The position numbers and the translations under genes are program-made. The notes beneath the pieces were generated by a model, which saw nothing but the letters and a program-made list of their open reading frames with translations, did no database searches and had not been told where the DNA came from. From Candidatus Bathyarchaeota archaeon (GTDB lineage Archaea; Thermoproteota; Bathyarchaeia; TCS64), in the NCBI GenBank assembly GCA_043826455.1, contig JBDRQD010000048.1, positions 128,001 to 192,000 on the forward strand: a stretch of 64,000 nucleotides of DNA, in the 5' to 3' direction. Numbering within the stretch: the stretch's first letter is position 1; each line of letters starts with the position of its first letter. Shown one piece after another: positions 1 through 64,000 of the stretch.

Positions 1-899
1 ATCGTGTAGAAGATGGCTAGTATGCTGGCCACCATGAAGACGTAGCCCATGACCCTGTGGCTGGTCACCTCCTCAAGCCGGTCACCCAGGGTCTTCTCAG
101 GGACCACCACCTGGGTGCTCTCATCTGCCACGCGGCTGGCCAGGGCGTACCTCTCTGAGGCTATGACGCTCTGGATTTCGTGGCCGTGTATCTCCTCAAT
201 GAACCGGACGGCCTCCTCAACCCTGGTCCTAACCTCTGGCTGGTCACCGTAGACGAGGCCTATTATCTCCGCGTCCCCTTCAAGGAGCTTTATGGCCACC
301 CAGCGTCTCGGGTAAGAGGTCTCCACCTTGAGGCTGTCGCTTATCTCCTTGAGCCTGTCCTCAATCTCTGGGCCGTATACGGGGGGCCTAACAGGGGCTC
401 CCTCAGATGCCTCCACTGCCTTCGACATGAGGTCTGTTAGACCCGCCCCCTTCACCGCCACCGTGGGGACGACAGGGACACCTAGAAGGCTGCAAAGTGT
501 GTCGGGGTTTACTTTTATACCTCTGCTCTCGGCTACGTCAATCTGGTTGAGGGCCACAACCATCCTGGGCTCCAGCTCCATGAGCTGCACGGTGAAGGCC
601 AGGTTCCTCTCCAGGGCCCCCGCATCCACAACGTTGACTATGACGTCGGGGCGCTCCACGGCTATGTACTCCCGGCTCACCAGCTCCTCGATGCTGTAGG
701 TGCTGAGGCTGTAGATGCCTGGGAGGTCAACGACATCGATCTCTCTGCCCTCGAAGAACAGGGTGCCCTCAGCCCGTTCCACCGTCTTGCCGGGCCAGTT
801 GCCAACGTGCTGGTGGAGGCCCGTCAACTCGTTGAAGATGACGCTCTTCCCCACATTCGCGTTACCGGCTAACGCGACAACAATCTTCTTCCCGGACAA
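1..899 (-). CDS. feoB: Ferrous iron transporter FeoB, N-terminal part (runs off the window)
   Basis: Not in the ORF track. The minus strand reads TTG-SGKKIVVALAGNANVGKS...VGNWPGKTV...DLPGIYSL...ALNQID, the FeoB G1-G4 GTPase motifs. It lies directly downstream of a DtxR/FeoA gene. Confidence 0.93.
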   Translation of the reverse strand, partial: MSGKKIVVALAGNANVGKSVIFNELTGLHQHVGNWPGKTVERAEGTLFFEGREIDVVDLPGIYSLSTYSIEELVSREYIAVERPDVIVNVVDAGALERNLAFTVQLMELEPRMVVALNQIDVAESRGIKVNPDTLCSLLGVPVVPTVAVKGAGLTDLMSKAVEASEGAPVRPPVYGPEIEDRLKEISDSLKVETSYPRRWVAIKLLEGDAEIIGLVYGDQPEVRTRVEEAVRFIEEIHGHEIQSVIASERYALASRVADESTQVVVPEKTLGDRLEEVTSHRVMGYVFMVASILAIFYT

Positions 900-909
900 C
901 GCCTAAACC

Positions 910-1671
910 TCAGCTTTCCTGTCTTGGTGCGTGGTGGGGGCCGTGGGGGTGGCTGCGCTCCCAGGGTCTTCCATCCTCCTCTACTTGTACGAAGACCTGT
1001 GCTGCGAGGTGCCGGCCCAAGGCCAGGCTTGTGCCCCTTATCTCAATCTCTACTGGCCCCTTGAAGGGTGCAGCGTTCACCATCTTGACGTAGGTGTTTG
1101 GGGTGAGCCCCATGTCTATTAGGCGCTGGCACGCCTGTTTTCCGCCTCTCATGAAGGCGACTCTACCCTTTTCACCGGGCTTCAGGTTGGAGAGCTGGGT
1201 GATGAGGGGGTGCTCCTCCCCCGCCTCTACCCGCATCTCCTCGCACTCACTACAGCTTTGAACATCCAGGTTACACGGAGGAATAGGGTCATCATCGGGG
1301 CAGGTCTCAGGGTTGTTGAGGGCCTTGCAGAGGGCCGCCGCGGTCTCGTCGCTCATCCCGTGCTCCATCTTACAGGCCTCCCCGTGCACCTTGTCGTTGG
1401 GAAGTCCTAGGAAGTCGTGGAGGAACCTTTCCAGAAGCCTGTGTTTTCTCACCACTTTCTGGGCTAGAGCCATGCCTTTCCCTGTCAGAGTAGCCCCCTT
1501 GTAGGGCTTGTATTCTACAAGGCCCTCTTCTGAGAGGCGTTTGATCATCTGGGTGACGCTGGGGGGGCTCACCTTGAGCTTGTCCGATAGGTCCTGGTTC
1601 TTTGCTAGCTTACTTTTCTCGTTGAAGCTGTAGATGGCTTCCAGGTACTCCTCGACGCTCTCACTGCTCAA
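910..1671 (-). CDS. DtxR/MntR-family metal-dependent repressor with C-terminal FeoA domain
   Basis: EEYLEAIY, SPPSVTQMIKRL, RKHRLLERFL, EACKMEH; C-terminal RLIDMGLTP...APFKGPVEIEIRG (FeoA). Confidence 0.92.
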   Translation of the reverse strand: MSSESVEEYLEAIYSFNEKSKLAKNQDLSDKLKVSPPSVTQMIKRLSEEGLVEYKPYKGATLTGKGMALAQKVVRKHRLLERFLHDFLGLPNDKVHGEACKMEHGMSDETAAALCKALNNPETCPDDDPIPPCNLDVQSCSECEEMRVEAGEEHPLITQLSNLKPGEKGRVAFMRGGKQACQRLIDMGLTPNTYVKMVNAAPFKGPVEIEIRGTSLALGRHLAAQVFVQVEEDGRPWERSHPHGPHHAPRQES

Positions 1672-1680
1672 TCCGATCAG

Positions 1681-1700
1681 AATTTAGGTGAGCCTAAATT
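1681..1700. promoter_or_regulatory. DtxR/IdeR-type operator
   Basis: Inverted repeat AATTTAGG-TGAG-CCTAAATT resembling the DtxR box TTAGGTTAGCCTAA. It sits between the AT-rich TATA-like ATTTAAAT (1701-1708) and the regulator start. Confidence 0.85.
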
Positions 1701-1717
1701 ATTTAAATGTTTGTCTC

Positions 1718-2761
1718 TTATCCCAGAACGTAGCTGAATCTGGGGACGTTTTCTATGCCGCCTTCGGTGCGGAGGTCGGTGGTTTCATCGATGTCTTCGT
1801 CTTCGGTCATGGCTTCCAGGAGCTCGAAGTAGGGGTTCATGGTGTAGACTCCTGTTTTTCTCCAGGTCATCCACTCGTTGCTGAGGACGCCGTGGACGCT
1901 GGCCCAGCCTTCCGGGTGGAGCTCGTAGTAGAGCTGGCGGATGTCTTTGCGGCCTTCTTCTCGTAGGGTCTCCATGATCATGCGTCTGGCCTGGAACACG
2001 TTTATGTGTAGCTGTGGGACGTTGCGGTCCTGGTCCATGGGGTGCGTCTCCACGGCTGTGCGGGTGAGGCGTATTACGCTGTTCTTGGGTGGCTGGTATA
2101 CTCGGTCCATGTAGACGGCCATGTCGCGGAGGCCTCGGCGGCTGCTGACGAACATGGCCTCGTTCTCGCCTAGGGCGAGGTAGCAGGGCTGGTGCCAGTT
2201 GCAGATGGTTATTGTTTCGGGTTCGTCGGTGTGGATGGCTGCCAGGAGGAAGAAGCCTTCCAGCTTGGGTGCTATGGCTTGGAAGGCCTGGACCATGTTT
2301 TTACCGGTGGCGAGGGCGTCGCCTAGCATGTGGACGGCTACCTCGCTGTCGGTGATGTCGTCCACCTTCCCGCTGTGGCTCTTGAACTTGTGGGTCTTCT
2401 CCAGCTCCTTCCAGAGGTCCCGGTAGTTGGTGATGGTGCCGTTGTGCATCAGGGCGAGTTTGCCGTCGTCGCTGGTGAAGGGGTGGGCGTTCTCGTCCAG
2501 GTTGTAGTCGGGGTTGTCCCGGGCGTTGTCGCTGTACCTGCTGTGGGCGATGGCGCAGGTGCCCTTAACCTTGGTTATGTTGGGCTTGGCCTTCATGACG
2601 TGGGCGACGGGGCCGGCGCCCTTGACCACTGTGATTTTGCCTCCGTTGACGGCGGCGATGCCTGTGGCGTGTCCGCCGTAGAGGGCCTCCTGGTACTCCA
2701 GGGCGTCCAGGAGTAGGGGGGCGACGGGGCGTCTGCCCGTGTAGGCTGCTAGCTGGCACAT
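1718..2761 (-). CDS. Class II (Ntn) glutamine amidotransferase-like protein with unknown C-terminal domain
   Basis: N-terminal MC nucleophile, IAHSRY, NAHPF, HNGTITN, TDSEV; no SIS domain. Confidence 0.8.
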   Translation of the reverse strand: MCQLAAYTGRRPVAPLLLDALEYQEALYGGHATGIAAVNGGKITVVKGAGPVAHVMKAKPNITKVKGTCAIAHSRYSDNARDNPDYNLDENAHPFTSDDGKLALMHNGTITNYRDLWKELEKTHKFKSHSGKVDDITDSEVAVHMLGDALATGKNMVQAFQAIAPKLEGFFLLAAIHTDEPETITICNWHQPCYLALGENEAMFVSSRRGLRDMAVYMDRVYQPPKNSVIRLTRTAVETHPMDQDRNVPQLHINVFQARRMIMETLREEGRKDIRQLYYELHPEGWASVHGVLSNEWMTWRKTGVYTMNPYFELLEAMTEDEDIDETTDLRTEGGIENVPRFSYVLG

Positions 2762-2795
2762 GTCGGGTAATTTCTGTGGGTGGCCGGGTATAGAC

Positions 2796-2866
2796 TTTGC
2801 GGAGGGTGACAGCTGCAGGGTAGAATGTGAAGCGTTTTTTGGATTGGGTTTGGATAAATCCTGCTA
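2796..2866 (+). repeat. Imperfect direct repeat, copy 1 (partner at ~3560-3628)
   Basis: TGACAGCTGCAGGGTAGAATGTGAAGC vs TGACAGCTGCGTGGAAGAATGTGA-GC, with weaker similarity continuing on both sides. Confidence 0.65.
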
Positions 2867-2890
2867 GGTTTGTTTCAAGGAGGAGCTTTA

Positions 2891-3157
2891 TTAGCCGTCT
2901 TTCTTAGGCGCTAGTCCAGCTTTCCGTATCTTTGTCTTGATCTCCTCGGGCAGGGTCTTCCACACCTGTGGCATCTCATCCCAGTCAAGCATCTCCCACC
3001 ACTCGGGCTTGGATAGCACCAGCTTTCCTTCCAATATCTCGACCTTCAGTATCTCGTCGTCCCCGAAGGGAAATTCTGGGTCGTTGAGTAGCTCTTGTTT
3101 TAGGTATAGTCTTGCCCCGGACTTGTTGAAGTGTTTTAGCTGGGTTGTTGATATCAT
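2891..3157 (-). CDS. Small hypothetical protein, possibly AbrB/MazE-like swapped hairpin
   Basis: 88 aa; pattern G-RLYL----L----F---D-IL-V----GKLVL resembles the AbrB fold; lower GC. Confidence 0.5.
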   Translation of the reverse strand: MISTTQLKHFNKSGARLYLKQELLNDPEFPFGDDEILKVEILEGKLVLSKPEWWEMLDWDEMPQVWKTLPEEIKTKIRKAGLAPKKDG

Positions 3158-3272
3158 CCACGTCTCTCCATTGACTTAGCATTATAGTATATTTTTAAAT
3201 ATTATCTTTTTTTCCATAATATGCCCATTACTTAGTATTAAATATATTTATTTGTAAATATATGTTGCTGGT

Positions 3273-3533
3273 GTGGAAGTAGACGCCAAGATTATTAGTG
3301 GGGTGACCGCGGGGCTGCTGGCATTATATGAGGTCACGAACGGCTCGATCCATGCGCATGTTCCGGAGCCTGCTTTTAGAAGAAAACTTGGTAGAGATTA
3401 CAAGCAGCACTCCTCGAGGATACTTAAATGGTTTAAGAGATACGGTTTTGCTTACATTAATGGCGGCACGGATTCGTGGGCCATCACTCAGCAGGGGATT
3501 GATTTCCTGATGAAGCGGAAACTGGTGCCTTAG
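3273..3533 (+). CDS. Small basic hypothetical protein, possibly winged helix
   Basis: 86 aa ending W-IT--G--FL (wing-like); divergent from the previous ORF across an AT-rich spacer. Confidence 0.5.
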   Translation: MEVDAKIISGVTAGLLALYEVTNGSIHAHVPEPAFRRKLGRDYKQHSSRILKWFKRYGFAYINGGTDSWAITQQGIDFLMKRKLVP

Positions 3534-3559
3534 GGTTTCTGTGTCGGACGAGTTTAGTT

Positions 3560-3628
3560 TTTGTGGGAATGACAGCTGCGTGGAAGAATGTGAGCTTATT
3601 CGGGTTAGATTTAGATATTATTTAGCTA
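3560..3628 (+). repeat. Imperfect direct repeat, copy 2
   Basis: See copy 1; core TGACAGCTGC at 3570-3579. Confidence 0.65.
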
Positions 3629-3652
3629 ATTGGCTATTACTCGGGTTCAGTG

Positions 3653-4612
3653 TTAACCCATAATAATTTGGCTTAGCTTGTCTGCGTCGATGCTTCCACC
3701 TGTGAGAACGCAGACGGTTCTACCTCTTTCCTCTTTGGGGGTCGATAGCGCCGCTGCGAGGCTTATGGCTCCTGCTCCTTCGGCGACCAGCTTGTTCTCA
3801 AGGGCGAGGAACCGGATGGCCTTCTTTATCTCCTCCTCTGAGACCAGCACCACGTCGTCCAGTGTCTCCCTCACTAATTTCAGCATGTCCTCAGTGACAG
3901 GGTCGTTGATAGCGTCTGCGATGGTGTCTCTTGTCTCATGAGGGACAACCCGGTTCTGCCTCAGGCTCTCATAGAACCATGGAGAGAGCTCAGCGTTGAC
4001 TCCGATGACGCGTACGTTGGGGTTCAACGCTTTGGCTGCGAGGGCTATGCCGGAGGACACGAAGCCTACTCCCAGGGGAACGTAGATTGTCTCGGTTTCG
4101 GGTGCGTCCTCCATCACCTCGAGGCCGATGGTCCCGTGGCCGTCCAGTAGACGGAACTCGGCTAAGGGGTGGAGAAAACAGTAGTCGCTGGGCAGGTTGT
4201 CGAGGTACTCGAATAGCTCTTTCATGGACATCAATATGATCTCCATCCCGTACTTTCTGCAGGACTCGATCTTTGACCTGGGTGTGTGGTCCGGCATTAT
4301 TGCCCGTGAGGGTACGCCGTAGAGGTTGGCCGTGTATCCAAGTCCTTGGGACATGTTTCCTGCGCTCATGGTCGACAGTCCTCTCCTCCTTTCCTTTGCT
4401 GGCAGTTGAGATGCCCAGTTGTAGACTCCTCTGATCTTGTAGCTGCCTACGGGTTGCAGCATCTCGGGTTTAAGGAGTATCCCTGTGTCCTCCTCCCTGT
4501 ATCGTCTCAGCGGTATGAGGGGGGTGTGTAGTGCGACTCCTTTGATGCGCTCTGCCGCTTTTCTGAAATCTTTCAGGGTGGGTCTGTGAGAACTGGGAGC
4601 TGGATTGACCAT
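3653..4612 (-). CDS. PLP-dependent threonine/serine dehydratase family (fold type II)
   Basis: LKPEMLQPVGSYKIRG, SAGN, GHGTIGLE, EGAGA, TGGSID. Confidence 0.88.
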   Translation of the reverse strand: MVNPAPSSHRPTLKDFRKAAERIKGVALHTPLIPLRRYREEDTGILLKPEMLQPVGSYKIRGVYNWASQLPAKERRRGLSTMSAGNMSQGLGYTANLYGVPSRAIMPDHTPRSKIESCRKYGMEIILMSMKELFEYLDNLPSDYCFLHPLAEFRLLDGHGTIGLEVMEDAPETETIYVPLGVGFVSSGIALAAKALNPNVRVIGVNAELSPWFYESLRQNRVVPHETRDTIADAINDPVTEDMLKLVRETLDDVVLVSEEEIKKAIRFLALENKLVAEGAGAISLAAALSTPKEERGRTVCVLTGGSIDADKLSQIIMG

Positions 4613-4708
4613 GGAGATTAATGTTTGCTAAGTTTAATGATGTTTTCTGAGAAAGACCGTAGTGCGCCTCTCGGAGACCGAGAAAAGGTATCAATAGCGT
4701 CGGCTGCT

Positions 4709-5266
4709 CTAGCCGCGGGATAGAAGATGGTCGTTGACCCTGCTGTTCACCAGCTGGGGCGTGATGTCCATCATCATGGTGACTCCGCCCGAGTCCACCG
4801 ACACGGTCCTGTACCCCAGGTTCTCCCAAATCCTGCGCAGCGGCCTCCCCGCCTGATCGTACTCCTCCGTGGTGAACTTCACGGCCCTGTACCCGGCCTC
4901 CAGCAGGTAAACCATCTCCAGGACAGCCAGCACAGTGCCTACCCCCTTCCGCTCCACGAGGGTGGCCGAGCTGTCAGAGAAGTACACGCCCGGCTCCTCG
5001 TCCCGGTACCCGAAGTCGTATGCCACAGGCTCCCCGTCCAGCTCCACCATGAGGCAGAAGAACCCAGGCTTGTCCACCCTGGCCCGGAGCTCCTCGCCGG
5101 TGTACCAGAGCTCCGCCCTGAACTTGACGTGGTCGATGGCCGCGATCTTCTCCAGGAGCCCGTCGTCCAGGTGGGTGTGGGTCGAGATGCTGGCGTCCCC
5201 GCCTAGAGAGCCGCTGAGCCTCTTCTCAGCGTACATCACCACATCCCGGAGAGAAGGAGCCTGCAT
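4709..5266 (-). CDS. GNAT-family N-acetyltransferase-like protein
   Basis: ERKGVGT motif A, WENLGY; start chosen at MQAPS. Confidence 0.6.
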   Translation of the reverse strand: MQAPSLRDVVMYAEKRLSGSLGGDASISTHTHLDDGLLEKIAAIDHVKFRAELWYTGEELRARVDKPGFFCLMVELDGEPVAYDFGYRDEEPGVYFSDSSATLVERKGVGTVLAVLEMVYLLEAGYRAVKFTTEEYDQAGRPLRRIWENLGYRTVSVDSGGVTMMMDITPQLVNSRVNDHLLSRG

Positions 5267-5379
5267 ATTCCATATTTGCTTAACCGAAGATGATATCAAT
5301 TTATCGAGCAGCGAACACGGGCACAGGCCCCGCGAATGTATCCACCTAGCCAAGCTGGCTGTTAAAAGAAAAAGGGGGG

Positions 5380-5682
5380 TTAGATGCGCTCAACCTTGAA
5401 GATGACGGGCCGCACCCCGTCCGCGCAGCACGTCACCGAGGTCCCCTTCTCGCTGAAGAAGGGCAGGTCGCCCCCGTACCACAGGGTCCGGAGGTTGGGG
5501 TATATGGTCTGCCATGCGGAGCCGCAGAAGCCCTCAGGCATGGCCAGGCTGTCTAGGATGTACGTCTGGCCGTCCGTGTAGATGTCGCAGGGCTCCATCC
5601 AGTCCTGGCGCTCCACAGGGAGCTCCTCGAATATATCGTCGGGGTCAAGGCGCTTGACCACAGTTATCTTCAGCTTGGTCAT
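5380..5682 (-). CDS. TIGR04076-like small Cys-containing protein
   Basis: KLKITV, PC, PEGFCGSAW, CCADGVRPVIFKVERI. Confidence 0.75.
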   Translation of the reverse strand: MTKLKITVVKRLDPDDIFEELPVERQDWMEPCDIYTDGQTYILDSLAMPEGFCGSAWQTIYPNLRTLWYGGDLPFFSEKGTSVTCCADGVRPVIFKVERI

Positions 5683-5737
5683 TGCAATTAGGTATCTTGG
5701 GGCCAGCCATAAAAAACATGGGTTCCGCTGACCGAGC

Positions 5738-6769
5738 CTAGAGGCCCCACAGGACCCTGGGGACGGTGACGCCTCCCTCCGTCCTGTGCTTGACACTGCG
5801 CCTGATCCTGCCCCAACGGGCAAGCTGCTCCAGGGGCTCGAAGAGGTCGTTGGCGTCGCCGTAGCCCAGCCTTACCAGCGTCCTCCAGGCGTCCTGTTCG
5901 ACGCCGTAGGCTTCGCCGTAGCCTTTTCTGAGGAGGGGGATGAGGAGGTCGTAGCTGTCCAGCTCGCCCTTCTCCTCTAGTAGCCTCTTGACGTGGCTCT
6001 CGAAGATGGCGATGTCTAGGGTGAGGTCGGGGAAGCTTCTCCCGGCGTCCAGCTTGGTTATCTCTGCGTCTCCGGGGGTCAGCTTTATGAGGCTGTTGCT
6101 GGGGGCCCTGAAGACGTTGAACGCGTCTCTGAGGTGGCTGAAGCCGACCCTGCTGCTGGCGAACATGGACTCCCCGTCCCCGACTCCCAGGTAGCAGGGC
6201 TGGTTCCAGTTGGCTATGTAGACGGCGTTGGGCTCGCTGCTGGTCACGGCCCCCAGGAGGACCATGCCGGTGAGGCTGTTAGCTGTTGCGCGGAGCGCCT
6301 CCGCGAAGGCGGCGTCCTCCTTCACCTTGTCGCTGAGCATGTGGACCGCGACCTCGCTGTCGGTGATGTAGTTCAGCTCCTCCACCAGGCTCTCGAAGAC
6401 GTGACTCTTCTCCAGCCTCCTCCAGTGCTCCTCGAAGTTGCTGATTACTCCGTTGTGCATCAGCACAGCGGACCCGTCCTCGGTGAGCCAGGGGTGGGCG
6501 TTCTGAGCCAGGTTGCAGCGGCTGTCCTTGAGGGCGGCGGCGCTGTGCCTGCTGTGGGCTATGCCCGTGGACCCCTTCAGTGAAGCTATCTCTGTCTTCT
6601 TGACCACCTCGTCCCCGGGGCCGTTGTCCTTGATCAAACGTATCTTTCGGCGGTGGATGGTGGCTAGGTCGGTGGCGTGGGCCCCCAGGTACCCTTCCTG
6701 CAGTCGAAGGGACTCCAGGAGGATGGGGGCGGCGTCTCTGCTTCCTACGTAGGCTGCGAGCTGGCACAT
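5738..6769 (-). CDS. Class II glutamine amidotransferase-like protein, paralog of 1718-2761
   Basis: MCQLAAY, IAHSRH, NAHPW, HNGVISN, TDSEVAVHML; shared C-terminal RTEGG...VPR. Confidence 0.8.
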   Translation of the reverse strand: MCQLAAYVGSRDAAPILLESLRLQEGYLGAHATDLATIHRRKIRLIKDNGPGDEVVKKTEIASLKGSTGIAHSRHSAAALKDSRCNLAQNAHPWLTEDGSAVLMHNGVISNFEEHWRRLEKSHVFESLVEELNYITDSEVAVHMLSDKVKEDAAFAEALRATANSLTGMVLLGAVTSSEPNAVYIANWNQPCYLGVGDGESMFASSRVGFSHLRDAFNVFRAPSNSLIKLTPGDAEITKLDAGRSFPDLTLDIAIFESHVKRLLEEKGELDSYDLLIPLLRKGYGEAYGVEQDAWRTLVRLGYGDANDLFEPLEQLARWGRIRRSVKHRTEGGVTVPRVLWGL

Positions 6770-6812
6770 GCGGATAGGGAAAATTCAGGAAGCTATAAAC
6801 TATTGGTTGCCT

Positions 6813-6832
6813 TCCAGGGTGATCCAGCCCTT
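6813..6832 (+). repeat. 20-bp exact direct repeat of the ilvN 3' end (partner 7524-7543)
   Basis: TCCAGGGTGATCCAGCCCTT present at both positions. Confidence 0.85.
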
Positions 6833-7022
6833 TATCCGCTTAACGATCTTGGGTGCCCCCCGGTCGCCGGGGGTCAGCTTTCTCAGGGTACACGAGTATT
6901 TCACCGACCAACCACCCAACACAGTCGTTTAAAGAGACGCATATAAGTACACACATAGTAAACAGTTATGGCTACATAGGAATGATTATATCCACATACC
7001 ACACTCATATCTACTGATAGAA

Positions 7023-7298
7023 ATGGTTAAGACGTTAAAAGATAAACCCGCCAACTTCATCCCCTTTGTACGCAAAACAGGGAGAAAGCTCAGAGATGCC
7101 ATCATAATGTTCATTGACACCAAAGAATCCACCCTGGTAATAGAGAAAGACGAGATATCTATGTTCAAAGGCAAAACATACGATAACAAGGTATCAGTAT
7201 GCATCGGCTCAATCAAAAGGATACTCAGAAAGAGACAGAATGAATTCATAATAGGCACAAACCACGACAAGACCGAGATATACATAGTAAGAATTTAG
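7023..7298 (+). CDS. Hypothetical basic protein in low-GC segment
   Basis: 91-aa ORF with A-rich composition unlike its neighbours. Confidence 0.45.
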   Translation: MVKTLKDKPANFIPFVRKTGRKLRDAIIMFIDTKESTLVIEKDEISMFKGKTYDNKVSVCIGSIKRILRKRQNEFIIGTNHDKTEIYIVRI

Positions 7299-7519
7299 CC
7301 ACAATCCATCTCTTTTTAAGCACATAATACGCGCAGATGCGTAACCCCAAGTGGTTTACGTGACCTTTAGTACCTGTTTCTAGCCTATTCTAGGCATAAT
7401 AGGTTAATCTATACAGGGGCTCGATGATGTCTCTGAGCAATGCTGTGTATCTGCTAGGAACCTCAATTGGGACCGGCTTTGGCACTGGACGATGATAAAA
7501 GGGCGGCGGGCCCTCTGGC

Positions 7520-8017
7520 TTACTCCAGGGTGATCCAGCCCTTCTCTATGGCGGTGATGCCGGTGCGGGCCGCCTCTATTATGCCTATGTGCTTGACCTC
7601 CCTCATGAACTCGGTGATCTCGTTCACGGAGCCGGTGACCTCGGCTATTATGGTGTCCGGCTTTATGTCCAGTATCTGGCCCTTGTAGCGGTTGATGGTG
7701 GCCAGAGCCTCCTCCTGGGCCATGGGGTCAGCGGTGCTCAGCTTCACCAGGGCCAGGTCCCGCTGGACGGTGCGCAGCGGGTCCAGGCGCTTCACCTTGA
7801 TGACGTCCACCATCTTCTCTATCTGCTCGACGAGCTTGGTGATCTCGTGGGCGTCTCCGCGGACCGTGATGGTGATCCGGGTGGTGTCCACGTCCTCGCC
7901 GGCGATGGCGGTGATGCTGTGGATGTTGAAGCCCTTGCGCCTGAAGTTGTTGCTGATGTTGAAGAGCACGCCGGGCTTGTTCTCCACCATGAGGCTGATA
8001 ACGTTTAGGGGCGTCAC
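7520..8017 (-). CDS. ilvN: Acetolactate synthase regulatory subunit
   Basis: ACT domain ENKPGVL...FRRKGFNIHSI; RDLALVK; EAARTG. Confidence 0.93.
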   Translation of the reverse strand: MTPLNVISLMVENKPGVLFNISNNFRRKGFNIHSITAIAGEDVDTTRITITVRGDAHEITKLVEQIEKMVDVIKVKRLDPLRTVQRDLALVKLSTADPMAQEEALATINRYKGQILDIKPDTIIAEVTGSVNEITEFMREVKHIGIIEAARTGITAIEKGWITLE

Positions 8018-9702
8018 GGTAGATCATCCGTCAATATGTCCTTTAAACCCATCCCTGGGGGGATCATGGGGTACACGTTCTCCTCGGGGTCTATGGGCAC
8101 CTCTATCACCGTGGTGTAGTCCGCCGCAGCGGCTCTCCTCAGCTCCGTGTTCAGCTCCTTCATGGTCTCCGTCTTGACGCCGTGGGCTCCGTAGGTCTTG
8201 ACAAGCTCCGTGAAGTCCAAGGTGTAATCCCTTTTCACGGCCGAGTATCTGCCCCCCATGAAGAGGCGCTGCCACTGGGCCACCATGCCCAGCATCCTGT
8301 TGTTGAGCACCACCACCACTATGGGCAGGTCCTCGTCCACGGCTACCGCCAGGTTGTTCTCCGTCATGGCGAAGCTGCCGTCCCCGCTTATGTTCAGCAC
8401 CACCCTGTCGGGTCTGGCCGCCTTGGCGCCTATGGCTGCGGGGGTCCCCCACCCCATGGTGCCCAGGCCGCCGGAGGTGAGGAAGGTGCCGGGCTCGTAG
8501 ACGTCGTAGTGGAGGGCCGCCAGCATCTGGTGCTGGCCCACGTCGGTGGTCACCAAGGCGTCCCCGGGGAGGGCGCGTCTGATGGCCTTGATGACTGCGG
8601 GACCCGTTATCCCGTTGGCGTACTCCGGCACCTCGTAGCTGCGCCTGAACTCCTCTATCTTGTGGGCCCACTCGCCGTTGCCTCCCTCGGCCCTCCTCAG
8701 GGCCCTGATCTGTTCCACCAGGCCCCTGATGCAGGGCTTGGCGTCTCCCCAGACCTTGATGACGCTCTCCACGTTCTTGTCTATCTCGCTGCGGTCAATG
8801 TCCATGTGGATGATCCTGGCGCCTGGGGCGAACCCGGCCAGGGCCCCGGTGGTCCTGTCACTGAACCTGCTGCCCACCACCAGGAGCACGTCCGCGTCGG
8901 GCACTAGGTAGTTGGCCTCCGCCCTGCCGTGCATCCCCAGGAGCCCCAGGCTCAGGGGGTGGTTGCTGGGTATGGAGCCCTTGCCCATGAGGCTGGTGGC
9001 CGTGGGCGCCATGAGCAGCTCAGCCAGCTCGGTCAGCTCCCTGCCTGCCCCGGCGCTCACCACCCCACCGCCCGCCACTATGACGGGCTGCCTGGCCTCA
9101 GAGAGTACCTTGGCCGCCCACTCCAGCTCCGTGGGGTCCGGCTGTAACCTGGGCCTGTAGCCGGGGAAACTCACCTCGGCGTCGAAGTCCATGTCCGCGG
9201 ACTCTGTGGTGACGTTCTTGGGCAAGTCCACCAGCACGGCCCCCTTCCTGCCCGTGTTAGCCACATACATGGCCGCCTTCACGGCCCAGGGTATGCGCCC
9301 GGGCTCCCTCACCTGGTGGTTCCACTTGGTGATGCTGGCGGTGACGCCGATGATGTCCACCTCCTGGAAGGCGTCGGTGCCCACCATGCTCATGCTCACC
9401 TGGCCTGTGAAGGCCACCAGGGGGCTGCTGTCCAGCTGGGCCGTGGCGACGCCTGTGACTATGTTGGTGGCGCCGGGTCCGCTGGTCACCTGGACCACGC
9501 CGGGCCGCCCGGAGGCCCTGGCGTAGCCGTCGGCCATGTGGGCGCTGCCCTGCTCGTGGACGCCCGGCACGTACCTCATGTCGGTGTTCAGCATCTCGTC
9601 GCATATGGGTATCAGGGCCGCGCCCGTGATACCGAATACGTGTGTAACTCCCTCCTTCTCCAGGGCCCTGACGTAGGCCCTGGCTCCTGTCATCTCAGTC
9701 AT
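8014..9702 (-). CDS. ilvB: Acetolactate synthase large subunit (ThDP/FAD)
   Basis: HEQGSAHMADGYAR, TSGPGATN, GMHG, SGGLGTMG, GDGSF...NN. Confidence 0.95.
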   Translation of the reverse strand: MTEMTGARAYVRALEKEGVTHVFGITGAALIPICDEMLNTDMRYVPGVHEQGSAHMADGYARASGRPGVVQVTSGPGATNIVTGVATAQLDSSPLVAFTGQVSMSMVGTDAFQEVDIIGVTASITKWNHQVREPGRIPWAVKAAMYVANTGRKGAVLVDLPKNVTTESADMDFDAEVSFPGYRPRLQPDPTELEWAAKVLSEARQPVIVAGGGVVSAGAGRELTELAELLMAPTATSLMGKGSIPSNHPLSLGLLGMHGRAEANYLVPDADVLLVVGSRFSDRTTGALAGFAPGARIIHMDIDRSEIDKNVESVIKVWGDAKPCIRGLVEQIRALRRAEGGNGEWAHKIEEFRRSYEVPEYANGITGPAVIKAIRRALPGDALVTTDVGQHQMLAALHYDVYEPGTFLTSGGLGTMGWGTPAAIGAKAARPDRVVLNISGDGSFAMTENNLAVAVDEDLPIVVVVLNNRMLGMVAQWQRLFMGGRYSAVKRDYTLDFTELVKTYGAHGVKTETMKELNTELRRAAAADYTTVIEVPIDPEENVYPMIPPGMGLKDILTDDLP

Positions 9703-9788
9703 GTTTGGCTGCCTCCCACTCCCGCCTCACCTTGAAGGGCTGGGCGGGCACGTTAGTAGAAGTTTTACGTTTGGTTTCTCTGCGGGGT

Positions 9789-9812
9789 CTACCTAAGAAT
9801 ACGATACCCCAT
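9789..9812 (-). CDS. Putative leader peptide uORF2 (MGYRILR)
   Basis: ATG directly follows the TGA of uORF1; GGAGG inside uORF1; mirrored in the second ilvB leader. Confidence 0.55.
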   Translation of the reverse strand: MGYRILR

Positions 9813-9857
9813 TCAGCTCTGCCCCTCCGCTGGGGGCCCGACAAAACGATACCCCAT
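9813..9857 (-). CDS. Putative leader peptide uORF1 (MGYRFVGPPAEGQS)
   Basis: GAGGAG upstream; TATA-like TTTTTATT at 9904-9911; mirrored in the second ilvB leader. Confidence 0.55.
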   Translation of the reverse strand: MGYRFVGPPAEGQS

Positions 9858-9943
9858 TTTCAGTCTCCTCGTACCGTTCGTAATGTTGGATGAAGGCTCA
9901 CCTAATAAAAAGGTTGTCAGTAACGCTTGTTGCATACGAGCGG

Positions 9944-10420
9944 CTAGGGCGGGAATAGGGGCACAAACTTGTAGGTATCGCTGAAGTCTATGCGGTTCTC
10001 CCCCAGCATGGTCTCTATCCTCATGGCGCCCTTGAACTCCCACTCCCAGACCCGGCTCGTCCGGGCAGCCTGTATGTGGGTGCCGCTGGTGGGTGGCAGC
10101 GTCAAGGTTCTCTCCACTATCTGGGGCGTCCCCCCCACCACGGTTATTGGGCCGGCTATGGTGTCCGTGGTCAGGGCCACGCCGTTGAGCATGACGCTGT
10201 AGGGCGTCTCCAGGACGGTGACGCGGACGCCCCGCGGGTTGGTGTACTTGAAGCTGAGGTACATTGTGGAGTCGGTGGGGGTGAACCCCATGATCTGGAC
10301 CTCCACATCCGTGTACATGGCCGACTTCACGTAGCCCCAGTAGTCCAGGGCCACGGCCGCCACTACGATGAGCACCAGCCCGAGGGCTATGAAGGCGGGC
10401 AGTTTCTTGCGCTCAGTCAT
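9944..10420 (-). CDS. LEA_2/WHy-like membrane-anchored protein
   Basis: N-terminal TM helix followed by a beta-rich domain with YTNP. Confidence 0.55.
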   Translation of the reverse strand: MTERKKLPAFIALGLVLIVVAAVALDYWGYVKSAMYTDVEVQIMGFTPTDSTMYLSFKYTNPRGVRVTVLETPYSVMLNGVALTTDTIAGPITVVGGTPQIVERTLTLPPTSGTHIQAARTSRVWEWEFKGAMRIETMLGENRIDFSDTYKFVPLFPP

Positions 10421-10487
10421 CGATGAATGTGGGGGCTCATGGCGAATAAAAGTGTGGCTTGTTTCAAATCACGTGTTATTTCAAGCA

Positions 10488-11237
10488 CTAGCTGAGCTTC
10501 TTGAAAACATATATTGCCCATCCCTGTGCGTCTCGTCCTTCCTCCAAGTACGCGTTCTTATATCCCAGAATCTTTGAGAGAAGCTCCTCGTTGTCAGGGT
10601 CGTCGGGGTTCTCAGTCAAGTGTTGCTCAACTGCCAGCCACTGGAGGCTCTCATAGTGATCCCAGTCATCCTCGTCGCTCATGATGGTGTAAACACACCT
10701 CATACCCATGTCCTCACCAACCCGTATGTTCTCGAGGTGGCTTCCGCAGTCCTCTTTCTTCATCTTCTGGGACTCAAGATACTCGTCACTCGGCTCCCTC
10801 ATCCAGAAGGGTTCGCCGACGACAACCCAGCCACCGGGGGCAGTCATCTCTGAGAGCGTCTTTAAGGTCCCTCTGTGGCCGCCGTAGACCCAGCTCGCGC
10901 CGATGCAGCTAGCTAAACGGAACTTCTCACAGTTTCTAGGCTTATAGTCCGCTCCATCCATCTCCAAGAAATCCAGGTCCGCCTCAGGCACCCGTCCCTG
11001 TTTCTTTTCTCTACAGTAACGGATACAGAACGGTGACTTGTCTACGCCGACCCCTGATACGTCGTACAGCTCAGCGAGCCTGACGAGGAACTCACCCTTA
11101 CCGCACGCGATGTCTAGAACACGGTCCTTCTTCTTCAAGGGAAGTACATCGCATAGCCTGTAGAATTTCTCCCTATTCATGGGGTTGCAGACGAGGTGCT
11201 TCTTATGGGTGATGTCGAAGAACTTCCAGCGGTCCAT
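10488..11237 (-). CDS. Class I SAM-dependent methyltransferase
   Basis: VLDIACGKGE, GVD, CIGASW, PGG-VVVGEPFW. Confidence 0.88.
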   Translation of the reverse strand: MDRWKFFDITHKKHLVCNPMNREKFYRLCDVLPLKKKDRVLDIACGKGEFLVRLAELYDVSGVGVDKSPFCIRYCREKKQGRVPEADLDFLEMDGADYKPRNCEKFRLASCIGASWVYGGHRGTLKTLSEMTAPGGWVVVGEPFWMREPSDEYLESQKMKKEDCGSHLENIRVGEDMGMRCVYTIMSDEDDWDHYESLQWLAVEQHLTENPDDPDNEELLSKILGYKNAYLEEGRDAQGWAIYVFKKLS

Positions 11238-11345
11238 GCTTCATCAGCGAGGTCTATCGTTTAAAATAGTTACGTGAACACTGCGGGGGCACGTTAAACT
11301 ACGCTTTTGTACAACAAATAGGGAAATGAAGAGAATTGAGGGCGC

Positions 11346-12344
11346 CTACTTCTCCAATCCGCTCATCCTGCGGACCTGACGCCCGACCTTCTCGATCTCC
11401 AGGGCGTCGCACTCCGCCATGAGCTCCTCGAACTTCTTGGCCCCCGCCTTGCTCTCAGCGATCCAGGCCTTGGCGAAGCTGCCGTCACGGACCGCCTTCA
11501 GCGCCTCCCGCATGTTGGCCTCAACATGATCATCAACGATCACTGGGCCCACGGTCATGCCTCCCCACTTGGCGGTGTCGCTCACGGCCCGGTACATGCC
11601 TCCGATGCCGCTCTTGTATATGAGGTCCACTATGAGCTTCAGCTCGTTGCACACCTCGAAGTACGCCAGTTCAGGCGGGTACCCGGCCTCCGTAAGCACC
11701 TTGAAGCCGCGCCTGATGAGCTGGTCAACGCCTCCGCAGAGGACGGCCTGCTCGCCGAAGAGGTCCGACTCGGTCTCGTTCTTGTAGGTGGTCTCGATGA
11801 CGCCCGCCCGGCCGCTGCCCAGGGCCTTGGCTACGGCCAGGGCCTTCTTGAGGGCCTGGCCTGAGGCGTCCTGGTGGACCGCCACCAGTGCGGGGACCCC
11901 GAACCCGGCCTCGTACTGGCGCCTCATCTCGGGGCCTGGGCTCTTGGGGGCCACCATGATGACATCCACGTCCTTTGGCGGCTTAATCTCCCCGAAGTGG
12001 ATGTTGAACCCGTGGGCGAACTGGAGGGCCTTGCCCGGCGTCATGGCCAGGGCCACCTCCTCCTTGTAGACGCTAGGCTGCGCCATGTCCGGCATCAGCA
12101 TCAGCACCACGTCGCCCCTCTGGGCGGCCTCCAGGTGGGTCACGGGCTTGAACCCGTCCTCCTGGGCCCGCTTCCAGCTCTTCCCTCCGGGCCTGAGCCC
12201 CACCACTACGTTTACGCCGCTGTCCCTCATGTTGAGGGCCTGGGCTCTACCCTGGCTCCCGTAGCCTAGGACGGCCACGGTCTTTCCCTTCAAGACTGAC
12301 TCGTCTATGTCCTTGTCGTGGTAAACCTTCACCAATCTATTCAC
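11346..12344 (-). CDS. ilvC: Ketol-acid reductoisomerase
   Basis: [37 protein letters not shown]. Confidence 0.96.
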
Positions 12345-12830
12345 CTACAGTTTTAGCCGCCCCTTCTCCAGGGCGGTGACTCCCGTCCTCGACATCTCTA
12401 CGACGCCGACGCTCTTAACGTAATCCAGGAACTGGTCCAGCTCCTCGGGCGTCCCGCTCACCTCAGCCATGATGTTGTCCTCGTCTATGTCTAGGACCAG
12501 GCCGTGCTGGTTGTTGATGAGGCGCAGGGCGTCTTCCCGGGCCATGGGGTCCCTGGTACTCAGCTTCACCAGCAGCATCTCCCGCCGCACAATACGCAGC
12601 GGGTCCAGGCGCTTCACCTTCACCACCTCCACCATCTTGTCCAGCTGCTCCAGGAGGTTGTTCAGGGTCCTGGGGTCAGCCTCCACGGTGATGGTCATCC
12701 TGCTGTACCTGGAGTCCTCCAGGGCCCCCACGGTTATGCTGTCGATGTTGAAGCCCCGGCGCCTGAACAGGTTGCTCACGTTGAAGAGGACCCCCGGCTG
12801 GTTCTCCACCAGGAAGCTGACGGTGTGCAC
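12345..12830 (-). CDS. ilvN: Acetolactate synthase regulatory subunit
   Basis: ENQPGVL, FRRRGFNIDSITVG, EMSRTG. Confidence 0.93.
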   Translation of the reverse strand: MHTVSFLVENQPGVLFNVSNLFRRRGFNIDSITVGALEDSRYSRMTITVEADPRTLNNLLEQLDKMVEVVKVKRLDPLRIVRREMLLVKLSTRDPMAREDALRLINNQHGLVLDIDEDNIMAEVSGTPEELDQFLDYVKSVGVVEMSRTGVTALEKGRLKL

Positions 12831-14519
12831 CTAGTCGGCCTCCATGAGGGTGTCCTTCAGCCCCATCCCCGGGGGCACCATGGGCATCACGTTCTCCTCG
12901 GGGTCGATGGGCACGTCGATGACAGTGGGCACGTCGGCCTTCATGGCCCTCCGCACCGCGGCCCTGAACTCGTCGTAGGAGGCCACCCTGACGCCCTCGG
13001 CCCCGTAGGCGCCGGCCAGCTTAACGAAGTCCGGGTTGCCCTTCAGCTTCACCGCCGAGTACCTGCGGTTGTAGAAGAGGCGCTGCCACTGGGCCACCAT
13101 GCCCAGCACGTTGTTGTTCAGCACCACCACTATGACGGGGAGCTCCTCCTCCACCGCCGTTGCCAGCCCGTTCTCCGTCATGCCGAAGCTGCCGTCCCCG
13201 GCGATGTCCACCACCGGGACCCCCGGCTTGGCCGCCTTGGCCCCGATGGCTGCGGGGAAACCCCACCCCATGGTTCCTAGGCCGCCGCTGGTGAAGAAAG
13301 TTCGGGGCATGTACGCGTCGAAGTGGAGGGCCGCCCACATCTGGTTCTGGCCCACCTCCGTGGTGACTATGGCGTCCCTGGGCAGCTCCTGCCGCAGGGC
13401 CCTGATGACCTTGGGGGCCCGCAGGTAGGGGGGCCTCTCCTCGCCGTTTTCACCCATGTCGCACCTGAGCTCCCCTATGCGTTTGGTCCACTCGGGGCTG
13501 GTCTTGACCGTGCGAAGCACCTTCACCCTGTCCAGGAGGCCCCTGAGGGCCAGCCCGGCGTCGCCCACCACCTTGGTCAATGTCTCTACGTTCTTATCGA
13601 TCTCGCTGCGGTCGATGTCTATGTGGATGACCTTGGTGTTGGGGGCGAACTCGCTGATCTTGCCGGTGGTCCTGTCGCTGAAGCGTGACCCCACCACCAG
13701 GAGCACGTCGGACTTGGGGACCATCATGTTGGCCTCCATGGTGCCGTGCATCCCGCAAAGGCCCAAGCTCAGGGGATGGTCGCTGGGTATGGCCCCCTTG
13801 CCCATGAGGCTGGTGGCCGTGGGCGCCAGCAGGAACTCGGCCAGGGCCGTAAGCTCACCGCTGGCCCCAGCCGCTATGACGCCGCCCCCGGCCATGATGA
13901 TGGGCCTCTCGGCCTCAGCCAGTATCTTGGCGGCCCAGTCCAGCTCCTCGGGGCTGGGCGCCTTCGGCGGCGAGTAACCTCTGAAGCTCACCTCTTCCGG
14001 GAACACCATCTCAGCTGACTCGGTGGTGCAGTCCTTGGGTATGTCCACCAGGACGGCCCCCTTCCTGCCCGTGTCGGCCACGTAGAAGGCCCTCTTCACG
14101 GCCACAGGAATCTCCTCCGGGCTCGTCACCGGGATGTTGTACTTGGTGACGCTGGCCGAGACCCCTATTATGTCGCACTCCTGGAAAGCGTCGGTCCCTA
14201 TCACAGGCCTGTTCACCTGGCCCGTGAAGGCTACCACGGGGCTGCTGTCGATCTGAGCAGTGGCCAGGCCCGTGACTAGGTTAGTGGCACCGGGCCCGCT
14301 GGTGGCCATGCAGACTCCCACCTTGTTGAGGGCCCGTGCGTAGCCGTCGGCCATGTGGGCGGCGCCCTGCTCGTGGCGCGCCAGGATGAACCTCATGTCG
14401 CTGTTGAGCAGCTCGTCGCATATGGGGATCAGTGAGCCGCCGCTGATGCCGAAGATGTGCCTGGTGCCCTCCCGCTCCAGGGCCTTGACGAAGGCGCGGG
14501 CCCCGGTCATCTCAGTCAT
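12831..14519 (-). CDS. ilvB: Acetolactate synthase large subunit
   Basis: RHEQGAAHMADGYAR, TSGPGATN, GDGSF; second copy. Confidence 0.95.
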   Translation of the reverse strand: MTEMTGARAFVKALEREGTRHIFGISGGSLIPICDELLNSDMRFILARHEQGAAHMADGYARALNKVGVCMATSGPGATNLVTGLATAQIDSSPVVAFTGQVNRPVIGTDAFQECDIIGVSASVTKYNIPVTSPEEIPVAVKRAFYVADTGRKGAVLVDIPKDCTTESAEMVFPEEVSFRGYSPPKAPSPEELDWAAKILAEAERPIIMAGGGVIAAGASGELTALAEFLLAPTATSLMGKGAIPSDHPLSLGLCGMHGTMEANMMVPKSDVLLVVGSRFSDRTTGKISEFAPNTKVIHIDIDRSEIDKNVETLTKVVGDAGLALRGLLDRVKVLRTVKTSPEWTKRIGELRCDMGENGEERPPYLRAPKVIRALRQELPRDAIVTTEVGQNQMWAALHFDAYMPRTFFTSGGLGTMGWGFPAAIGAKAAKPGVPVVDIAGDGSFGMTENGLATAVEEELPVIVVVLNNNVLGMVAQWQRLFYNRRYSAVKLKGNPDFVKLAGAYGAEGVRVASYDEFRAAVRRAMKADVPTVIDVPIDPEENVMPMVPPGMGLKDTLMEAD

Positions 14520-14626
14520 GTTTGCTCAGCTCCCATGTTCTGCTGAGGCGGTACCCCGCCGGGGCTCCGCCGTGCTCTGGTTCTCGGACGCTAGAATACT
14601 TCTTAGCGTGGTTCAGTCGTTTGGGT

Positions 14627-14653
14627 CTACGATATAATAAAACGATACCCCAT
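14627..14653 (-). CDS. Putative leader peptide uORF2 (MGYRFIIS)
   Basis: TAA-ATG junction with uORF1; GGAGG inside uORF1. Confidence 0.55.
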   Translation of the reverse strand: MGYRFIIS

Positions 14654-14695
14654 TTAAGCCCCCTCCGCCCGGGGGTTGACAAAGCAATTCCCCAT
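14654..14695 (-). CDS. Putative leader peptide uORF1 (MGNCFVNPRAEGA)
   Basis: GGAG upstream; TATA-like TTTTTATT at 14742-14749. Confidence 0.55.
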   Translation of the reverse strand: MGNCFVNPRAEGA

Positions 14696-14966
14696 TTTTT
14701 GGTCTCCAGTTGGGTAGGTAACATGAAGGGCAGGGTGAGCCAATAAAAAGCTTACTACTGTACGTATTCATACACACAAGCATAATTCCTGTTCCGAATG
14801 TCTCTCAGGTGAGGCGGGTTCTGGATAAACGACTAAAGTTGGACAGGCCTCATTTTCCCCATATCTTCAACGAGTCCAGGCAGCATTCATGCGGCTCACC
14901 GGGGCCGCGGCTCTCCGCCACCTTAACAGTTATCTCCTCGGCCCCAACAAATACATGAGGAAAGAT

Positions 14967-16187
14967 ATGAGCTACTTCACGCACCTTGATTGCTCGGCCT
15001 GCGGCGAGGAGCACGACGCCACCATCGTCCAGACCGTGTGCAAGAAATGTGGAAAACCTCTCCTGGCCAGGTACGACCTGGGGAGAGTAGCGGAGGAGGT
15101 GACCAAACGGGAGCTGGTGGGCCGAGAGGCCACCATGTGGAGGTACTGGGAGATGCTCCCCGTCAAGAGCAGGAAGAACGTGGTGAGCCTCGGGGAGGGG
15201 TGGACCCCCCTGACGCCTGCGCCCCGCCTCGGAGAGGAGATCGGGCTACCCGACCTCTTGGTCAAGGACGAGGGCGTCATACCCACGGGCAGCTTCAAGG
15301 CCCGCGGCCTGGCCATGGCCGTGAGCAAAGCCAAGGAACTAGGCATAAAGCGCGTCGCCCTGCCTTCGGCCGGCAACGCCGCCGGCTCCATGGCCGCCTA
15401 CGGGGCCCGCGCCGGGATGGAGGTCTACGTCTTCATGCCCAAGGACGCCCCCAAGGTGAACATGGTGGAGAGCGAGATCGTCGGCGCCAAGGTGGTGCTG
15501 GTGGACGGCTTCATCACCGACGCCGGGAAGCTGGTGAAGGAGGGCATCAGCGAGATGGGCTGGTTCAACGTGACCACCCTGGGCGAGCCCTACAGGATCG
15601 AGGGCAAGAAGACCATGGGCCTGGAGGTGGCCGAGCAGCTCGACTGGCGTCTCCCCGACGTGATAGTGTACCCAACAGGCGGAGGCACGGGCATCATAGG
15701 CATGTGGAAGGTCTTCGACGAGCTGGAGGAGATGGGCTGGATAGGCAGCGAGCGGCCCAGGATGGTGAGCGTCCAGGCCGAGGGCTGCGCCCCCATAGTC
15801 AAGGCCTACAACGAGGGCAAGAAGGAGTCGGAGTACTTCCAGAACGCCAAGACTCTGGCCGCCGGCCTTAGGGTACCCAAGGCCCTGGGCGACTTCCTGA
15901 TACTTAGGGCGGCCAGGGAGAGCGGAGGCACCTGCATAGCCGTCAGCGACGAGGAGATCATGGACAGCGTGGGCCAGATCGGCCGGGCCGAGGGTCTCTT
16001 CGCGTGCCCCGAGGGTGCGGCCACCCTGGCGGCCCTGAAGAAGATGCTGGCGGACGGTCAGGTGGACAGGGACGAGAAGGTGGTCCTCTTCAACACGGGT
16101 TCGGGCCTCAAGTACGTGGATCTGTTCGAGGTGCACGCCTCCGTGGCGGACCCCAGGAAGCCCTTCAACTACCGGAGCCTACTCTGA
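14967..16187 (+). CDS. thrC: Threonine synthase
   Basis: N-terminal CxxC/CxxC, SLGEGWTPL, PTGSFKARG, SAGN, EGKKT, FNTGSGLK. Confidence 0.9.
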   Translation: MSYFTHLDCSACGEEHDATIVQTVCKKCGKPLLARYDLGRVAEEVTKRELVGREATMWRYWEMLPVKSRKNVVSLGEGWTPLTPAPRLGEEIGLPDLLVKDEGVIPTGSFKARGLAMAVSKAKELGIKRVALPSAGNAAGSMAAYGARAGMEVYVFMPKDAPKVNMVESEIVGAKVVLVDGFITDAGKLVKEGISEMGWFNVTTLGEPYRIEGKKTMGLEVAEQLDWRLPDVIVYPTGGGTGIIGMWKVFDELEEMGWIGSERPRMVSVQAEGCAPIVKAYNEGKKESEYFQNAKTLAAGLRVPKALGDFLILRAARESGGTCIAVSDEEIMDSVGQIGRAEGLFACPEGAATLAALKKMLADGQVDRDEKVVLFNTGSGLKYVDLFEVHASVADPRKPFNYRSLL

Positions 16188-16237
16188 CCCGTTCAGCAAC
16201 CTTTTTCCCCTACTACTCTTCTTTCACGCGATACATC

Positions 16238-17146
16238 TTGCCTGAAGCAGCGGCCTTCGCCCCAGGGCACCTCACGGGCCTATTCCAGATATGCGATCAG
16301 CCCGAGGACCCCCTGCTGAAGGGGGCAAGGGGATCAGGGGTCAGCCTCACCCGTGGCACCCACACCACCGTCACAGCTGAGGTCAGCCGCCGCCACAGCC
16401 ACACCGTGGCCATCAACGGGGAGACCATGGCCGACGCCGTGGTCAGCGAGAACGTCCTGGGCAAGTACCTGCCCCGACTCACCAGGCCCCACAGCATACG
16501 CATCAGCCACATCATCGACACGCCCCTCACCGCGGGCTTCGGTAGCAGCGGCGGCGGGGCCCTCAGCCTAAGCCTGGCCCTCAACCAGGCCCTGGGTACA
16601 GGCTTAACTAGGGTCCAGGCGGCCCAGATCGCCCACGTGGCTGAGATAGAGTGTGGCACCGGCCTGGGCAGCGTCTTCGCCGCCAACGTGGGCGGCTTCG
16701 GGGTTCTCCACAGGCCCGGGGCACCGGGCGTCGGCGCCAGCGTGTCCTACCCCAGGAGCCGTGAGCTGAGCGTCGTGTACCTCTACTATGGGCCCATCAA
16801 GACCAAGGAGGCCCTGGGGAACCCTGAGCTGCGGAGCAGGATCAACCAGATAGGTGGCGGGTACGTGGACGAGTTGCACAGGGGGCTCACCCCCGAGAGG
16901 TTCATGAGGCTCTCCAGGCAGTTCACGGAGCACGTAGGCCTCGTCACCCCCCGGCTGAGACGGGTATTCGACGCCATGGACTCCGAGGGCGTGGTCTTCA
17001 CCATGGCCATGTTCGGTGAGGTGGCCTTCACGGTTCAGCTCAGGGACGGGGCTGAGGATGTGGCTGACCTTGTGCGGGGGAAGGGCTTGGCTGAACCCGT
17101 GGTGTGTGGCATAGACACTCGTGGAGCAGTCCTGCTAGGCGACTAG
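16238..17146 (+). CDS. Pantoate kinase (GHMP family, archaeal CoA pathway)
   Basis: AFAPGHLTGLF, GARGSGVSL, GFGSSGGGAL, AHVAEI..GTGLGSV; TTG start inferred. Confidence 0.85.
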   Translation: MPEAAAFAPGHLTGLFQICDQPEDPLLKGARGSGVSLTRGTHTTVTAEVSRRHSHTVAINGETMADAVVSENVLGKYLPRLTRPHSIRISHIIDTPLTAGFGSSGGGALSLSLALNQALGTGLTRVQAAQIAHVAEIECGTGLGSVFAANVGGFGVLHRPGAPGVGASVSYPRSRELSVVYLYYGPIKTKEALGNPELRSRINQIGGGYVDELHRGLTPERFMRLSRQFTEHVGLVTPRLRRVFDAMDSEGVVFTMAMFGEVAFTVQLRDGAEDVADLVRGKGLAEPVVCGIDTRGAVLLGD

Positions 17147-17158
17147 AAAGGGCGGCGC

Positions 17159-17416
17159 CTACACCCTGATGGGGATCAGGATCTCCGTTATGTAATGCGT
17201 CATGTGGATTGGGCGGGGCACCTTCCTGCTCATCTCCTGGAAGTGGTCGAAGCCGTTGGCCTGGAACAGCCACACGTAGTTCCACTTCTCGTTCATGCTG
17301 CCGAAGAGGCCCTCATGTTCGACTGCGGTCTCGATGCAGGCCTTCTGCATCTTCTTGTCGTGCTCCTTGAGCTCCTTGCGTGTGCCTGTCCAGTCGAAGT
17401 AAAGCAGGATTTTCAT
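17159..17416 (-). CDS. Hypothetical protein
   Basis: 85-aa ORF with host-like codon usage. Confidence 0.55.
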   Translation of the reverse strand: MKILLYFDWTGTRKELKEHDKKMQKACIETAVEHEGLFGSMNEKWNYVWLFQANGFDHFQEMSRKVPRPIHMTHYITEILIPIRV

Positions 17417-17552
17417 CCGTCGGTCCCCTTGACGTATCCCACCATCCATATATCCTTATCGCTCCGTGAACCCTCATAAGAGGCTTACAGTTAACGCGGC
17501 CACTGCGAGCACAATCCATAATAGATAACGGTGTGACCCTTGTAACCTGTCA

Positions 17553-18737
17553 GTGGTTAAGATGCCTAACGTAAGTCCCTTTGATAAACCGACCATCCAG
17601 AGCAGGCTCTCCGTCCGCGGAACCAAGTGGCACAGAGACGCCCCGGACGTGATCCCCCTCTGGTTGGCGGACCCGGACTATCCCTTATGCCCTGAGCTTA
17701 AGGACGAGATGAGAAAGGTCATCGAGGAGGAGTACACGGTCTACGGCTCGGACCTGGAGGCCCGCCGCGCCATCTCGGAGAAGCTGAAGCGCTTCAACAA
17801 GCTGGACATCCCCAAGGAGCAGGTCATGATGAGCCAAGGGGTAACCCCCATCATGTGGCTGGCCATCCAGAACGCCTGCAAGCCGGGGGACGAGGTCATA
17901 GTGACCGACCCCATGTACTTCCCCTTCTTCACGGCCGTCAGCGTCACCAACACGCGGCCCGTGTACTGGAAGCTTGACCTGGAGGAGGGGTACAGCTTCG
18001 ACGTGGAGCGCCTCAAGGCGTGCATAACCCCAAAAACCAGGCTCATCTTCGTCTGCAACCCCCACAACCCCGCCGGCCGCGCCATGACCAAGGAGGAGCT
18101 GAAGGGCATCGCCGAGGTGGCGGTGGACAACAAGCTCTACATAATGGTGGACGAGCTGTGGGAGGACATCAGGTACGACGGCCACAAGCACTACAGCCTG
18201 GCCGCCGTAGACGACGAGGCCGCTGCCCAGACCATGACCAGCTGGGGCTTCAGCAAGACGTGGAGCGTCCCCGGATTCCAGGCCGGGTATATGGGCTGCA
18301 CCAACAAGGTGATGTTCGAGGGCCTCCAGAAGATGGCGAACGGGGTCCTCAGGGGCACCAACAACCTGAGCAAGGGCATAGCTTCCCTCATCTGCAGCGG
18401 TAAGATCGATTACTGGGTCAAGGACATGAACAAATACATGGCCGAGGTCCGGGACCTGGTCGCTAAGAGGCTCACCGGGATGGGGGACATCACAGTCCCC
18501 AGGCTGGACGCCACTTACCTCATGTTCCCACGGTTCAACTACGGGATAAGCAGCAACGAGCTGGAGAAGGTCCTGTTGAACGACGCCAAGGTGAGCCTGC
18601 ACAACGGCATAGCCTTCGGCCCCAGCGGCGACGGTCACATGAGGATACTGACGGCCACCAGCAAGGGCATAATGAACGAGGCCCTTGACAGGATCGAGGG
18701 TGTCATCCCCAAGCTGGAGAAGATGAAGAAGAAGTAG
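17553..18737 (+). CDS. PLP aminotransferase class I/II, MalY/PatB-like
   Basis: IPLWLADPDY, CNPHNPAGR, VDELW, SKTW. Confidence 0.88.
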   Translation: MVKMPNVSPFDKPTIQSRLSVRGTKWHRDAPDVIPLWLADPDYPLCPELKDEMRKVIEEEYTVYGSDLEARRAISEKLKRFNKLDIPKEQVMMSQGVTPIMWLAIQNACKPGDEVIVTDPMYFPFFTAVSVTNTRPVYWKLDLEEGYSFDVERLKACITPKTRLIFVCNPHNPAGRAMTKEELKGIAEVAVDNKLYIMVDELWEDIRYDGHKHYSLAAVDDEAAAQTMTSWGFSKTWSVPGFQAGYMGCTNKVMFEGLQKMANGVLRGTNNLSKGIASLICSGKIDYWVKDMNKYMAEVRDLVAKRLTGMGDITVPRLDATYLMFPRFNYGISSNELEKVLLNDAKVSLHNGIAFGPSGDGHMRILTATSKGIMNEALDRIEGVIPKLEKMKKK

Positions 18738-18755
18738 CTCTTCTCCACCCTTCCC

Positions 18756-20591
18756 TTATTTTGACACGGCTTCCTGCTTTAGAGGTTCCTCCGGCTCAGC
18801 CTCGGCAGCGTACTTGAACTGCATCTCGTACAGCTGCTTGTAGAGGCCTCCCAGCCGGATGAGCTCGTCGTGGGTGCCCTGCTCGGCTATCCTCCCCTGG
18901 TCCAGGACCACTATCTTGTCTGCGTTCCTGACGGTGCTGAGCCTATGCGCTATGATGATGCTGGTTCTGTTCCTGAGCACCTTCTCCAGGGCCTTCTGGA
19001 TGATGAGCTCCGTGTAGGCGTCTATGCTGCTGGTGGCCTCATCCATTATCAGTATCCTGGGGTCCGTCAGCAGCGCCCTTGCGAGGCTTATGAGCTGCCT
19101 CTGACCCACGCTGAGCCTACCGCCGCGCTCCCGGACGTCCGTGTCGTAGCCCTCCGGCAGCCTCATGATGAACTCATGAGCACCCACGGCGTCGGACACC
19201 TCCACGATCTCGTCGTCGGTGGCGTCCAGTCTGCCGTACCTGACGTTCTCCCGGATGCTGGCGCTGAACAGGAACGTGTCCTGGAGGACCACGGCCATCT
19301 GGCGGCGGAGAGACTTCACCTCCACGTCCCTGAGGTCTAGGCCGTCCACTGTGATCCTGCCCTCCGTTGGGTCGTAGAACCTGTAGAGGAGGTTGGTCAT
19401 GGTGGTTTTACCCACACCCGTGGGTCCGACCAGGGCTATTGTGGTGTTGGGCTCTATCACCAGGTCTATGTCCTGGAGCACCGGCTGCCCGGGCTCGTAC
19501 TCGAAGCTCATGTTCTCGTAGCTGACCCTGCCCACGATCCTGGGCATCTCCATGGCGTCGGGCTTGTCGAATATCATGGTTGGCGTGTCCATGATGCCGA
19601 ACACCCTTTCCGACGCGGCCAGGGCTGACTGGACGCTGTTCCAGAACATGCTCAGGTCTTGTATGGGCCAGAAGAACCTGCCCAGGTAGTTCATGAACCC
19701 GAAGAGGACGCCCACGCTGAGCTCACCCCTCATGACGGCCACGCCGCCGAACCAGAGGACCAGGAAGTTGCCCACTGAGGTGAACACGTTGACGGCGGGC
19801 CAGAAGGCTGACATGACCTGGCCGGCCTGGACGTTGGCCTCCATGTTGCTCCGGTTCACCTGCTGGAACTCCTCCCGCGTCTGGCCCTCCCTGCTGAAGC
19901 TCTGAATCTCCTTCATGCCGCTGACGCTCTCCTCCATCTTGGCGGAGACGCTGGCTATGGTCTTCCGGGTCTCCCTGTACACCTTGCGCACCCGCTTCCC
20001 CCAGAAGTAGAGAAACAGGAACATGACGGGGATGATGCTGAAGGTGATGAGGCTCAGCCTCCAGTTCATGTACAGCATTATGGCCACTATCCCCACCAGG
20101 GTGAACAGGTCGGTCACCACGTTAGCTATGCCGCTGCTCACCAGCTCAGTGATCTTCTCCACGTCGTTGGTGGCCCTGGAGACCACGCTGCCCACCTCCT
20201 GCTTGGCGTAGAAGCCCAGGCCCAGCTCCTGCAGGTGCCTGAACATGTCCATCCTGAGGTCGTACTCCAGCTTCGCCCCCAGCCACTCAATGAGGTACCG
20301 CTGGGCGTACTGGGACGCGAACACCATGGCGTACACGGCGATGAAGGCCCCTCCGATGAGCAGAAGCCCGTTCATGTCCAGCTTCTTGATGTACTCGTCG
20401 ATGGTCAGGCTCAGCATGTAGGGCGGCAGGAGGCTGACCACGGTGGACACGATTATGACGGCGAACAGCATGAGGCTCTTCCTGCGGTGCCGGGTTATGT
20501 AGCCCAGCATCCTGCGCATGAGAACCACGTCAGGCGTCGCCCTGTCGTAGTCGTCTTCCCCAGCCCAGTGCTCCATGTGGTGCATGCCCAT
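18756..20591 (-). CDS. ABC exporter half (TMD+NBD)
   Basis: GPTGVGKT, LSVGQRQ, MDEATSSID, IAHRLST. Confidence 0.93.
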   Translation of the reverse strand: MGMHHMEHWAGEDDYDRATPDVVLMRRMLGYITRHRRKSLMLFAVIIVSTVVSLLPPYMLSLTIDEYIKKLDMNGLLLIGGAFIAVYAMVFASQYAQRYLIEWLGAKLEYDLRMDMFRHLQELGLGFYAKQEVGSVVSRATNDVEKITELVSSGIANVVTDLFTLVGIVAIMLYMNWRLSLITFSIIPVMFLFLYFWGKRVRKVYRETRKTIASVSAKMEESVSGMKEIQSFSREGQTREEFQQVNRSNMEANVQAGQVMSAFWPAVNVFTSVGNFLVLWFGGVAVMRGELSVGVLFGFMNYLGRFFWPIQDLSMFWNSVQSALAASERVFGIMDTPTMIFDKPDAMEMPRIVGRVSYENMSFEYEPGQPVLQDIDLVIEPNTTIALVGPTGVGKTTMTNLLYRFYDPTEGRITVDGLDLRDVEVKSLRRQMAVVLQDTFLFSASIRENVRYGRLDATDDEIVEVSDAVGAHEFIMRLPEGYDTDVRERGGRLSVGQRQLISLARALLTDPRILIMDEATSSIDAYTELIIQKALEKVLRNRTSIIIAHRLSTVRNADKIVVLDQGRIAEQGTHDELIRLGGLYKQLYEMQFKYAAEAEPEEPLKQEAVSK

Positions 20592-22489
20592 TAGAAGGCA
20601 CCTCCCGTATCCGCTGCCACCTGAGTCTGGTACAGCTTGCGGTATATGCCGTCGTGCTTCATCAGCTCCTCGTGGGTGCCCTTCTCGGCTATGCCGCCGT
20701 CGTCCAGCACCAGTATGTAGTCGGCCTTCTTGATGCTGCTGAGGCGCTGGGTGATGATGAAGGTGGTCCTGTTCTCCAGCAGCTCGTCCAGAGCCAGCTG
20801 TATCTCGTACTCGGTCTGGGTGTCCACGCTGCTGGTGCTGTCGTCCAGAATCAGAATCTTGGGGTTCTTCAGCAGTGCCCTGGCAATGGCGACCCGCTGC
20901 TTCTGGCCGCCGCTGAGGGTCACGCCCCGTTCACCCACCTTGGTGTCGTAGCCGTCAGGCAGACCCGCTATGAACTCGTGTATCTTAGCCTGGGCCGCGG
21001 CCTCCTTCACCTTGTCCATGGTGGCGTCCTCCACCCCGTAACTTATGTTCTCCCTGAGCGTGGTGCTGAAGATGAAGGGGTCCTGGCGGACGATGCCTAT
21101 GTGTTTCCTGAGGCTCTTGATGGTCACGTCCCGGATGTCGGCGCCGTCCACCCTGATGGCGCCCCGGGTGACGTCGTAGAACCGGGGGATGAGGTTGATG
21201 AAGCTGCTCTTGCCGCTGCCCGTGGCCCCCAGTATGGCCACGGTCTGCCCCGGCTGGACGTCCAGGTCTATGCCCCTGAGCACCATGTTCTTGCCATCGT
21301 AGCTGAACCAGGCGTCCTCGAAGGTCACCCGGCCCTCCACCGTCTTCAGCTCCTGGGCCCCCTCCTTGTCGTGGACGTCCACCTTGGCGTCCATGATCTC
21401 GAAGACCCTCTCGGAGGCCGCGTTGGCCCTGACGAACATGGATGTGAGGAAGCCCAGCATCCTCACCGGCTGCATGAGGCGGGTCAGGTACAAGTAGAAG
21501 GCCACCAGGCTGCCTATGCTGAGGGCCCCGGCAATTACCTGGTTGCCGCCGTACCAGAGGACGGCCACTAGGCCGACGCTGGATATGAGGGTTGCCAGGG
21601 GCATGAAGAAGCTCCTGAGCTTGGCCATGATGATGTTGATGTCGAAGTATCTCTGGCACTCGACCGCGAACTTCTGCTCCTCGTAGCTCTCCCTGTTGAA
21701 GCCGCGGACCACCCGTATGCCCGTCAGGTTCTCCTGCAGCACCGAGGTTATGACCCCGAACTGGTCGCGGACCTGCCTCCACATGGGGCTGACGGTCCTG
21801 GAGTACTTGAGGGTGGCCGCGAAGATGAGGGGCACCACGATCATGGAGACTAGGGTGAGCTCCAGGTTGAGCGTCACCATGGAGTAGAAGACCATGGCAA
21901 GGAGCAGTACGGTGCTCATGCCCTGCCTCAGCCCCATGTCGAAGAACCGTTCCAGCATGTTGATGTCCCCGGTGGCCCTGGCCATGAGCTGCCCGGTGCG
22001 CTGCTGGTCGTAGAAGCTGAAGCTCTGGTCCAGGAGGCTGTTGTAGAGGGCGTTCCTCATGTCGAAGCTGGCCTTCTGAGCCACCACGGTGCTGATGTAC
22101 CTCTCAGCGTAGTTGATGAGCCCGTCCAGGGCGGCTATCACTATGAGGCTGAAGCTGAACACCAGAAGCATTCCGAAGTTTATCTGCATCCCCGTCAACC
22201 CCGTGAGCCACTTGGATAAGGGGAGAAGGACCACGTAGGCCAGGTCCTCCACGCCTCCGCCGACCCTCATCTCGGCGCCCGAGGCCAGGCTCTCCACCAT
22301 GTCCACTATGTCGCCTATGATGGCGGGGCTCAGGACACTTAGCACCGTGGTGAAGACTATGAGGACCATGATGGCCTTCAGCTCCCAGTAGGGGAGTATG
22401 TACCTCATCATGCGCCGGAAGATGGACCAGCTGAACTGGCCCAGGCCCCGCTCCTGCTGCCTCTGCATGGGCGTCACTCGTCCTCCCAT
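20591..22489 (-). CDS. ABC exporter half with degenerate site (heterodimer partner)
   Basis: GATGSGKS, LSGGQKQR, LDDSTS (D for catalytic E), ITQR (Q for switch H). Confidence 0.93.
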   Translation of the reverse strand: MGGRVTPMQRQQERGLGQFSWSIFRRMMRYILPYWELKAIMVLIVFTTVLSVLSPAIIGDIVDMVESLASGAEMRVGGGVEDLAYVVLLPLSKWLTGLTGMQINFGMLLVFSFSLIVIAALDGLINYAERYISTVVAQKASFDMRNALYNSLLDQSFSFYDQQRTGQLMARATGDINMLERFFDMGLRQGMSTVLLLAMVFYSMVTLNLELTLVSMIVVPLIFAATLKYSRTVSPMWRQVRDQFGVITSVLQENLTGIRVVRGFNRESYEEQKFAVECQRYFDINIIMAKLRSFFMPLATLISSVGLVAVLWYGGNQVIAGALSIGSLVAFYLYLTRLMQPVRMLGFLTSMFVRANAASERVFEIMDAKVDVHDKEGAQELKTVEGRVTFEDAWFSYDGKNMVLRGIDLDVQPGQTVAILGATGSGKSSFINLIPRFYDVTRGAIRVDGADIRDVTIKSLRKHIGIVRQDPFIFSTTLRENISYGVEDATMDKVKEAAAQAKIHEFIAGLPDGYDTKVGERGVTLSGGQKQRVAIARALLKNPKILILDDSTSSVDTQTEYEIQLALDELLENRTTFIITQRLSSIKKADYILVLDDGGIAEKGTHEELMKHDGIYRKLYQTQVAADTGGAF

Positions 22490-23076
22490 GAGGCCTCCAG
22501 GATCGCTGAGAGCCTCCTCACGGCGTCCATGTACTCGGGGTCCTTAAGGAGCTGTATGTGGTTGAGTATGTGGGCCACGTTTCTGGCCGCGAAGGGGCTG
22601 ATCTCGGCCTTTCCCTTCCTCTTGGTGAGGCGGTCCTCGTAGGCCTTCTTCTCCCGCATGTAGCAGGTTCTGAGGAGCCCCCTGACTTGAGCCCGCTTGC
22701 CATCCGGGACATCCACGTAGTCCTCCAGGCCCTGCATGAGCTTGTCCATGTACTCCTCCTGCCACGCCGAGAAGTCAGGGTCCTGGCTCAGGGCCTCCGT
22801 GAGGCTGTAGGCCACGTGGTAGCTGTGGCTAACGCTCCTATAGTAGGGCTGGACCATGTTGCGGACCTTGTCCTCCCGGCTGACCTCTATGAGGCCGGCC
22901 CCGAGCATGGTGTTCAGGTGGTGGATGATGCTGCTGTGGTTCTTGTTGAGGGCCTTGGCCAGGTCTGTGGCGGACATCTCCTGGTGCCTGAGGAGGTGCA
23001 GTATCTCCCGGCGGGTGGGGTCGGCCAGGAGCTTGGCCACCTCCGGGTCCTTTATGATGGTGGTTCCTCGGCTCAT
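22474..23076 (-). CDS. ArsR-type winged-helix transcriptional regulator
   Basis: KLLADPTRREILHLL...MSATDLA...HHLNTM..AGLI. Confidence 0.85.
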   Translation of the reverse strand: MSRGTTIIKDPEVAKLLADPTRREILHLLRHQEMSATDLAKALNKNHSSIIHHLNTMLGAGLIEVSREDKVRNMVQPYYRSVSHSYHVAYSLTEALSQDPDFSAWQEEYMDKLMQGLEDYVDVPDGKRAQVRGLLRTCYMREKKAYEDRLTKRKGKAEISPFAARNVAHILNHIQLLKDPEYMDAVRRLSAILEASWEDE

Positions 23077-23081
23077 TGTAT

Positions 23082-23101
23082 CGCTACAGTCACGTGTAGC
23101 G
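23082..23101. promoter_or_regulatory. Probable operator for the ArsR-type regulator
   Basis: CGCTACA-N6-TGTAGCG inverted repeat 5 nt upstream of the start codon. Confidence 0.55.
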
Positions 23102-23162
23102 GTCTAATATACTTTACTAAAAATCGGCGCTCTTGAAAGAGAATGTGTTAGTTGCCTGAGGA

Positions 23163-23486
23163 CTACTTTCTGTGGCACAGGTTCCGCATCTTCTTGCCTG
23201 CGCCCGTCATACCCCTGTAGACGCGGCCCACCACGGGCTTGCCGGTCTGCCTGGGCTTCTCCACCTTGAGGCCCGCCTCCTTGGCCTCCTTCAGGTACTC
23301 CCTGAGGGCCTCCACGTTCTCCTCGTGGCTCGTCCTTCTCCGGGGGTCGTAGGGAACACCCAGCTTCACGGCCTCTCCGGGTGAGACCTCCGCGGCCTTC
23401 AGCTCCTCGGCGCTGAACCCCTTGCCATCCCTGGCCCTGTCGCCGCTGGTGATAACAGGTTCAATCATGCGTACCACTGTGATCAC
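23163..23486 (-). CDS. rpl13e: 50S ribosomal protein eL13 (L13e)
   Basis: R.GKGFS.EELK......A..LGV..D.RRRT.HEENV..L. Confidence 0.88.
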
Positions 23487-23893
23487 CTGTAGCTCTTCTG
23501 CTTCCTGCGCCTGGCGCCGGGGCCGCCGAACTTCTTGGGCTCCTTCCGCCTAGGGTCGCCGGCCAGCATGGTCCTGTCGTACTCGATGTACCTGGACCTG
23601 AGGCGCTTGCTCCTAGTGAACTTGACTATGCCCTGGGCGATGCCCATCCTGGCGGCCTCGGCCTGGCCCAGGAATCCTCCGCCGTGGGTCTTGACGCTGA
23701 TGTCCACCTTGTCCCTGTAGTCGCCCGCCAGCATGAGGGGCTCCAGAAGCTTGGCCCTCGCCATGTAGGGCTCCACCAGGTGCACGGGCACGTTGTTGAT
23801 CCTCACCCTGCCCTTGCCCTCGGACACCACGACCCTGGCCTTGCTGGCCCTGCGCTTGCCGACGGCTAGAACAGATCTCTTCTTACTTGACAA
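23483..23893 (-). CDS. rps9: 30S ribosomal protein uS9
   Basis: [41 protein letters not shown]. Confidence 0.97.
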
Positions 23894-23899
23894 TCATCA

Positions 23900-24325
23900 T
23901 CACTTCTTCCAGCCGATGGCTTCGGCGATCTCTCCTATGGTTACGAACCTGCGGCTCAGAGTGTCCGAGTGAACCTCCGGGATGCTCTGCTTCTCCACGG
24001 CGGCCAGCTCCTCGGGGACGCCTATGTGGACCCTGAGGCGCTTGAAGGCCTTCTGGCCCATGGGCTTCCTGTAGGGCAGCATGCCCCTTATGGTCTTCCT
24101 GACGATTCTGTGGGGCTGCCTGTAGTGGACGGGGCCCTTCTCGTGGCCGCCCAGGTTAAGGAACTCCAGCTCCTTGTCTACCACCATCTTGCGCTTCCCT
24201 GAGACGACGATCTTCTCAGCGTTGACTATCTCTATGGTCTCGCCTGCGAGAAGCCTCCTGGCGACCAGGCTGGCCATCCTACCCAGTATGAGGCCGTTCC
24301 CGTCGATGACTGTTCGCTCGGACAT
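23900..24325 (-). CDS. rpl13: 50S ribosomal protein uL13
   Basis: IDG..LILGRMAS.VA, NAEK, IRGMLPY. Confidence 0.96.
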   Translation of the reverse strand: MSERTVIDGNGLILGRMASLVARRLLAGETIEIVNAEKIVVSGKRKMVVDKELEFLNLGGHEKGPVHYRQPHRIVRKTIRGMLPYRKPMGQKAFKRLRVHIGVPEELAAVEKQSIPEVHSDTLSRRFVTIGEIAEAIGWKK

Positions 24326-24503
24326 TCTTGTTCAACCTTGCTGTGCGTGAGCCGCGTAATGCACCACCTTTGACAATGTTTCTGCGTATAAAGGTTTTCC
24401 AAAACCTGATGCGTCAAGGCTGGGGCGGATGGTCACACCCGGGTGAGACAACCCGCGGGTTACCCTTTTTAATCTTCAAGTCTCATGGACCAGCGAGCAC
24501 CCG

Positions 24504-25640
24504 ATGCACATCATGTACCGTGAGCTTGTGGAGGCCGGCGAGGCCGCCTACGTCAGGGGGGAATCCTTGGATGCTCTGAGGCAGGTGGACGTGGTGGTCT
24601 TCGACTGCGACGGGGTCCTCCTGGACGTGAGGGGGTCCTACATTAGGGCAGTGGCTCGTACGGTGAGCCTGCTGGTTGAGGCCTTCACAGGCTCAGCGGT
24701 CCCCGAGGCCATGGTTGACCCAGCCCTCAACTACGCGTACAAGCAGACGGGGGGCTTCAACAACGACTGGAGCCTGGCCTACGCCCTCACCATGAGGACA
24801 CTGGCCGAGGCCGGGGACGCCCTCACGGAGATCAACGGGGTAGCCGAAGCCGCCGCCGGCATTCAGGAACTCCCCGCCCGCCTGGAGTACATCCGCCGCC
24901 ACAGGCCCGAGGCCCACATACCCGTGGACGGCCTCTACCAGAAGCTCTACGGTTTCGCGGGGGAGCTAGACGACACAGGCCACCAGGCTGCTGACCGCCA
25001 CCTGGGGCACCTTGAGCCAGTCAAGAGGGCTTTAAACTACAGAGCGGGAGTGGGGGAGAGCCTGGTCTCCACCCTGTTCGAGGAGGTACTCCTCGGAAGC
25101 CGCCTCTTCCAAGAGGCCTTCGGTTTATCAGCTTCCTTAACCTCTTGTGACCGGGGCTTCGTGGAGGACACTGAGGTAGTAATCACTGAGTCTACCATCC
25201 GTGACCTAGAGGCTCTGCTGGGGGGCCGCCGCCTCGGGGTGGCCTCGGGGAGCATCCGGAGTACTGCTTACAACGTCCTTGGCCCCTTGGCTCACATGAT
25301 ACCCAGGGAGGCCCAGGTGTGGCACGACGACGTGGACGAGTTCGCAGGGGCCACGGGCCGCGGGGACCTCCACAAGCCTAACCCGTACCCACTGGTAGCC
25401 GCGTGCGAGCCCTACAGGCCGTACCTCTGCGTCCTATACGTGGGGGACACGGCCGCGGACCACCTCATGGCCAGGAGGGCCGGCGGGGTCTTCCTTTTCG
25501 CAGGGGTGTACGGCGTGGCCCACGGGGCTGAAGAGACTAAGCGGGGCTTCCTGGAGGCTGGATGCGACATCGTGGCGTCTAACGTCAACCAGTTACCGGG
25601 GATCATGAGACAAGCTCGGTTACTAGACCCAGGCGGCTAG
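24504..25640 (+). CDS. HAD-superfamily hydrolase with large cap
   Basis: FDCDGVLLD, GGFNNDW, KPNP, YVGDT..D. Confidence 0.85.
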   Translation: MHIMYRELVEAGEAAYVRGESLDALRQVDVVVFDCDGVLLDVRGSYIRAVARTVSLLVEAFTGSAVPEAMVDPALNYAYKQTGGFNNDWSLAYALTMRTLAEAGDALTEINGVAEAAAGIQELPARLEYIRRHRPEAHIPVDGLYQKLYGFAGELDDTGHQAADRHLGHLEPVKRALNYRAGVGESLVSTLFEEVLLGSRLFQEAFGLSASLTSCDRGFVEDTEVVITESTIRDLEALLGGRRLGVASGSIRSTAYNVLGPLAHMIPREAQVWHDDVDEFAGATGRGDLHKPNPYPLVAACEPYRPYLCVLYVGDTAADHLMARRAGGVFLFAGVYGVAHGAEETKRGFLEAGCDIVASNVNQLPGIMRQARLLDPGG

Positions 25641-26549
25641 GCCGTGCATCATGTTGGCCATGTCGCCGCCCGCCCTCAGCCTGAGCACCTGTACGGATGC
25701 GGGCTCACCTGTACATGGCTGCTCTTCATCTCCCAGATTTATCACCAGGGTTCGCACACCTGAGTGTCCCAGGGTGTCGAGGAGCCCAGCGGCTTCATGG
25801 TCCAGTTTGTCTGTGATCACCACCAGCCTCTCAGGGTTAGCGAGAGCAGCCGTCTTTAGGGCTCTCCTTATGTCAGCCTCCTGTCCCCTTGGCGGAGCTG
25901 GGCTCCCTGATTCTCCGTACCTGATGAGGGACGAGTTCACGTACATGCTCCGCAGAGCCTCCGCCAGGAACCCAGCCACCTGGCTCTTCTGGTAGCTCTC
26001 CCACAGGCTCCAGGGCTCCCCCATGGCTGGTCGTCCGTTTAGAAGCAGCACCGTGCGGTCCCGCCTGCCGTCATCGGCTCGCATGGGTCCCCTGCCCTCA
26101 TTCGTGGAGCTGGATGAGTATGGTTTAAAATCCCTCCAGGTTGGCCGGCGGCGCCTCCTGTCAATCTTCATGTAAGACCTCAGAAGCTCCGTGAACTCGT
26201 GGGGCCGGTTCTCCTTCAACAGCCTCAGTATGAGCCGCTCCTCGTCGTAGACCGTGACGGGGTGCATGGAGGACCTGCGTACCGCCGTGGGCTTCGTCTC
26301 CGCTCCATCCCCCAGGAGCGCCACGTAGAACCCTCCGCCGCCGTCCACCTCCAGGAGCCGCGGCCTCTCAGCCTCCCCCAGGGTGAGCCTCCCCTCAGCG
26401 ATGTACTCCTCCACCTGAGCCTTGAGATCCCTCTTCTCCACGTATATGCGGGCTGTGGGCTTGCCGTCCAGGTAGGCGGCTGCCCCTCCAACGGCCCTGA
26501 AGGCCAGGGACACCTTGGGTCTCCACTCGCCTTCGCTGGCCCCGCTCAT
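25623..26549 (-). CDS. Hypothetical protein with degenerate vWA-like C-terminal domain
   Basis: ATGA overlap with the upstream AAA gene; TVLLLNG, LVVITD, VINLG strands resemble vWA, but no intact MIDAS DxSxS. Confidence 0.5.
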   Translation of the reverse strand: MSGASEGEWRPKVSLAFRAVGGAAAYLDGKPTARIYVEKRDLKAQVEEYIAEGRLTLGEAERPRLLEVDGGGGFYVALLGDGAETKPTAVRRSSMHPVTVYDEERLILRLLKENRPHEFTELLRSYMKIDRRRRRPTWRDFKPYSSSSTNEGRGPMRADDGRRDRTVLLLNGRPAMGEPWSLWESYQKSQVAGFLAEALRSMYVNSSLIRYGESGSPAPPRGQEADIRRALKTAALANPERLVVITDKLDHEAAGLLDTLGHSGVRTLVINLGDEEQPCTGEPASVQVLRLRAGGDMANMMHGLAAWV

Positions 26550-28177
26550 GCCTTCTCCCACTTGTACTCCATGACTCTTCGGTGGGCCTCCACGTACTCC
26601 TCGCGGCCGAACCCGTTGAGGACCCTCATCCTGAGGAGCCTGTCCACGGCCAGCTGCTTCAGCTGGGCCTCGTCCTGGTACAGGCCCCTGTAGGCGTTGT
26701 ACTCCTTGGCGAACTTGAGGAGGTTCCTGACGCTGACGGGGGCCAGGTACCTCATCTTGCACGCCTCCTGCCTCACCCACGTGGCCAGGTTGAAGACGTG
26801 CTCGGGGAGGGCGTACCTGGCCAGGAGGGCCTGGATGTTCTCCACGGGGGTCTTACACCAGACCACGTGTTTGCCGAACCGGTCAAGGAAGGCCGGGTTG
26901 GGTGCCTCCATAGTGTGGCTGTCCAGGGTGGCCGCCGCCACCACGCTGAACTCCTCGGGCAGAGTGACGCTGGCTCCGTCCACCGGGTTGGTGAAGGTCT
27001 TGTTGTTCATGGCCTCCAGGAGTAGTGCCTGAGCCGCGGGCCTCAGCTCAGAGACGTTGTCCAGGTACAGCATGGGGGACTCGCCCTGCTTCACCTGCAC
27101 GAGTGCGCCGCTGTGCACCGGGGCCTGCCCGGCCTGGGCGCCTGGGTTGAACCCGGCCACCAGCTCCCTCTCAGTGGTCTCCTCGCTGCACTGGAGGTAG
27201 ACCCCGCCCAGCGCACGCTTAAACTGGAGGAGGGTCTCCGTCTTGCCCTCCCCGTCGGGCCCCAGGATGAGGACGTTGTCGTGGAGCCTGACGGCTCTGA
27301 GGATGCGCTTGAGTTCGTCGTCGTGGCCCTTGACGTACCTGGTCACCTCCTTGAGGGCCTCGTCCTTCTCCACCTTGGCCTCGGGCTCCCCGGGCTCGGG
27401 TGCCTCAGCTAGCTCCGCCTCTATGGGCTCCGGCTCAAGCTGCCAGTCCACGCTGTTCTCGAAGATGCCCAGCAGGTCCTCCAGGTCGCCCCCTATGATG
27501 TCCCTCATCTCCGCGGGCATCACGCCGGCGGCCACCAGCCCGGGCAGCCGGACGCTGTAGCTGTGGAGCCTGCTCCTTATGTGGCTGAGCTTGGCGTCGT
27601 CCTCCTCGGTGCCGCCGCCTAGGCCCAGCTCGTTCCTCTTGGCTCTCAGCCTGTTTATCGTTCTCTGTACCTTGTCTATGACGCCTCGGAGCCTGTCGAA
27701 CTCGGCCATGAACTCCTGGGTGCTCAGCTCTCCCCTTGCCCTCTGCTCCTGTCTCTCCTCCAGCTGCCGCCTGGTCTCTAGGAGCGTCTCGTGGGCCTCG
27801 GCTACCTCGTCCCCGATGTCGGCGTACTGCTGGGTGAGTTCCACGGTCTTGTCCATGTACTGGCTGTAGAGCTCTGTGAAGACCTCCCCCATTATCTCGC
27901 CTCGCTCCGCCTTCTCTAGGAGCTTCACCCTCCACAGCATGTAGGCGGCCAGCCTGCCCTCCGGTTTCTCCTCTGGGCTGAGCTCGGTGACGGTGGTTAC
28001 CAGTTCCTCCTTGGCTTTCTCTTCGTTCTCCTGGCGTCTGATGGTTTCGCCGACGGCTTGGAAGGGGTTTTGGGGGGCTTGGGGTGGTAGTCTGCTGCCG
28101 CAGTTGATGCAGGCGGGGCTCCAGGGTACGACGGCCTCGCAGCTGGGGCATTTGACGTGGCTGTCGGGGAAGGTCAA
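26546..28177 (-). CDS. Zinc ribbon + coiled coil + MoxR-like AAA+ ATPase
   Basis: CPSC..CINC; long heptad region; VKGHD..., NVLILGPDGEGKT, LYLDNV, AFLDRF, SVR; TTG start inferred. Confidence 0.75.
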   Translation of the reverse strand: MTFPDSHVKCPSCEAVVPWSPACINCGSRLPPQAPQNPFQAVGETIRRQENEEKAKEELVTTVTELSPEEKPEGRLAAYMLWRVKLLEKAERGEIMGEVFTELYSQYMDKTVELTQQYADIGDEVAEAHETLLETRRQLEERQEQRARGELSTQEFMAEFDRLRGVIDKVQRTINRLRAKRNELGLGGGTEEDDAKLSHIRSRLHSYSVRLPGLVAAGVMPAEMRDIIGGDLEDLLGIFENSVDWQLEPEPIEAELAEAPEPGEPEAKVEKDEALKEVTRYVKGHDDELKRILRAVRLHDNVLILGPDGEGKTETLLQFKRALGGVYLQCSEETTERELVAGFNPGAQAGQAPVHSGALVQVKQGESPMLYLDNVSELRPAAQALLLEAMNNKTFTNPVDGASVTLPEEFSVVAAATLDSHTMEAPNPAFLDRFGKHVVWCKTPVENIQALLARYALPEHVFNLATWVRQEACKMRYLAPVSVRNLLKFAKEYNAYRGLYQDEAQLKQLAVDRLLRMRVLNGFGREEYVEAHRRVMEYKWEKA

Positions 28178-28550
28178 CCTTGTTCGGTGTGGGCGTCGCG
28201 GTTCGTAGCTATATATTTTCGAGATCGGTGATCCATATGTGTGGGTGTGTGTGCGCGTGGGGGGGAGGGGGAGGGTCCCGTCGCCGCCACCACTTTTCCC
28301 TGTTTTCGGGTTTATTTTCGGGTTCAGAGGCTTTTTTGGGGTTGTTTTGGCGGTGGTGGATGGTGGCGGTGGTCGTCGTCGAGCCACCGTGGGGTGGGGG
28401 GTGTCTGTGTGGTTTGGATGGTTTCGTCGGGTGACGTTTTCGGGGGGTGAGCCGGCTCTCCCTGTTTTCGTGGGCTCTGCGTGGGGGTTGGGTTGGCGGT
28501 GGTTGGGGGAGTAAGAATTATATCAGGCGTATCGTGTAGTGGTTGTGCGT

Positions 28551-28624
28551 GCGACCGTAGTCTAGAGGTATGATTTCTGCCTGCCACGCAGAGGGCCCGG
28601 GTTCGAGTCCCGGCGGTCGCACCA
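28551..28624 (+). tRNA. tRNA-Gly(GCC), CCA encoded, no intron
   Basis: Acceptor GCGACCG/CGGTCGC, anticodon arm TCTGC-CT-GCC-AC-GCAGA, T-arm CCGGG-TTCGAGT-CCCGG, 3' ACCA. Confidence 0.96.
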
Positions 28625-28759
28625 GTTATGATTTGTTCCTGTGCGTCTCGCTTCAACTTATTTGGTGTTTTCAGAGTCATTATGTGGTACCCCCCGGTAT
28701 TTTCATCTGCGGACGCCGAGGAGGCGTGCTATTAATACGCCCCAAGCCTACTCACCTGT

Positions 28760-29929
28760 ATGTTTGACCCATACGAGAAGTACGGGCTGAGACGCGTGGT
28801 GAACGCCGCCACCTGCCTCACCCGTCTCGGCGGCTCGGCCCCCCACCCCAGGGTCATGGAGGCCATGGCCGAGGTGTCCCGGGCCTTCATCCAGATACCC
28901 GTGCTCCAGAAGTGGGCCGGCGACGAGATAGCCAAGGCGACGGGGGCCGAGGCGGGGCTCCCCACCGCGGGGGCGGTGAACGGCATCATGCTGGCCTGCG
29001 CGGCCTGCACCATGAAGGGCACGGAGCTGGAGGGCTACGACCCCCTGGGGCCTGAGACTTGGAGCCACCTGGGCGGCAGGCTGCCCCTGGACACGGGGGG
29101 CCTCAGGACCGAGTTCGTAGCCCAGAGGGTGAACCGGTATAGCTACGATTTCGCTGTCGCCTCCGCTGGTGGCAGGATCGTGGAGACGGAGGCAACCGCC
29201 GAGGCTCTGGACTCGGCCTACGACCCGGATAGGACCGCGGCCTACTACTACACGGTGCGTGGAGGCAGAGGCGTCCCCGTGGACACGGTCATCGAGGTGG
29301 CCCACCGTCACGGCGTCCCCGTCATCGTGGACGCGGCCCCCGACCTCCGGCCTAAGAGCATCCTCACCTACTACACGGGGAAGGGGGCGGACCTGGTGGT
29401 GTTCAGCGGCGGAAAGCACCTGGGCGGCCCCAACAACTCAGGCATCCTCGCAGGCCGAGCCGACCTCATCAAGCTGGCTCACCTCCAGGCGTACCCCTTC
29501 GACGGCATTGGCAGGGCGGCCAAGATGAGCAAGGAGGCCATCGTGGGCCTGGTGGAGGCCCTGTGGCTGTACCTGGAGAGGGACGACGAGGCCTGCTTCA
29601 AGCGCTACGAGGATGGGTGCAGGGAGATCGCTGACAGGCTCAACAAGATACCCGGCGTGGAGGCCGGGGTCACCTACGAGTACACCATCGACGAGGGCCT
29701 GCCCATGACGCCCCTGGCGTACCTGAGCTTGAACGAGGCGGAAACAGGGGTAACTCTGCGCAGGCTCCACGGGGAGCTGAGACGCGGCGACCCCGTGGTG
29801 GAGACCCTGCTGGAGCCCGCGTTCCTCATCCCCGACTACAGGGGCAGGATCACCATAAACCCTGAGTACATGCTGGAGGGAGACGACGAGGTGCTTCTCA
29901 GGCGGGCGAAGGAGATACTCGGAGCCTAG
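28760..29929 (+). CDS. SelA-like PLP enzyme (DgaE-like)
   Basis: RRVVNAA...T.LGGS, VDAA, FSGGKHLGGP..SG, GIGR..K.SKE.IVGL. Confidence 0.8.
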   Translation: MFDPYEKYGLRRVVNAATCLTRLGGSAPHPRVMEAMAEVSRAFIQIPVLQKWAGDEIAKATGAEAGLPTAGAVNGIMLACAACTMKGTELEGYDPLGPETWSHLGGRLPLDTGGLRTEFVAQRVNRYSYDFAVASAGGRIVETEATAEALDSAYDPDRTAAYYYTVRGGRGVPVDTVIEVAHRHGVPVIVDAAPDLRPKSILTYYTGKGADLVVFSGGKHLGGPNNSGILAGRADLIKLAHLQAYPFDGIGRAAKMSKEAIVGLVEALWLYLERDDEACFKRYEDGCREIADRLNKIPGVEAGVTYEYTIDEGLPMTPLAYLSLNEAETGVTLRRLHGELRRGDPVVETLLEPAFLIPDYRGRITINPEYMLEGDDEVLLRRAKEILGA

Positions 29930-30579
29930 CCTCCGAGCAGCTGAAGGAGCTCCCTGAACTCATCGATGATATAGTCGGGTTTCACCGTCTCCAGGCGCTC
30001 CCTACTGTGGGTGCCCGTGGTGATCCCTATGGTTTTGACGCCGGCACCGATGCCCGCCGTGAGGCCCACGGTGGTGTCGTCCACGAAGATGGCCCTCTCT
30101 CTGGGTACGCCAAGCCTCTCCAGAGTGAGGTTGATCATGTCGGGGGCCGGCTTGGGGTTGGGCACATCCATGAAGCCCACCAGCAGGTTGAAACTGTCCC
30201 GCACGCCCAGCAGCGTGAGGATGCGGTCCGCCTCGGTGTTGGTCTTGTTGGTGGCCAGGCTCTGCATGTAGCCCCGGGCCTTCAGGGTCTCCAGGGTCTC
30301 AGCCACATCTGGCAGCAGCCTCGTGTGCTCTATGTCCTGCTCCTGGAAGTGGGCGATGTACCTGTCCCGCAGCCTCCACACGTCTGGGCGATGCTCCTCC
30401 GGCAGCAGCTCCCTCAAAATTTCTATGAGGCTGTACCCGATGCGGCTCACCACTTCCTCCGGGTTCAGGGGCTCACCTATCTCCCTGAAGGTGAGCCTGA
30501 AGCTGTTCACTATGGCCTGGGTCGCGTCTATGAGCACCCCGTCCAGGTCGTAGATGACCAGGTCCACGCCCTCAAGCAT
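29926..30579 (-). CDS. HAD phosphatase (Gph-like)
   Basis: YDLDGVLID, ATNK, KPAPD, FVDD. Confidence 0.88.
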   Translation of the reverse strand: MLEGVDLVIYDLDGVLIDATQAIVNSFRLTFREIGEPLNPEEVVSRIGYSLIEILRELLPEEHRPDVWRLRDRYIAHFQEQDIEHTRLLPDVAETLETLKARGYMQSLATNKTNTEADRILTLLGVRDSFNLLVGFMDVPNPKPAPDMINLTLERLGVPRERAIFVDDTTVGLTAGIGAGVKTIGITTGTHSRERLETVKPDYIIDEFRELLQLLGG

Positions 30580-30639
30580 GCCTCTAGGGGCGCGTCGGCC
30601 CCTTAAACCAGTTGTGAAGAAAAGGGGCCAGGGGCTGAG

Positions 30640-31776
30640 CTACTTGCCCTTGGGGAGATTGTAGAGGACCCTGGCCCTGGCCCTATCCAGCTCCCTGATG
30701 GTGGCCCCCAAGTCCATCTTGGCGGGCTCTCCCAGCCTGCTCCTGATGTAGCTGAGGCTCACTATCTGCTGGTTGAAGTTGATGGTCATCTCGGGGCTCA
30801 GGTAAGTGATCTCCGCGCTGCCGAAGCTGTCCGGGAACAGTGTCCTGTAGTTCTCCTCCCACCTGATGTGGTCGTCCAGGCCGCTGTGGTTCCCGAATAT
30901 CAGCATGTTGTACTTCTCGTGGATGGTCTGGATGGCTATGGGTATGCTGGGGTCTATGATGATCTCGTTGAGTATCCTCTCGTCCAGCCTCCTAAACTGG
31001 ACAAGCATGTAGGTGAGCAGGTAGTTGGGGGGTACGAAGAAGTTGGGGAACCTGCACACGGGCATCGCCAGCAGCCTCTCCTGCACCAGGAGGTCGATGC
31101 GCTTCTCCACGGTCTTCCTGTGGAGGCCCGTCCTCTCGCACAGGAGAGTGTGGTTGGTCTTGACGCCCTTGCCGTTCACCAGGCACCTGATGATGTCCAG
31201 GTCCAGCTCGTCAAGGTCGTAGCCCCGCAGCTTCACAGACCCATTCCTGTTGTAGTCCTGCTCTATGAGGTTGATGCCCGTGCTGGGGTTGTACTTGATC
31301 ATGAGCTGGTTGCTGAAGTAGGCCGTGCTGGACTTGAAGTGAGAGTACTCCTCGTCCACCCCGTAGCTGATCTCCAGGATGCTGGGGATGCTGCTCATCC
31401 ACAGCTGGTAGTTGGTGATGTTCTCATGGTAAGTGAAGAGCAGAGTGTCGTACTCCCCCTGCCGGGACCTGAAGGCCGCGAATATCTGGGGGTCCTCGGT
31501 GATCCACTTGATGATGCCCTTGGTGCAGTCCTTGCAGTCAGGGATGTCCACCTTGATGATGGCCAGGACGGGGTAGACCCTGTAGAGGCCGTGGAAGGGG
31601 TAGATGGGGGGGTCCAGGATGTTGTGCCTGAAGATGGTCTCCACCTTGTTCTTGATGGTGTTCCTGTGCTTGCCCAGAATCCTGGAGAGCTCGCTGATGT
31701 TGACACTCACGGCGTTCCCGGACACCAGCTCCTCCAGGAGCTTCAGGTTATCCACGTCGTCTAGCAGCGGTGACAT
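30640..31776 (-). CDS. Internally duplicated Lrp/AsnC-like regulator
   Basis: Two HTH repeats (LD.VD.../GKHRNTI and LDELD.../GLHRKTV), each followed by a beta/alpha RAM-like domain; divergent to the ech operon. Confidence 0.65.
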   Translation of the reverse strand: MSPLLDDVDNLKLLEELVSGNAVSVNISELSRILGKHRNTIKNKVETIFRHNILDPPIYPFHGLYRVYPVLAIIKVDIPDCKDCTKGIIKWITEDPQIFAAFRSRQGEYDTLLFTYHENITNYQLWMSSIPSILEISYGVDEEYSHFKSSTAYFSNQLMIKYNPSTGINLIEQDYNRNGSVKLRGYDLDELDLDIIRCLVNGKGVKTNHTLLCERTGLHRKTVEKRIDLLVQERLLAMPVCRFPNFFVPPNYLLTYMLVQFRRLDERILNEIIIDPSIPIAIQTIHEKYNMLIFGNHSGLDDHIRWEENYRTLFPDSFGSAEITYLSPEMTINFNQQIVSLSYIRSRLGEPAKMDLGATIRELDRARARVLYNLPKGK

Positions 31777-32002
31777 CTTATCCCCTCCCCTGTGGCACTA
31801 ACTTATACTTTCCCGCCTAATAATTACCATAGTTGGATGATTTCCGAGGGGGGAAAGGTTAACATTTACCCCGTGCGAGCATCTAAACATTTACCATCCC
31901 AACACATACGCTATAGCATTTTTTAACATTTTCGATGCCCACCGTGTAAACCCGGTTTATATCAGACACCCATATAGTATCACCCAGGTGAAGGAGGAAG
32001 GC

Positions 32003-32380
32003 ATGAAAATGGTAGTAAAGGAAAAAGAGGAGCTCGTCTTCTTCGGGCCCGGCCTGAGCACACAGGAGATGGACGTGGAGTTCAAGAAACTCTACGACAG
32101 CCTCATCACGTACAAGGTCAACATCTTCCACCTAGTGGACACCGTCTGCAAGGACTGCGAAGCTGGAGATCGCCTAGCCATGAACATCGCCGAGCGGGAC
32201 AGCGCCCTGCTGCAGAGGCTGGTGGCAAAGGAGTGTGAGCAGAGACGGATGCTGAGGAAGGCCCAGAAGGAGAGCGTCCTGGATCAGCTGCGCGGAAAGG
32301 CCCAGGCGGCCGCTTCCGTGGGCCAGGTCCTTGACGCGAGAGACGAGTCTCTTAAGAATCCGAGTGTGTATAGGAAGTAG
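32003..32380 (+). CDS. Hypothetical protein (CxxC), first gene of the hydrogenase operon
   Basis: GGAGG SD; VCKDCE; host-like codon usage. Confidence 0.65.
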   Translation: MKMVVKEKEELVFFGPGLSTQEMDVEFKKLYDSLITYKVNIFHLVDTVCKDCEAGDRLAMNIAERDSALLQRLVAKECEQRRMLRKAQKESVLDQLRGKAQAAASVGQVLDARDESLKNPSVYRK

Positions 32381-32388
32381 ATGAAGGG

Positions 32389-32712
32389 ATGCAGGAAATC
32401 ACCGTTAAACAGGTTCAGGACATAGTCCTTGAGACCCAGGCGGACAAGACCCTCCGGAACATGTTCATCCACAAGAGCCCGTGCGCCGGGAGCAGCGTGG
32501 GTGCGGTGTTCTTCGCCATAAGCGGGACGCCGCCAAGGGGATACGCCATGTTCCTGCCGGAGGGAGGGAAGGACACGGGCACCCTACACGTCTTCGACCA
32601 TCTGGGCCTGAAGAGGAAGATCCTGCACTGCAAGATCACCGACCTGGTGAACTACAGGGACAACGACGTCTGGGACGTACAGGCGGCCCAGGTAGCCGTC
32701 GAGGCAAGGTAA
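32389..32712 (+). CDS. Hypothetical protein
   Basis: 107-aa ORF co-oriented and tightly spaced with the ech genes. Confidence 0.65.
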   Translation: MQEITVKQVQDIVLETQADKTLRNMFIHKSPCAGSSVGAVFFAISGTPPRGYAMFLPEGGKDTGTLHVFDHLGLKRKILHCKITDLVNYRDNDVWDVQAAQVAVEAR

Positions 32713-32758
32713 GACCAGTGGTAGTCGACGCCACTATAAAACCCCCGGGGAATAACGG

Positions 32759-34675
32759 TTGAATCCTCAGACCCTCATCGCGGTGAACGTAGGGCTGCCC
32801 GCTGTGGCGGCCCTAGCGTCGCTGATGCTGAACGATAAACGGATACGTACCGGCATCGTTTCCCTAACCTCAATAGTTTTGATTGTTTCATCCATCCTCC
32901 TCTACATGGGGGGTGGAGTGATGTTCTCGCCGGCCCCCGTCATCGAGACGGCGGTCCTGGCGCTGGACTTCGCCTTGTTAGGCTACTTCCTCTTCGTGGG
33001 TTACAGGTCGCGGAGCCCCCTGGTGCTGGGCTTGGCCCTGCTCCAGCTTGTGCCCGTGGCCTACTTCGAGTTCATCTTGAAGGGCGCCCACGTGGAGCAC
33101 GTAATCGCCGTGGACGGCCTGTCCACGCTGCTTACGCTCATAATCAACATAGTTGGCAGCGTCGTCTGCATATACGCCCTGGGCTACATGGAGGAGCACG
33201 AGCGCCACCTGCACCTGGACCGGAGCAGGCAGGGCAGGTTCTTCTTCTACCTGGTGCTGCTGCTTGGCGCCATGAATGGCCTCGTCTACAGTAACAGCCT
33301 CTACTGGCTCTACTTCTTCTGGGAGGTGACCACCCTGTGCTGCTACGAGCTCATCAGGCACGACGGCACGGAGGAGGCGGAGAGGAACGCCGTCACGGCC
33401 CTATGGATGGGCCTCGTCGGAGGCGTCGGATTCGTGGCAGCCATGTTCGTGGGCTACGGCGCGGTGCACAGCATCTCCCTCACGGAGATGATGGCCGCCC
33501 CGAGCAGCCAGCTCCTGCTCATAGGCTTCGCCTTGATGGCGCTGGCCGCGTTCACAAAGTCGGCCCAGTTCCCGTTCCACGGCTGGCTCCTGGGGGCCAT
33601 GGTGGCCCCGACGCCGGTCTCGGCGCTGCTCCACAGTAGCACCATGGTGAACGCGGGCGTCTACATGCTGCTTCGGATAGCCCCCGCCATAAAGGGGACC
33701 TCGCTGTCCTACGTGATTGCTCTGGGCGGCGCGGTCACCTTCGTGGTGACCAGCTTCCTTGCCATAAGGCAGAGCGTCTCCAAGAGGGTGCTGGCCTACA
33801 GCACCATAGGTAACCTAGGCCTCATCATCTTGTGCATCGGCCTCAACACCGGGCTCAGCTACACCGCCGCGTTGACGCTGCTGTTCTTCCACAGCGTCGC
33901 CAAGGGCCTCCTCTTCATGGGGGCCGGCGTCGTGGAGAACAAGATAGGCAGCAGGAACATCGAGGACTGGGAGGGGCTGCTCGGCAGGATGCCGGTCACA
34001 AGCATGGTGATGATCATTGGCATGGTCAGCATGTTCCTGCCACCCTTCGGCATGCTCATAGGCAAGTGGGTGGCCGTGGACGCGGTGGCCTCGACGCCCC
34101 TCATCGTCGGGCTGCCACTGGTGGTGCTGGTGGTCCTGGGGAGCGCGGCCACCACCTTCTACTACGCCAAGTGGCTGGGCTTCCTAACGGTACTCCCCAA
34201 CAGCCTCGAGAAGAGGAAGGCGGAGAACCTTGAGACACCCTACAAGCTCTCGCTTTACACGCTGCTGGGCCTCAACATACTGGTGAGCATCGGCGCAGCC
34301 TTGGTGGTGGACGACATAGTCAACCCCATACTGGTGGCGGCCTACCCGCAGGCGGTGACCACGCCCGGCTACATGATAGACCTGGGCTTCACAGCCTTCC
34401 CGGTGTGGCCCCTCTGGGCCGCCGTCCTGGCCGTCGTGCTGATAGGCTCAACGGTGGCCAGGAGCAAGGGAGGCGTCCTCTCGCCGCCCTACCTGGGAGG
34501 GGAGAACGTGGCCGGCAAGCCCGTGACCTTCAGGACCACGGCCGACTCGGAGGTTGCCGTCGAGGTCTCGGGGGTCTACCTGGCCTCCCAGATTGACGAG
34601 GGCAGGGTCGACAGGCTGGCGGTGGGGGCGGGTATCCTTATAATGGCCCTTCTGTTTCTGGTGGTGATTGTCTGA
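32759..34675 (+). CDS. echA: Ech hydrogenase antiporter-like subunit (EchA/NuoL family)
   Basis: FFWEVTT, KSAQFPFHGWL..AMVAPTPVSALLHSSTMV, LAYST. Confidence 0.88.
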   Translation: MNPQTLIAVNVGLPAVAALASLMLNDKRIRTGIVSLTSIVLIVSSILLYMGGGVMFSPAPVIETAVLALDFALLGYFLFVGYRSRSPLVLGLALLQLVPVAYFEFILKGAHVEHVIAVDGLSTLLTLIINIVGSVVCIYALGYMEEHERHLHLDRSRQGRFFFYLVLLLGAMNGLVYSNSLYWLYFFWEVTTLCCYELIRHDGTEEAERNAVTALWMGLVGGVGFVAAMFVGYGAVHSISLTEMMAAPSSQLLLIGFALMALAAFTKSAQFPFHGWLLGAMVAPTPVSALLHSSTMVNAGVYMLLRIAPAIKGTSLSYVIALGGAVTFVVTSFLAIRQSVSKRVLAYSTIGNLGLIILCIGLNTGLSYTAALTLLFFHSVAKGLLFMGAGVVENKIGSRNIEDWEGLLGRMPVTSMVMIIGMVSMFLPPFGMLIGKWVAVDAVASTPLIVGLPLVVLVVLGSAATTFYYAKWLGFLTVLPNSLEKRKAENLETPYKLSLYTLLGLNILVSIGAALVVDDIVNPILVAAYPQAVTTPGYMIDLGFTAFPVWPLWAAVLAVVLIGSTVARSKGGVLSPPYLGGENVAGKPVTFRTTADSEVAVEVSGVYLASQIDEGRVDRLAVGAGILIMALLFLVVIV

Positions 34676-35538
34676 TGGATGCAGCCTCAACCCTCATCAG
34701 CCTCGCACTAGCCCTGGCCGCCCCCCTCATGGGGGGAGTCCTCTCAGGGATCGACAGGAAGCTGACGGCCCGCATGCAGGAGCGTGTGGGGCCGCCGCTC
34801 CTCCAGCCCTTCTACGACGTCATCAAGCTGTGGGCCAAGCAGCCCATGATCGCGAGCAGCCTGCAGCCGGTGCTGGCCTTCGGTTACCTGGGCTTCGCCC
34901 TGGTGGCGGCCGGCATGGTGACCTTCAGGCAGGACCTGCTGCTGGTGCTATTCGTCACCGCCCTGGCCGACATCTGCCTCACCGTTGCGGCCCTCAACGC
35001 CAAGAGCCCCTACAGCTACCTGGGCGCCCGCCGCGAGTTCCTCAGCATGCTGAGCTACGAGCCGGTGATGCTCCTGGCATACGTGGCCATATTCCTGGTG
35101 ACGGGCAGCTTCACGGTCCAGGGGGTCCTGGACTACGGCCGGCCCCTGCTGCTGGTACTGCCTGCGGCCCTGGTGGCGCTGCAGCTGGTGCTGGTGGTGG
35201 AGATGAAGAAGAGCCCCTTCGATGTGAGCGGAAGCGGCCACGCCCACCAGGAACTGGTTCGGGGCGTATACACGGAGCTGAGCGGCTACACCATGGCCCT
35301 GGTTGAGGTGGGCCACTGGGCCAAGGTGGCCACAACCCTCATGATCCTCAGCCTCTTCTGGGCACCCAACCCGGTGATAGGAGCGGCCATCAGCCTGGCC
35401 ATGTTCTTCGTAACCCTAGTGGTGGACAACGTCTACCCCCGGCTCACCTGGCAGCGGATGCTCAAGACCACCTGGGCCCTGGGCTTCACGCTGATAGTGC
35501 TCAACATAGCGGCCCTGGCCGCCGGAGGCGTCATCTAG
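34675..35538 (+). CDS. echB: Ech membrane subunit (EchB/NuoH family)
   Basis: GIDRKLTARMQ.RVGPPLLQPFYD..KL, SPFD, HQELV.G..TE.SG. Confidence 0.88.
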   Translation: MDAASTLISLALALAAPLMGGVLSGIDRKLTARMQERVGPPLLQPFYDVIKLWAKQPMIASSLQPVLAFGYLGFALVAAGMVTFRQDLLLVLFVTALADICLTVAALNAKSPYSYLGARREFLSMLSYEPVMLLAYVAIFLVTGSFTVQGVLDYGRPLLLVLPAALVALQLVLVVEMKKSPFDVSGSGHAHQELVRGVYTELSGYTMALVEVGHWAKVATTLMILSLFWAPNPVIGAAISLAMFFVTLVVDNVYPRLTWQRMLKTTWALGFTLIVLNIAALAAGGVI

Positions 35539-35978
35539 TGTCGCTGATACAGAAGGCCCGGCTCAAGAGCCTCTGGCTGCTCCACTACGACTGCGGCAGC
35601 TGCAACGGCTGCGACATAGAGGTCCTGGCCGCACTGACACCCAAGTTCGACGCCGAGCGCTTCGGCATCATCAACATAGGCGACCCCAAGCAGGCCGACG
35701 TCCTCGTCGTCACGGGCCCAGCCAACAGGCGCAACCAGAGGGTCCTCAGAAACCTGTACGAGCAGATGCCTGAGCCCAAGCTGGTGATAGCCGTAGGCAC
35801 CTGCGCAGCCACGGGCGGAGTCTTCCACAACTGCCCCAACGTGCTGGGCGGCGTGGACAAGGTGATCCCGGTGGACGTCTACGTACCCGGGTGCGCCGTG
35901 CGCCCCGAGCAGATAATAGACGCCGTGGTGCTGGCCCTGGACAAGCTGGCCGGCAAGGCGCCCAAGGAGGAAGAGTGA
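35538..35978 (+). CDS. echC: Ech small subunit (EchC/NuoB family)
   Basis: SCNGCDIE, G.CA..GG, VDVYVPGC..RPE. Confidence 0.9.
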   Translation: MSLIQKARLKSLWLLHYDCGSCNGCDIEVLAALTPKFDAERFGIINIGDPKQADVLVVTGPANRRNQRVLRNLYEQMPEPKLVIAVGTCAATGGVFHNCPNVLGGVDKVIPVDVYVPGCAVRPEQIIDAVVLALDKLAGKAPKEEE

Positions 35979-37774
35979 TGCAGACAGTGAAGGGCGCGGC
36001 CCGGGAGCACACGGTGCAGATGGGCGGCCTCCTAGAGAAGGTAGGGGAGCTGAAGCAGAGGAACGCAAGGTTCATCACCACCACCCTCAGGGACCTGGGC
36101 GGCTCCCTGGAGGTCATCCACCACTTCGAGGTGGGCGGCGTCGTGGAGAACATCCACATGACCGTCCCCAAGGGTGAGCCCATCCAGAGCGTAACCCCCG
36201 AGTACCCGGTGGCCTTCATAGCCGAGAACGAGGCCCGGGACCTGTTCAACGTTGAGTTCAAGGACCTGGCCCTGGACCTGGGCGGAAAGATGCTCAAGAT
36301 CGCCACAAGCCCCTCCACGCTGCTGAAGCCGGCGGAGGGCCCCCAGCCCCCCATCATGAGGAAGCTGGGCCCCTGCAGGGAGGAGTGCCCCGCCATGGTG
36401 AACATCCCCCGGTACATACGGGAGGTGGAGGCAGGCGAGTACGAGGCCGCATACGACACCATCATCGACAGGGCCCCCATACCGGCCATCCTGGGCCGCG
36501 TATGCTTCGCCCCCTGCCAGGATGGGTGCAGGCAGGTATTCGAGGCCAAGCCCATCCAGATCAGGCTCCTGAAGAGGGTCGCAGCTGACGGGTTCAAGGA
36601 GCAGAACGGTGGCCTGGTACGCAACGTCCAGCGGAAGACCGCGACGGGCAAACGTGTGGCCGTCATCGGCGGAGGCCCCGCCGGCGTCTCGGCCGCCTAC
36701 TACCTGGGCATGCTGGGCCACAGCGTCATCCTATACGAGAAGAGCGGCATCCTGGGCGGAGCCATGGCGTGGGGCATACCCAAGTACAGGCTCCCCAAGG
36801 ACATCATGGTGGAGGAGCTGGAAGCAAGGCTGGAGGAGGCCGGCGCAGAGGTCAGGCTCAACGCCGAGGTCACGGACCTGGACCGGCTCATGGAGGAGGG
36901 CTACGACGCCGCCTTCATAGGCATAGGCGCCGAGAAGTGCAATGACCTCAGGTGCAAGGGCGAGGACAGTGAGGGCGTCATAACCTTCACCGATCTTCTC
37001 ACAGCCGTCAACATCAGGAACGAGACCCCGGACCTGGGCAGACGCGTCGCCATCATAGGCGGCGGCAACAGCGCCATGGACTCAGCCAGGACCGCCAGGC
37101 GGCTGGGGGCCGAGGAGGTGACCGTCTACTACAGGCGCATGGAGGAGGAGATGCCCGCCAGCCTCCACGAGCTGAGCGGAGCCATAGAGGAGGACATCAA
37201 CTTTGACTTCCTCAGCAGCCAGATCATCATCCACCCAGGAAAGCCTCTCATCATCGAGTTCCAGCCCATGGTTCCCGGTGAGCCCGACGAGTCAGGCAGA
37301 CGCCGGCCGGTGCCCATGGAGGGCCTAAGCCACAAGGTGGAGGTGGACACAATAGTCTCGGCCATCGGCTCCTACTGCGTGGTGCCCCCCGGATTCAAGG
37401 TGGAGGTGAGCCGCCACGGCAACATCGTCATCGACGAGAACATGAAGACCAGCAGGGACGGCGTCTACGCCGGAGGCGACATCGCCTACGGCACAAGCAA
37501 CGTCATATCCTCCCTCAGGGACGGCAGGCGCGCCGCCTCATCCATCGACAAGTACCTAGGAGGCGAAGGCCTCGACGAGCCGGTCCCCGACATGAGCGAG
37601 TTCGTCTCCAGGCAGGCCGACCTGGACGAGATCAGGGCCCGCGACCAGGCCCCCATCCCCGAACTGGAGGCCGAGGAGCGCATCAAGAGCTTCGCGGAGA
37701 TAGAGCTACTCCTGGAGAAGTGCACAGCGAATTGCGAGGCGGGGAGATGCTGGAGGTGCGACTGGAATGAGTGA
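35978..37774 (+). CDS. Fusion of EchD/NuoC-like domain with GltD-family Fe-S flavoprotein
   Basis: First ~120 aa SVTPEYPVAFIAENEARDLFNVEF (NuoC/EchD); then CREECP, LGRVC..PC...C, GGGPAG, GIP.YRLP, GGGNSAMD, YRR, YAGGD, EAGRCWRC. Confidence 0.88.
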   Translation: MQTVKGAAREHTVQMGGLLEKVGELKQRNARFITTTLRDLGGSLEVIHHFEVGGVVENIHMTVPKGEPIQSVTPEYPVAFIAENEARDLFNVEFKDLALDLGGKMLKIATSPSTLLKPAEGPQPPIMRKLGPCREECPAMVNIPRYIREVEAGEYEAAYDTIIDRAPIPAILGRVCFAPCQDGCRQVFEAKPIQIRLLKRVAADGFKEQNGGLVRNVQRKTATGKRVAVIGGGPAGVSAAYYLGMLGHSVILYEKSGILGGAMAWGIPKYRLPKDIMVEELEARLEEAGAEVRLNAEVTDLDRLMEEGYDAAFIGIGAEKCNDLRCKGEDSEGVITFTDLLTAVNIRNETPDLGRRVAIIGGGNSAMDSARTARRLGAEEVTVYYRRMEEEMPASLHELSGAIEEDINFDFLSSQIIIHPGKPLIIEFQPMVPGEPDESGRRRPVPMEGLSHKVEVDTIVSAIGSYCVVPPGFKVEVSRHGNIVIDENMKTSRDGVYAGGDIAYGTSNVISSLRDGRRAASSIDKYLGGEGLDEPVPDMSEFVSRQADLDEIRARDQAPIPELEAEERIKSFAEIELLLEKCTANCEAGRCWRCDWNE

Positions 37775-38879
37775 CAAACAGAACCTGACCATCATACCCT
37801 TCGGGCCGCAGCACCCGGTGCTCCCCGAGCCCATACAGCTGCAGTTCTACGTGGACGAGGAGAGGATCGTGGACGTCATACCCAACATAGGGTACGTCCA
37901 CAGGGGCATAGAGCGCGCCATAGAGCTCAACGACTACAGGCGCAACCTGTACCTCTGCGAGCGCATCTGCGGCATCTGCAACATAATCCACGGCCAGACC
38001 TACGCGGGCCTCATAGAGAAGATGACCGACACACAGGTCCCCCTCAGGGCCAAGTACCTGCGCACCATATGGTCCGAGGTGGCCAGGCTCCAGAGCCACC
38101 TACTCTGGCTGGGCCTATTCGCCGAGGCCATAGGCTTCGAGAGCCTATTCATGAAGACGTGGCGCGACAGGGAGATCGTGCTGGAGCTGACGGAGGCAAC
38201 CAACGGCCACAGGATACACATGGGCACCACGGCCATCGGCGGCGTCATCAAGGACATGGACGAGAGGCTCAGGGACAGGTACCTCACGGACATGGGCCGT
38301 CTGGAGAAGGAGGTGAACGACTGGAGCCACGTCTTCTATAAGGACGCGGCCTTCAAGGAGAAGACCATGGGCAAGGGCATCCTGCCCAAGGCGGACGCCG
38401 TCCACCTAGGGGCAGTAGGCCCGGTGATACGCGGCAGCGGCATCCCCAACGACATCAGGACCACGGGATACGAGGCCTACGGCGAGCTAGAATTCAAGCC
38501 CATCACGCATGAAGGCTGCGACAGCTACGCCAGGACCCTGGTGCGGATGGACGAGGTCTACCAGAGCATCGGCCTCATCAGGCAGGCCATCAAGCAGCTC
38601 CCCGAGGGACCCATAATCGAGAAGAACGACAGGTTCCCCGACGGCGAAGCCATGATCCGCACCGAGCAGCCCAGGGGAGAGGTCTTCTACTACGGCAAAG
38701 GGAACGGCACCATCTATCTGGAGCGGTGCAGGATCAGGACCCCAACGATACCCAACATACCTCCGCTGCTGAGGATGCTGGTGGGCTATGAGGTGGCTGA
38801 CATACCGACGATAGTCCACAGCATCGACCCGTGCATGAGCTGCACCGAGCGCATCACCCAGGTGAAGGAGGCCTCCTAG
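37767..38879 (+). CDS. echE: Group 4 [NiFe]-hydrogenase large subunit (EchE)
   Basis: GPQHP, GYVHRGIE, L1 ERICGIC, EQPRGE, L2 DPCMSCTER. Confidence 0.92.
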   Translation: MSDKQNLTIIPFGPQHPVLPEPIQLQFYVDEERIVDVIPNIGYVHRGIERAIELNDYRRNLYLCERICGICNIIHGQTYAGLIEKMTDTQVPLRAKYLRTIWSEVARLQSHLLWLGLFAEAIGFESLFMKTWRDREIVLELTEATNGHRIHMGTTAIGGVIKDMDERLRDRYLTDMGRLEKEVNDWSHVFYKDAAFKEKTMGKGILPKADAVHLGAVGPVIRGSGIPNDIRTTGYEAYGELEFKPITHEGCDSYARTLVRMDEVYQSIGLIRQAIKQLPEGPIIEKNDRFPDGEAMIRTEQPRGEVFYYGKGNGTIYLERCRIRTPTIPNIPPLLRMLVGYEVADIPTIVHSIDPCMSCTERITQVKEAS

Positions 38880-39209
38880 ATGCCCAGGTTCCTACGAAAC
38901 GTACTCGAGAACCTCTTCGGTAAGCCGGCGACGGTCAGGTACCCCTTCGAGAAGCCGCCGCTGCCCGAGGGCACAAGGGGCGAGCTCAACTTCAACATGG
39001 TGCGGTGCGACCAGTGCCAGGACTGCGAGAGGATATGCCCCTCGGCCGCCATCACGGTGCACGTGGAGGAGAAGACCATCGACTGGGAGCCCTTCAAGTG
39101 CATCTACTGCCACGCCTGCGTCAGGGCCTGCATGCACAAGGCCATAGAGGCCAAGGACAACGTCTCCAGCCCCGGCTACAAGGTAGCCAAGAAGACGTTC
39201 AAGGCCTAG
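38880..39209 (+). CDS. echF: 2[4Fe-4S] subunit (EchF/NuoI family)
   Basis: KPAT..YP, CDQCQDCERICP, CIYCHACVRAC. Confidence 0.88.
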   Translation: MPRFLRNVLENLFGKPATVRYPFEKPPLPEGTRGELNFNMVRCDQCQDCERICPSAAITVHVEEKTIDWEPFKCIYCHACVRACMHKAIEAKDNVSSPGYKVAKKTFKA

Positions 39210-40210
39210 CCCCCGTCTTCACCCAACCTTTTCAGTACCCTGCAGATGTCTAGGCCCAGCCAAAGCTCCCTCTCACGGGTCACAGGCGTGTCCTTCTCCA
39301 CGTCACCAGCCTTGTAGCTTGTGCTCCACAGTCCGTCGGGCCTCTGATGCTCCACTAGCCAGTCCACGGCCCTCCTGATATCCGGGTCGTCCCGGCTGAA
39401 CCCCATCCGTGAGAGACTGTCCAGGCTGGTCACCAGGTTGGGCCACCAGAAAAGGAACCTGACCCAGTAGCCAGGGTCCCTGTACGATGTGTACGCGTCG
39501 GGCTTGAAAAAACGGCTCTTGAGAAGCCTAGCGGCTTGGAGCGCCTCCTCCCTGCGCCGGTACTCGGGGTGGACAGCGAAGGCACGAAGTACCATATCTG
39601 TCCAGTTGTGGCTGAAGGGCTTGGAGCGGTCCGGCTCAAGGGTCTCCCAAGGCCCCGCGGTGGCCCTGAGCCCCGTCGTGCGATCCAGCCTGCGGGTGAT
39701 GAGGGGCACCGTCCAGCCGCCGTCTCCCTGCCTCATGGAGAGAAGCCACTGGAAGCCCCTGCGGATGCGGTGGTCGTCGCCGTAGCCGCAGAGTATTAGC
39801 ACCGCCATGGTCTCACCTGTGTAGTAGGTGGCGTACTGGTCTCCGATGAAACCCCGGAAATCGCCTTCTAGGGTCTGCCAACCGAACATGTACTCGGAGG
39901 CCCTGGCGACGGCCTCGTGGTCCCGGGTGAGCTGGTGCCTCCTGACCAATACCCTGAGAGCCTTGAACGTCTCCACCAGCGCTCTACGCCCCGGCGGGTA
40001 CCCCTCCTCCTTGCCCGAGGGCCTCCAAGAACCGTCGTCCCTCTGCTTCATGAGAATCTTCCTAACCTCCGGTAGACCCCATACCGCCTCTACGGGGCCC
40101 GGATTTTCGCCTAGGATGTCACGCCTAGCGAAGTACGTCACCGCAGCACTCCCTGACGTAGTTAAAGCCTTTAATGGGTCATGTCTCAGCTCATCAAACA
40201 AATCAGTCAA
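39206..40210 (-). CDS. Prenyltransferase/squalene-cyclase (QW) repeat protein
   Basis: QRDDGSW, QTLEGDF, RQGDGGW, HQRPDGLW. Confidence 0.7.
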   Translation of the reverse strand: MTDLFDELRHDPLKALTTSGSAAVTYFARRDILGENPGPVEAVWGLPEVRKILMKQRDDGSWRPSGKEEGYPPGRRALVETFKALRVLVRRHQLTRDHEAVARASEYMFGWQTLEGDFRGFIGDQYATYYTGETMAVLILCGYGDDHRIRRGFQWLLSMRQGDGGWTVPLITRRLDRTTGLRATAGPWETLEPDRSKPFSHNWTDMVLRAFAVHPEYRRREEALQAARLLKSRFFKPDAYTSYRDPGYWVRFLFWWPNLVTSLDSLSRMGFSRDDPDIRRAVDWLVEHQRPDGLWSTSYKAGDVEKDTPVTRERELWLGLDICRVLKRLGEDGG

Positions 40211-40290
40211 GGCCTGTTAATCACCCACTGAACCCGAGTAGCGGCTCCGAGTTCAGCTAGGTTTAACTCCGATAAGAATCCGGCGCCCGG

Positions 40291-40632
40291 CTACTTGTAC
40301 TGCTCCTTGTAGGAGGTCTCCTCCAGCATGTCCAGCCGAGCCTCCAGACGGGCCAGGCTCATCTCTATCTTCATCAAACCGTCCCTGAGGCCGTCAGCGA
40401 TCTCCATGAGGGCCACGCTCATCTCCAGGGGCAGGTCCCCCTTCACCTGGTAGAACTCGTCTTGGCTCTTCTTGATGAGGATGACGTTGCTGATCCTGTG
40501 GATGCCCTCGATCTGGGCGTTGAAGCTCTGGAGCTGCTTCTTAGCCTCGTCCAGCAGGGCCCTGTAGTCGCTGAGCTTGAGGTCCTCCCAGGGTGTGTCA
40601 GTCAAGTCGCTCCACCTGAAGCTCCGTTTCAC
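40291..40632 (-). CDS. Hypothetical coiled-coil protein (weak prefoldin-beta resemblance)
   Basis: Helix-IHRISNVILIKKSQDE-helix; true start may be TTG at 40605 behind AGGTGGAG. Confidence 0.55.
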   Translation of the reverse strand: MKRSFRWSDLTDTPWEDLKLSDYRALLDEAKKQLQSFNAQIEGIHRISNVILIKKSQDEFYQVKGDLPLEMSVALMEIADGLRDGLMKIEMSLARLEARLDMLEETSYKEQYK

Positions 40633-40750
40633 GTAATTTTAAAGGATTCCCCGGGCAAAGGAGGCCGTTTCAGCGTTTTCTCATATTTTTCCCGGGAAAA
40701 ACGTTAACACTGTACAGAGGACCCAAGTTAGTTTTTCGGTAAAATGAAAG

Positions 40751-40888
40751 TGCCCGAACGGTCTCGTCCCGGAGACGAAGGTTTCCACCGAGCCAAAGCC
40801 CAGCGCTTCCCTCTGAAGCCCGTCTCCGCTTCTCCGCGACCCACTGGTCTTCCGCTTCTTGGGCCCTTGGGTCGCTCCCATTCGGGCA
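40751..40888 (-). ncRNA. Candidate structured RNA of unknown family
   Basis: 11-bp closing stem enclosing four hairpins; G-U pairs valid only on the minus strand; TATA-like TATAAC ~25 nt upstream. Confidence 0.5.
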
Positions 40889-41149
40889 AAACATTATTGT
40901 CCACTTGTCTGTTATAGGCTTGGTGTTGAGTGCCAGCCACAAGCCGGGGCCCGCTGGACACCTAAAACACACAGGTTTTGCGTCAAACATGTTAATAATA
41001 TCCCATCCATCTAGGACAACCAATTTTATAGCTGCCCCCGATCAAGTGCAGCACTCCCACCCCCTAGAATTGTATCGCTCATACATTATTCCCCGGTGAC
41101 TACCCGACACGGGCTAATCTTTTCAACCTGGGGGGAGACACTTAAACTG

Positions 41150-42007
41150 ATGGAGCGCCTCACCAAGGCCCGGCTCAGCAACCTGGACAAGGTCCTGTAC
41201 CCGGAGCTGGGCCTCACCAAGGCCCAGGTCATCGAGTACTACGTCAGGGTCGCGCCCAGGATGCTCCCCTTCCTCAGGGACCGGGCCCTGGTCAGGGCCA
41301 GGTACCCCGACGGGGTAGACGCCGAGGGCTTCTACGAGAAGGACGCCTCCTCCGGAACCCCTGAGTGGGTGAAGACTTATACCAAGTTCAGTGAGAGCTC
41401 GGCCAAGGACACGGAGTACGTGGTCTGCGGCGACCTGGACACCCTCATCTGGCTTGCCAACCTGGCAGCCCTGGAGCTCCACGTCCCCCTGTCAAGGGTG
41501 CCCCTCACGGACATCCCCGACCTGTGCCTCTTCGACCTGGACCCAGAGCCCCCTGCTGGGCTGAGGGAGGCCGTCCAGGCAGTGTTCCTCCTTAGGGAGG
41601 CCTTGGAGGACCTGGGCCTCAAGCCCTACGTGAAGACCTCGGGCAGGAAGGGGGTCCACGTCGTCGTGCCCTTGGAGCCCCTGTACACCTTTGAGGAGAC
41701 CCGGAGTTTTGTTCACAGAATCGGTGTGGGGCTGGCTGAGAACCACGAACTCGTAGTGTCGGAGAGGAGCCAGACCGGGGAGCCTGGGACGGTGCTTGTG
41801 GACTACCCCCAGAACAGTGAGCACGCCACCATGGTTGCCCCCTACAGCCTCAGGGCCATCAGGGAGGCCACCGTAAGCACGCCCCTGGAGTGGGGTGAGC
41901 TGGCTACGCTCAGGCCCTTCGACCACAACATCTTCAACGTGCCTGACAGGCGGAAGGACCCTTGGGGCGGGATGCTGGAGGAGCCCCAGCGGCTGCCTAC
42001 ACTATGA
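41150..42007 (+). CDS. LigD-type primase-polymerase (stand-alone Pol domain)
   Basis: LSNLDKVLYP, RYPDG, FYEK, N.AALELH, FDLDP, KTSG.KG.HV, VDY.QN, VAPYSLR, VSTPLEW.E. Confidence 0.92.
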   Translation: MERLTKARLSNLDKVLYPELGLTKAQVIEYYVRVAPRMLPFLRDRALVRARYPDGVDAEGFYEKDASSGTPEWVKTYTKFSESSAKDTEYVVCGDLDTLIWLANLAALELHVPLSRVPLTDIPDLCLFDLDPEPPAGLREAVQAVFLLREALEDLGLKPYVKTSGRKGVHVVVPLEPLYTFEETRSFVHRIGVGLAENHELVVSERSQTGEPGTVLVDYPQNSEHATMVAPYSLRAIREATVSTPLEWGELATLRPFDHNIFNVPDRRKDPWGGMLEEPQRLPTL

Positions 42008-43301
42008 AAGGCCCCACTAGGGCCACCACGGCCAAGGCAAGCAGCCCTAGGATGACGCTCATGAACGTTATGGTCCTGTAGCCCTGGCCCACATCCATGT
42101 CCCCGAACCCGGTGACCACCCAGAAGAAGCTGTCGTTGACGTTGACGCACACCATGGCCCCGGCGCTCACCGCCAGCGTAGCCGTCACCGGGTCCACCCC
42201 CAGGCTGGGCAGCAGGGGCAGCACTATGGCTGGGGCCGTAACCATGGTCACCATGCTGGAGCCCTGACCCGTCTTGATGAGGGCCGCGATGATGAACACC
42301 ACCAGGAGCCCGGGCAGCCCCAGGCCGCTGGACATGCCCCCCAGGACGCCGCCGATGCCCACCTCCTGGAGTATGAGGCCCAGGACGCCTCCCGCCCCCA
42401 CGATGACCAGGATGCCGGCCGACCTGGCCACCCCCTGGCTGATCCAGCCGTTCACAGTCGCGGGTTCGCGGCCAGTGGTGAGCAGCAATGACATGAGGAC
42501 ACCTATGGGTAACGCTATTACCGGGTTCCCCACCAGCTCTAAGATACTCGGATTCGGGAGCATAGACCTGGCTACAATGAGGGCTATGGGCACCAGTATG
42601 ACCCCGAAGGACACCCAGGGGCTGGGGAGGCTCCCGTACTTCTCCGCCAGCCTGTCGTACTCCTCCGTGCTTCGCGCGGACCCCTCGTTGAGGGAGCCGC
42701 CCAGCCTGTAGGCCAGCCATAAGCCGACCACGAACACGGGGAGGCTCGCGGCCACGCCCAGAAGAATGACCTTGGAGACTTCAGCCCCGAACATGGTGGC
42801 CGGGAACAGGGGTGCAGCCGGGAAAACTAGCTTGAAGCTGCTGAAGGTGCCAGCGGCCAGGGCCAGGGTGAACAGCTGCAGCCCGTAGCCGCTCCCCGTG
42901 GACAGGGCCTTGGCCAGGGGGGACAGCATTATGAAGGCGGTATCGCAGCACATCACCGGCAACGCCAGGATATAGCCGGCGAGGCCCGTGGCCACGGGGC
43001 TCCTGCCCCTGCCCACCCAGCCCAGGACCGTCCTGGAGACCACGTAGGTGGCCCCCGTCTCCTCCATCACCTTACCCATTACCGTGGCCGAGACTATGAT
43101 GATGGCAATGAAGCCCAGGACCTTGCTGAAACCCTGGACAACCAGCTCGCTCAGCCTAGCGGCCGGGATACCGTAGGCCACCCCCATAGCCACCGCCACG
43201 AAGAACATGGACAGGAAAGGGTGAGCCCTCACCTTGGTGGTCAGCACCACTATGCTTAGGATGCCGGCCAGGAACACTAGAAGAATCGCTGCTCCATCCA
43301 A
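41997..43301 (-). CDS. GntP-family permease
   Basis: HPFLS, IKTGQGSS.V, NDSFFWVV; multiple TM helices. Confidence 0.85.
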   Translation of the reverse strand: MDGAAILLVFLAGILSIVVLTTKVRAHPFLSMFFVAVAMGVAYGIPAARLSELVVQGFSKVLGFIAIIIVSATVMGKVMEETGATYVVSRTVLGWVGRGRSPVATGLAGYILALPVMCCDTAFIMLSPLAKALSTGSGYGLQLFTLALAAGTFSSFKLVFPAAPLFPATMFGAEVSKVILLGVAASLPVFVVGLWLAYRLGGSLNEGSARSTEEYDRLAEKYGSLPSPWVSFGVILVPIALIVARSMLPNPSILELVGNPVIALPIGVLMSLLLTTGREPATVNGWISQGVARSAGILVIVGAGGVLGLILQEVGIGGVLGGMSSGLGLPGLLVVFIIAALIKTGQGSSMVTMVTAPAIVLPLLPSLGVDPVTATLAVSAGAMVCVNVNDSFFWVVTGFGDMDVGQGYRTITFMSVILGLLALAVVALVGPFIV

Positions 43302-43330
43302 ATGTTTTCACCTTAAAAAAATGGGTGGCC

Positions 43331-43477
43331 TCAGCAGCACCTGCCGGGGACCACGATCTTCTTGGTCTCCCCACAGCAGGTCGCCTCGGCCTCTGTCACT
43401 GCCTCGCAGCAGGTTTCCTCCGCTTCCCCTGCACAGCAGGGGGCTTCCGTCTTTTTCTCTGACACGGCTTCCACCAT
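43331..43477 (-). CDS. Cys-Cys repeat peptide, metallothionein-like (48 aa; missed by ORF track)
   Basis: MVEAVSEKKTEAPCCAGEAEETCCEAVTEAEATCCGETKKIVVPGRCC; AT-rich promoter upstream, T-run after the stop. Confidence 0.7.
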   Translation of the reverse strand: MVEAVSEKKTEAPCCAGEAEETCCEAVTEAEATCCGETKKIVVPGRCC

Positions 43478-43504
43478 GATCACATTGGAATATTAAGATA
43501 GATA

Positions 43505-43516
43505 AACAATATTGTT
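43505..43516. promoter_or_regulatory. Palindromic candidate operator
   Basis: Perfect palindrome AACAATATTGTT in the divergent intergenic region. Confidence 0.5.
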
Positions 43517-43562
43517 AATAAAACAAGGCGAAAACAGTAAAATATATAAGATTCTTAGGTGA

Positions 43563-44015
43563 ATGGTTCTCTTGATGGGTTTGGACGACACCGACAGAAC
43601 GATCCTCAGGATGCTGAAGGTGGACGCCAGGGTATCCCTGGCCCAGATCAGCCGGGAGGTGGGACTCAGCAGCCCCAGCATCAAGGACCGGATAGACAAG
43701 CTGGAGGCCGAGGGAGTAATCCTGGGCTACAGGCCGGTGCTGGAGTACGGGAAACTGGGCCTGGGCCTCACGGGCTTCGTGGGGGTCATGCTGGACCCCC
43801 AGCGGTGCTGCGACGAGGACATAGTCAGGGACCTGGAGACGGTGGAGGGCGTCGTGGAGGGCTGGTTCACGGACGGTGATGAGGACATGCTCCTCATGGT
43901 GAGGGCTGCCGACCCTCCGTCCCTCATGGAGACCGTGAACAGGATCAGGAGCATCCAGGGCGTCTACAGGACCCGGACCGTCATCACCCTGGCCAACCCC
44001 ATAAAGAGGGTTTAA
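43563..44015 (+). CDS. Lrp/AsnC-family regulator with Cys-Cys in the effector domain
   Basis: LDDTDRTIL..L..DAR, RI.KLE.EGVI.GY; RAM domain with DPQRCCDED. Confidence 0.92.
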   Translation: MVLLMGLDDTDRTILRMLKVDARVSLAQISREVGLSSPSIKDRIDKLEAEGVILGYRPVLEYGKLGLGLTGFVGVMLDPQRCCDEDIVRDLETVEGVVEGWFTDGDEDMLLMVRAADPPSLMETVNRIRSIQGVYRTRTVITLANPIKRV

Positions 44016-44127
44016 GACAAACCTTCAAAGCGTCTGACCCGGATCATCTTCCATGAGGCTCAGGCTGCCGCTCTGGCTGGCGCTGCTGGCCGATCTCTGG
44101 GTCCGTGTCCGGGCTAGCGACACCCAT

Positions 44128-44805
44128 TTATCGGATGACCCTGTAGAGGTTTGATCTGCCTCTCTTTCCCGCTGCCTCCAGGAGCTCCATCTTCCTCATA
44201 CTATAAACCATCTTCTGGCTGAGGCCGCTGCTCAACCTGGACTCCTGTGCCAGATCCCGGGCCGTGAAGCCGCTGTACAGATGCCAGGGCAGCAGCCTCA
44301 GGTAGTCGGCTGGGCAGGTGAACAGGTGCCGCTCCTGGACAGAGAGCAGCCTCCTGTCAGCGATGCTCCACCTGCGCCTCCGCCAGCTCCCCTTCCCATC
44401 GTCGATCCACAGCTCCTCGGCGTCCACCATAGCCACCTCCAACTCGAAGCCGGGCACACTGGCCAGCTCCGGCGTGTACACCATCTCGTCGAAGACCTCC
44501 TCGACGCGGCCCCGCTTCGGGGACCTCCTCCTGCTGACCTGCTCGCCGCCCGAGCCGAGCCTTATGATCCACTTGTTCAGGGGCACCGGGTGGACCAGGC
44601 GGACCCTGTGGCCCCTCAGCAGGTCCAGGAGCTTCTGCCTGATGGAGCCAAAGTTCCCCGTCTGCACCTCCACCAGAACGCCGTCCTTGACCACATCCAC
44701 TATGTAGCCCTCCACCGTGGCCTCCACCTGGTCGCCCTCCCCGGCGTAATGGTCCTTGAGCTGGTTGTGGAGGCTCTGCTCGGTCACACCCATGGCTACG
44801 CCCAT
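44128..44805 (-). CDS. PD-(D/E)xK-like nuclease fold with C-terminal HTH, hypothetical
   Basis: E..LH..LK..Y, VD, VEVQT; C-terminal FT..DLA...GKRGR..LY. Confidence 0.6.
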   Translation of the reverse strand: MGVAMGVTEQSLHNQLKDHYAGEGDQVEATVEGYIVDVVKDGVLVEVQTGNFGSIRQKLLDLLRGHRVRLVHPVPLNKWIIRLGSGGEQVSRRRSPKRGRVEEVFDEMVYTPELASVPGFELEVAMVDAEELWIDDGKGSWRRRRWSIADRRLLSVQERHLFTCPADYLRLLPWHLYSGFTARDLAQESRLSSGLSQKMVYSMRKMELLEAAGKRGRSNLYRVIR

Positions 44806-44837
44806 ACAGCTATAAATTGTGGGGCCGAGGCTCACCC

Positions 44838-45287
44838 ATGGCCGCCAACCCTGTTCTGGCCTTCGGGGTAGCCGCGGGGCTACTCTGGGGGCTGGTATCG
44901 TATTACCGGGGCAGGGACGTTAAGCGATCATTGTTATCCGCCGTAGTCGTGGGCCTGGCCCTGGGCACGCCCCTCCACTTCCTCCTGCTCCCCGGCTACG
45001 CGGGCTGGGCAGCCAACCAGCAGATACACAGGCGCCTCAACCGCAACTGGACAGCCTTCCTCTTGTCCTTGGTGGGCGTCCCCGTGTTCTTCGGGCTGCT
45101 CCAGGCCACGGGGAAGCTGATGGCGGAGTCCTACTCCTCCGGCACCGTGGGCGGCGGCGAGACCATAGTCATCGCCCTGGGCTGGGGGCTTATACTGGCC
45201 CTTCTCATATTGGCCGGGTGCGCCGTCTACGCCGTCACCAGCTTCGCCGCCTCCTTCAGGCGGCGAGGGGTAGGGGCAAACCATTAA
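44838..45287 (+). CDS. Small membrane protein
   Basis: Four hydrophobic segments. Confidence 0.6.
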   Translation: MAANPVLAFGVAAGLLWGLVSYYRGRDVKRSLLSAVVVGLALGTPLHFLLLPGYAGWAANQQIHRRLNRNWTAFLLSLVGVPVFFGLLQATGKLMAESYSSGTVGGGETIVIALGWGLILALLILAGCAVYAVTSFAASFRRRGVGANH

Positions 45288-45316
45288 GGCGCGGGTTTCC
45301 AAGATGATCCTTGGAG

Positions 45317-46117
45317 ATGGGTTTGAGCGACCTTCAGGCTGAGCCCTCCAGCAGAAGCATCTGGAGCGGCAGGATCAGCATCGGCCTCGTCAACGTCCCC
45401 GTGAAGCTGTACACCATGATCAAGGACCAGAGCTTCAGCTTCAGGTTCGTCCGCAGAGGCGACGCGTGCCCCCTCAAGTACGAGCGGGTCTGCACCCTGG
45501 ACAACGAGGTGGTGCCCTGGGGCGACGTGGGCCGCGCCGTGGAGGTGCGCAAGGGCGAGTACGTTGTCTTCACCGACGAGGAGTTGAAGGCTCTCCGCCC
45601 CGAGTCCAACCGGAAGATAGCCATAGACAGGTTCGTGCCCCTCGGCCAGGTGGACCGCGTCTTCTACGACACCAGCTACATACTGGCCCCCGACAAGGCC
45701 GAGGACAGCTACGGGCTGCTCCTGAAGGCGTTCAAGGAGAGAGGGGCCGCGGGGGTCGGCAGGTTCACCCTCCGCACCAAGGAGTACCCGGTCATCGTCT
45801 ACCCCTACAGGGGCGCCCTGGTCCTCACCACCCTCAGGTATAGCGACGAGGTTGTGGACCCACAGGCCGTGGAGGCGGTCAGGGCAGCCAAGGAGCCTAC
45901 CAAGGAGGAGCTGGCCCTGGCCCTAAGGATCATCGATAACCTGAGCGGAGAGTTCGACATCAAGGAGTACAGGGACACCTTCCGCGAGGAGGTGGAGAAG
46001 CTGGTGGAGAAGAAGATGCGGGGCGAGACCATCACCGTTGAGGAGCCCAAGGCCGAGGAGGTCCGCGGCCTCATGCAGGCCCTCCAGGAGACCCTGGCCC
46101 AGATGCAGCAGAGATGA
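45317..46117 (+). CDS. ku: Ku protein (prokaryotic NHEJ)
   Basis: RSIWSG.IS.GLVNVPVKLY, I.IDRFVP, Y.LAP, L.TLRY.DEV, Y.D.F, LM.AL..TL. Confidence 0.95.
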   Translation: MGLSDLQAEPSSRSIWSGRISIGLVNVPVKLYTMIKDQSFSFRFVRRGDACPLKYERVCTLDNEVVPWGDVGRAVEVRKGEYVVFTDEELKALRPESNRKIAIDRFVPLGQVDRVFYDTSYILAPDKAEDSYGLLLKAFKERGAAGVGRFTLRTKEYPVIVYPYRGALVLTTLRYSDEVVDPQAVEAVRAAKEPTKEELALALRIIDNLSGEFDIKEYRDTFREEVEKLVEKKMRGETITVEEPKAEEVRGLMQALQETLAQMQQR

Positions 46118-47499
46118 ACACCTACAGCCCCATGTTGGCCCGCCCAGCGGAGCGCCCCTTCGACGACCCCTCCTGGGTCTTCGAGGTCAAGTGGGACGGG
46201 ATAAGGGCCATCGCCTACGTGGGGGAAGCCCTCAGCGTCCGCAGCCGCAACGACCAAGAGCTCCGGGGCAGCTTCCCCGAGCTCGAGGAGCTTAAAAGCC
46301 TCACCGATGACGCGGTGCTTGACGGCGAGATAGTGGTCATGAGGGCCGGCAGCCCCGACTTCAGAGCCGCGGCCAGGAGAAACAAGCTCACCAACCCATC
46401 AGACGTTGAGGAGGCACGGGTCACTAGCCCCGCCACCTACATAGTGTTCGACATCTTGGAGAAAAGCAGTGTCAGCCTCATAGATAGGCCCCTGCAGAAG
46501 CGGCTGGAAATCCTCAAGGCCTCTGTGAGGCAGGGCCGCTACGTGGCCCTCAGCGTACCCGTCCGGGAGCACGGCGTGAACTACTACGAGGCCGCCGTGA
46601 GGCGCGGCCTGGAGGGGGTGGTGGCCAAGCGGCTCAGCAGCACCTACCAGCCGGGGGCCAGGAGCAGCGACTGGCTCAAGGTCAAACGGGTCAAGAGCTG
46701 CGACTGCGTGATCTTCGGGTACACCCCGGGGGAGGGGGCCAGGGCCGACACTCTCGGCGCCCTCCTGCTGGGCCTCTACGACGAGGGCAGGCCCGTGTAC
46801 GTGGGCCGCGTGGGCACAGGTTTCACGGACCAGGACCTCAGGGGCATCAGGAACACGTTGGATGGGCTCCGCACAGACACACGCTGGTTCACGGACCCCG
46901 ACATACCGGAAGGCTCAACGTGGGTCAGGCCCAAACTTGTAGCCCAGGTGGGTTACCTGGAGGCCACCAGGGACCTGCGGCTGCGTGCCCCCAGGTTCAT
47001 GGGGTTCAGAGACGACAAGCCCCCCGAGCTGTGCAGCCTCTCCCAGATAAAGCCCATGAGGCTGGATGAGTACTACGCCAAGAGGGACTTCGCCGCGACC
47101 CCCGAGCCCGCGGGCGGTCACACCCCGGGGGCGGGAAACAGCTTCGTGGTCCAGGAGCACCACTCCCGGCGCACCCACTGGGACCTCCGGCTGGAGAGGG
47201 ACGGTGTGCTGGTGAGCTGGGCTGTCCCCAAGGGGGTGCCCATGGAGCCCGGGGACCGGAGGCTAGCCGTCCAGACTGAGGACCATCCCCTGGAGTACGG
47301 TGGCTTCGAGGGTGTCATCCCCACGGGCCAGTACGGGGCAGGCTCTGTTGAGATATGGGACAGGGGCTTCTACGTCCCTGTCAGGTGGCTGGAGGACAAG
47401 GTGGAGGTGGTCCTCGCCGGCCAGCGCCTCAGGGGCCGATACGAGTTGGTCCAGACCAGCCGGGAGAAGCGCGAGTGGCTCCTATTCAAGAAGGCCTAG
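46114..47499 (+). CDS. ligD: LigD-type ATP-dependent ligase fused to C-terminal 3'-phosphoesterase domain
   Basis: EVKWDGIR, LDGEIV, FDIL, EGVVAK, W.KVK; then Y..KRDF..TPEP, FVVQEH..RRTHWDLRLE, SWAVPKG, TEDHP.EY..FEG. Confidence 0.92.
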   Translation: MNTYSPMLARPAERPFDDPSWVFEVKWDGIRAIAYVGEALSVRSRNDQELRGSFPELEELKSLTDDAVLDGEIVVMRAGSPDFRAAARRNKLTNPSDVEEARVTSPATYIVFDILEKSSVSLIDRPLQKRLEILKASVRQGRYVALSVPVREHGVNYYEAAVRRGLEGVVAKRLSSTYQPGARSSDWLKVKRVKSCDCVIFGYTPGEGARADTLGALLLGLYDEGRPVYVGRVGTGFTDQDLRGIRNTLDGLRTDTRWFTDPDIPEGSTWVRPKLVAQVGYLEATRDLRLRAPRFMGFRDDKPPELCSLSQIKPMRLDEYYAKRDFAATPEPAGGHTPGAGNSFVVQEHHSRRTHWDLRLERDGVLVSWAVPKGVPMEPGDRRLAVQTEDHPLEYGGFEGVIPTGQYGAGSVEIWDRGFYVPVRWLEDKVEVVLAGQRLRGRYELVQTSREKREWLLFKKA

Positions 47500-48482
47500 C
47501 CGTCCGAGGCGGCGGCCGCGGCCAGCGCAAGCACCGGCCCCACGATGACACCCGCCCAGACGAACAAGCCGATGAGGCCGTAGGCCGCCATCACGGCCCT
47601 CTGGGCCACGGTCCTGCTTCTCCGCTCCTTCAGGGTCTTCTGGAGAACCATGACGCCGAGCCCCGCCTGCGAAGCCACGAATATGGCCGTCAGGAAGGAG
47701 CCGCTGCTGAACCCCGAGGCTGCCAGCGCCAGAAGCATCTGGGCCACCATGTTCACCCCCGTGGCGACGTAGGCCGAGGCGGCTGCCAGCCCCAGCCACA
47801 TATGGACGCCGATGATGGTTTCCCGTTTGCTCACCAGCCAGACGCAGGCCGCGGCCGCTGCAACCAGGGGCCCGAACACTACAATGGGGCTCTGCCCCTC
47901 CCAGAGACGAATCCTGAACAGCTCCAAGGGCGTGGTCACCCACTCCTCTAGGGTGAACTCCTCCCTGTACCCAATGGCCAGCCCGTACCTGCCACCGCCG
48001 TCAGGCTCGTAGACCGCGAAGTAGTAGTCCCCGCCTGCCACGGATTCGACTCTGATCTCGGCCAGGAAGTGGTAACTGGTCGGCGTGAAGGGCTCGTACT
48101 CCGGCGTCGTGCGCTTGCTAATCAGCGCGGTCACAGCGTACGCTTTGGGCACCTCTATGTACACCGGGAAAGAGCCCCTTATCTGGATGTCTGGGCCCAT
48201 AACTACCAGCTGAGGAGTGAAGCCTGGGCCTTCGGATAGGGGAGTGAAGAGCCTCACCACCAGTTGCTCCCGGGGCTCCAGGTGCGCCCTGTAGTAGTGG
48301 GGCTCGGCGGCCTCGTGGAGCTCCTGATAGAGGGTCCAGCTCTTGGTTGGGTCGTGTATCTCTAGGGCTGTCTCCAGGCTGCCGTGCTCCCCCTCGGCGT
48401 CTAGGGGCGTGTGGCCGGCCACCGCCTGAAACATGAACATTGAAGCGATAATGACGATCGTAACGAGCCTGATGGTTTTCAT
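47496..48482 (-). CDS. Exported/membrane protein of unknown function
   Basis: Signal peptide, beta domain (YEPFT, G.YY.AV, G.Y.LAIG..E.F), C-terminal TM helices. Confidence 0.65.
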   Translation of the reverse strand: MKTIRLVTIVIIASMFMFQAVAGHTPLDAEGEHGSLETALEIHDPTKSWTLYQELHEAAEPHYYRAHLEPREQLVVRLFTPLSEGPGFTPQLVVMGPDIQIRGSFPVYIEVPKAYAVTALISKRTTPEYEPFTPTSYHFLAEIRVESVAGGDYYFAVYEPDGGGRYGLAIGYREEFTLEEWVTTPLELFRIRLWEGQSPIVVFGPLVAAAAACVWLVSKRETIIGVHMWLGLAAASAYVATGVNMVAQMLLALAASGFSSGSFLTAIFVASQAGLGVMVLQKTLKERRSRTVAQRAVMAAYGLIGLFVWAGVIVGPVLALAAAAASDG

Positions 48483-48537
48483 TGGATGGGTAGATGATCG
48501 GCACACCTTAAACCCTGCGCGCCCATGAACCCATTGG

Positions 48538-49284
48538 ATGACTGGGACGCTCTACGCGGGCTCCATGGGGTGGAGCTACAGTTTCTGGGGCATCTACGGC
48601 GGCCTCAAGCCGGGCGAGTACCTGGCCGAGTACTCCCGCCGCTTCAACAGCGTAGAGATCAACAACAGCTTCTACAGGATACCTGCGCCCGCTACCGTCG
48701 CTGAATGAGCCGCCCAGGCGCCCCCCGGGTTCAGGTTCGCGGCCAAGTTCCCTCAGAGTATAAGCCACGCCCCCGGCCTCAGCTTCGAGGAGGGCAAGCT
48801 CTTCGCCTTCCTAAGAAGCATGTCCCAGCTGGGCCCAAAGAAGGGGCCCCTCCTGGTCCAGCTGCCGCCGACTCTCAGGGCGGACCACGTCGACGGCCTC
48901 AGACGCCTCCTCAAGGCTCTGCCCGGCGGCAACCGTTACGCCGTGGAGTTCAGGCACAGGGATTGGTTCACGTCTGAGACCTACGATATGATTAGGGAGA
49001 GGGGTGTGGCCCTCGTTCAGCAGGCGCATCCGTGGCTCCCGGAGGTCCACGAGGTGACCGCCGGCTTCGTTTATGTCCGGTTCGAGGGGGACAGGAAGAA
49101 GGTGGGCGGCGAGGAGGGGGCCGTGGAGGTGGACCGCGAATCGGACACTGAGAGATGGGCTCGAGCCATTTCCGCTTACCTTGATGAGGGGCTGGACGTG
49201 TACGCCTACTTCAGCAAGTTCTACTCGGGGTACCCGCCCCATGATATAGCTCAGCTGGTGGAGCTGGTCAGCCGAGGCTCTTGA
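48538..49284 (+). pseudogene. DUF72 (YecE-like) gene interrupted by an in-frame TGA at 48706-48708
   Basis: G..GWSY..W, Y...FNSVEIN.SFYR.P...VAE*AAQAP..FRF.AK.P..ISH, continuing in frame into LVQLPP, AVEFRH, YVRF.G. Confidence 0.8.
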
Positions 49285-49798
49285 GGAGCACGGATACATC
49301 GTCAGCCTCGAAGAGCCCCACGTGAGCCCGGATGATCCTACCATCCTCGTCGATGACGAAGTCCCCTGGGCTCTGGGTCTCCTTGCCCTCGTAGGCGCCA
49401 TGAACCTTCCCCACCTTCCTCGCCTCCCTGGCCCTGCCTATAATCTTGGCCAAGGTGACGGGCCCCATGGCGCCCACTCCGTACAGGTCGTACACCCTGT
49501 ACTTGCCGTCCTCCTTGGGGACAGGCACCACGGGGAAGCCCACGTCCATGTCCTTTATGTACTCCTCAGCTGACTCGGGGCTCGACTGAACCAGGTATAT
49601 GGTCTTCAAGTCGTGGCCGATTTCCCTCCTCAGCATAAGCAGCCGGTCGAAGTCGTGCTGGCAGACGGGGCACCCAAAGTACCTCCCGAAGACCAGGAAG
49701 ACCCTGCTGCCTCTGTAATCCTTCAGCGATACCCTGCCCATGTTCACGGACTCCAGGGTGAAGTCGGGGGCGGCGTCGCCAGGCCTCAGCTTAGCCAT
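49268..49798 (-). CDS. AhpC/TSA-family redoxin
   Basis: APDFTL, RYFGCPVC, Q.PGDFVID..G.I. Confidence 0.85.
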   Translation of the reverse strand: MAKLRPGDAAPDFTLESVNMGRVSLKDYRGSRVFLVFGRYFGCPVCQHDFDRLLMLRREIGHDLKTIYLVQSSPESAEEYIKDMDVGFPVVPVPKEDGKYRVYDLYGVGAMGPVTLAKIIGRAREARKVGKVHGAYEGKETQSPGDFVIDEDGRIIRAHVGLFEADDVSVLLKSLG

Positions 49799-49879
49799 GG
49801 ACAATCATGGGCGGCATCCTACTTAGCGGTTCCCCCGGGGAAGTATTATCCCCTGTAAGCCAACATTAACCTGATCGAG

Positions 49880-51112
49880 TTGAAGAGGCTGGGAGTCGGG
49901 TTCATAGGCGCGGGATTCATAGCCCGCTTCATGGCGTCCAGCTGGACGGGGGTCCGGGACGCCGACATATCCGCAGTCTACAACCACAGGGAGAGGGGAG
50001 CCCGGGAGCTGGCGGCCCACGTGGAGGGCCTGGGGATGCCCCGGCCTAGAGTCTATACAGACCTGCACGAGATGCTATCAGACAGGGCCGTGGACGCCGT
50101 CTGGGTTATGACCCCCAACTATACGAGGGTCGAGACCGTCCGGGCCGTCGCCGAGGAGGCCAGGCAGGGCAGCAACGACCTGGTGGGGGTGGCCTGCGAG
50201 AAGCCTCTGGCCCGCACACTGGACGAGGCCGAGGAGCTGGTGAGGCTCCTGGACGGAACAGGGCTCCTCCACGGCTACTTGGAGAACCAGGTCTTCGCCC
50301 CCTCCGTCGTCAAGGGCAGGGATATCGTTTGGAGGCGCGGAGCCCGGGCGGCTGGCAGGCCCTACCTGGCCCGAGCGGCGGAGGAGCACGGCGGCCCCCA
50401 CAACAGCTGGTTCTGGGACCCCAGGCTCAGCGGAGGTGGCGTCCTCCTGGACATGAGCTGCCACAGCCTTGAGGCGTGCAGGTACCTGCTCACGGACCCC
50501 GACCTACCCAAGGATAGCCTCAGGCCCGTCAGGGTCCAGGCCTCGATAGCGTCCCTCAAGTGGACCCGTGAGCCCTACATGTCACAGCTCAGGGAGACCT
50601 ACGGCGTAGACTACCGGGAGGCGCCGGCCGAGGACTACGCGTCGGTGAACGTCGTCTACGAGGACCAGGAGGGGCTGATTGTCCTCAGCGAGGCCAAGAC
50701 CAGCTGGAACTACGTGGGCCCCGGCCTCAGGCTCAGCCTGGAGGCCCTGGGGCCGGAGTACAGCCTGGCTATGAACAGCTTGAACCAGGAGCTGAGCGTC
50801 TTCTTCAGCCGCAACGTCCAGGTGCCGGCGTCGGAGGAGTTCGTGGAGAAGCAGACCGCGGAGCAGGGCCTCATCCCGGTGGTGCCCGACGAGGCGGTAG
50901 CCTACGGTTACCAGCACGAGAACAGGCACATGGTCCGTTGCTTCCTGGAGGGCAGGATGCCTGAGGAGAACTGGGGCGACGGGCTCCTGGTCACGGGCCT
51001 CATGATGGCTGCCTACAAGTCGGCCGAGGAGGGGAGAACCATAGAGTACGATCCCGGCTGCCTGAGGGGGTTCACCCCGGCTGTGGCCAAGGGGACCTGG
51101 GCCCCGGGCTAA
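49880..51112 (+). CDS. Gfo/Idh/MocA-family oxidoreductase
   Basis: GFIGAGFIA, CEKPLA, GGGVLLDM.CH. Confidence 0.9.
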   Translation: MKRLGVGFIGAGFIARFMASSWTGVRDADISAVYNHRERGARELAAHVEGLGMPRPRVYTDLHEMLSDRAVDAVWVMTPNYTRVETVRAVAEEARQGSNDLVGVACEKPLARTLDEAEELVRLLDGTGLLHGYLENQVFAPSVVKGRDIVWRRGARAAGRPYLARAAEEHGGPHNSWFWDPRLSGGGVLLDMSCHSLEACRYLLTDPDLPKDSLRPVRVQASIASLKWTREPYMSQLRETYGVDYREAPAEDYASVNVVYEDQEGLIVLSEAKTSWNYVGPGLRLSLEALGPEYSLAMNSLNQELSVFFSRNVQVPASEEFVEKQTAEQGLIPVVPDEAVAYGYQHENRHMVRCFLEGRMPEENWGDGLLVTGLMMAAYKSAEEGRTIEYDPGCLRGFTPAVAKGTWAPG

Positions 51113-52368
51113 GCCTGGGCGAATTGGGGTGCCTTCTCGTGGTCCTCGGGCTCCTTGATGAACAGCATTATCATTGTGGTAGTCAGCAGCCCCAGGACCC
51201 CGTTGATGAAGAAGGGTATCCCGTACCCGGGCACCGCCAGCCCCAGCACGTTGAAGGATACGGCCCTGTAGGTGTCGTATAACCAGGTGCTAATGATGGG
51301 CCCGATGACGCTGCCAGCCGTGAACCCGGTGCCGAACAGGCCGAACATCCTGCCCCTAACCTCAGGAGGCACCAGGTCGGCCCGGAGCGCCCTGAAGGCG
51401 GGCATGCTGGTGTTGAACCCCAGGCTGCGCAGGCTGACGACTACCCCGGCCTGGGTGATGTCGCCTGTGAAGGGGAGCAATATGCCCGCCAGGTTGGAGG
51501 TGTAGTTGCCGAGGCCTATGAGGGGCTTCCTGCCCCGCCTGTCGCTGGTCCTTCCGGCCAGGTAGCTGGCGAGGAGCCCTATGAAGCCGCTGACGCTGAT
51601 GATGGCCCCGATGCCCACGGGGTCCAAGCCGAAGCGGTCGGTGTAGAAGAGCACCATGATGGGGATGATGAATCCTACGCCGATGCCGCTGACGAAGCTG
51701 TTAACCATTATGATCTTCAGGGGGTTTGTCCACACGATCTTGGCCTCAGCCCTGCCACCTCCAGCCCTCACCGGGCCGCTCCTCCTATCAGGCTCCACTA
51801 TCTTGAGGTAGACCACCGCCAGGGCGACCAGGGCCAGCGCCGAGTCCACGAAGTAGGGTATCCTGTAGCTGGTTAGCACCGTGAAGCCCCTGCTCACCGA
51901 AAACCACTGTATGCCTCCGCCGAGGATGGGCCCAAGGTTCTGGCCGATCATGTTCATGGACATTATGAAGCCGGTGGCCTCACCCCTCTGCTTCGGCTCC
52001 ACCAGGTCTATGAGCAGCGTCTCGGAGGCCAGCATGGCGCCGCTGGATACAGCCCCGTTTAGCACCCTTATCAGGAGCAGCCACTCCCAGCTGGGCACCA
52101 GCCCCGTGAGGGTGCCCAGGACCACGTCTGCGGCCAGCCCGTACATCATTATCCGTTTACGCCCGTAGGTGTCCACGATGGCCCCCATCTTGGGGGCCAG
52201 CACAGCGAAGGCCACCATGAAGCTGCTGGTGAACAAGCCTACACTGGCCACGGTAGCCCCCAGCCCCAGCGCATAGTTGGGGAAGAAGGAGATGGGTAGA
52301 GCGAAGGCCAGGGACTCTATGAGCTGGACAGCCCCCAGGATCAGTATAGCGTCGCTAAGGCTCCTCAA
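51109..52368 (-). CDS. MFS transporter
   Basis: G.IVD.YGRK, G..SDRRGRK; ~12 TM helices. Confidence 0.9.
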   Translation of the reverse strand: MRSLSDAILILGAVQLIESLAFALPISFFPNYALGLGATVASVGLFTSSFMVAFAVLAPKMGAIVDTYGRKRIMMYGLAADVVLGTLTGLVPSWEWLLLIRVLNGAVSSGAMLASETLLIDLVEPKQRGEATGFIMSMNMIGQNLGPILGGGIQWFSVSRGFTVLTSYRIPYFVDSALALVALAVVYLKIVEPDRRSGPVRAGGGRAEAKIVWTNPLKIIMVNSFVSGIGVGFIIPIMVLFYTDRFGLDPVGIGAIISVSGFIGLLASYLAGRTSDRRGRKPLIGLGNYTSNLAGILLPFTGDITQAGVVVSLRSLGFNTSMPAFRALRADLVPPEVRGRMFGLFGTGFTAGSVIGPIISTWLYDTYRAVSFNVLGLAVPGYGIPFFINGVLGLLTTTMIMLFIKEPEDHEKAPQFAQA

Positions 52369-52418
52369 CTCAACCCCTCAAGAGACTAGACATCAGATAG
52401 GCTAAGCCATATAAACTC

Positions 52419-52946
52419 TTAGTAGGCCTCCTGGAGGGCATCGGCGTAGACCCTGTAATCGTACTCGCTGAATAGGACGAAAACAACCTCACCACCCCAA
52501 CCATCCTCTAGGAAGTCCATGACCGCTCTGATGGCCACCCTGGACGCCTGCTCCACGGGGTACCCGTAGGCCCCCGTGCTGATGGAAGGGAAGCCGATAG
52601 ACCCTAAACCCATCTCCTCCGCAAGCCTCAGGCAACTCAGGTACGCCTTCCTGAGAAGCTCCGCCTCGCCGTGGCCTCCGCCCCTCCACACCGGTCCCAT
52701 TGTGTGGATCACGTGCCTGGCCCTCATGTTTCCGCCCGTCGTGGCCACAGCCTCACCTGTGGGCAACCCCTCCGGGTACATTGTTCTCCTGATCACCATG
52801 CTCTGCTCAAGGATCACGGGGCCCCCGGCCCTATGGATGGCCCCGTCCACCCCGCCTCCACCCATGAGGGTGGGGTTGGCGGCGTTCACCACGGCGTCCA
52901 CTTCTAGGGCGGTGATGTCTCCTTTTACCATCCTGATCCGGGTCAT
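52419..52946 (-). CDS. Macro domain protein (O-acetyl-ADP-ribose deacetylase-like)
   Basis: GDIT, VNAAN, GGGGVDGAIH, FPSISTGAYGYP. Confidence 0.93.
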   Translation of the reverse strand: MTRIRMVKGDITALEVDAVVNAANPTLMGGGGVDGAIHRAGGPVILEQSMVIRRTMYPEGLPTGEAVATTGGNMRARHVIHTMGPVWRGGGHGEAELLRKAYLSCLRLAEEMGLGSIGFPSISTGAYGYPVEQASRVAIRAVMDFLEDGWGGEVVFVLFSEYDYRVYADALQEAY

Positions 52947-53009
52947 GACGTCTCCCCTGGTGTGATCTCGGTGAATGTTTATATCATGGTTTCCCGTGTC
53001 GGGATGGGT

Positions 53010-53351
53010 ATGATCGGCTTACACATGATGGTGGACGGGCTCGTGGATGAGCCCATGACCAGGGACAAAGTGGAGCAGATACTCAGGGAGCTCCCCGGTC
53101 TCATAGGAATGAGCATACTGGACGGGCCCCACGTTGTGGAGGGGGTGCCTGAGAACCCGGGGTGGACCGGCTTCGTCATCATCGACAAGAGCCACATATC
53201 GGTCCACACCTTCACCGAGACCAGCACGGTCTCCATAGACGTGTACAGCTGCAAGCTCTTCAACGCCAAGATGGCCGTATCCTACCTCCGGGACCACATA
53301 CGCTTCAGCGAGGTAACGACCCGGACCCTGACCCGGGAGATAGTACATTAA
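53010..53351 (+). CDS. Pyruvoyl-dependent S-adenosylmethionine decarboxylase-family proenzyme
   Basis: G.HM, GWTG, DKSHISVHTF, IDVYSCK.F. Confidence 0.82.
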   Translation: MIGLHMMVDGLVDEPMTRDKVEQILRELPGLIGMSILDGPHVVEGVPENPGWTGFVIIDKSHISVHTFTETSTVSIDVYSCKLFNAKMAVSYLRDHIRFSEVTTRTLTREIVH

Positions 53352-53598
53352 GGCGTTAAGCTGGGCCGCGAGCCTAAAATCAGCCATTTATCAGAGTTTT
53401 AACCCCTTTCCATCACGTAATTGACCGGTAAACCGATTAAAGCATGCAAACAGATGGAAACCGTGTGTAAGCCAAAAGATACGTGGTTTACCGGAGAGCT
53501 GACCCTGAATACAAGCCATCCGCCTTTTCGGGGCCGGAATATAGAATAGCGTGGAGCATAGCTTTTATTCCGTGCGCCTCTAAAATGGTCGAGGAGCC

Positions 53599-54840
53599 AT
53601 GGCTGCGGGTTTCGGCCAGTTTGATGCGGTGTACAACATCCTCATCCTGGTCGTCATCATATCTCTCATAGCCCGCCAGATCAACTTCCCCTCCACCATA
53701 GCCTTCATCTTCGCCGGGCTCCTCGCCGCCTACGCTCCAAGGTTTCCTATACCTGAGATATCCCCTGAGATATTCCTCAGCGTACTGCTACCCCCCATCC
53801 TTTTCAGCGAGACCCTGAACACGGACATAGAGGGCCTCCTGGACGACGGTGACACCATTCTGGGGTACGCCGTGGCGGGCACGGCCCTCACGGTGGTGGC
53901 GGTGGCCGTGTTCATCCGCCTCCTGGTGGGATTCACCTGGACCGAGGCCTTCCTCTTGGGCATCATCATCGCCCCCACCGACCCCGTCTCGGTGATAGCC
54001 ACCTTTAAGCAGCTGGGCGTCGTCAAGCGCTTCCAGCTCATAGTGTCCGGGGAGAGCCTCTTCAACGACGGCGTGGCCATCGTCCTGTACAGCATCCTGC
54101 TTATCATTATAGAGGGCGGGAGCATAACGGGCCCCGAGGTGGCCCAGATAAGCATAGTGAAGGTCTTCGGCGGCGTCCTCCTGGGCTACATAGCCGGCTA
54201 CATTGTCCACCTCATCTTCTGCTGGACCGACGACCTCTTCGTCAAGATACTGCTCAGCTTCATAGTGGCCTTCGGCGTCTTCAGGCTGGCCGAGGAGTTC
54301 CACGCCAGCGGCGTCATCGGCGTCGTGGTGGCGGGCCTCCTCCTCAACTACCGGTGCAAATCTAGCGGCGGCCTAACTCACCAGGAGGAGGAGAGCCTCA
54401 AGGTGATGTGGGAGTTCGTGGGCTTCATAGCCAGCAGCTTCGCCTTCATATTCATCGGCGTCTCCCTAGATCCAATGCTCCTCCAGGGATTCATGATGTC
54501 TGTCCTGGCCCTGGGGGTGTTCACCGTCGCCTTCAGGTACGTGATGGTGGACCTGGTGGCCAGGTTCCTGGAGGCCTACCGCAGGAAGAGGATTCCACGC
54601 AACTGGAAGGTGGGGATGACGTGGAGCGGACTCAGGGGCGCCGTGTCGGTGGTGCTGGTACTAGGCGTCACGGGCCTCAGCCTACCCAACGAGACGGGGC
54701 TGCTGGCCCTGACCTACGGTATCGTGCTGGGCACCAACCTCATACAGGGTCTGTCCATGCCCTGGGTGGTAAACCGGCTAAGGCTGTTCAGCACCAGGCC
54801 CGCACCCGAGGCCCAGGAGGCCCCGGAGACCAATGTCTAA
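53599..54840 (+). CDS. CPA1-family Na+/H+ antiporter
   Basis: LPPILF, PTDPVSV, GESLFNDG, GLRGAVS. Confidence 0.93.
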   Translation: MAAGFGQFDAVYNILILVVIISLIARQINFPSTIAFIFAGLLAAYAPRFPIPEISPEIFLSVLLPPILFSETLNTDIEGLLDDGDTILGYAVAGTALTVVAVAVFIRLLVGFTWTEAFLLGIIIAPTDPVSVIATFKQLGVVKRFQLIVSGESLFNDGVAIVLYSILLIIIEGGSITGPEVAQISIVKVFGGVLLGYIAGYIVHLIFCWTDDLFVKILLSFIVAFGVFRLAEEFHASGVIGVVVAGLLLNYRCKSSGGLTHQEEESLKVMWEFVGFIASSFAFIFIGVSLDPMLLQGFMMSVLALGVFTVAFRYVMVDLVARFLEAYRRKRIPRNWKVGMTWSGLRGAVSVVLVLGVTGLSLPNETGLLALTYGIVLGTNLIQGLSMPWVVNRLRLFSTRPAPEAQEAPETNV

Positions 54841-54891
54841 GATTTAATCAAAGTTTATAATCGGTGGTTCCCCACGCCCATATTGATTGTC

Positions 54892-55386
54892 ATGTCAGTA
54901 GCCGAAAGACTCAGGATGCTATCCGACTTGGAGGAGAAGTACGCCGTCGAGCTGGAGAAGGAGTACCGGGGCTATGGTAACGAGGTGGTCCGGCAGCTCA
55001 TCGCCAGCGTCATGGTGGACAGCAGGAAGCACGCGGGCCTCTACAAGACCGCAGCATCCATCATGGAGGGTAAAAGCCTGAGCATAATGGACCTAGAGTT
55101 CGAGGAGCTGGAGAAGCGGCTCAGGCTCCACATCGAGATGGAGCAGGAGATGATCGACGCCGCCAAGAACCTCATGGACGAGGTCAAGGACGAGCGGGTC
55201 AAGAAGATACTCACCTGGATATACGAGGATGAGCTCTTCCACCACCCCATGATGAAGGTGCTCCTGGAGGTGGTCCTCAAACGGGAGATGATCAGCGAGC
55301 AGGACGTCTGGGACATGCTCTTCAGGGACCTGCCAACCCACGGCCACGCCCCCGACCCCAACGTGGGTAGGCTCTACGGAGGCTAA
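54892..55386 (+). CDS. Ferritin-like (rubrerythrin-like) protein
   Basis: E..., DS.KH, H..ME, DE..HH diiron-type ligand pattern. Confidence 0.7.
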   Translation: MSVAERLRMLSDLEEKYAVELEKEYRGYGNEVVRQLIASVMVDSRKHAGLYKTAASIMEGKSLSIMDLEFEELEKRLRLHIEMEQEMIDAAKNLMDEVKDERVKKILTWIYEDELFHHPMMKVLLEVVLKREMISEQDVWDMLFRDLPTHGHAPDPNVGRLYGG

Positions 55387-55621
55387 CCCTCCGCGTAGCT
55401 CCGTTATAAACTCCCAGACATTACCCTTCGGGGTTGCACCGTCTCTAAGCTGCCCCCGCGAAACTCCCTTAACATTTACGTTTTCATTAAAGATTTTTAC
55501 CGAAAAAATCTCTACTGCGGCTTTTTTGCCGACAAAAAACCGACAAAATCTTAGGTAAAAAATATACTTTTAGCGGAAAAAATAAAGGTTTTTAAAGTAA
55601 AATGAGATGGATTTTATTAGA

Positions 55622-55786
55622 ATGCCTGAGCGAAAGTACAAGTACCACACAGTCAACCTGCCCGAGAGCCTAGCCCAGAAGATAGAGGAAGTTATAGAGA
55701 GCGGGAACCACGGATACACCAGCATCCCGGACTTCGTCAAATCGGCCGTCCGCCGATACCTGAGGGACCTCGGATACCTAGTGTGA
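55622..55786 (+). CDS. Ribbon-helix-helix (CopG-like) protein, 54 aa (missed by ORF track)
   Basis: MPERKYKYHTVNLPESLAQKIEEVIESGNHGYTSIPDFVKSAVRRYLRDLGYLV. Confidence 0.8.
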   Translation: MPERKYKYHTVNLPESLAQKIEEVIESGNHGYTSIPDFVKSAVRRYLRDLGYLV

Positions 55787-55904
55787 CGATCCGCTGAAAA
55801 TGGAACCCGACTGGGCCTCTGGAGATATAGGTTGCACCATCCCTTTTACCGTCAGCTGATCACAAACTTTATTGAAATTCACTGATAAACTATCATCATC
55901 CAAT

Positions 55905-56183
55905 ATGAGCGGCAAACCCCCCTTCGACGAGGTGTGGAAAAGGATCAGCGTCCGGGCTGGTGACATCTTCTTCACCAAGACGGGGCTCCGCTTCACCTAC
56001 AAGGTGGAGGATGACAAGGTCCTCATCAGCCGGGCCAAGTACACGGTATCTAAGAATGACCTCAGGAGAGCCTACGAGATGTCTCCCTTGGGCGGCCCCA
56101 GTCAGCTGTCCTCCGCCGTGAGGGGCCCCACCTACGTGTGGGCGATCCTCCACGACGCCCGGGTCACCCTTAGGCAGTGGTAG
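55905..56183 (+). CDS. Hypothetical protein
   Basis: 92-aa ORF; F.TKTG..FTY, YVWAIL.D.R. Confidence 0.65.
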   Translation: MSGKPPFDEVWKRISVRAGDIFFTKTGLRFTYKVEDDKVLISRAKYTVSKNDLRRAYEMSPLGGPSQLSSAVRGPTYVWAILHDARVTLRQW

Positions 56184-56225
56184 CGTACCAAAACATTGTT
56201 ATATCGCTAGCGAAAAAAGGTGATT

Positions 56226-56582
56226 ATGGCAACATGCAGAGGATGCGGGGACGAGCTGGCCAAGGACGCCAACTTCTGCCCCAGATGCGGGCTTAGAACC
56301 GATAAAGGGGAGAAGGACGGCGTTAAGACCCCTGTGGCCCCCAGGCCGGAGTGGGAGAAAGACGTGGAGACGGCCCTGAACAACGCCACCAGGCTCATGG
56401 ATGACGCCTTCCAGGCGGCCAAGAAAGGGTTGCAGGCGGCCGCCGACGAGATAGGTGTGGAGCTGGAGAAGGCTCGTGGAAGAACAAGGGTCCTGGACCC
56501 GGTTTACTGCCCCAAGTGTGGTAAGAAGAACCCGGGGGACGCCCAGTACTGCACGGTGTGCGGAAAAGAGATACTCAGATGA
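56226..56582 (+). CDS. Zinc-ribbon domain protein
   Basis: CRGCG..CPRCG at the N-terminus, CPKCG..CTVCG at the C-terminus. Confidence 0.8.
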   Translation: MATCRGCGDELAKDANFCPRCGLRTDKGEKDGVKTPVAPRPEWEKDVETALNNATRLMDDAFQAAKKGLQAAADEIGVELEKARGRTRVLDPVYCPKCGKKNPGDAQYCTVCGKEILR

Positions 56583-57262
56583 GGGTCCCGCGCGCCTGGA
56601 AGCCCTGCTCGAGATGTTCTGCGTCGCGGCGGGTAGGGACCAGTCAGGGGGCTACGGTCCTCACCTGTTTCGGCTCGGCGTATATGCCTGCGGTGCTTGG
56701 CGGAGATGGCCTTTGTTCATGTTCAGCCTTGCCGGGTGGGTGATCCCGAATGACTGAAAAAACCGCCATAAGGGGGTACCCCCTACGTTTTTTACACATC
56801 AACCATCGTTGCCCTGTGCTTGATGTGATGAATGTGCCGTGTTTTTGTATGGAATGAACAGCGTTTTTGCATAGATTCATGCGGCGTCGGACCGGTTCTG
56901 TGGCTCCTTTTGGCGTGGGGCGCCCGTTTCCGGTCTATCTTGCACTACCCCCCTCCCCCCTCACGGGGTGTCCGGCGGTGGCGTGGTGGGTGTATCGTTA
57001 GCTGGGTGGCTTATCCTGTGCCAGCCGGGATAAGGCGGAAAAAAACTTCTTTTATTACGTGTTTCCTTTGATGAGATGCTTCAACGGCTTGTTGATGGTC
57101 TGAGGCCTCTGTGTGCTCATTATTGGTGGGGTACGTCATGGGTAGTCTCCGTTTCTTATTGTAATTTTTATCTTTTTGCGATACGCGGGGACGTCAGGGA
57201 TAAGCTTACTGGTGCACATTTAAAACGGGGCTCTCAAGCTTCCCCATGTTGTTAAATGGGGG

Positions 57263-58216
57263 CTAGAGTCGACGGATAACCTCGTCCCTGAAGAGGGTAA
57301 GCTTCTCCTTGGCCGCCTCCACGTCCCCCGTGGGCCTAACGTAGAGGATCATGAGGCCGATGCCCAGGTCCCCGGCCTGCCTCATCTTGTCCACCAGCGC
57401 CTCCGGGGTCCCCATGAACATGTCCCGTTTAACCTCCTCAGGGGACCTCCTCATCCTCTCAGCGGTCCTCTCCACCGCTGCGTCGTACTCCTCCTCCGTG
57501 TCGTAGACCCAGACGGTGTGATCGAAGGCCGAGAAGCTGAAGTCTCCCAGGCTCTTACCGTACCGCTCCAGCTCAGGGACCAGGAGCCCCTTGGCGGCCC
57601 TCACCGAGCCGAGGCCTCCCCCCACGGTGAGCACGTTCAGGCCGTCGGCGTACTTCGCTGCTATCCTCACCAGCCTGGGCTTGCTTCCGCCCACGACTAT
57701 GGGCATGGGCTGCTGCACCGGAAGAGGGTAGTTGTAGGCATCCACCAGCTTCCAGTACCTGCTCTCGTAGCTGAACTCCGCGCTGGAGAACATGCCGCGG
57801 AGAATCCTCACCGTCTCCTTGAGCAGGTCGGCCCGGACAGGCCCTGGAGGTACACCGCCGCCGTCCCCTGTCAGGTCGTAGCCCTCGTACTCCTGCTTCA
57901 TATAGCCGGCCCCGATGATGGCGTCGTACCTGCCCCCGGAGAGGTGGTCTAGGGTGGTGATGGTCTTGGCCAGGTAAGCCGGGTTCCTCAGGCCGTTGAA
58001 GACTGTGATGTGGCCCAGGCGCATCCGCCTCGTCTGCACCCCGATAGCGGCCAGGGTGGTCATGGCCTCCAGGAAAGGCATCTTGGCCTCCGACATGAGG
58101 CCCATCACGTGGTCGTTGAGGTAGATGCCGTGGAGGCCCAGCTCCTCAGCGTGGAGGGCCAGGTCCAGCATCCCCTTGTAGGTGACCCCAGGCCTGATGA
58201 AGTAACCGAACCTCAT
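57263..58216 (-). CDS. Luciferase-like (LLM) flavin/F420-dependent oxidoreductase
   Basis: NDH, RNPA.LAK...TLD.LSGGR, P.PVQ.P.PI.VGG, AAKYADG. Confidence 0.88.
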   Translation of the reverse strand: MRFGYFIRPGVTYKGMLDLALHAEELGLHGIYLNDHVMGLMSEAKMPFLEAMTTLAAIGVQTRRMRLGHITVFNGLRNPAYLAKTITTLDHLSGGRYDAIIGAGYMKQEYEGYDLTGDGGGVPPGPVRADLLKETVRILRGMFSSAEFSYESRYWKLVDAYNYPLPVQQPMPIVVGGSKPRLVRIAAKYADGLNVLTVGGGLGSVRAAKGLLVPELERYGKSLGDFSFSAFDHTVWVYDTEEEYDAAVERTAERMRRSPEEVKRDMFMGTPEALVDKMRQAGDLGIGLMILYVRPTGDVEAAKEKLTLFRDEVIRRL

Positions 58217-58292
58217 AGACGGTGAAACCGGCTCCCCGTATTAGAGGCTTCCGCGGCGAAGAATCTAAACCGGGTGAAACATCTGATAAAGT

Positions 58293-59285
58293 ATGAGGGT
58301 GCTGTGCAGCGGTAGCTATCTGGCGGACATACTGGTTCCTGGGCTTCCCCGGATCGGGCCCCCGGGGAGCCTCACCTACGCCCCCAGGGGCATCCACCTG
58401 TCACCGGGGGGCCACTCCGCCAACGTGGCCCTGGACTTGGCCCAGCTGGGCCAGGGGGACGTCCACTCCACGGGGTGCCTAGGGGACGACGCCATGGGGG
58501 AGTACCTGACTAGGGAGCTTGTCAGGGGCGGCGTCCACGCCTACCCCCAGGTGGCTGAGGCTGTCCCCACGGCTAAGAACGTGGCTCTTATTGTGGAGGG
58601 GGAGGACCGCAGGTTCATAGCGGAGCTCACCGCCAACACCCTCTTGGAGCCCCGCCACGTCATGGGGCTGGTGGAGCGGCTTAGGCCAGCCGTGCTGTAC
58701 CAAGGAACCGTAGGAGGCCTCCGTTACATAGATGCAAGGCTGAGTACTGTGCTGGGGCACGCCAGGAGCCGCGGAGCGGCCACCCTGGTGGACGCCATAC
58801 CCCCCACAGGGGGATGGGGCCACATGGAGGAGGCTTATCCATACATGGATTTGCTCCACCTCAACCTTCAGGAGGCCAGGCAGCTCACAGGGCAGGAACA
58901 CTTGGGCAGGGTCCTCGATCGGCTGGCCGAGAACCATGTACCCCTAGCTGTTGTCTCCGATGGGGAGAGGGGCCTATACGCGGTCACAGACCGCAGCCGG
59001 CTCAGGATGCCCGCCTTCAAAGTGAAGACAGTAGACCAGACGGGGGCCGGGGACGCCCTCTGCGCAGGAATAATTGACTCACTGGACCGCCACGGCCTGA
59101 ACCCGTTGAAGCTGGGTGAGGCCCCCCTGGATGCTTTGACGCGGGTCCTCATGGAGGCCCAGGCGGCCGGGGCAGCCTGCGTGACGGGGATAGGGGCCGC
59201 CACCAACGTCAACAGGGAGCTCACGGAAGCCTTAATCAGGGAGCAGGGAGAAGCTGTCCTAGCCGCAGTGGACTCTGTAGAGTGA
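58293..59285 (+). CDS. PfkB-family carbohydrate kinase
   Basis: GG..ANVA..LA.LG, VDQTGAGD. Confidence 0.88.
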   Translation: MRVLCSGSYLADILVPGLPRIGPPGSLTYAPRGIHLSPGGHSANVALDLAQLGQGDVHSTGCLGDDAMGEYLTRELVRGGVHAYPQVAEAVPTAKNVALIVEGEDRRFIAELTANTLLEPRHVMGLVERLRPAVLYQGTVGGLRYIDARLSTVLGHARSRGAATLVDAIPPTGGWGHMEEAYPYMDLLHLNLQEARQLTGQEHLGRVLDRLAENHVPLAVVSDGERGLYAVTDRSRLRMPAFKVKTVDQTGAGDALCAGIIDSLDRHGLNPLKLGEAPLDALTRVLMEAQAAGAACVTGIGAATNVNRELTEALIREQGEAVLAAVDSVE

Positions 59286-59290
59286 TCATC

Positions 59291-59983
59291 ATGGCCGCGC
59301 CGAGGACACCCAGGGTCAGAACGGGCGTGGAGTCGCTGGACACCCTCCTGGGGGGCGGCTTCACCCCGGCAGCCGTCAACGTGGTCTACGGGGAGGCCGC
59401 CACCGGCAAGACCACCCTGTGCCTCACCGCGGCCCTAGGCCACCTCGCCGAGCACAGGGCCTCCAACGCCTACCTCATAGACTCTGACAACAAGCTGAAC
59501 ATAGGCCGCCTCACACAGATGGCCCAGCCGCGGGGCCTGGGCCTCCTCAAACGCCTCCACCTCCACATCCCTAAAAGCTTCCGGGAGCAGGAGGAGACCC
59601 TGGAGAGCCTGCCGCCCCTGGACTCCCTGGACCTGGTGATCCTGGACAGCGTCACGGGCCTCTACAGGGGCGAGACCGGCGACGAGGAGCAGACCTACAG
59701 GATAAACAAAGAGCTTAACCGTCACCTAGGTTACATAACGGAGATGGCCAGGACGAGGGGGGCGACATTCATGCTGACGGGCCAGGTGAGGAGCATCCTG
59801 GACACCCAGCAGGTGGAGCCCGTGGCCCCCAGGCTCCTCAGCTACTGGAGCAGCCTGGTGCTGAAGCTGGAGAAGGCCCCCCGGCCAGGGGTGAGGCAGG
59901 CCACCCTGGAGAAGCCGGCGGAGCGCCACGGGGTGATCTACCTAACGTTAGACGAGTCCGGGATCACGGAGAGCCGCTCATGA
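59291..59983 (+). CDS. RadB-like RecA-family ATPase
   Basis: TG..SLD.LLGGG, YGEAATGKTT, LVILDSVTGLYR; short, no N-terminal domain. Confidence 0.78.
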   Translation: MAAPRTPRVRTGVESLDTLLGGGFTPAAVNVVYGEAATGKTTLCLTAALGHLAEHRASNAYLIDSDNKLNIGRLTQMAQPRGLGLLKRLHLHIPKSFREQEETLESLPPLDSLDLVILDSVTGLYRGETGDEEQTYRINKELNRHLGYITEMARTRGATFMLTGQVRSILDTQQVEPVAPRLLSYWSSLVLKLEKAPRPGVRQATLEKPAERHGVIYLTLDESGITESRS

Positions 59984-60456
59984 ACCTCACCACCTTCCTG
60001 CTCGCCGTATACACATATCTGCCGGCCTACGTGGCCAACGCCAGCCCCGTGGTCCTGGGCGGCGGGGCACCCCTGGACGGTGGCCGCCTCTGGAGGGACG
60101 GCAAGCCCCTGCTGGGCGACCACAAGACGGTGAGAGGCGCCGCCATGGGCTTCCTGGTGGGCCTCGTAGTCGGGGTGGCTCAGGGCAACCCGGTGGGCGG
60201 AGCCCTCCAGGCCCTGGGGGCCATAGTGGGCGACCTGTTTGGCAGCTTCTTCAAGAGGCGGGTGAGCATCAAGCCGGGGGACAGTCTGCTGTTCTCGGAT
60301 CAGCTGGACTTCATAGTGCTGGCTGTGGCACTCAGCTACCCGGTCCAGCGGACCCCGTGGGACCAGGTGGCCGCGATCCTGTTAATCACCCTGCCCCTCC
60401 ACTACCTTGTGAACGTGGTGGCCTGGGCCCTTAAGCTGAAGAAGAACCCCTGGTAG
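59980..60456 (+). CDS. carS: CDP-archaeol synthase
   Basis: PAYVAN, P.D.G...DG..LLGD.KT.RG, GDL.GSF.KRR, DQLDF, K..PW. Confidence 0.92.
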   Translation: MNLTTFLLAVYTYLPAYVANASPVVLGGGAPLDGGRLWRDGKPLLGDHKTVRGAAMGFLVGLVVGVAQGNPVGGALQALGAIVGDLFGSFFKRRVSIKPGDSLLFSDQLDFIVLAVALSYPVQRTPWDQVAAILLITLPLHYLVNVVAWALKLKKNPW

Positions 60457-61365
60457 CTATGGGACGGGGTTCCTGGGCCGTTCGCCGGCCGTTATGGTTC
60501 TCCCGCAGTAGTTCAGTACGAACTGGTCCCTGAAGCGGCTCATGAGGGCGGCAGCGGCCTTGAACCCTGTGCAGTGGCAGGGTGAGAGCAGCTGGAGGTT
60601 GAAGCCCTCCAGGGCGTCGGCGGTACGGCTGATGTAGTCGTCCGGCCTGGACACCAGGTGGGTTCCGCCTACGAGGGCGCTGATGTCATTGAAGCCCCCG
60701 AGCATCTGAACATGCTTCAAGGTGTTTACGGGGCCGCTGTGGGCGCAGCCTGTGATGACCCAGGGGCCTTGGCCCTCCACCTCGGCCCAGAGGGCCATGT
60801 CGCATAGGATCAGGTCGTCGACCTCGGCGCCGTCCACCTCCACCAGCCTCTTGGCGCCTTCTGATGGCGCTGGGATGTCCTCGAAGCCCCCGGACCTGGG
60901 CACCTGCCCCGTGGTCCAGAGCCCCGGCACCACCTCGACGGGTCTCTCGGATAGCCTAACCTCGCCCCCGGCGGCCTCGATATTGTCCACTCCTTGGCCA
61001 TCGGGGACGCCGATCTTGGTTCTCTTCCCCGCCTTGTTCACGTTGACCCTGGGGAGGAAGCAGTGGGGGTGGGCGTAGACGGGGCAGCCCCCCGAGGCCT
61101 CCATGACCTCGACGGTGGCCACAGTATGGTCGCTGTGGCCGTGGCTGAGGACCACGGCGTCCAGGTCGCTGAGGTCAACCTTCAGCTCCTTGATGTTGTG
61201 GAGGAGGGGGTCCCTGTCATTACCGGTGTCCAATAGAACCTTCCGTGGGTATCCTTTACTGTCCTCCAGCTCCAAGAGGAAGCTGAGGCCCCACTGGCCG
61301 TGTAGGCCAGCCCAGTACACCATGTTGTCGGCAAAGGTTGTCAGTTTGAGCGTTTTTATGGTCAT
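60457..61365 (-). CDS. Metallo-beta-lactamase-fold hydrolase
   Basis: LLDTG, SHGHSDH, TGCAHSG, GGTHL, PCHCTG. Confidence 0.88.
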   Translation of the reverse strand: MTIKTLKLTTFADNMVYWAGLHGQWGLSFLLELEDSKGYPRKVLLDTGNDRDPLLHNIKELKVDLSDLDAVVLSHGHSDHTVATVEVMEASGGCPVYAHPHCFLPRVNVNKAGKRTKIGVPDGQGVDNIEAAGGEVRLSERPVEVVPGLWTTGQVPRSGGFEDIPAPSEGAKRLVEVDGAEVDDLILCDMALWAEVEGQGPWVITGCAHSGPVNTLKHVQMLGGFNDISALVGGTHLVSRPDDYISRTADALEGFNLQLLSPCHCTGFKAAAALMSRFRDQFVLNYCGRTITAGERPRNPVP

Positions 61366-61597
61366 GAGTTTAATGGGGGCGGGGAGCCTGATAACATTTC
61401 TATCAGCGTCTCGGTAATCTGGATGAGGATAGGGGAAGTGTCAAGGTTTCACTTACGTGTTTCATGGGAGAAGACATGATCGCCTTAAAATCTACTGATC
61501 GTTTTATTCATGAGACATGTGTCGGGCTGGGAGATGAAGCTACATAATAAGGTACGGTAACAAGAGGTTTCCAAGGGCCTCGGCTCTACTCTACCAG

Positions 61598-62416
61598 TTG
61601 AACGCCGCTCTGAGTTCCCCCTTGAGAGCCTTGAGGAGCCTCACGCCGGACCCGGCTCTTGCCGGCGGAGAGGTCGCGGGCGTCATGTGCGTCTGGGACG
61701 AGCAGCATAATGTGGGGCTCGCGCTGGAGTCCTCCAAGGACTTTGTGGACAGGTATATCGTCGTTGACAAGAACGGTGACACCATCCCCGTGGTGAGGGA
61801 GTACGCGGACAAGTTCGACCTCGACGTGGAGTACCACGTGAAGCCCTCGCTGGGGCTAGCCGAGTCCAGGATGTTCGCCATTGACAGGTCAGGGGCTGAA
61901 TGGGTCCTGGTTCAGGACGGGGATGAGGTATACAGCACCAGCGGTGTGAACGATGTGAGGAACCTGAGGGGGCTCATGGTGTACCCCAACATCATCGTTA
62001 GAAGCAGGAAGAACGTGCTGGTGGTTGACTATCTGCACACCCAGGAGGTCAACAACGGCTACCACAACTTCTTCTTCCACAACAACGGGTGCCTGAAGGC
62101 ATCGAAGGAGAGGGATGTCCCCTACGGCGGGGGGAGGGTCATCAACCTTGAGCCCGTGTACATCTTCAACTTGACGGGGGTTAAGCCGCCGAAGGAGCTA
62201 TTCTACAGGCAGAAGTACTGGAGAGACTACAACCTGGGTGAAGGGTACAGGCAGTTCACCTCCATCGAGGAGTTCGTCAGGGTCGGGATGGGGCTGAGCA
62301 TCACAGATGATATGATAGAGGAGTGGTGCGCGGAGTACCGGGCCAAGGCGATCCCTTACGACGATGAGGTTCAGGGGCCGCTCCCCGACGTCATACTGAG
62401 GCGTCTAAACCGATAG
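61598..62416 (+). CDS. Glycosyltransferase family 2-like protein
   Basis: DE...V...LES, IVVD, EWVLVQDGDE. Confidence 0.72.
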   Translation: MNAALSSPLRALRSLTPDPALAGGEVAGVMCVWDEQHNVGLALESSKDFVDRYIVVDKNGDTIPVVREYADKFDLDVEYHVKPSLGLAESRMFAIDRSGAEWVLVQDGDEVYSTSGVNDVRNLRGLMVYPNIIVRSRKNVLVVDYLHTQEVNNGYHNFFFHNNGCLKASKERDVPYGGGRVINLEPVYIFNLTGVKPPKELFYRQKYWRDYNLGEGYRQFTSIEEFVRVGMGLSITDDMIEEWCAEYRAKAIPYDDEVQGPLPDVILRRLNR

Positions 62417-62594
62417 TAACCGCATAACACTGAAGGAGCAGGGTGATCTTCTTCATCGTTTAGCGTCGTACACTCTTCATGTGCTTTGACGCCTGTTCTA
62501 AAACGTAGAATTATACGCTCCCTCAAACTTATATGGCGCATAGCCGATCTGAATGTGAACGCTCCGAGGGTGACTGGTGTGAGGGAGGCCAGGT

Positions 62595-63167
62595 GTGTTG
62601 AGTAGTGCTAGGCGCAAGATGCTGGCAGCCCAGGAGGACATAGCCAACCTCATCGCCGACCTTGCCAAGCGGAAGGACATGACGGTCTACCAGACGGTGA
62701 ATGACATCCTGGAGCAGGCGCTACGCGTGGAGGGGATGGGCCTTACCCTCAGGCAGGTGGTGGACGAGCGGTGGATGCTGGAGCGGGCCCGGGAGATGGG
62801 GTTCACCTTCACCGTGGAGCAGCTCCTCTACAGGGTCGTGGACGAAGCCTACGAGGAGGATAAGGAGAAGTACGCCGGTATCTGGCGGGAGATAGGCCAC
62901 TGGTACGGCAAGTACTTCCAGGCCAAGCACGAGAACCCCCTGGAGGCCTTCAGGGAGGCCATGGAGCTGTTCTGCTTGGGCAACGCGGATTATAGTCTGG
63001 AGCAGAACAGCCGCGACCTCACGATCAGCTTCATAGGAGAGAAGCTCACACCCGGCTACACTGAGCTGTTCAGTTTGATGGTCGAGGAAACTCTATTAGT
63101 ATTGGGGTACAAGCTGAAGGATAAGGAGCTGCGGAAAGGCATGGTGAAGCTCCACTTGACGAGGTGA
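62595..63167 (+). CDS. Hypothetical protein, RHH-like N-terminus (paralog of the next gene)
   Basis: N-terminal strand-helix-helix; W..(I/H)G.WYG.Y motif shared with the neighbour. Confidence 0.6.
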   Translation: MLSSARRKMLAAQEDIANLIADLAKRKDMTVYQTVNDILEQALRVEGMGLTLRQVVDERWMLERAREMGFTFTVEQLLYRVVDEAYEEDKEKYAGIWREIGHWYGKYFQAKHENPLEAFREAMELFCLGNADYSLEQNSRDLTISFIGEKLTPGYTELFSLMVEETLLVLGYKLKDKELRKGMVKLHLTR

Positions 63168-63171
63168 CCCC

Positions 63172-63762
63172 ATGGTCGAGGAGCTGCTGGACGACACCAA
63201 GTTCATCGTGGTACCCAGACAGTTGGCGGACCAGCTGAGGGTGCTGACGGCTCGCCTCGGGTACAGTGTGACTGATTTCGCTGTGGAGGCGCTTACCCAG
63301 GCCATGAGGGTTCAGGAGCTGGGCTCAGACCTCAAGGACGCCGTGGACATGTACCGCCTCACCGACGTCCAGAGGGGGGCCGGGAACATTCAGGTGACCC
63401 GGACCGTGTTCAAGGAGGTGCTTAAGAGGCTCTACGAGAGTGACGGTGATGAGCTACACAGGCTCTGGCTTGACCACGGTAAATGGTATGGGGCATATCT
63501 GAAGGCTAAGCTGGGTAGGGATCAGGTTCTAGGATTCGTCGAGAAGGATCTGCTTGTCGCCTGGAACCTGGACGAGGCCAAGGTGGTGCAGGAGGACCTT
63601 ATAGTCTCGGTTCGCTGCGTCTCCTTCGGGATGTCGGAGGAGTTCACAGAGCTTATGGTGAGCTACATCCGAGGGGTCATGGAGGAGCTGGGCTTCGCCG
63701 AGAACGAGCGCGATGTTCTCCGGGGCCTGGTGTCCCTGAAATTTCTGGGGAAACTGAAATAA
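63172..63762 (+). CDS. Hypothetical protein, RHH-like N-terminus (paralog of the previous gene)
   Basis: KFIVVPR.LA..L; LW.DHGKWYG.Y; TEL......LG.......RG.V.L. Confidence 0.6.
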   Translation: MVEELLDDTKFIVVPRQLADQLRVLTARLGYSVTDFAVEALTQAMRVQELGSDLKDAVDMYRLTDVQRGAGNIQVTRTVFKEVLKRLYESDGDELHRLWLDHGKWYGAYLKAKLGRDQVLGFVEKDLLVAWNLDEAKVVQEDLIVSVRCVSFGMSEEFTELMVSYIRGVMEELGFAENERDVLRGLVSLKFLGKLK

Positions 63763-64000
63763 TTGATTAAAACAATTAAATTCATAACAGAAAAAACCAT
63801 GGTTTTTTAAATATTTTAGTACTTGGCGTGTTTTTGAACTGTGCTTTTCTCTCTATTTAACTTATGTACGGCATTTTTTAGGTATATATAATTGTGGTTA
63901 GTTTTGTTAACATACACTAATTTTCCTTATTTTTGTCTCATCATTGTATACATAATCGTGTTGCCTGTAGACATACATATAAGTACTATACTCTGGTTTG

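Follow-up and report, generated by a model that had tools for sequence, protein, structure and literature searches.

Bacterial attenuators such as ilvL, ivbL, trpL, hisL and pheL gauge charged tRNA through a ribosome that reads cognate codons on a leader ORF. Comparatively little is established about mRNA-level sensing of amino acids in archaea. The window analyzed here, a stretch of 64,000 nucleotides from a Bathyarchaeia genome, carries two ilvB operons on its minus strand, each preceded by a TATA-like box, a Shine-Dalgarno (SD) site and two short in-frame uORFs that start with a shared 18-nt motif. The question raised by this locus is what these twin uORFs do. An earlier note had proposed that they act as leader peptides that switch downstream hairpins. 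The twin mini-ORFs are real, and comparison of related sequences points to +1 ribosomal frameshift cassettes rather than to a hairpin attenuator. We consider it highly likely that each cassette is a programmed +1 frameshift site sensing one aminoacyl-tRNA, that is, a hungry-codon switch.

Leaders of the two ilvB operons

The TATA-like box, the GAGGAG element, both uORFs and the parallel layout of the second copy were all located on the minus strand as the earlier note had described them (Table 1). A T-run like the ilvB1 TATA-like box occurs at a comparable distance in homologous leaders. The ilvB1 and ilvB2 products are biosynthetic acetolactate synthase large subunits, both above the TIGR00118 cut-off. 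Each cassette comprises a start codon, an SD-like GGG/AGG element, two codons, a slippery codon 5 and a specifier codon 6. The repeat exceeds chance: across the 2.95 Mb genome a 15-mer consensus has six exact matches, all ahead of branched-chain amino-acid genes. Four of them are in the ilvB leaders; the fifth marks the 5' end of C57, a LeuA/CimA-family gene, and the sixth lies upstream of C39, which is valS. A looser motif pattern yields seven matches, the seventh falling within a long ORF, and a 12-mer with two mismatches is at chance level in the window (4 found, 3.86 expected). tRNAs with anticodons GAA, GAC, GAG and GAT are encoded in the genome.

Smaller elements of the proposed leader were conserved to differing degrees. 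The motifs GCGGAGGGG and GTAGACCC are present in the window and recur weakly, in 4 and 5 homologous Val-type leaders, respectively. The stop-start junction between the uORFs holds in both window copies; elsewhere a 3-nt spacer is frequent, and the junction is absent in L013. The uORF2 ATG is replaced by AGG in L011 and by GTG in L015.

Two threonine genes nearby are without a cassette: a threonine synthase gene (14889-16187, plus strand), which points away from the ilvB2 operon, and, near ilvB1, a threonine dehydratase-like gene (3653-4612, minus strand). The window also has a pair of similar ORFs close to each other (1718-2761 and 5738-6769, both minus strand), each a stand-alone glutamine amidotransferase-like protein of class II that resembles the GlmS N-terminus.

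Table 1. Leader elements and operons on the minus strand of the window
Feature	Positions	Strand	Remarks
TATA-like box TTTTTATT, ilvB1-ilvN1 leader	9904..9911	-	putative promoter
GAGGAG, Shine-Dalgarno site of uORF1	9865..9870	-	duplex of about -6 kcal/mol with the genome's own 16S tail
Cassette 1, proposed Val sensor	9840..9857	-	start; SD-like element at nt 2-11; slippery TTT 9843-9845; specifier GTC 9840-9842
uORF1 MGYRFVGPPAEGQS, zero frame, 14 codons	9813..9857	-	would be read to its stop when no shift happens
C-run/G-run hairpin, directly 3' of cassette 1	9821..9837	-	conserved; includes likely SD of uORF2
Cassette 2, proposed Leu sensor	9795..9812	-	slippery ATT 9798-9800; specifier CTT 9795-9797; frame identical to cassette 1
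uORF2 MGYRILR, zero frame, 7 codons	9789..9812	-	directly abuts uORF1
+1-frame linker ORF, 48 codons	9695..9841	-	reachable only via a shift; TGA 9695-9697 overlaps first ilvB1 codons
Predicted stem over most of the ilvB1 SD (GGGAGG 9712-9717)	9713..9762	-	local fold
ilvB1, acetolactate synthase large subunit	8014..9702	-	TIGR00118, 677 bits
ilvN1, acetolactate synthase small subunit	7520..8017	-	NCBIfam
TATA-like box, ilvB2-ilvN2-ilvC leader	14742..14749	-	from sequence
Cassette 3, proposed Val sensor	14678..14695	-	TTT 14681-14683; GTC 14678-14680; uORF MGNCFVNPRAEGA 14654-14695
Cassette 4, proposed Ile sensor	14636..14653	-	TTT 14639-14641; ATT 14636-14638; uORF MGYRFIIS 14627-14653
+1-frame linker ORF, 55 codons	14512..14679	-	ends on ilvB2 start (TGA overlapping first codons)
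ilvB2 12831-14519, ilvN2 12345-12830, ilvC 11346-12344	operon 11346..14519	-	NCBIfam

The decisive feature, absent from the earlier note, is a +1 frame that stays open from the cassettes to a stop codon overlapping the ilvB start. We examined 31 ilvB leaders (30 loci and the second window copy), of which two were too short. In all 29 remaining leaders the +1 frame has no stop between the cassette and the ilvB start region. The +2 frame is open in none, and shuffled leaders keep the +1 frame open with a mean probability of 0.18. The +1 stop falls at +5 in 26 leaders (TGA in 11, TAA in 9, TAG in 6), and the three remaining leaders have it at -9, -7 and +17, which puts it in every case within -9 to +17 of the ilvB start, as expected of coupled translation. 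The distance from cassette to ATG varies from 116 to 191 nt and equals 2 modulo 3 in 28 leaders, L015 being the exception. The linker peptide itself is poorly conserved, so it is the frame that is maintained.

The specifiers of these leaders follow the paralogs. The first cassette reads Val in 28 of the 29 (Ile in L032), and the second reads Leu in 21/21 copies of one ilvB paralog and Ile in 7/7 of the other. Variants include a single cassette (L024), three cassettes for Val, Leu and Ile ahead of one ilvB (L353), and Leu then Val slip sites inside one uORF (L431). In line with the earlier note, the mini-ORFs are very probably translated; single Val, Leu and Ile codons at position 6 probably serve as the sensors, given the fit between codon 6 and the downstream pathway for five amino acids. 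The Ile-Leu pair had also been taken as a sensor and should be reinterpreted, with codon 5 as the putative slippery site and codon 6 alone as the sensor (Leu at ilvB1, Ile at ilvB2).

Leader-peptide attenuation would have a ribosome stalled at the Val, Leu or Ile codon switch hairpins controlling termination or the ilvB SD, with the frame unchanged. Such a scheme would accommodate the pathway match of codon 6, the stem predicted over the ilvB1 SD and a hairpin after cassette 1 that is predicted in 29/29 leaders (-7 to -14 kcal/mol). The unpaired probability of the ilvB SD zone is 0.12 at ilvB1 with a mean of 0.35 (range 0.11-0.63) over the 29 leaders, and predicted masking is partial in many homologs. 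A bacterial-type scan, whose model archaeal terminators need not fit, found no terminator-like site at 9650-9960, and the covariation check of the hairpin returned only two pairs with compensatory change, each in 1 of 17 sequences. The sensor is one codon rather than a run. Attenuation also leaves unexplained the modulo-3 constraint that ties leader length to a fixed frame, the conserved stop on the start codon, the slip-codon rule, and the start-less cimA and trpE genes to which the cassette is fused out of frame. We regard hairpin switching of the bacterial type as highly improbable for these leaders. An Rfam search of 9600-15000 to E=1 gave no match, and a T-box-like, tRNA-binding reading was dropped because the frame relations explain the data and the Rfam search was blank. 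For a frameshift cassette, the hairpin after cassette 1 may gate the uORF2 SD or slow the ribosome.

The same cassette ahead of other genes

A class-wide motif pattern was present in 77/151 genomes, with 175 matches compared to 12 for a reversed control. At C57, the motif ATG opens a zero frame that ends after 7 codons, and in its +1 frame sits a LeuA/CimA-family enzyme with no start codon in its own frame. This start-less gene, together with the open +1 linkers at ilvB and valS, suggests a frameshift at codon 5 with codon 6 as sensor. HMMs assign the gene to the LeuA family, and its enzyme lacks the His-x-Phe motif of LeuA 3rmj that a cassette-free paralog retains; the gene is a putative citramalate synthase gene (cimA).

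A GTDB-wide scan for a cassette followed by a LeuA-family motif in any frame returned at least 119 loci. Among the 119 matches listed, 108 of them in records naming Bathyarchaeia, the enzyme is in the +1 frame in every case (the frame was not imposed), and the zero frame closes after 6-16 codons. Codon 5 of these listed matches is TTT in 119/119 though NTT was allowed, and codon 6 is ATT in 61 and ATC in 58, never ATA. No ATG, GTG or TTG is available in the enzyme frame of 69 of the 119 listed genes, and the other 50 have some in-frame start candidate at scattered positions. Two contigs labelled Krumholzibacteriaceae bacterium (L107, L180) have cassettes and genes of the Bathyarchaeia type and were probably misnamed or misbinned. 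No cassette was found among the 28 5' regions listed for LeuA-type paralogs, and no Leu cassette on leuA was seen. A third class was surveyed gene-first for TIGR00977 citramalate synthases, with the specifier not imposed (30 loci, one without a motif match); the cassette is present in 28/29, with CAA at codon 5 and ATC or ATT at codon 6. One citramalate synthase gene (L535) has lost the cassette start and G-run, has the A-run and Ile codon in place, and has upstream in-frame starts.

Extension to tryptophan came out of sample, from three matches fused to trpE with TGG at codon 6. In gene-first surveys, a Trp cassette occupies 26/29 trpE 5' ends in the window's class (30 loci, one truncated) and 27/30 in a second class that includes Nitrosopumilus relatives and a TrpE sharing 96% identity with that of Nitrosopumilus maritimus. 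Some in-frame start candidate, again scattered, is found in 17 of the 26 Bathyarchaeia cassette genes. All 27 cassettes of the second class have an in-frame GTG 4 nt past the ATG, which databases give as the start, and a TATA-like box ~30 nt upstream of the ATG suggests a leaderless mRNA beginning at the ATG. The annotated GTG start of Nitrosopumilus-like TrpE (L508, L501-L526) may be wrong. The L407 trpE has an in-frame cassette relic that is shorter by one base and lacks the Trp codon, likely a constitutive derivative. The L472 trpE (family f47) is an ambiguous variant with a CTT-TGG site in the right frame after the G-run and a different start spacing. trpE was not found in the window's genome (97.7% complete, 7.2% contamination), and a match occurs in 2/43 of its family.

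The GTG of the second-class trpE genes brings in another reading, that the cassette initiates the +1 frame. Its G-rich element would then be the SD for a start in that frame (GTG, TTG or a near-cognate codon), with the zero-frame uORF merely competing or occluding. This reading would also draw on a TTG 7 nt after the G-run in Val cassettes, and on the W-G-I that the +1 frame encodes through codons varying at the third position. In Val cassettes this TTG is the +1 codon and itself a possible start; the codon after the slip site is otherwise TTA (Ile), TTC (Leu and His), TTT (Trp) or AAA (CAA-type), none of them a start. Initiation in the +1 frame is further at odds with the listed cimA-type genes that have no ATG, GTG or TTG at all and with the TATA-like box that would begin the second-class mRNA at the ATG, and it does not predict the dependence of codon 5 on the next base. 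We judge it very unlikely, and take the cassette as a frameshift site below.

Synthetase genes carry the cassette as well. Ahead of valS a Val cassette (GTY) is followed in 16/16 cases by a +1 stop lying between +1 and +32 relative to the start, and the +2 frame closes 57-136 nt before that stop; at the genome's own valS, the +1 frame ends in a TTGA stop-start overlap. A second TATA-like element resembling the ilvB1 promoter lies in the +1 linker of the valS leader (C39 near 43560, L064; homologs L306-L313), and might serve valS as an additional, basal promoter located 3' of its Val cassette. Matches with a His codon precede hisG or hisS in 10/13 cases. These hisG/hisS leaders (L424-L429, L451-L454) have doubled His slip sites, of which the second is read in the +1 frame. 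Frame 0 and frame +1 both meet an early stop; the +2 frame continues for 45-63 codons and stops between about -21 and +10 nt relative to the gene start. Doubled His sites had no match in the window's own genome.

Two further sites resemble the cassette. At one, a Cys-codon site (L433; G088:C6, 2173, plus strand), 69 codons of +1 frame lead up to a TTGA that overlaps a gene of 346 aa of unknown family; it is a single case and may be chance. The other is an 8-codon ORF lying in the -1 frame upstream of a regulator gene (G000:C38, 2267, minus strand), which we take to be Lrp/AsnC-like and which has in-frame TTG and GTG starts.

Beyond these genes the patterns lose discrimination. For specifiers with a non-T middle base, the class-wide pattern gave 84 matches in 66/251 genomes with a reversed control of similar size, and 50 loci inspected were convincing only for the 3 trpE cases. 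Arg, Pro, Ser, Phe, Gln and Cys candidates were rejected as lying mostly inside genes, and a recurring Leu-like match in the window's genus as the antisense strand of a conserved gene. A strict pattern applied phylum-wide matched 61/401 genomes; ten matches outside the window's class were checked, giving five real cimA-type fusions and five chance matches. In hand-picked genomes of other families, a cassette was present in 4/16 of the LeuA/CimA-family rows listed, and among five trpE listed there were one clear and one ambiguous case. Three metatranscriptomes contained small shares of the stretch. Assembled RNA contigs of related strains (four runs) had no listed indel over the cassettes; they do not reveal where transcription starts, on which strand or at what level, and they were given no evidential weight.

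Slip codon, 16S pairing and proposed mechanism

The specifier encodes the amino acid of the downstream pathway at 309/310 non-redundant labelled sites, the exception being a mislabelled non-trpE gene; the genomes are related, so such counts are not independent, and since several cimA and ilvB sets were gathered with patterns fixing the specifier class, the gene-first sets carry the weight. Codon 5 varies with the base that follows it. Before purine-starting specifiers it is TTT in 204/204 Ile and Val sites of the TTT type, and before A it is CAA in 30/30 Ile sites of the CAA type. Before pyrimidine-starting specifiers its first base is free, with a codon other than TTT in 7/12 Leu, 48/54 Trp and 9/9 His sites. 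After a +1 slip, the P-site tRNA would face the last two bases of codon 5 and the first base of codon 6. With a pyrimidine next, the slipped tRNA would retain two pairs regardless of its first base; with a purine next, this would be possible only for tRNA-Phe (or tRNA-Gln on AAA). The variation of codon 5 matches what +1 re-pairing of a P-site tRNA would predict.

The 5' part of the cassette is predicted to pair with the 3' tail of 16S rRNA, which was taken from the genome's own archaeal 16S as located by Rfam search. Predicted pairing of cassette nt 1-12 is -8.4 kcal/mol in three of the four window cassettes and -4.7 in the fourth, and cassette class means are -7.3 to -9.0 compared with -3.7 at 1268 ordinary gene starts. 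Codon 2 alternates among GGG, AGG and GGT, which keeps the pairing and alters the peptide. This alternation and the free amino-acid change at codons 3-5 indicate a constraint on the RNA rather than on the peptide.

The motif marks a regulon and is conserved as nucleotides (GGG, TAT and TTT show hardly any synonymous change), which would also fit recognition by a regulator that binds DNA or RNA, or a transcriptional slippage site, with the frames incidental. The motif is not palindromic, and the letters of codon 6 track five amino acids. Incidental frames would not be expected to hold at 119/119 of the cimA-type matches listed and in 29/29 ilvB leaders. As to slippage by the polymerase, the T-run is just 3-4 long, with CAAA in one class, and runs of such length are too short for it. 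Binding or transcriptional slippage appears extremely improbable.

From the regularities of architecture, frame, codon-to-pathway match, slip codon and predicted anti-SD pairing, we infer the shift itself, the direction of regulation, the coupling and a role for the hairpin. A ribosome starting at the cassette AUG would advance until codon 5 occupies its P site and the specifier, codon 6, its A site, with nt 2-11 paired to the 16S 3' tail at short spacing as a presumed stimulator, as in prfB. When the cognate charged tRNA is plentiful, the ribosome would read on and stop within a few codons, and no enzyme would be made. When it is scarce, the A site would stay empty and the P-site tRNA would slip by +1. 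At cimA-type genes and trpE, the slip would carry the ribosome directly into the enzyme frame as a fusion. At ilvB and valS, it would enter a linker of 30-60 codons ending on the gene start, opening the SD for termination-reinitiation; slipped ribosomes on the his leaders would likewise run a linker to the gene start before termination-reinitiation.

Such cassettes could be wired together. Two in-frame cassettes in series would act as an OR gate, so that shortage of Val or Leu would turn on ilvB1-ilvN1 and shortage of Val or Ile the second operon, ilvB2-ilvN2-ilvC. The second His slip site in the +1 frame implies that hisG and hisS would need two successive His-dependent shifts, which is AND-like. 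More broadly, we think it likely that several Thermoproteota classes, including Bathyarchaeia and marine ammonia oxidizers, use this modular cassette as a general amino-acid sensor in place of attenuators and T-boxes, retargeted by one codon, wired in OR or AND fashion and read out by fusion or coupling.

Comparison with known systems

The control logic proposed for the two ilvB operons has a counterpart in the E. coli AHAS isozymes, which are controlled by Val plus Leu or by Val plus Ile. Bacterial attenuators serve the same pathways, but the cassette has one sensor codon instead of runs, and its output would be a reading frame rather than a choice of terminator. T-box riboswitches use one specifier codon per leader, control both biosynthetic and aminoacyl-tRNA synthetase genes and occur in tandem; the cassette differs in that its specifier lies in a translated frame and in having neither an antiterminator nor an Rfam match.

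A search limited to the open literature found no published description of such a system. We rate the cassette as new as a regulatory class, its slip mechanism being a variant of a known one. If the proposal is true, it would add a class of amino-acid control beside attenuation, T-boxes and GCN4-type uORFs, mechanically borrowed from prfB, and annotated cimA and trpE starts in many genomes would need correcting. It would also supply small codon-programmable starvation sensors. The proposal is directly testable, as a cassette of 18 nt is portable to any reporter and relatives of cultured Nitrosopumilus carry the cassette on trpE.

Archaeal recoding on record in the accessible text of PMC8211752 comprises the fucA1 -1 frameshift, haloviral -1 and +1 cases and Mg-chelatase, and this 2021 review counts there a single demonstrated cellular frameshift in archaea, a -1 case. 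Each case described in that text is either -1 or viral, with no metabolite sensor among them, whereas the cassette is proposed to shift by +1 and to sense amino acids. Parts of the process have precedents: the available portion of PMC6728339 shows termination-reinitiation coupling for Haloferax, and that of PMC7531240 supports the anti-SD consensus and leaderless initiation. Frameshifting at pheL is reported as incidental in the accessible parts of PMC5009743 and PMC3082878, and the former, a 2016 frameshifting review, calls the natural use of 'hungry codon' shifting unclear in the same text.

The closest likenesses are to two bacterial systems described in the accessible text of PMC5009743. 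In the ermC leader, a ketolide-induced shift lets ribosomes run on from the leader ORF across the spacer, and the start site beyond it becomes open, as we propose for ilvB and valS; ermC is drug-induced, a single gene, bacterial and not amino-acid sensing, in contrast to the proposed amino-acid sensor. With prfB, the release factor 2 gene, the cassette would share a short zero-frame ORF, an SD-like stimulator 5' of a re-pairable P-site codon, a slow A site and a product made only from the new frame. On comparative and predicted evidence, the cassette has the corresponding parts, namely a functional +1 ORF behind a short zero-frame ORF, a re-pairable P-site codon and an internal SD-like sequence. 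As far as that text goes, the trigger in prfB is UGA and RF2 and the shift site is codon 25-26, whereas the cassette would respond at codon 5-6 to a sense codon (Val, Leu, Ile, Trp or His) of the pathway's own amino acid. The SD-to-P-site spacing of the cassette is unlike that of prfB, and the cassette genes are ilvB, valS, cimA-type, trpE, hisG and hisS rather than a UGA/RF2 system. Unlike prfB as described there, the cassette is archaeal, forms a regulon-wide module, may be stacked in OR or double-shift arrangements and would often use coupling instead of fusion. Because its trigger would be the cognate sense codon, the cassette is a member of neither the prfB nor the ermC type.

Follow-up and report, generated by a model that had tools for sequence, protein, structure and literature searches.

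Expression of the ilvB-ilvN-ilvC operon in this Bathyarchaeota genome is very probably controlled by a change of reading frame at a hungry codon in a short upstream ORF (uORF), made either by frameshifting or by a restart. We consider it likely, from the sequence, that the change is a programmed +1 ribosomal frameshift at that codon and that the leader acts as an amino-acid sensor. The decisive feature, absent from a first-pass annotation of the same DNA, is an open +1 frame combined with a sixth uORF codon specific to the gene downstream. The anatomy of the leader, the match between codon and gene, the frame relations, and the covariation of codons 5 and 6 are direct observations. All coordinates are those of the window, the whole 64,000-nucleotide stretch of contig JBDRQD010000048.1 that was analysed.

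Anatomy of the two ilvB leaders

The ilvB-ilvN-ilvC leader and its genes lie on the minus strand, as does the leader of the other ilvB copy:

14741-14749, minus: putative promoter with TATA-like box TTTTTATTG, from sequence; a similar T-run precedes homologous leaders
14722-14724, minus: additional ATG, in the +1 frame and close to the probable transcript start
14703-14707, minus: Shine-Dalgarno (SD) sequence of uORF1, GGAGA, from sequence
14654-14695, minus: uORF1, the valine unit, 13 codons, peptide MGNCFVNPRAEGA
14686-14694, minus: internal SD-like stretch of unit 1 (uORF nt 2-10), predicted partner of the 16S 3' end
14678-14683, minus: predicted shift site 1, TTT in the P site and GTC (Val) as sensing codon
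14659-14675, minus: C5/G5 hairpin within uORF1, directly 3' of shift site 1
14627-14653, minus: uORF2, the isoleucine unit, 8 codons, MGYRFIIS, adjoining the uORF1 stop and sharing its frame
14644-14652, minus: internal SD-like stretch of unit 2 (11-mer duplex -8.4 kcal/mol)
14636-14641, minus: predicted shift site 2, TTT in the P site and ATT (Ile) as sensing codon, then another Ile codon
14512-14682, minus: +1 'carrier' ORF, 56 codons from site 1 and 42 from site 2
14588-14609, minus: hairpin 1
14547-14571, minus: hairpin 2, whose 3' part (14550-14560) can instead pair with shift site 1
14525-14547, minus: hairpin 3, with the ilvB SD GGGAG (14530-14534) mostly within its loop
12831-14519, minus: ilvB, acetolactate synthase large subunit (TIGR00118, 713 bits, above cut-off)
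12345-12830, minus: ilvN, acetolactate synthase small subunit (TIGR00119, above cut-off)
11346-12344, minus: ilvC, ketol-acid reductoisomerase (TIGR00465, above cut-off)
9813-9857, minus: other ilvB leader, uORF1, a valine unit with TTT GTC at 9840-9845
9789-9812, minus: other ilvB leader, uORF2, a leucine unit with ATT CTT at 9795-9800
9695-9844, minus: other ilvB leader, +1 carrier ORF, which ends where the second ilvB (8014-9702) starts

The uORFs, the three hairpins, and a hairpin of the other leader (9721-9748) had been described in the first-pass annotation and are all in place. Its naming of the downstream genes as ilvB-ilvN-ilvC is confirmed by the TIGR models, and the close relatives of IlvB are Bathyarchaeia proteins. 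An independent DNA run covers 14362-14766 with two differences and no gaps, so the leader is not an assembly error. RNA contigs from relatives span leader and ilvB together, though as contigs they carry no information on start, strand, or level. The genes flanking both ilv clusters include two similar glutamine-amidotransferase-like genes (1718-2761, plus strand, and 5738-6769, minus strand), a threonine/serine dehydratase-like gene (3653-4612, minus strand), and a divergent threonine synthase (14889-16187, plus strand).

From both uORFs the +1 frame is open down to a stop at the ilvB start. This TGA (14514-14512) falls between the two candidate ilvB ATGs, following the first by 2 nt and preceding the second by 1 nt, and ilvB therefore has the geometry of translational coupling, with a stop within a few nucleotides of the downstream start. 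Coupling through overlapping stop and start codons is established in archaea (PMC10666635, PMC6728339) and needs overlaps or very short gaps (PMC10666635). The +1 frame was open by chance in 297 of 5,000 shuffles of this leader and in 372 of 5,000 shuffles of the other, and indels between homologous leaders are multiples of three. Among eighteen aligned homologous twin leaders, which had been chosen for Val, codon 6 is Val in all (18/18). The C5/G5 hairpin of uORF1 has 93 per cent of its cells paired, with a two-sided change at one pair. The anti-SD duplex upstream of uORF starts has a median of -6.6 kcal/mol, stronger than the -3.6 of genomic ORF starts. The ATG at 14724 could supply basal, unregulated coupling in this genome.

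The uORFs share a start motif, ATG-GGG-NAT-HGY-NTT, with codon 6 next. This genome (G000) holds six copies, and a reversed control gave none. Two copies stand before each ilvB, one before valS, and one before a LeuA/CimA-family gene; there are no others. The valS copy (contig C39, 43633, minus strand) is a coupled Val unit, and the +1 frame ends at the gene start for valS and for both ilvB copies. The remaining copy (contig C57, 59702, minus strand) is an Ile unit before a cimA-like gene that heads a leuC-leuD-leuB-like run; this gene has no start codon of its own and is fused to the uORF in the +1 frame. Looser motif scans of the genome gave no extra targets above noise, and its hisS, leuS, argG, and second LeuA-family gene have ordinary starts. 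TTT makes up only 10 per cent of the Phe codons in this genome.

The sixth codon and its gene across archaea

Loci were gathered in two ways, by pattern and by gene, and sites were located in them by a script that left codon 6 free; the search patterns fixed codon 5 as NTT, leaving only its first base free. Gene types were labelled in the scripts by short protein motifs, and examples were confirmed with NCBIfam. This yielded 165 distinct sites near six gene types, or 164 after one hisS row was dropped as a chance match. Codon 6 fits the gene in all of the kept rows (164/164), a count that overstates independence, as the genomes are related and the rows are not independent trials. The cimA-like gene is preceded by Ile in 35/35 rows, valS by Val in 13/13, hisS by His in 3/3, and trpE and trpS by Trp in 28/28 and 1/1; three of these Trp rows come from a pattern that fixes TGG. 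Before ilvB (84/84) codon 6 is Val in forty-two rows, Ile in twenty-three, and Leu in nineteen.

Within the genus searched, the motif is present in 24/24 genomes. Leaders of ilvB-ilvN-ilvC there pair Val with Ile, those of the other ilvB copy pair Val with Leu, and one genome (L180) has a triple Val-Leu-Ile unit. Two leaders (L126 and L127, from G023 and G006) carry a degenerate Val unit with the +1 frame closed after 15 codons and an intact Ile unit. A metagenome scan that allowed Val or Ile at codon 6 (n=127 sites) found Ile at all cimA-like genes (51/51) and Val at all valS genes (11/11), and it brought in one further target, a threonine-dehydratase-like gene preceded by a pair of Ile units. 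Thirty-nine of these sites were left unassigned by motif; by eye, they comprise four threonine-dehydratase-like genes, three valS-like genes, six cuts at contig ends, and twenty-six chance matches. Twin Ile units before the threonine-dehydratase-like gene are found on metagenome contigs L434, L478, L526, and L531.

Samples anchored on genes give a patchy distribution among gene types. The unit is present at 12/16 trpE loci (the rest being one plain start, two genes within an operon, and one cut locus) and, for trpS in another order of Thermoproteota, at 9/9 parsed of 10 loci. It is found at 5/27 parsed of 30 valS loci, all five in the order of the window's genome, and at 3/28 parsed of 30 hisS loci. 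Outside the class Bathyarchaeia, two genomes have a trpE unit. A phylum-wide search with the Trp pattern gave thirty loci: nine from Bathyarchaeia (five trpE and four chance) and twenty-one from other classes (two trpE, one trpS, and eighteen chance). In Halobacteriota (methanogens) the unit stands at 24/30 cimA-like loci and at 0/30 trpE loci. Genomes with it include Ca. Bathyarchaeum tardum (L034) and a cultured methanogen, Methanoculleus frigidifontis (L087). Ordinary starts were observed for five bacterial citramalate synthases, which lack the unit, and for the bacterial leuA genes sampled. For Methanosarcina mazei, the main text of a Ribo-seq paper (PMC11456600) does not mention frameshifting, and a uORF motif taken from locus L393, used in place of the M. 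mazei sequence, had no match in the supplements searched.

NCBIfam gives the cimA-like gene and the other LeuA-family paralogue the same name. In a quick tree, the cimA-like branch has the unit in 22/22 rows and the other Bathyarchaeia paralogue in none. The genes with an Ile unit form one branch in the quick tree, beside methanogen genes that lie upstream of ilvB. From this position and the gene order we infer that they encode CimA, citramalate synthase; loss of cimA causes isoleucine auxotrophy in a methanogen (PMC12131731).

Several leaders depart from the plain arrangement. In L059 (2777-3001) the ilvB leader is derived from the truncated 5' end of a cimA-like gene, and it has kept the Ile unit and a +1 frame that ends at the ilvB start. 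Eleven ilvB leaders of other Bathyarchaeia (L044-L046, L048, L050-L052, L054-L056, and L061) have two or three candidate sites (Leu, Val, Ile) placed serially in one uORF. Some of these sites are CGG-GTA or CAC/TAC-CTC. In most of the eleven the +1 frame runs out close to the ilvB start; in L050 it stops 28 nt short. Five valS leaders (L011, L013, L017, L019, and L021) have a conserved, TATA-like TTTTAA core inside the +1 ORF, which is perhaps a basal promoter. The hisS leader L233 has a single ACC-CAT site.

Classic leader peptides rich in Ile, Val, and Leu precede ilvB in other archaea, among them DHVE2, Archaeoglobaceae, and Thermoplasmata (L053:2789-2893, L104:2897-2974, L091:2889-2960, L058:2860-2946, L060:2850-2936, L057:517-603, L077:2908-2976). 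L053 resembles a bacterial attenuator in carrying, besides the peptide, a GC hairpin and its U-tract.

Reading frames, the proposed shift, and rival readings

The +1 frame is the gene itself in 64/64 cimA, trpE, and trpS rows. In the ilvB and valS rows it ends -15 to +20 nt from the gene start in 95/97 cases, vs 2/97 for the +2 frame, and these +1 ORFs are 21 to 76 codons long. No ATG, GTG, or TTG feeds the +1 frame in 98/122 first units, and among ilvB first units only 4/43, this leader included, have such a codon. Among cimA-like genes, no such codon precedes the DTTLRDG strand in 54/105 genes with a site vs 2/50 without.

Codon 5 varies with codon 6. A +1 slip would set the P-site tRNA against TT and whichever base opens the sensing codon. 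With a purine there, two pairs are retained by tRNA-Phe alone; with a pyrimidine, by the tRNA of any NTT codon. Where the sensing codon begins with a purine, the P codon is TTT at 112/113 sites, and where it begins with a pyrimidine, at 6/51. The sole exception among purine-first sites is in L126, a unit with its +1 frame also closed. Codons 5 and 6 covary as two-of-three re-pairing after the predicted slip requires. The rule is broken by CAC or TAC before CTC in seven ilvB leaders of other families and by ATT-ATT in 6/24 Halobacteriota sites. It also counts against frameshifting that re-pairing from TTT to TTG or TTA gives up the wobble pair, which makes for a weak slip. In three hisS leaders (L182, L184, and L248) two His sites follow each other, the second in the +1 frame, and the resulting +2 frame ends 0-2 nt before hisS, an arrangement hard to explain other than by two successive slips. 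In a fourth leader with paired His sites (L221) the stop lies about 25 nt short of the gene, which counts against the model.

Nucleotides 1-11 of the uORF are computed to pair with the 16S 3' end of this genome at a median of -8.4 kcal/mol; the corresponding values are -3.2 at ORF starts and -5.2 at those matched for the second codon. The gap from this SD-like stretch to the P site is 6 or 7 nt, depending on register, at the lower edge of the genome's 7-10 nt range for initiation. Internal SD pairing stimulates bacterial +1 shifts, where the gap is 3 nt (PMC5009743); the longer gap here speaks against frameshifting. Codons 2-4 vary mostly at third positions of the +1 frame, which reads G-I-V/A. 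This pattern is not required by a frameshift at codon 5, and we ascribe it to putative rRNA pairing.

These features suggest the following course of events. As long as Val and Ile are plentiful, ribosomes would read uORF1 and uORF2 to their stops and come off, so that ilvB receives little translation. Once valyl- or isoleucyl-tRNA runs low, ribosomes would halt while TTT occupies the P site and the A site stands empty on GTC or ATT, and a fraction of them would slip one base forward at 14678-14683 or 14636-14641; base pairing between nt 2-10 of the uORF and the 16S 3' end probably drives this slip. The shifted ribosome would translate the carrier ORF through the three hairpins to the stop at 14514-14512, terminate, and reinitiate on ilvB from the GGGAG in its loop; direct initiation on ilvB may be damped by the hairpins. 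Because units 1 and 2 feed one frame, the leader would act as a Val-OR-Ile gate over ilvB-ilvN-ilvC, and that of the other ilvB copy as a Val-OR-Leu gate. Translation of the uORFs, pausing, the slip, its stimulation by the SD-like stretch, reinitiation, and induction by starvation are all steps that we infer from sequence.

The first-pass annotation had read the hairpins as the switch. It was right that the output appears translational, that the twin uORFs have a role, and that no U-tract terminator is present (a scan of the minus strand found none); neither of the two outputs it proposed, SD sequestration by the hairpin series and factor-dependent termination, finds support here. The hairpins themselves are probably real. 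All three are in the minimum-energy fold, and in an alignment of nineteen leaders from the genus covariation is good for hairpin 1 (75 per cent of cells paired, two-sided change in 6/6 pairs) and only moderate for hairpins 2 (68 per cent, 5/9 pairs) and 3 (73 per cent, 2/5 pairs), as judged against shuffles, which ignore kinship. Hairpin 3 had been said to occlude the ilvB ribosome-binding site: it does pair the last G and the spacer, but the GGGA core (14534-14531) is looped and unpaired with probability 0.90-1.0. Folding with the uORFs masked as if covered by ribosomes, in four scenarios, kept GGGA mostly unpaired (0.56-1.0) and gave no alternative fold that opens the spacer. Since the SD core is predicted to be looped and masking does not change that, the hairpins are very unlikely to be the switch. 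A mechanism in which stalled uORF ribosomes refold the hairpins and free the ilvB ribosome-binding site, or steer factor-dependent termination, could draw on the existence and partial covariation of the hairpins and on the leader peptides rich in Ile, Val, and Leu before ilvB in other archaea. It could also draw on the conserved stretch at 14550-14560, which with its homologues is complementary to shift site 1 (94 per cent of cells paired); yet this long-range helix shows no two-sided change, and the structure is no better than shuffles (201/500). Neither leader folds better than its shuffles (z 0.22 here, -0.59 for the other), and an Rfam scan of 7000-17000 with E up to 10 found no match on either leader and four chance-level hits elsewhere. 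We regard this mechanism as very unlikely, the more so as it leaves unexplained both the conserved open +1 frame and the cimA, trpE, and trpS genes without a start of their own.

Three further readings accept the +1 frame and account for entry into it differently. A stalled ribosome might drop off with its short peptidyl-tRNA and restart in the +1 frame at a near-cognate AUH (nt 8-10) or at UUG, which gives the same sensing logic as the frameshift model without a frameshift. The AT at nt 8-9 is nearly invariant, a G at nt 10, which would give ATG, occurs in 0/163 rows (partly fixed by the pattern), the SD-like stretch lies at initiation distance from the post-slip codon, and at some trpE and trpS sites the +1 frame contains ATG or GTG; the G-I-V/A pattern of codons 2-4 also keeps the idea alive. 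Most post-slip codons, however, are TTA, TTC, or TTT, which are not starts, ATH is missing at 4/9 trpS sites and at the second His sites, and a restart predicts neither the covariation of codons 5 and 6 nor serial sites in successive frames, so that we think it improbable. The third-position pattern would also suit a shift at a fixed ratio, or an immediate one, that reads G-I-V-L and sets a low constitutive level with no sensor. The +1 peptide (GIVL, GIAL, or GIVF) is nevertheless alike before Val, Ile, Trp, and His genes, whereas codon 6 of the 0 frame is gene-specific; the first +1 codon is TGA in many units; and tandem Val, Ile, and Leu units, including the triple unit of L180, are sensible only as sensors. 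This too has very little likelihood. We also set aside a WGIVL peptide translated in the +1 frame from its beginning: in many units that frame opens with a stop codon, and it lacks gene specificity. Slippage of RNA polymerase at the T-run, giving +1 transcripts, is the least credible and in our view close to negligible: every site has a run of three to four Ts, but three to four Ts are few, and slippage there would not depend on which amino acid the following codon encodes. RNA contigs from relatives (14133-14656) also show no indel in the leader, a weak argument as minor variants are dropped and the site is near contig ends.

Known systems and implications

Leader-peptide attenuators of the ilvBL, trpL, leuL, and hisL type likewise sense charged pathway tRNA through translation of a uORF. 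They use runs of control codons and a terminator/antiterminator pair, whereas here each unit has one codon and the predicted output is a change of frame. The leader has one control codon at position 6 (with two Ile codons in uORF2) instead of a run, no U-tract terminator/antiterminator on the minus strand, and no refolding on masking. Nor is there SD sequestration of the ermC type, GGGA being predicted to be unpaired at 0.9-1.0 when free and 0.56-1.0 when masked. T-box riboswitches share the synthetase and biosynthesis targets and the single specifier codon per target; they differ in that the leaders here have no Rfam match and no large conserved stem I, and the codon lies inside a putatively translated uORF with strict frames.

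The nearest likeness is to the frameshift of RF2 (prfB), which has a short first ORF near the 5' end, an empty A site as signal, a +1 slip in the P site, an internal SD-like stimulator, and a product made from the shifted frame only (PMC5009743). RF2 uses CUU and a UGA stop within prfB with an SD gap of 3 nt. The archaeal units use NTT and a sense codon for the pathway amino acid, occur before many genes and in tandem, have a gap of 6-7 nt, and would work through translational coupling. A CUU-UGA site is thus missing from them; an internal SD-like sequence (as a predicted duplex) and a +1-frame product with possible P-site re-pairing (64/64 fused, 95/97 coupled) are present. The element would operate as RF2 frameshifting does, with a charged tRNA for ligand, and do the job of a leader-peptide attenuator, but it matches the definition of neither; it would be a new kind of control element, made of known ribosome behaviours. 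No published description was found in the open-licence full text of PMC and bioRxiv that was searched. Comparative-genomics work on cimA leaders with an isoleucine codon reportedly exists and bears on priority.

A slow A-site codon likewise triggers a +1 slip in hungry-codon frameshifting as described by Gallant and in yeast Ty1, ABP140, and EST3 (PMC5009743). Those shifts are a side effect of starvation or occur at a fixed ratio, whereas here the codon is matched to the gene; that 2016 review knows of no hungry-codon shifting that yields starvation-specific products. Frameshifts in the leader ORFs ermCL (with telithromycin) and pheL also let ribosomes enter the spacer and turn the downstream gene on (PMC5009743). 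In ermCL a drug sets off the shift, and that of pheL is regarded as incidental; the +1 ORF of the archaeal leaders, which closes at the gene start, appears to be under selection. The few cellular archaeal frameshifts on record include fucA1 and Mg-chelatase, and with those of haloviruses they are recoding too, but -1 or fixed-ratio and with no known control; the available part of a 2021 review lists no amino-acid-responsive case (PMC8211752).

RNA-level sensing of amino-acid supply in archaea is poorly known. We think it reasonably probable, if less so than the reading of this one leader, that archaea hold a widespread and undescribed element in which one hungry codon in a uORF of 6-25 codons programs a +1 frameshift. 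If so, the element would be retuned by a single codon change (Val, Ile, Leu, Trp, or His), units in the same frame would form OR gates (Val/Ile, Val/Leu, Val/Leu/Ile), and sites in successive frames (His-His) would act as a double-shift AND gate or an amplifier. Its range would take in Bathyarchaeia, other Thermoproteota, and methanogenic Halobacteriota, and many archaeal cimA, trpE, and trpS genes would then be annotated with the wrong start. It would supply the missing case of purposeful hungry-codon frameshifting, of which the 2016 review knew none (PMC5009743). It would also correct those gene starts and offer archaeal genetics a programmable amino-acid sensor of 20 nt.

Follow-up and report, generated by a model that had tools for sequence, protein, structure and literature searches.

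An EchD-GltD-like flavoprotein fusion in an Ech-type hydrogenase operon of Bathyarchaeia: a candidate NADP(H)-linked, ion-translocating enzyme

Background

Energy-converting hydrogenases are modelled as enzymes fed by ferredoxin, CO or formate. Canonical Ech, in which about one ion is moved per H2, has a small EchD subunit devoid of cofactors. The EchABCDEF complex constitutes group 4e of HydDB and is given as ferredoxin-coupled in the portion of the source available (PMC5037454). A related gene cluster of Dehalococcoides has been named Mbh-Bfu by Schut et al., with a subunit, Mbh-BfuG, whose flavin site is of unknown function according to the accessible sections of that paper (PMC9304861). 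The gene DET0866 appears in excerpts of another study as a 'putative hydrogenase subunit', an annotation that a metabolic model replaced by glutamate synthase (PMC2930330).

Flavoproteins related to GltD are associated with several other redox complexes. The FAD of StnC and NfnA is a non-bifurcating entry point for NADPH, and the bifurcating NfnL carries a Glu at the position of their Lys ligand, as stated in the available passages of PMC10482914 and PMC12018979. In the mbx-like operons of Thermotoga and proteobacteria, a GltD-related flavoprotein has been suggested to provide a complex I-like membrane enzyme with its NAD(P) site (PMC4758237, available extract). Additional modules are also found in the archaeal group 4 hydrogenases Ehd, Ehe, Ehg and Ehi, which are accompanied by HdrB or FrhB modules in the parts available of PMC9723716 and PMC12700198.

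The present analysis concerns an Ech-type operon of an uncultured archaeon, in which EchD had been predicted from the sequence to run in frame into a GltD-family flavoprotein. The domain organisation, distribution and natural variants of this fusion were analysed to understand its probable biological role.

Results and discussion

Organisation of the operon

The window analysed is a stretch of 64,000 nucleotides from a Candidatus Bathyarchaeota archaeon (assembly GCA_043826455.1, contig JBDRQD010000048.1, positions 128,001 to 192,000). The operon and its neighbours are as follows:

30640..31776, minus strand: divergent regulator with an AsnC-type HTH (below the Pfam cut-off), at the same position in 7 of 54 loci
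31988..32380, plus strand: 130-aa ORF of no known family, conserved 5' of the operon and retained in paralogues lacking echA and echB
32389..32712, plus strand: 107-aa ORF of no known family, distributed as the 130-aa ORF and joined to the 130-aa domain in locus L043
32759..34675, plus strand: echA, antiporter-like membrane subunit, 638 aa (Pfam Proton_antipo_M/N)
34675..35538, plus strand: echB, NuoH-like membrane subunit, 287 aa (Pfam NADHdh)
35538..35978, plus strand: echC, small subunit with one [4Fe-4S] motif set, 146 aa (Pfam Oxidored_q6; cysteines present in the alignment)
35978..37774, plus strand: echD joined to a StnC/NfnA-type GltD-like domain with FAD and 2x[4Fe-4S], a single ORF of 598 aa
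37767..38879, plus strand: echE, [NiFe] large subunit, 370 aa, with both CxxC motifs and an 8-aa tail past the second
38880..39209, plus strand: echF, 2x[4Fe-4S] subunit, 109 aa

The order echA-B-C-D-E-F is canonical, with stop and start codons that overlap or abut, and the six genes include one antiporter-like and one NuoH-like subunit, as in Ech. Neither BfuABC genes nor nfnS were found in the operon. The Ni-binding motifs of EchE are ERICGIC and DPCMSCTER, and both CxxC motifs occur in every row of the EchE alignment for which the motif was printed, three rows ending before the second motif and two not matching the first pattern. The nearest EchE proteins outside the archaeal clade have 358-363 aa and 53-56% identity, and several are named 'ech hydrogenase subunit E'; these relatives separate from other group 4 subunits in a quick EchE tree built without characterised EchE. 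The D subunit departs from the small EchD of Ech, having 598 aa with FAD and Fe-S motifs, and its unfused relatives are mostly of 100-180 aa. Searches of the ESM Atlas returned only the generic family for the fusion and nothing useful for the two upstream ORFs (best 0.77).

Domain organisation of the fusion

The fusion of EchD to a GltD-family protein within echABCDEF was borne out by the Pfam domains and the gene order, and each of the motifs listed in the original prediction was found in the translation. The parts of the gene, all on the plus strand, are:

35978..36292: EchD/NuoC-like domain, aa 1-105 (Pfam Complex1_30kDa at 32-96)
36293..36370: linker of near-constant length in the alignment of fusions, aa 106-131 (26 aa)
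36371..36607: Fe-S domain with C133, C137, C176, C180, C184 and Lys199 (equivalent to StnC K170)
36953..37348: NADP(H)-binding Rossmann domain, aa 326-457 (GGGNSA, YRR), corresponding to the 132 aa absent from Dehalococcoides-type homologues
37748..37759: C-terminal C591xxC594 pair, covered by the 9bov and 8oh5 alignments and kept in 46 of 46 fusions

Complex1_30kDa scores 24.5 bits (cut-off 22.5) over aa 32-96, and Fer4_20 and Pyr_redox_2 are matched at aa 132-209 and 226-507. The cluster motifs are C133xxxC137P, GRVC176xxPC180xxxC184 and RC591WRC594, and the nucleotide motifs are GGGPAG (231-236), GGGNSAMD (361-368) and YRR (385-387). The EchD part had been put at about 120 aa; the domain itself is present, in a shorter form of about 105 aa that is followed by the conserved linker. 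A model of the lone chain (pLDDT 80, pTM 0.71) gives the EchD domain an alpha/beta fold with pLDDT of about 80-90 over aa 11-100, and the linker has low pLDDT; the model is uninformative on the placement of the flavin domain.

Authenticity and distribution of the fusion

The junction is considered genuine, and a frameshift or assembly chimera is ruled out by the homologue searches, the contig cover without differences and the even GC3. When residues 1-135 were used as the query against proteins of 328-1047 aa, 70 matches were obtained (the query included), all of 586-607 aa and all bearing Fer4_20 and Pyr_redox_2 domains. Against shorter proteins the same query gave four matches, three of them on contigs of less than 800 bases. 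A 43-kb contig, from a run that is possibly the source of the same DNA and not independent, covers positions 31900-39300 with 0 differences, and GC3 is 0.87-0.96 over all parts of the fusion gene.

These data also bear on the view that the flavin domain has no nucleotide chemistry and persists as a remnant with a structural or relay role, or that the fusion is an artefact. Such a view could draw on P0072, a homologue of 141 aa that ends just past the linker, and on the Dehalococcoides-type homologue lacking the NADP domain. It is scarcely credible given the conservation across the fusions, which is higher in the FAD/NADP part (62%) than in EchD (48%) and amounts to 63% in the linker, the presence of the fusion in archaeal as well as bacterial lineages, and the single contig that spans the region with no differences.

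In the GTDB genomes 54 loci were identified, 52 of them in an ech context; the other two, L068 and L069, are unrelated GltD-like genes. Of 301 genomes of the class, 62 contained a match (E<=1e-15) to a profile of EchD and the linker, and in 47 of the 62 the match was strong (E<1e-30); these strong matches represent two families and lie nearly always in open frames of about 600 aa. Six of 401 genomes drawn from the phylum matched at E<=1e-20, three of them outside the class. Among representatives at 50% identity the profile found mostly unfused EchD (100-180 aa) and a few long fused proteins; a Planctomycetota MAG is represented in the clusters of the latter, as are partial proteins of Dehalococcoides mccartyi. 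The nearest named relatives belong to Bathyarchaeia, and the fusion is also present in Methanomethylicia and bacteria. The bacterial labels of L023, L024 and L044 were rejected as a sign of transfer, their proteins being 54-92% identical and nested among Bathyarchaeia; the contig and position in the L044 genome are identical to those of a genome of the same family. Contigs from RNA libraries (three runs, three studies) cover 27, 29 and 29 of 30 operon bins at >=82% likeness, a weak sign of expression since they come from relatives with DNA carry-over uncontrolled, and none of the pieces listed bridges the interval between EchD and the first cysteine of the clusters.

Type of the flavin domain

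Among solved structures the flavin domain is matched best by NfnA (9n5u, 9bov) and StnC (8oh5), NfnL and GltD ranking lower, with E-values of 1e-88 to 1e-96 to the NfnA/StnC structures by sequence and agreement from the fold search. Counted on the alignments, K199 corresponds to StnC K170 and R271 to StnC R239; in 9n5u (Tsi NfnA, offset 8) the equivalents are K165 and R234. The GGGN..YRR of the fusion aligns with the NADP motif of StnC, NfnA and NfnL. Thus the Lys ligand, C-terminal CxxC pair, flavin Arg and GGGN..RR motif of the StnC/NfnA type are all present. A permuted arrangement with a C-terminal cysteine pair had been pointed out. The pair exists, and its two cysteines would complete the distal cluster as in StnC/NfnA; however, the permutation is not a novelty, for the 9bov and 8oh5 alignments extend through the C-terminal CxxC, which makes this layout standard for the class.

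Conservation was assessed in 46 full-length fusions, comprising the window, 44 of the 54 GTDB loci and L077, with eight contig-cut loci and two unrelated genes left out. The seven cluster cysteines, K199 and R387 are invariant (46/46), and R271 and R386 each occur in 45 of the 46. Two true NfnL controls have Glu at the K199 position, and so does the genome's own NfnL at its FAD-proximal cluster. The fusion has neither this Glu ligand nor the N-terminal CxxC motif of NfnL, nor an NfnS partner gene.

It had also been suggested that the domain might bifurcate electrons. In its fullest form this would mean an FAD that bifurcates or confurcates as in NfnSL, with NfnS acting in trans and H2, NADP(H) and NAD(H) being linked at the membrane. 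The domain is NfnL-like, and in 11 of 54 loci an nfnS gene is located 2-3 kb or less from echA, both of which speak for the idea; the suggestion was nevertheless abandoned as very improbable. The FAD-proximal cluster has a Lys in place of Glu in every fusion (46 of 46), as in the non-bifurcating StnC and NfnA, which makes bifurcation unlikely, as does the lack of nfnS in the operon. Moreover, in 10 of the 11 loci, wherever the locus is long enough, an nfnL of its own comes after the linked nfnS, the nfnSL of the window genome is on another contig, and StnC-type domains are reported to have lost bifurcation.

The preference for NADPH over NADH is read from motifs that do not strictly exclude NADH, and GltD-like domains occur in many contexts, so that NADH or another two-electron partner might be imagined in place of NADPH. 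Such a partner appears improbable: GGGN..YRR is the motif of the NADPH enzymes StnC, NfnA and NfnL, the Arg pair is retained as given above, and NADH at about -280 mV in vivo would leave no energy for pumping. The GltD-like part was also considered as a subunit of glutamate synthase, and this was rejected as the genome has no large subunit; for PF01645 (GltB) there are just two partial matches of low score (about 29 bits, positions 205-306 of 369) in this 97.7% complete genome.

Natural variants

Two variants of the locus are informative about the flavin domain. The first comprises five paralogous loci that form one clade nested among the relatives of the window in the quick EchE tree, the loss of the membrane arm thus counting as one evolutionary event. 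No echA or echB was found upstream in the four paralogues (4/4) with upstream DNA. In all five, about 20 N-terminal residues of EchF are gone and GPQHP of EchE is changed to GPQDV, and in the four of four with echC the N-terminal segment and the DxERFG motif of EchC are lost or changed. From the structures of complex I and MBH, these elements are presumed here to face the membrane. The Ni cysteines and all flavoprotein ligands are kept in five of five. Putative membrane-facing segments have been lost and both sets of ligands retained, which indicates that the flavin domain and the NiFe site form one soluble unit; the paralogue fits a soluble H2:NADP+ oxidoreductase, as judged from its residues.

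The second variant is found in loci 95-100% like the D. mccartyi protein, with the order echA, echB, echC, hymA, hymB, hymC, a 461-aa EchD fusion, echE and echF. This order matches DET0860-0868, on which basis Mbh-BfuG is taken to be DET0866. In 7 of 18 aligned bacterial-type fusions aa 326-457, the NADP domain, are missing exactly and R271 is replaced, the cluster ligands being kept; hymABC/BfuABC stand between echC and echD in all six short fusions with a locus (6/6). The remaining full-length forms (11/18) keep the NADP domain and R271, and none of the eight with a locus has hym genes at that place. The short forms are one clade inside the full-length forms (SH-aLRT 99/100) in a flavin-domain tree with only six outgroups, StnC and NfnA not among them, so the loss of the NADP domain is counted as a single event and the full-length, Bfu-less form is likely to be the ancestral state. 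Loss of the NADP site where another nucleotide/ferredoxin module arrived is what is expected if that site is the electron port. Together with the StnC/NfnA motif match and the lack of GltB in the genome, the two variants favour the built-in NADP(H) diaphorase that had been predicted.

Genomic context

The host genome (97.7% complete, 7.2% contaminated) has hypD and two hycI (hydrogenase proteases) for maturation, and its sole Complex1_51K match is on contig C56. Its nfnSL is on contig C66, away from the operon and close to a glutamate dehydrogenase specific for NADP. Also present is a soluble hydrogenase of the group 3b type, for whose alpha subunit the best matches are sulfhydrogenase models, at scores under their cut-offs. 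Directly upstream of echA, 13 of the 54 loci carry a divergent nfnSL and/or an NADP-glutamate dehydrogenase gene (gdhA), and those gdh-nfnSL-linked loci that were placed in the tree form one clade. This linkage points to the NADP pool, and not to the direction of the reaction.

Proposed function and energetics

From these sequence features the enzyme is rather more probably than otherwise an ion-translocating, non-bifurcating NADPH:H+ oxidoreductase, that is, an Ech with a built-in NADP(H) port. Electrons would pass from NADPH to FAD, the proximal cluster, the distal cluster, EchF, EchC and finally the NiFe site, and the reaction NADPH + H+ <-> NADP+ + H2 would be coupled to ion translocation by EchA/EchB, at about one ion per H2. 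H2 in sediments is at about 0.1-1 Pa. At such levels the reaction should run towards H2 and conserve energy from NADPH, supplied for example by NADP-glutamate dehydrogenase in peptide fermentation, and it should reverse above about 3-20 Pa H2. With NADPH at -370 to -380 mV, H2 formation from NADPH is calculated at -14 to -16 kJ/mol at 10 Pa and -25 to -27 kJ/mol at 0.15 Pa, and break-even for one ion at 150-180 mV at 3-21 Pa H2; the margin for ion pumping is thin. A potential of -380 mV for NADPH and one of about -280 mV in vivo for NADH are given in the available sections of PMC9304861.

Some observations weigh against an NADPH port. The soluble 3b-type hydrogenase would short-circuit an NADPH-driven pump unless separately regulated, NfnSL could pass NADPH electrons to ferredoxin without a new port, and the Dehalococcoides form is a case of the domain persisting without the NADP site. 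The first of these difficulties does not arise if the enzyme is a ferredoxin-coupled Ech whose flavin domain is a side outlet, reducing NADP+ for biosynthesis, such as ammonium assimilation by GDH, with electrons drawn from ferredoxin or, with the ion gradient as the driving force, from H2. Such an outlet accounts for most of the same facts: both EchF clusters are kept, the linkage to NADP-GDH suits either direction, and since the genome is without the glutamate synthase large subunit, assimilation would need GDH and NADPH. It is held to be unlikely, however, as the reduction of NADP+ by H2 with one ion requires H2 above about 3-20 Pa (NADPH at -370 to -380 mV), and the loss of the NADP domain on gain of the Bfu module (ferredoxin and NADH) is better explained by replacement of a terminal port.

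Returning to the NADPH-fed enzyme, a wider proposal can be made only tentatively, its chances being slightly the poorer side of even: that these loci represent a respiratory coupling site of a new kind, in which an NADPH:H+ oxidoreductase of six subunits pumps ions and conserves energy from NADPH at low sediment H2 in Bathyarchaeia, Methanomethylicia and several bacterial lineages, and that this enzyme is ancestral to both Mbh-Bfu and a soluble NADPH hydrogenase of group 4 from which the membrane arm was lost. If NADPH-fed, the enzyme would give uncultured sediment archaea, which are abundant, a further coupling site close to the minimum energy quantum, and metabolic models that read the gene as glutamate synthase, as for DET0866, would change. 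It would also account in concrete terms for the Mbh-Bfu flavin site of Dehalococcoides that is described as being of 'unknown function'.

Comparison with known systems

The architecture is in print in its shortened Mbh-BfuG form, without the NADP domain; no account of the full-length, Bfu-less EchD fusion was found in a full-text literature search of sources outside the subscription journals, to the extent that their text was available. No Ech passage was found in the available parts of PMC9982363 and PMC10321748, nor a mention of the fusion in those of PMC6405883, PMC6349859 and PMC6383490.

The operon resembles Ech (group 4e) in the six-gene order, the antiporter-like and NuoH-like subunits and the NiFe ligands, and differs in its 598-aa EchD with FAD and two [4Fe-4S] sites, the predicted NADP(H) partner and the 8-aa tail of EchE. 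With Mbh-Bfu of D. mccartyi it shares the Ech core and an EchD::GltD-like fusion in the same place (34-35% identity over aa 13-320), whereas in D. mccartyi there is an insertion of hymABC/BfuABC, and both the 132 aa of the NADP domain and the flavin Arg are missing from the fusion. StnC of Sporomusa ovata (8oh5) and NfnA of Nfn-Bfu (9bov, 9n5u) have 35-38% identity to the flavin domain, with the same permuted layout, Lys ligand, flavin Arg and NADP motif; they feed a soluble BfuBC bifurcating core, while the window domain is fused to a membrane hydrogenase subunit and no BfuBC is present in the operon. NfnSL (NfnAB) has a homologous large-subunit fold, from which the fusion is set apart by the missing Glu ligand, N-terminal cluster motif and NfnS. 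The modules of Ehd, Ehe, Ehg and Ehi are, in the parts of the sources available, separate genes for disulfides or F420, unlike the NADP(H) flavin domain fused to EchD in the window. In the mbx-like operons, as described in the extract available of PMC4758237, the flavoprotein replaces NuoI, the Ni ligands are vestigial and an Mrp antiporter is present; the window in contrast keeps the NuoI-like EchF and intact NiFe ligands, and the GltD-like part is predicted to provide a complex I-like NAD(P)H input module in place of NuoEFG.

Gene neighbourhood of the operon

The echABCDEF operon, in which echD is fused to a GltD-like flavoprotein domain, is accompanied and followed in the window by these genes:

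31988-32712, forward strand: a pair of short ORFs without a recognised family, which accompany the operon at other loci too
41096-42007 and 45311-46117, forward strand: probable LigD primase-polymerase-like and Ku-like genes

The latter pair lies shortly 3' of the operon, and similar genes follow it at L029 and L061 (L-numbers denote loci in other genomes with homologues of the fusion or related genes). The operon is followed by a hydrogenase protease gene and hyp genes at L043 (10212-15748) and by hdrB and hdrA-mvhD at L053 (10727-13922). Counterparts of the small ORFs are located after CMD/AhpD-like genes in L038 and L043, being fused into one in L043.

Distribution and variants of the operon

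A second operon copy devoid of the membrane subunit genes echA and echB, which retains both small ORFs, occurs in Bathyarchaeia genomes (L034:5777-10166, L035, L036, L037 and L039) and may encode a soluble hydrogenase of group 4 that bears a flavin domain. These genomes also carry another copy, complete in L047, L029 and L028 and cut in L064 and L065. Bathyarchaeia-type operons also occur in the records of L023, L024 and L044, whose titles name Desulfaltia, Krumholzibacteriaceae and Patescibacteria; these records are probably mis-titled or misbinned.

Other redox and ATPase genes

The window's own genome encodes five further NiFe-type large subunits (C15:221444-229518, C55:31255-42420, C55:17046-25977, C60:6221-10189 and C66:50133-57043), two belonging to group 4, two to Mvh-Hdr-like clusters and one to a group 3b-like cluster. 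On the reverse strand of contig C56 (23999-28192), NuoE-like and NuoF-like (662 aa) genes adjoin an HdrB-like gene, with no hydrogenase there. Of its two A/V-type ATPase c subunits, that at C38:7886-8590 has three hairpins with Q..ET motifs, which we take to be Na+-type, and that at C55:78706-79134 has EG at the carboxylate position.

Comparison with related systems

Ferredoxin-NuoC-HdrB-like-large-small subunit clusters, Ehd/Drh-like, are present in L075 (5444-9631), L076 (2859-6950) and L078 (4792-8877), which belong to other Bathyarchaeia. The Dehalococcoides-type order echABC-hymABC-echD'-echEF, in which echD' is a shortened fusion without the NADP domain, was found in L105 (732-9820), L106 and L120-L123. 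In the trees, the large subunit EchE of L123 clusters with full-length-fusion operons and its echD' with truncated ones; since the two group with different operon types, a cassette swap is possible in L123.
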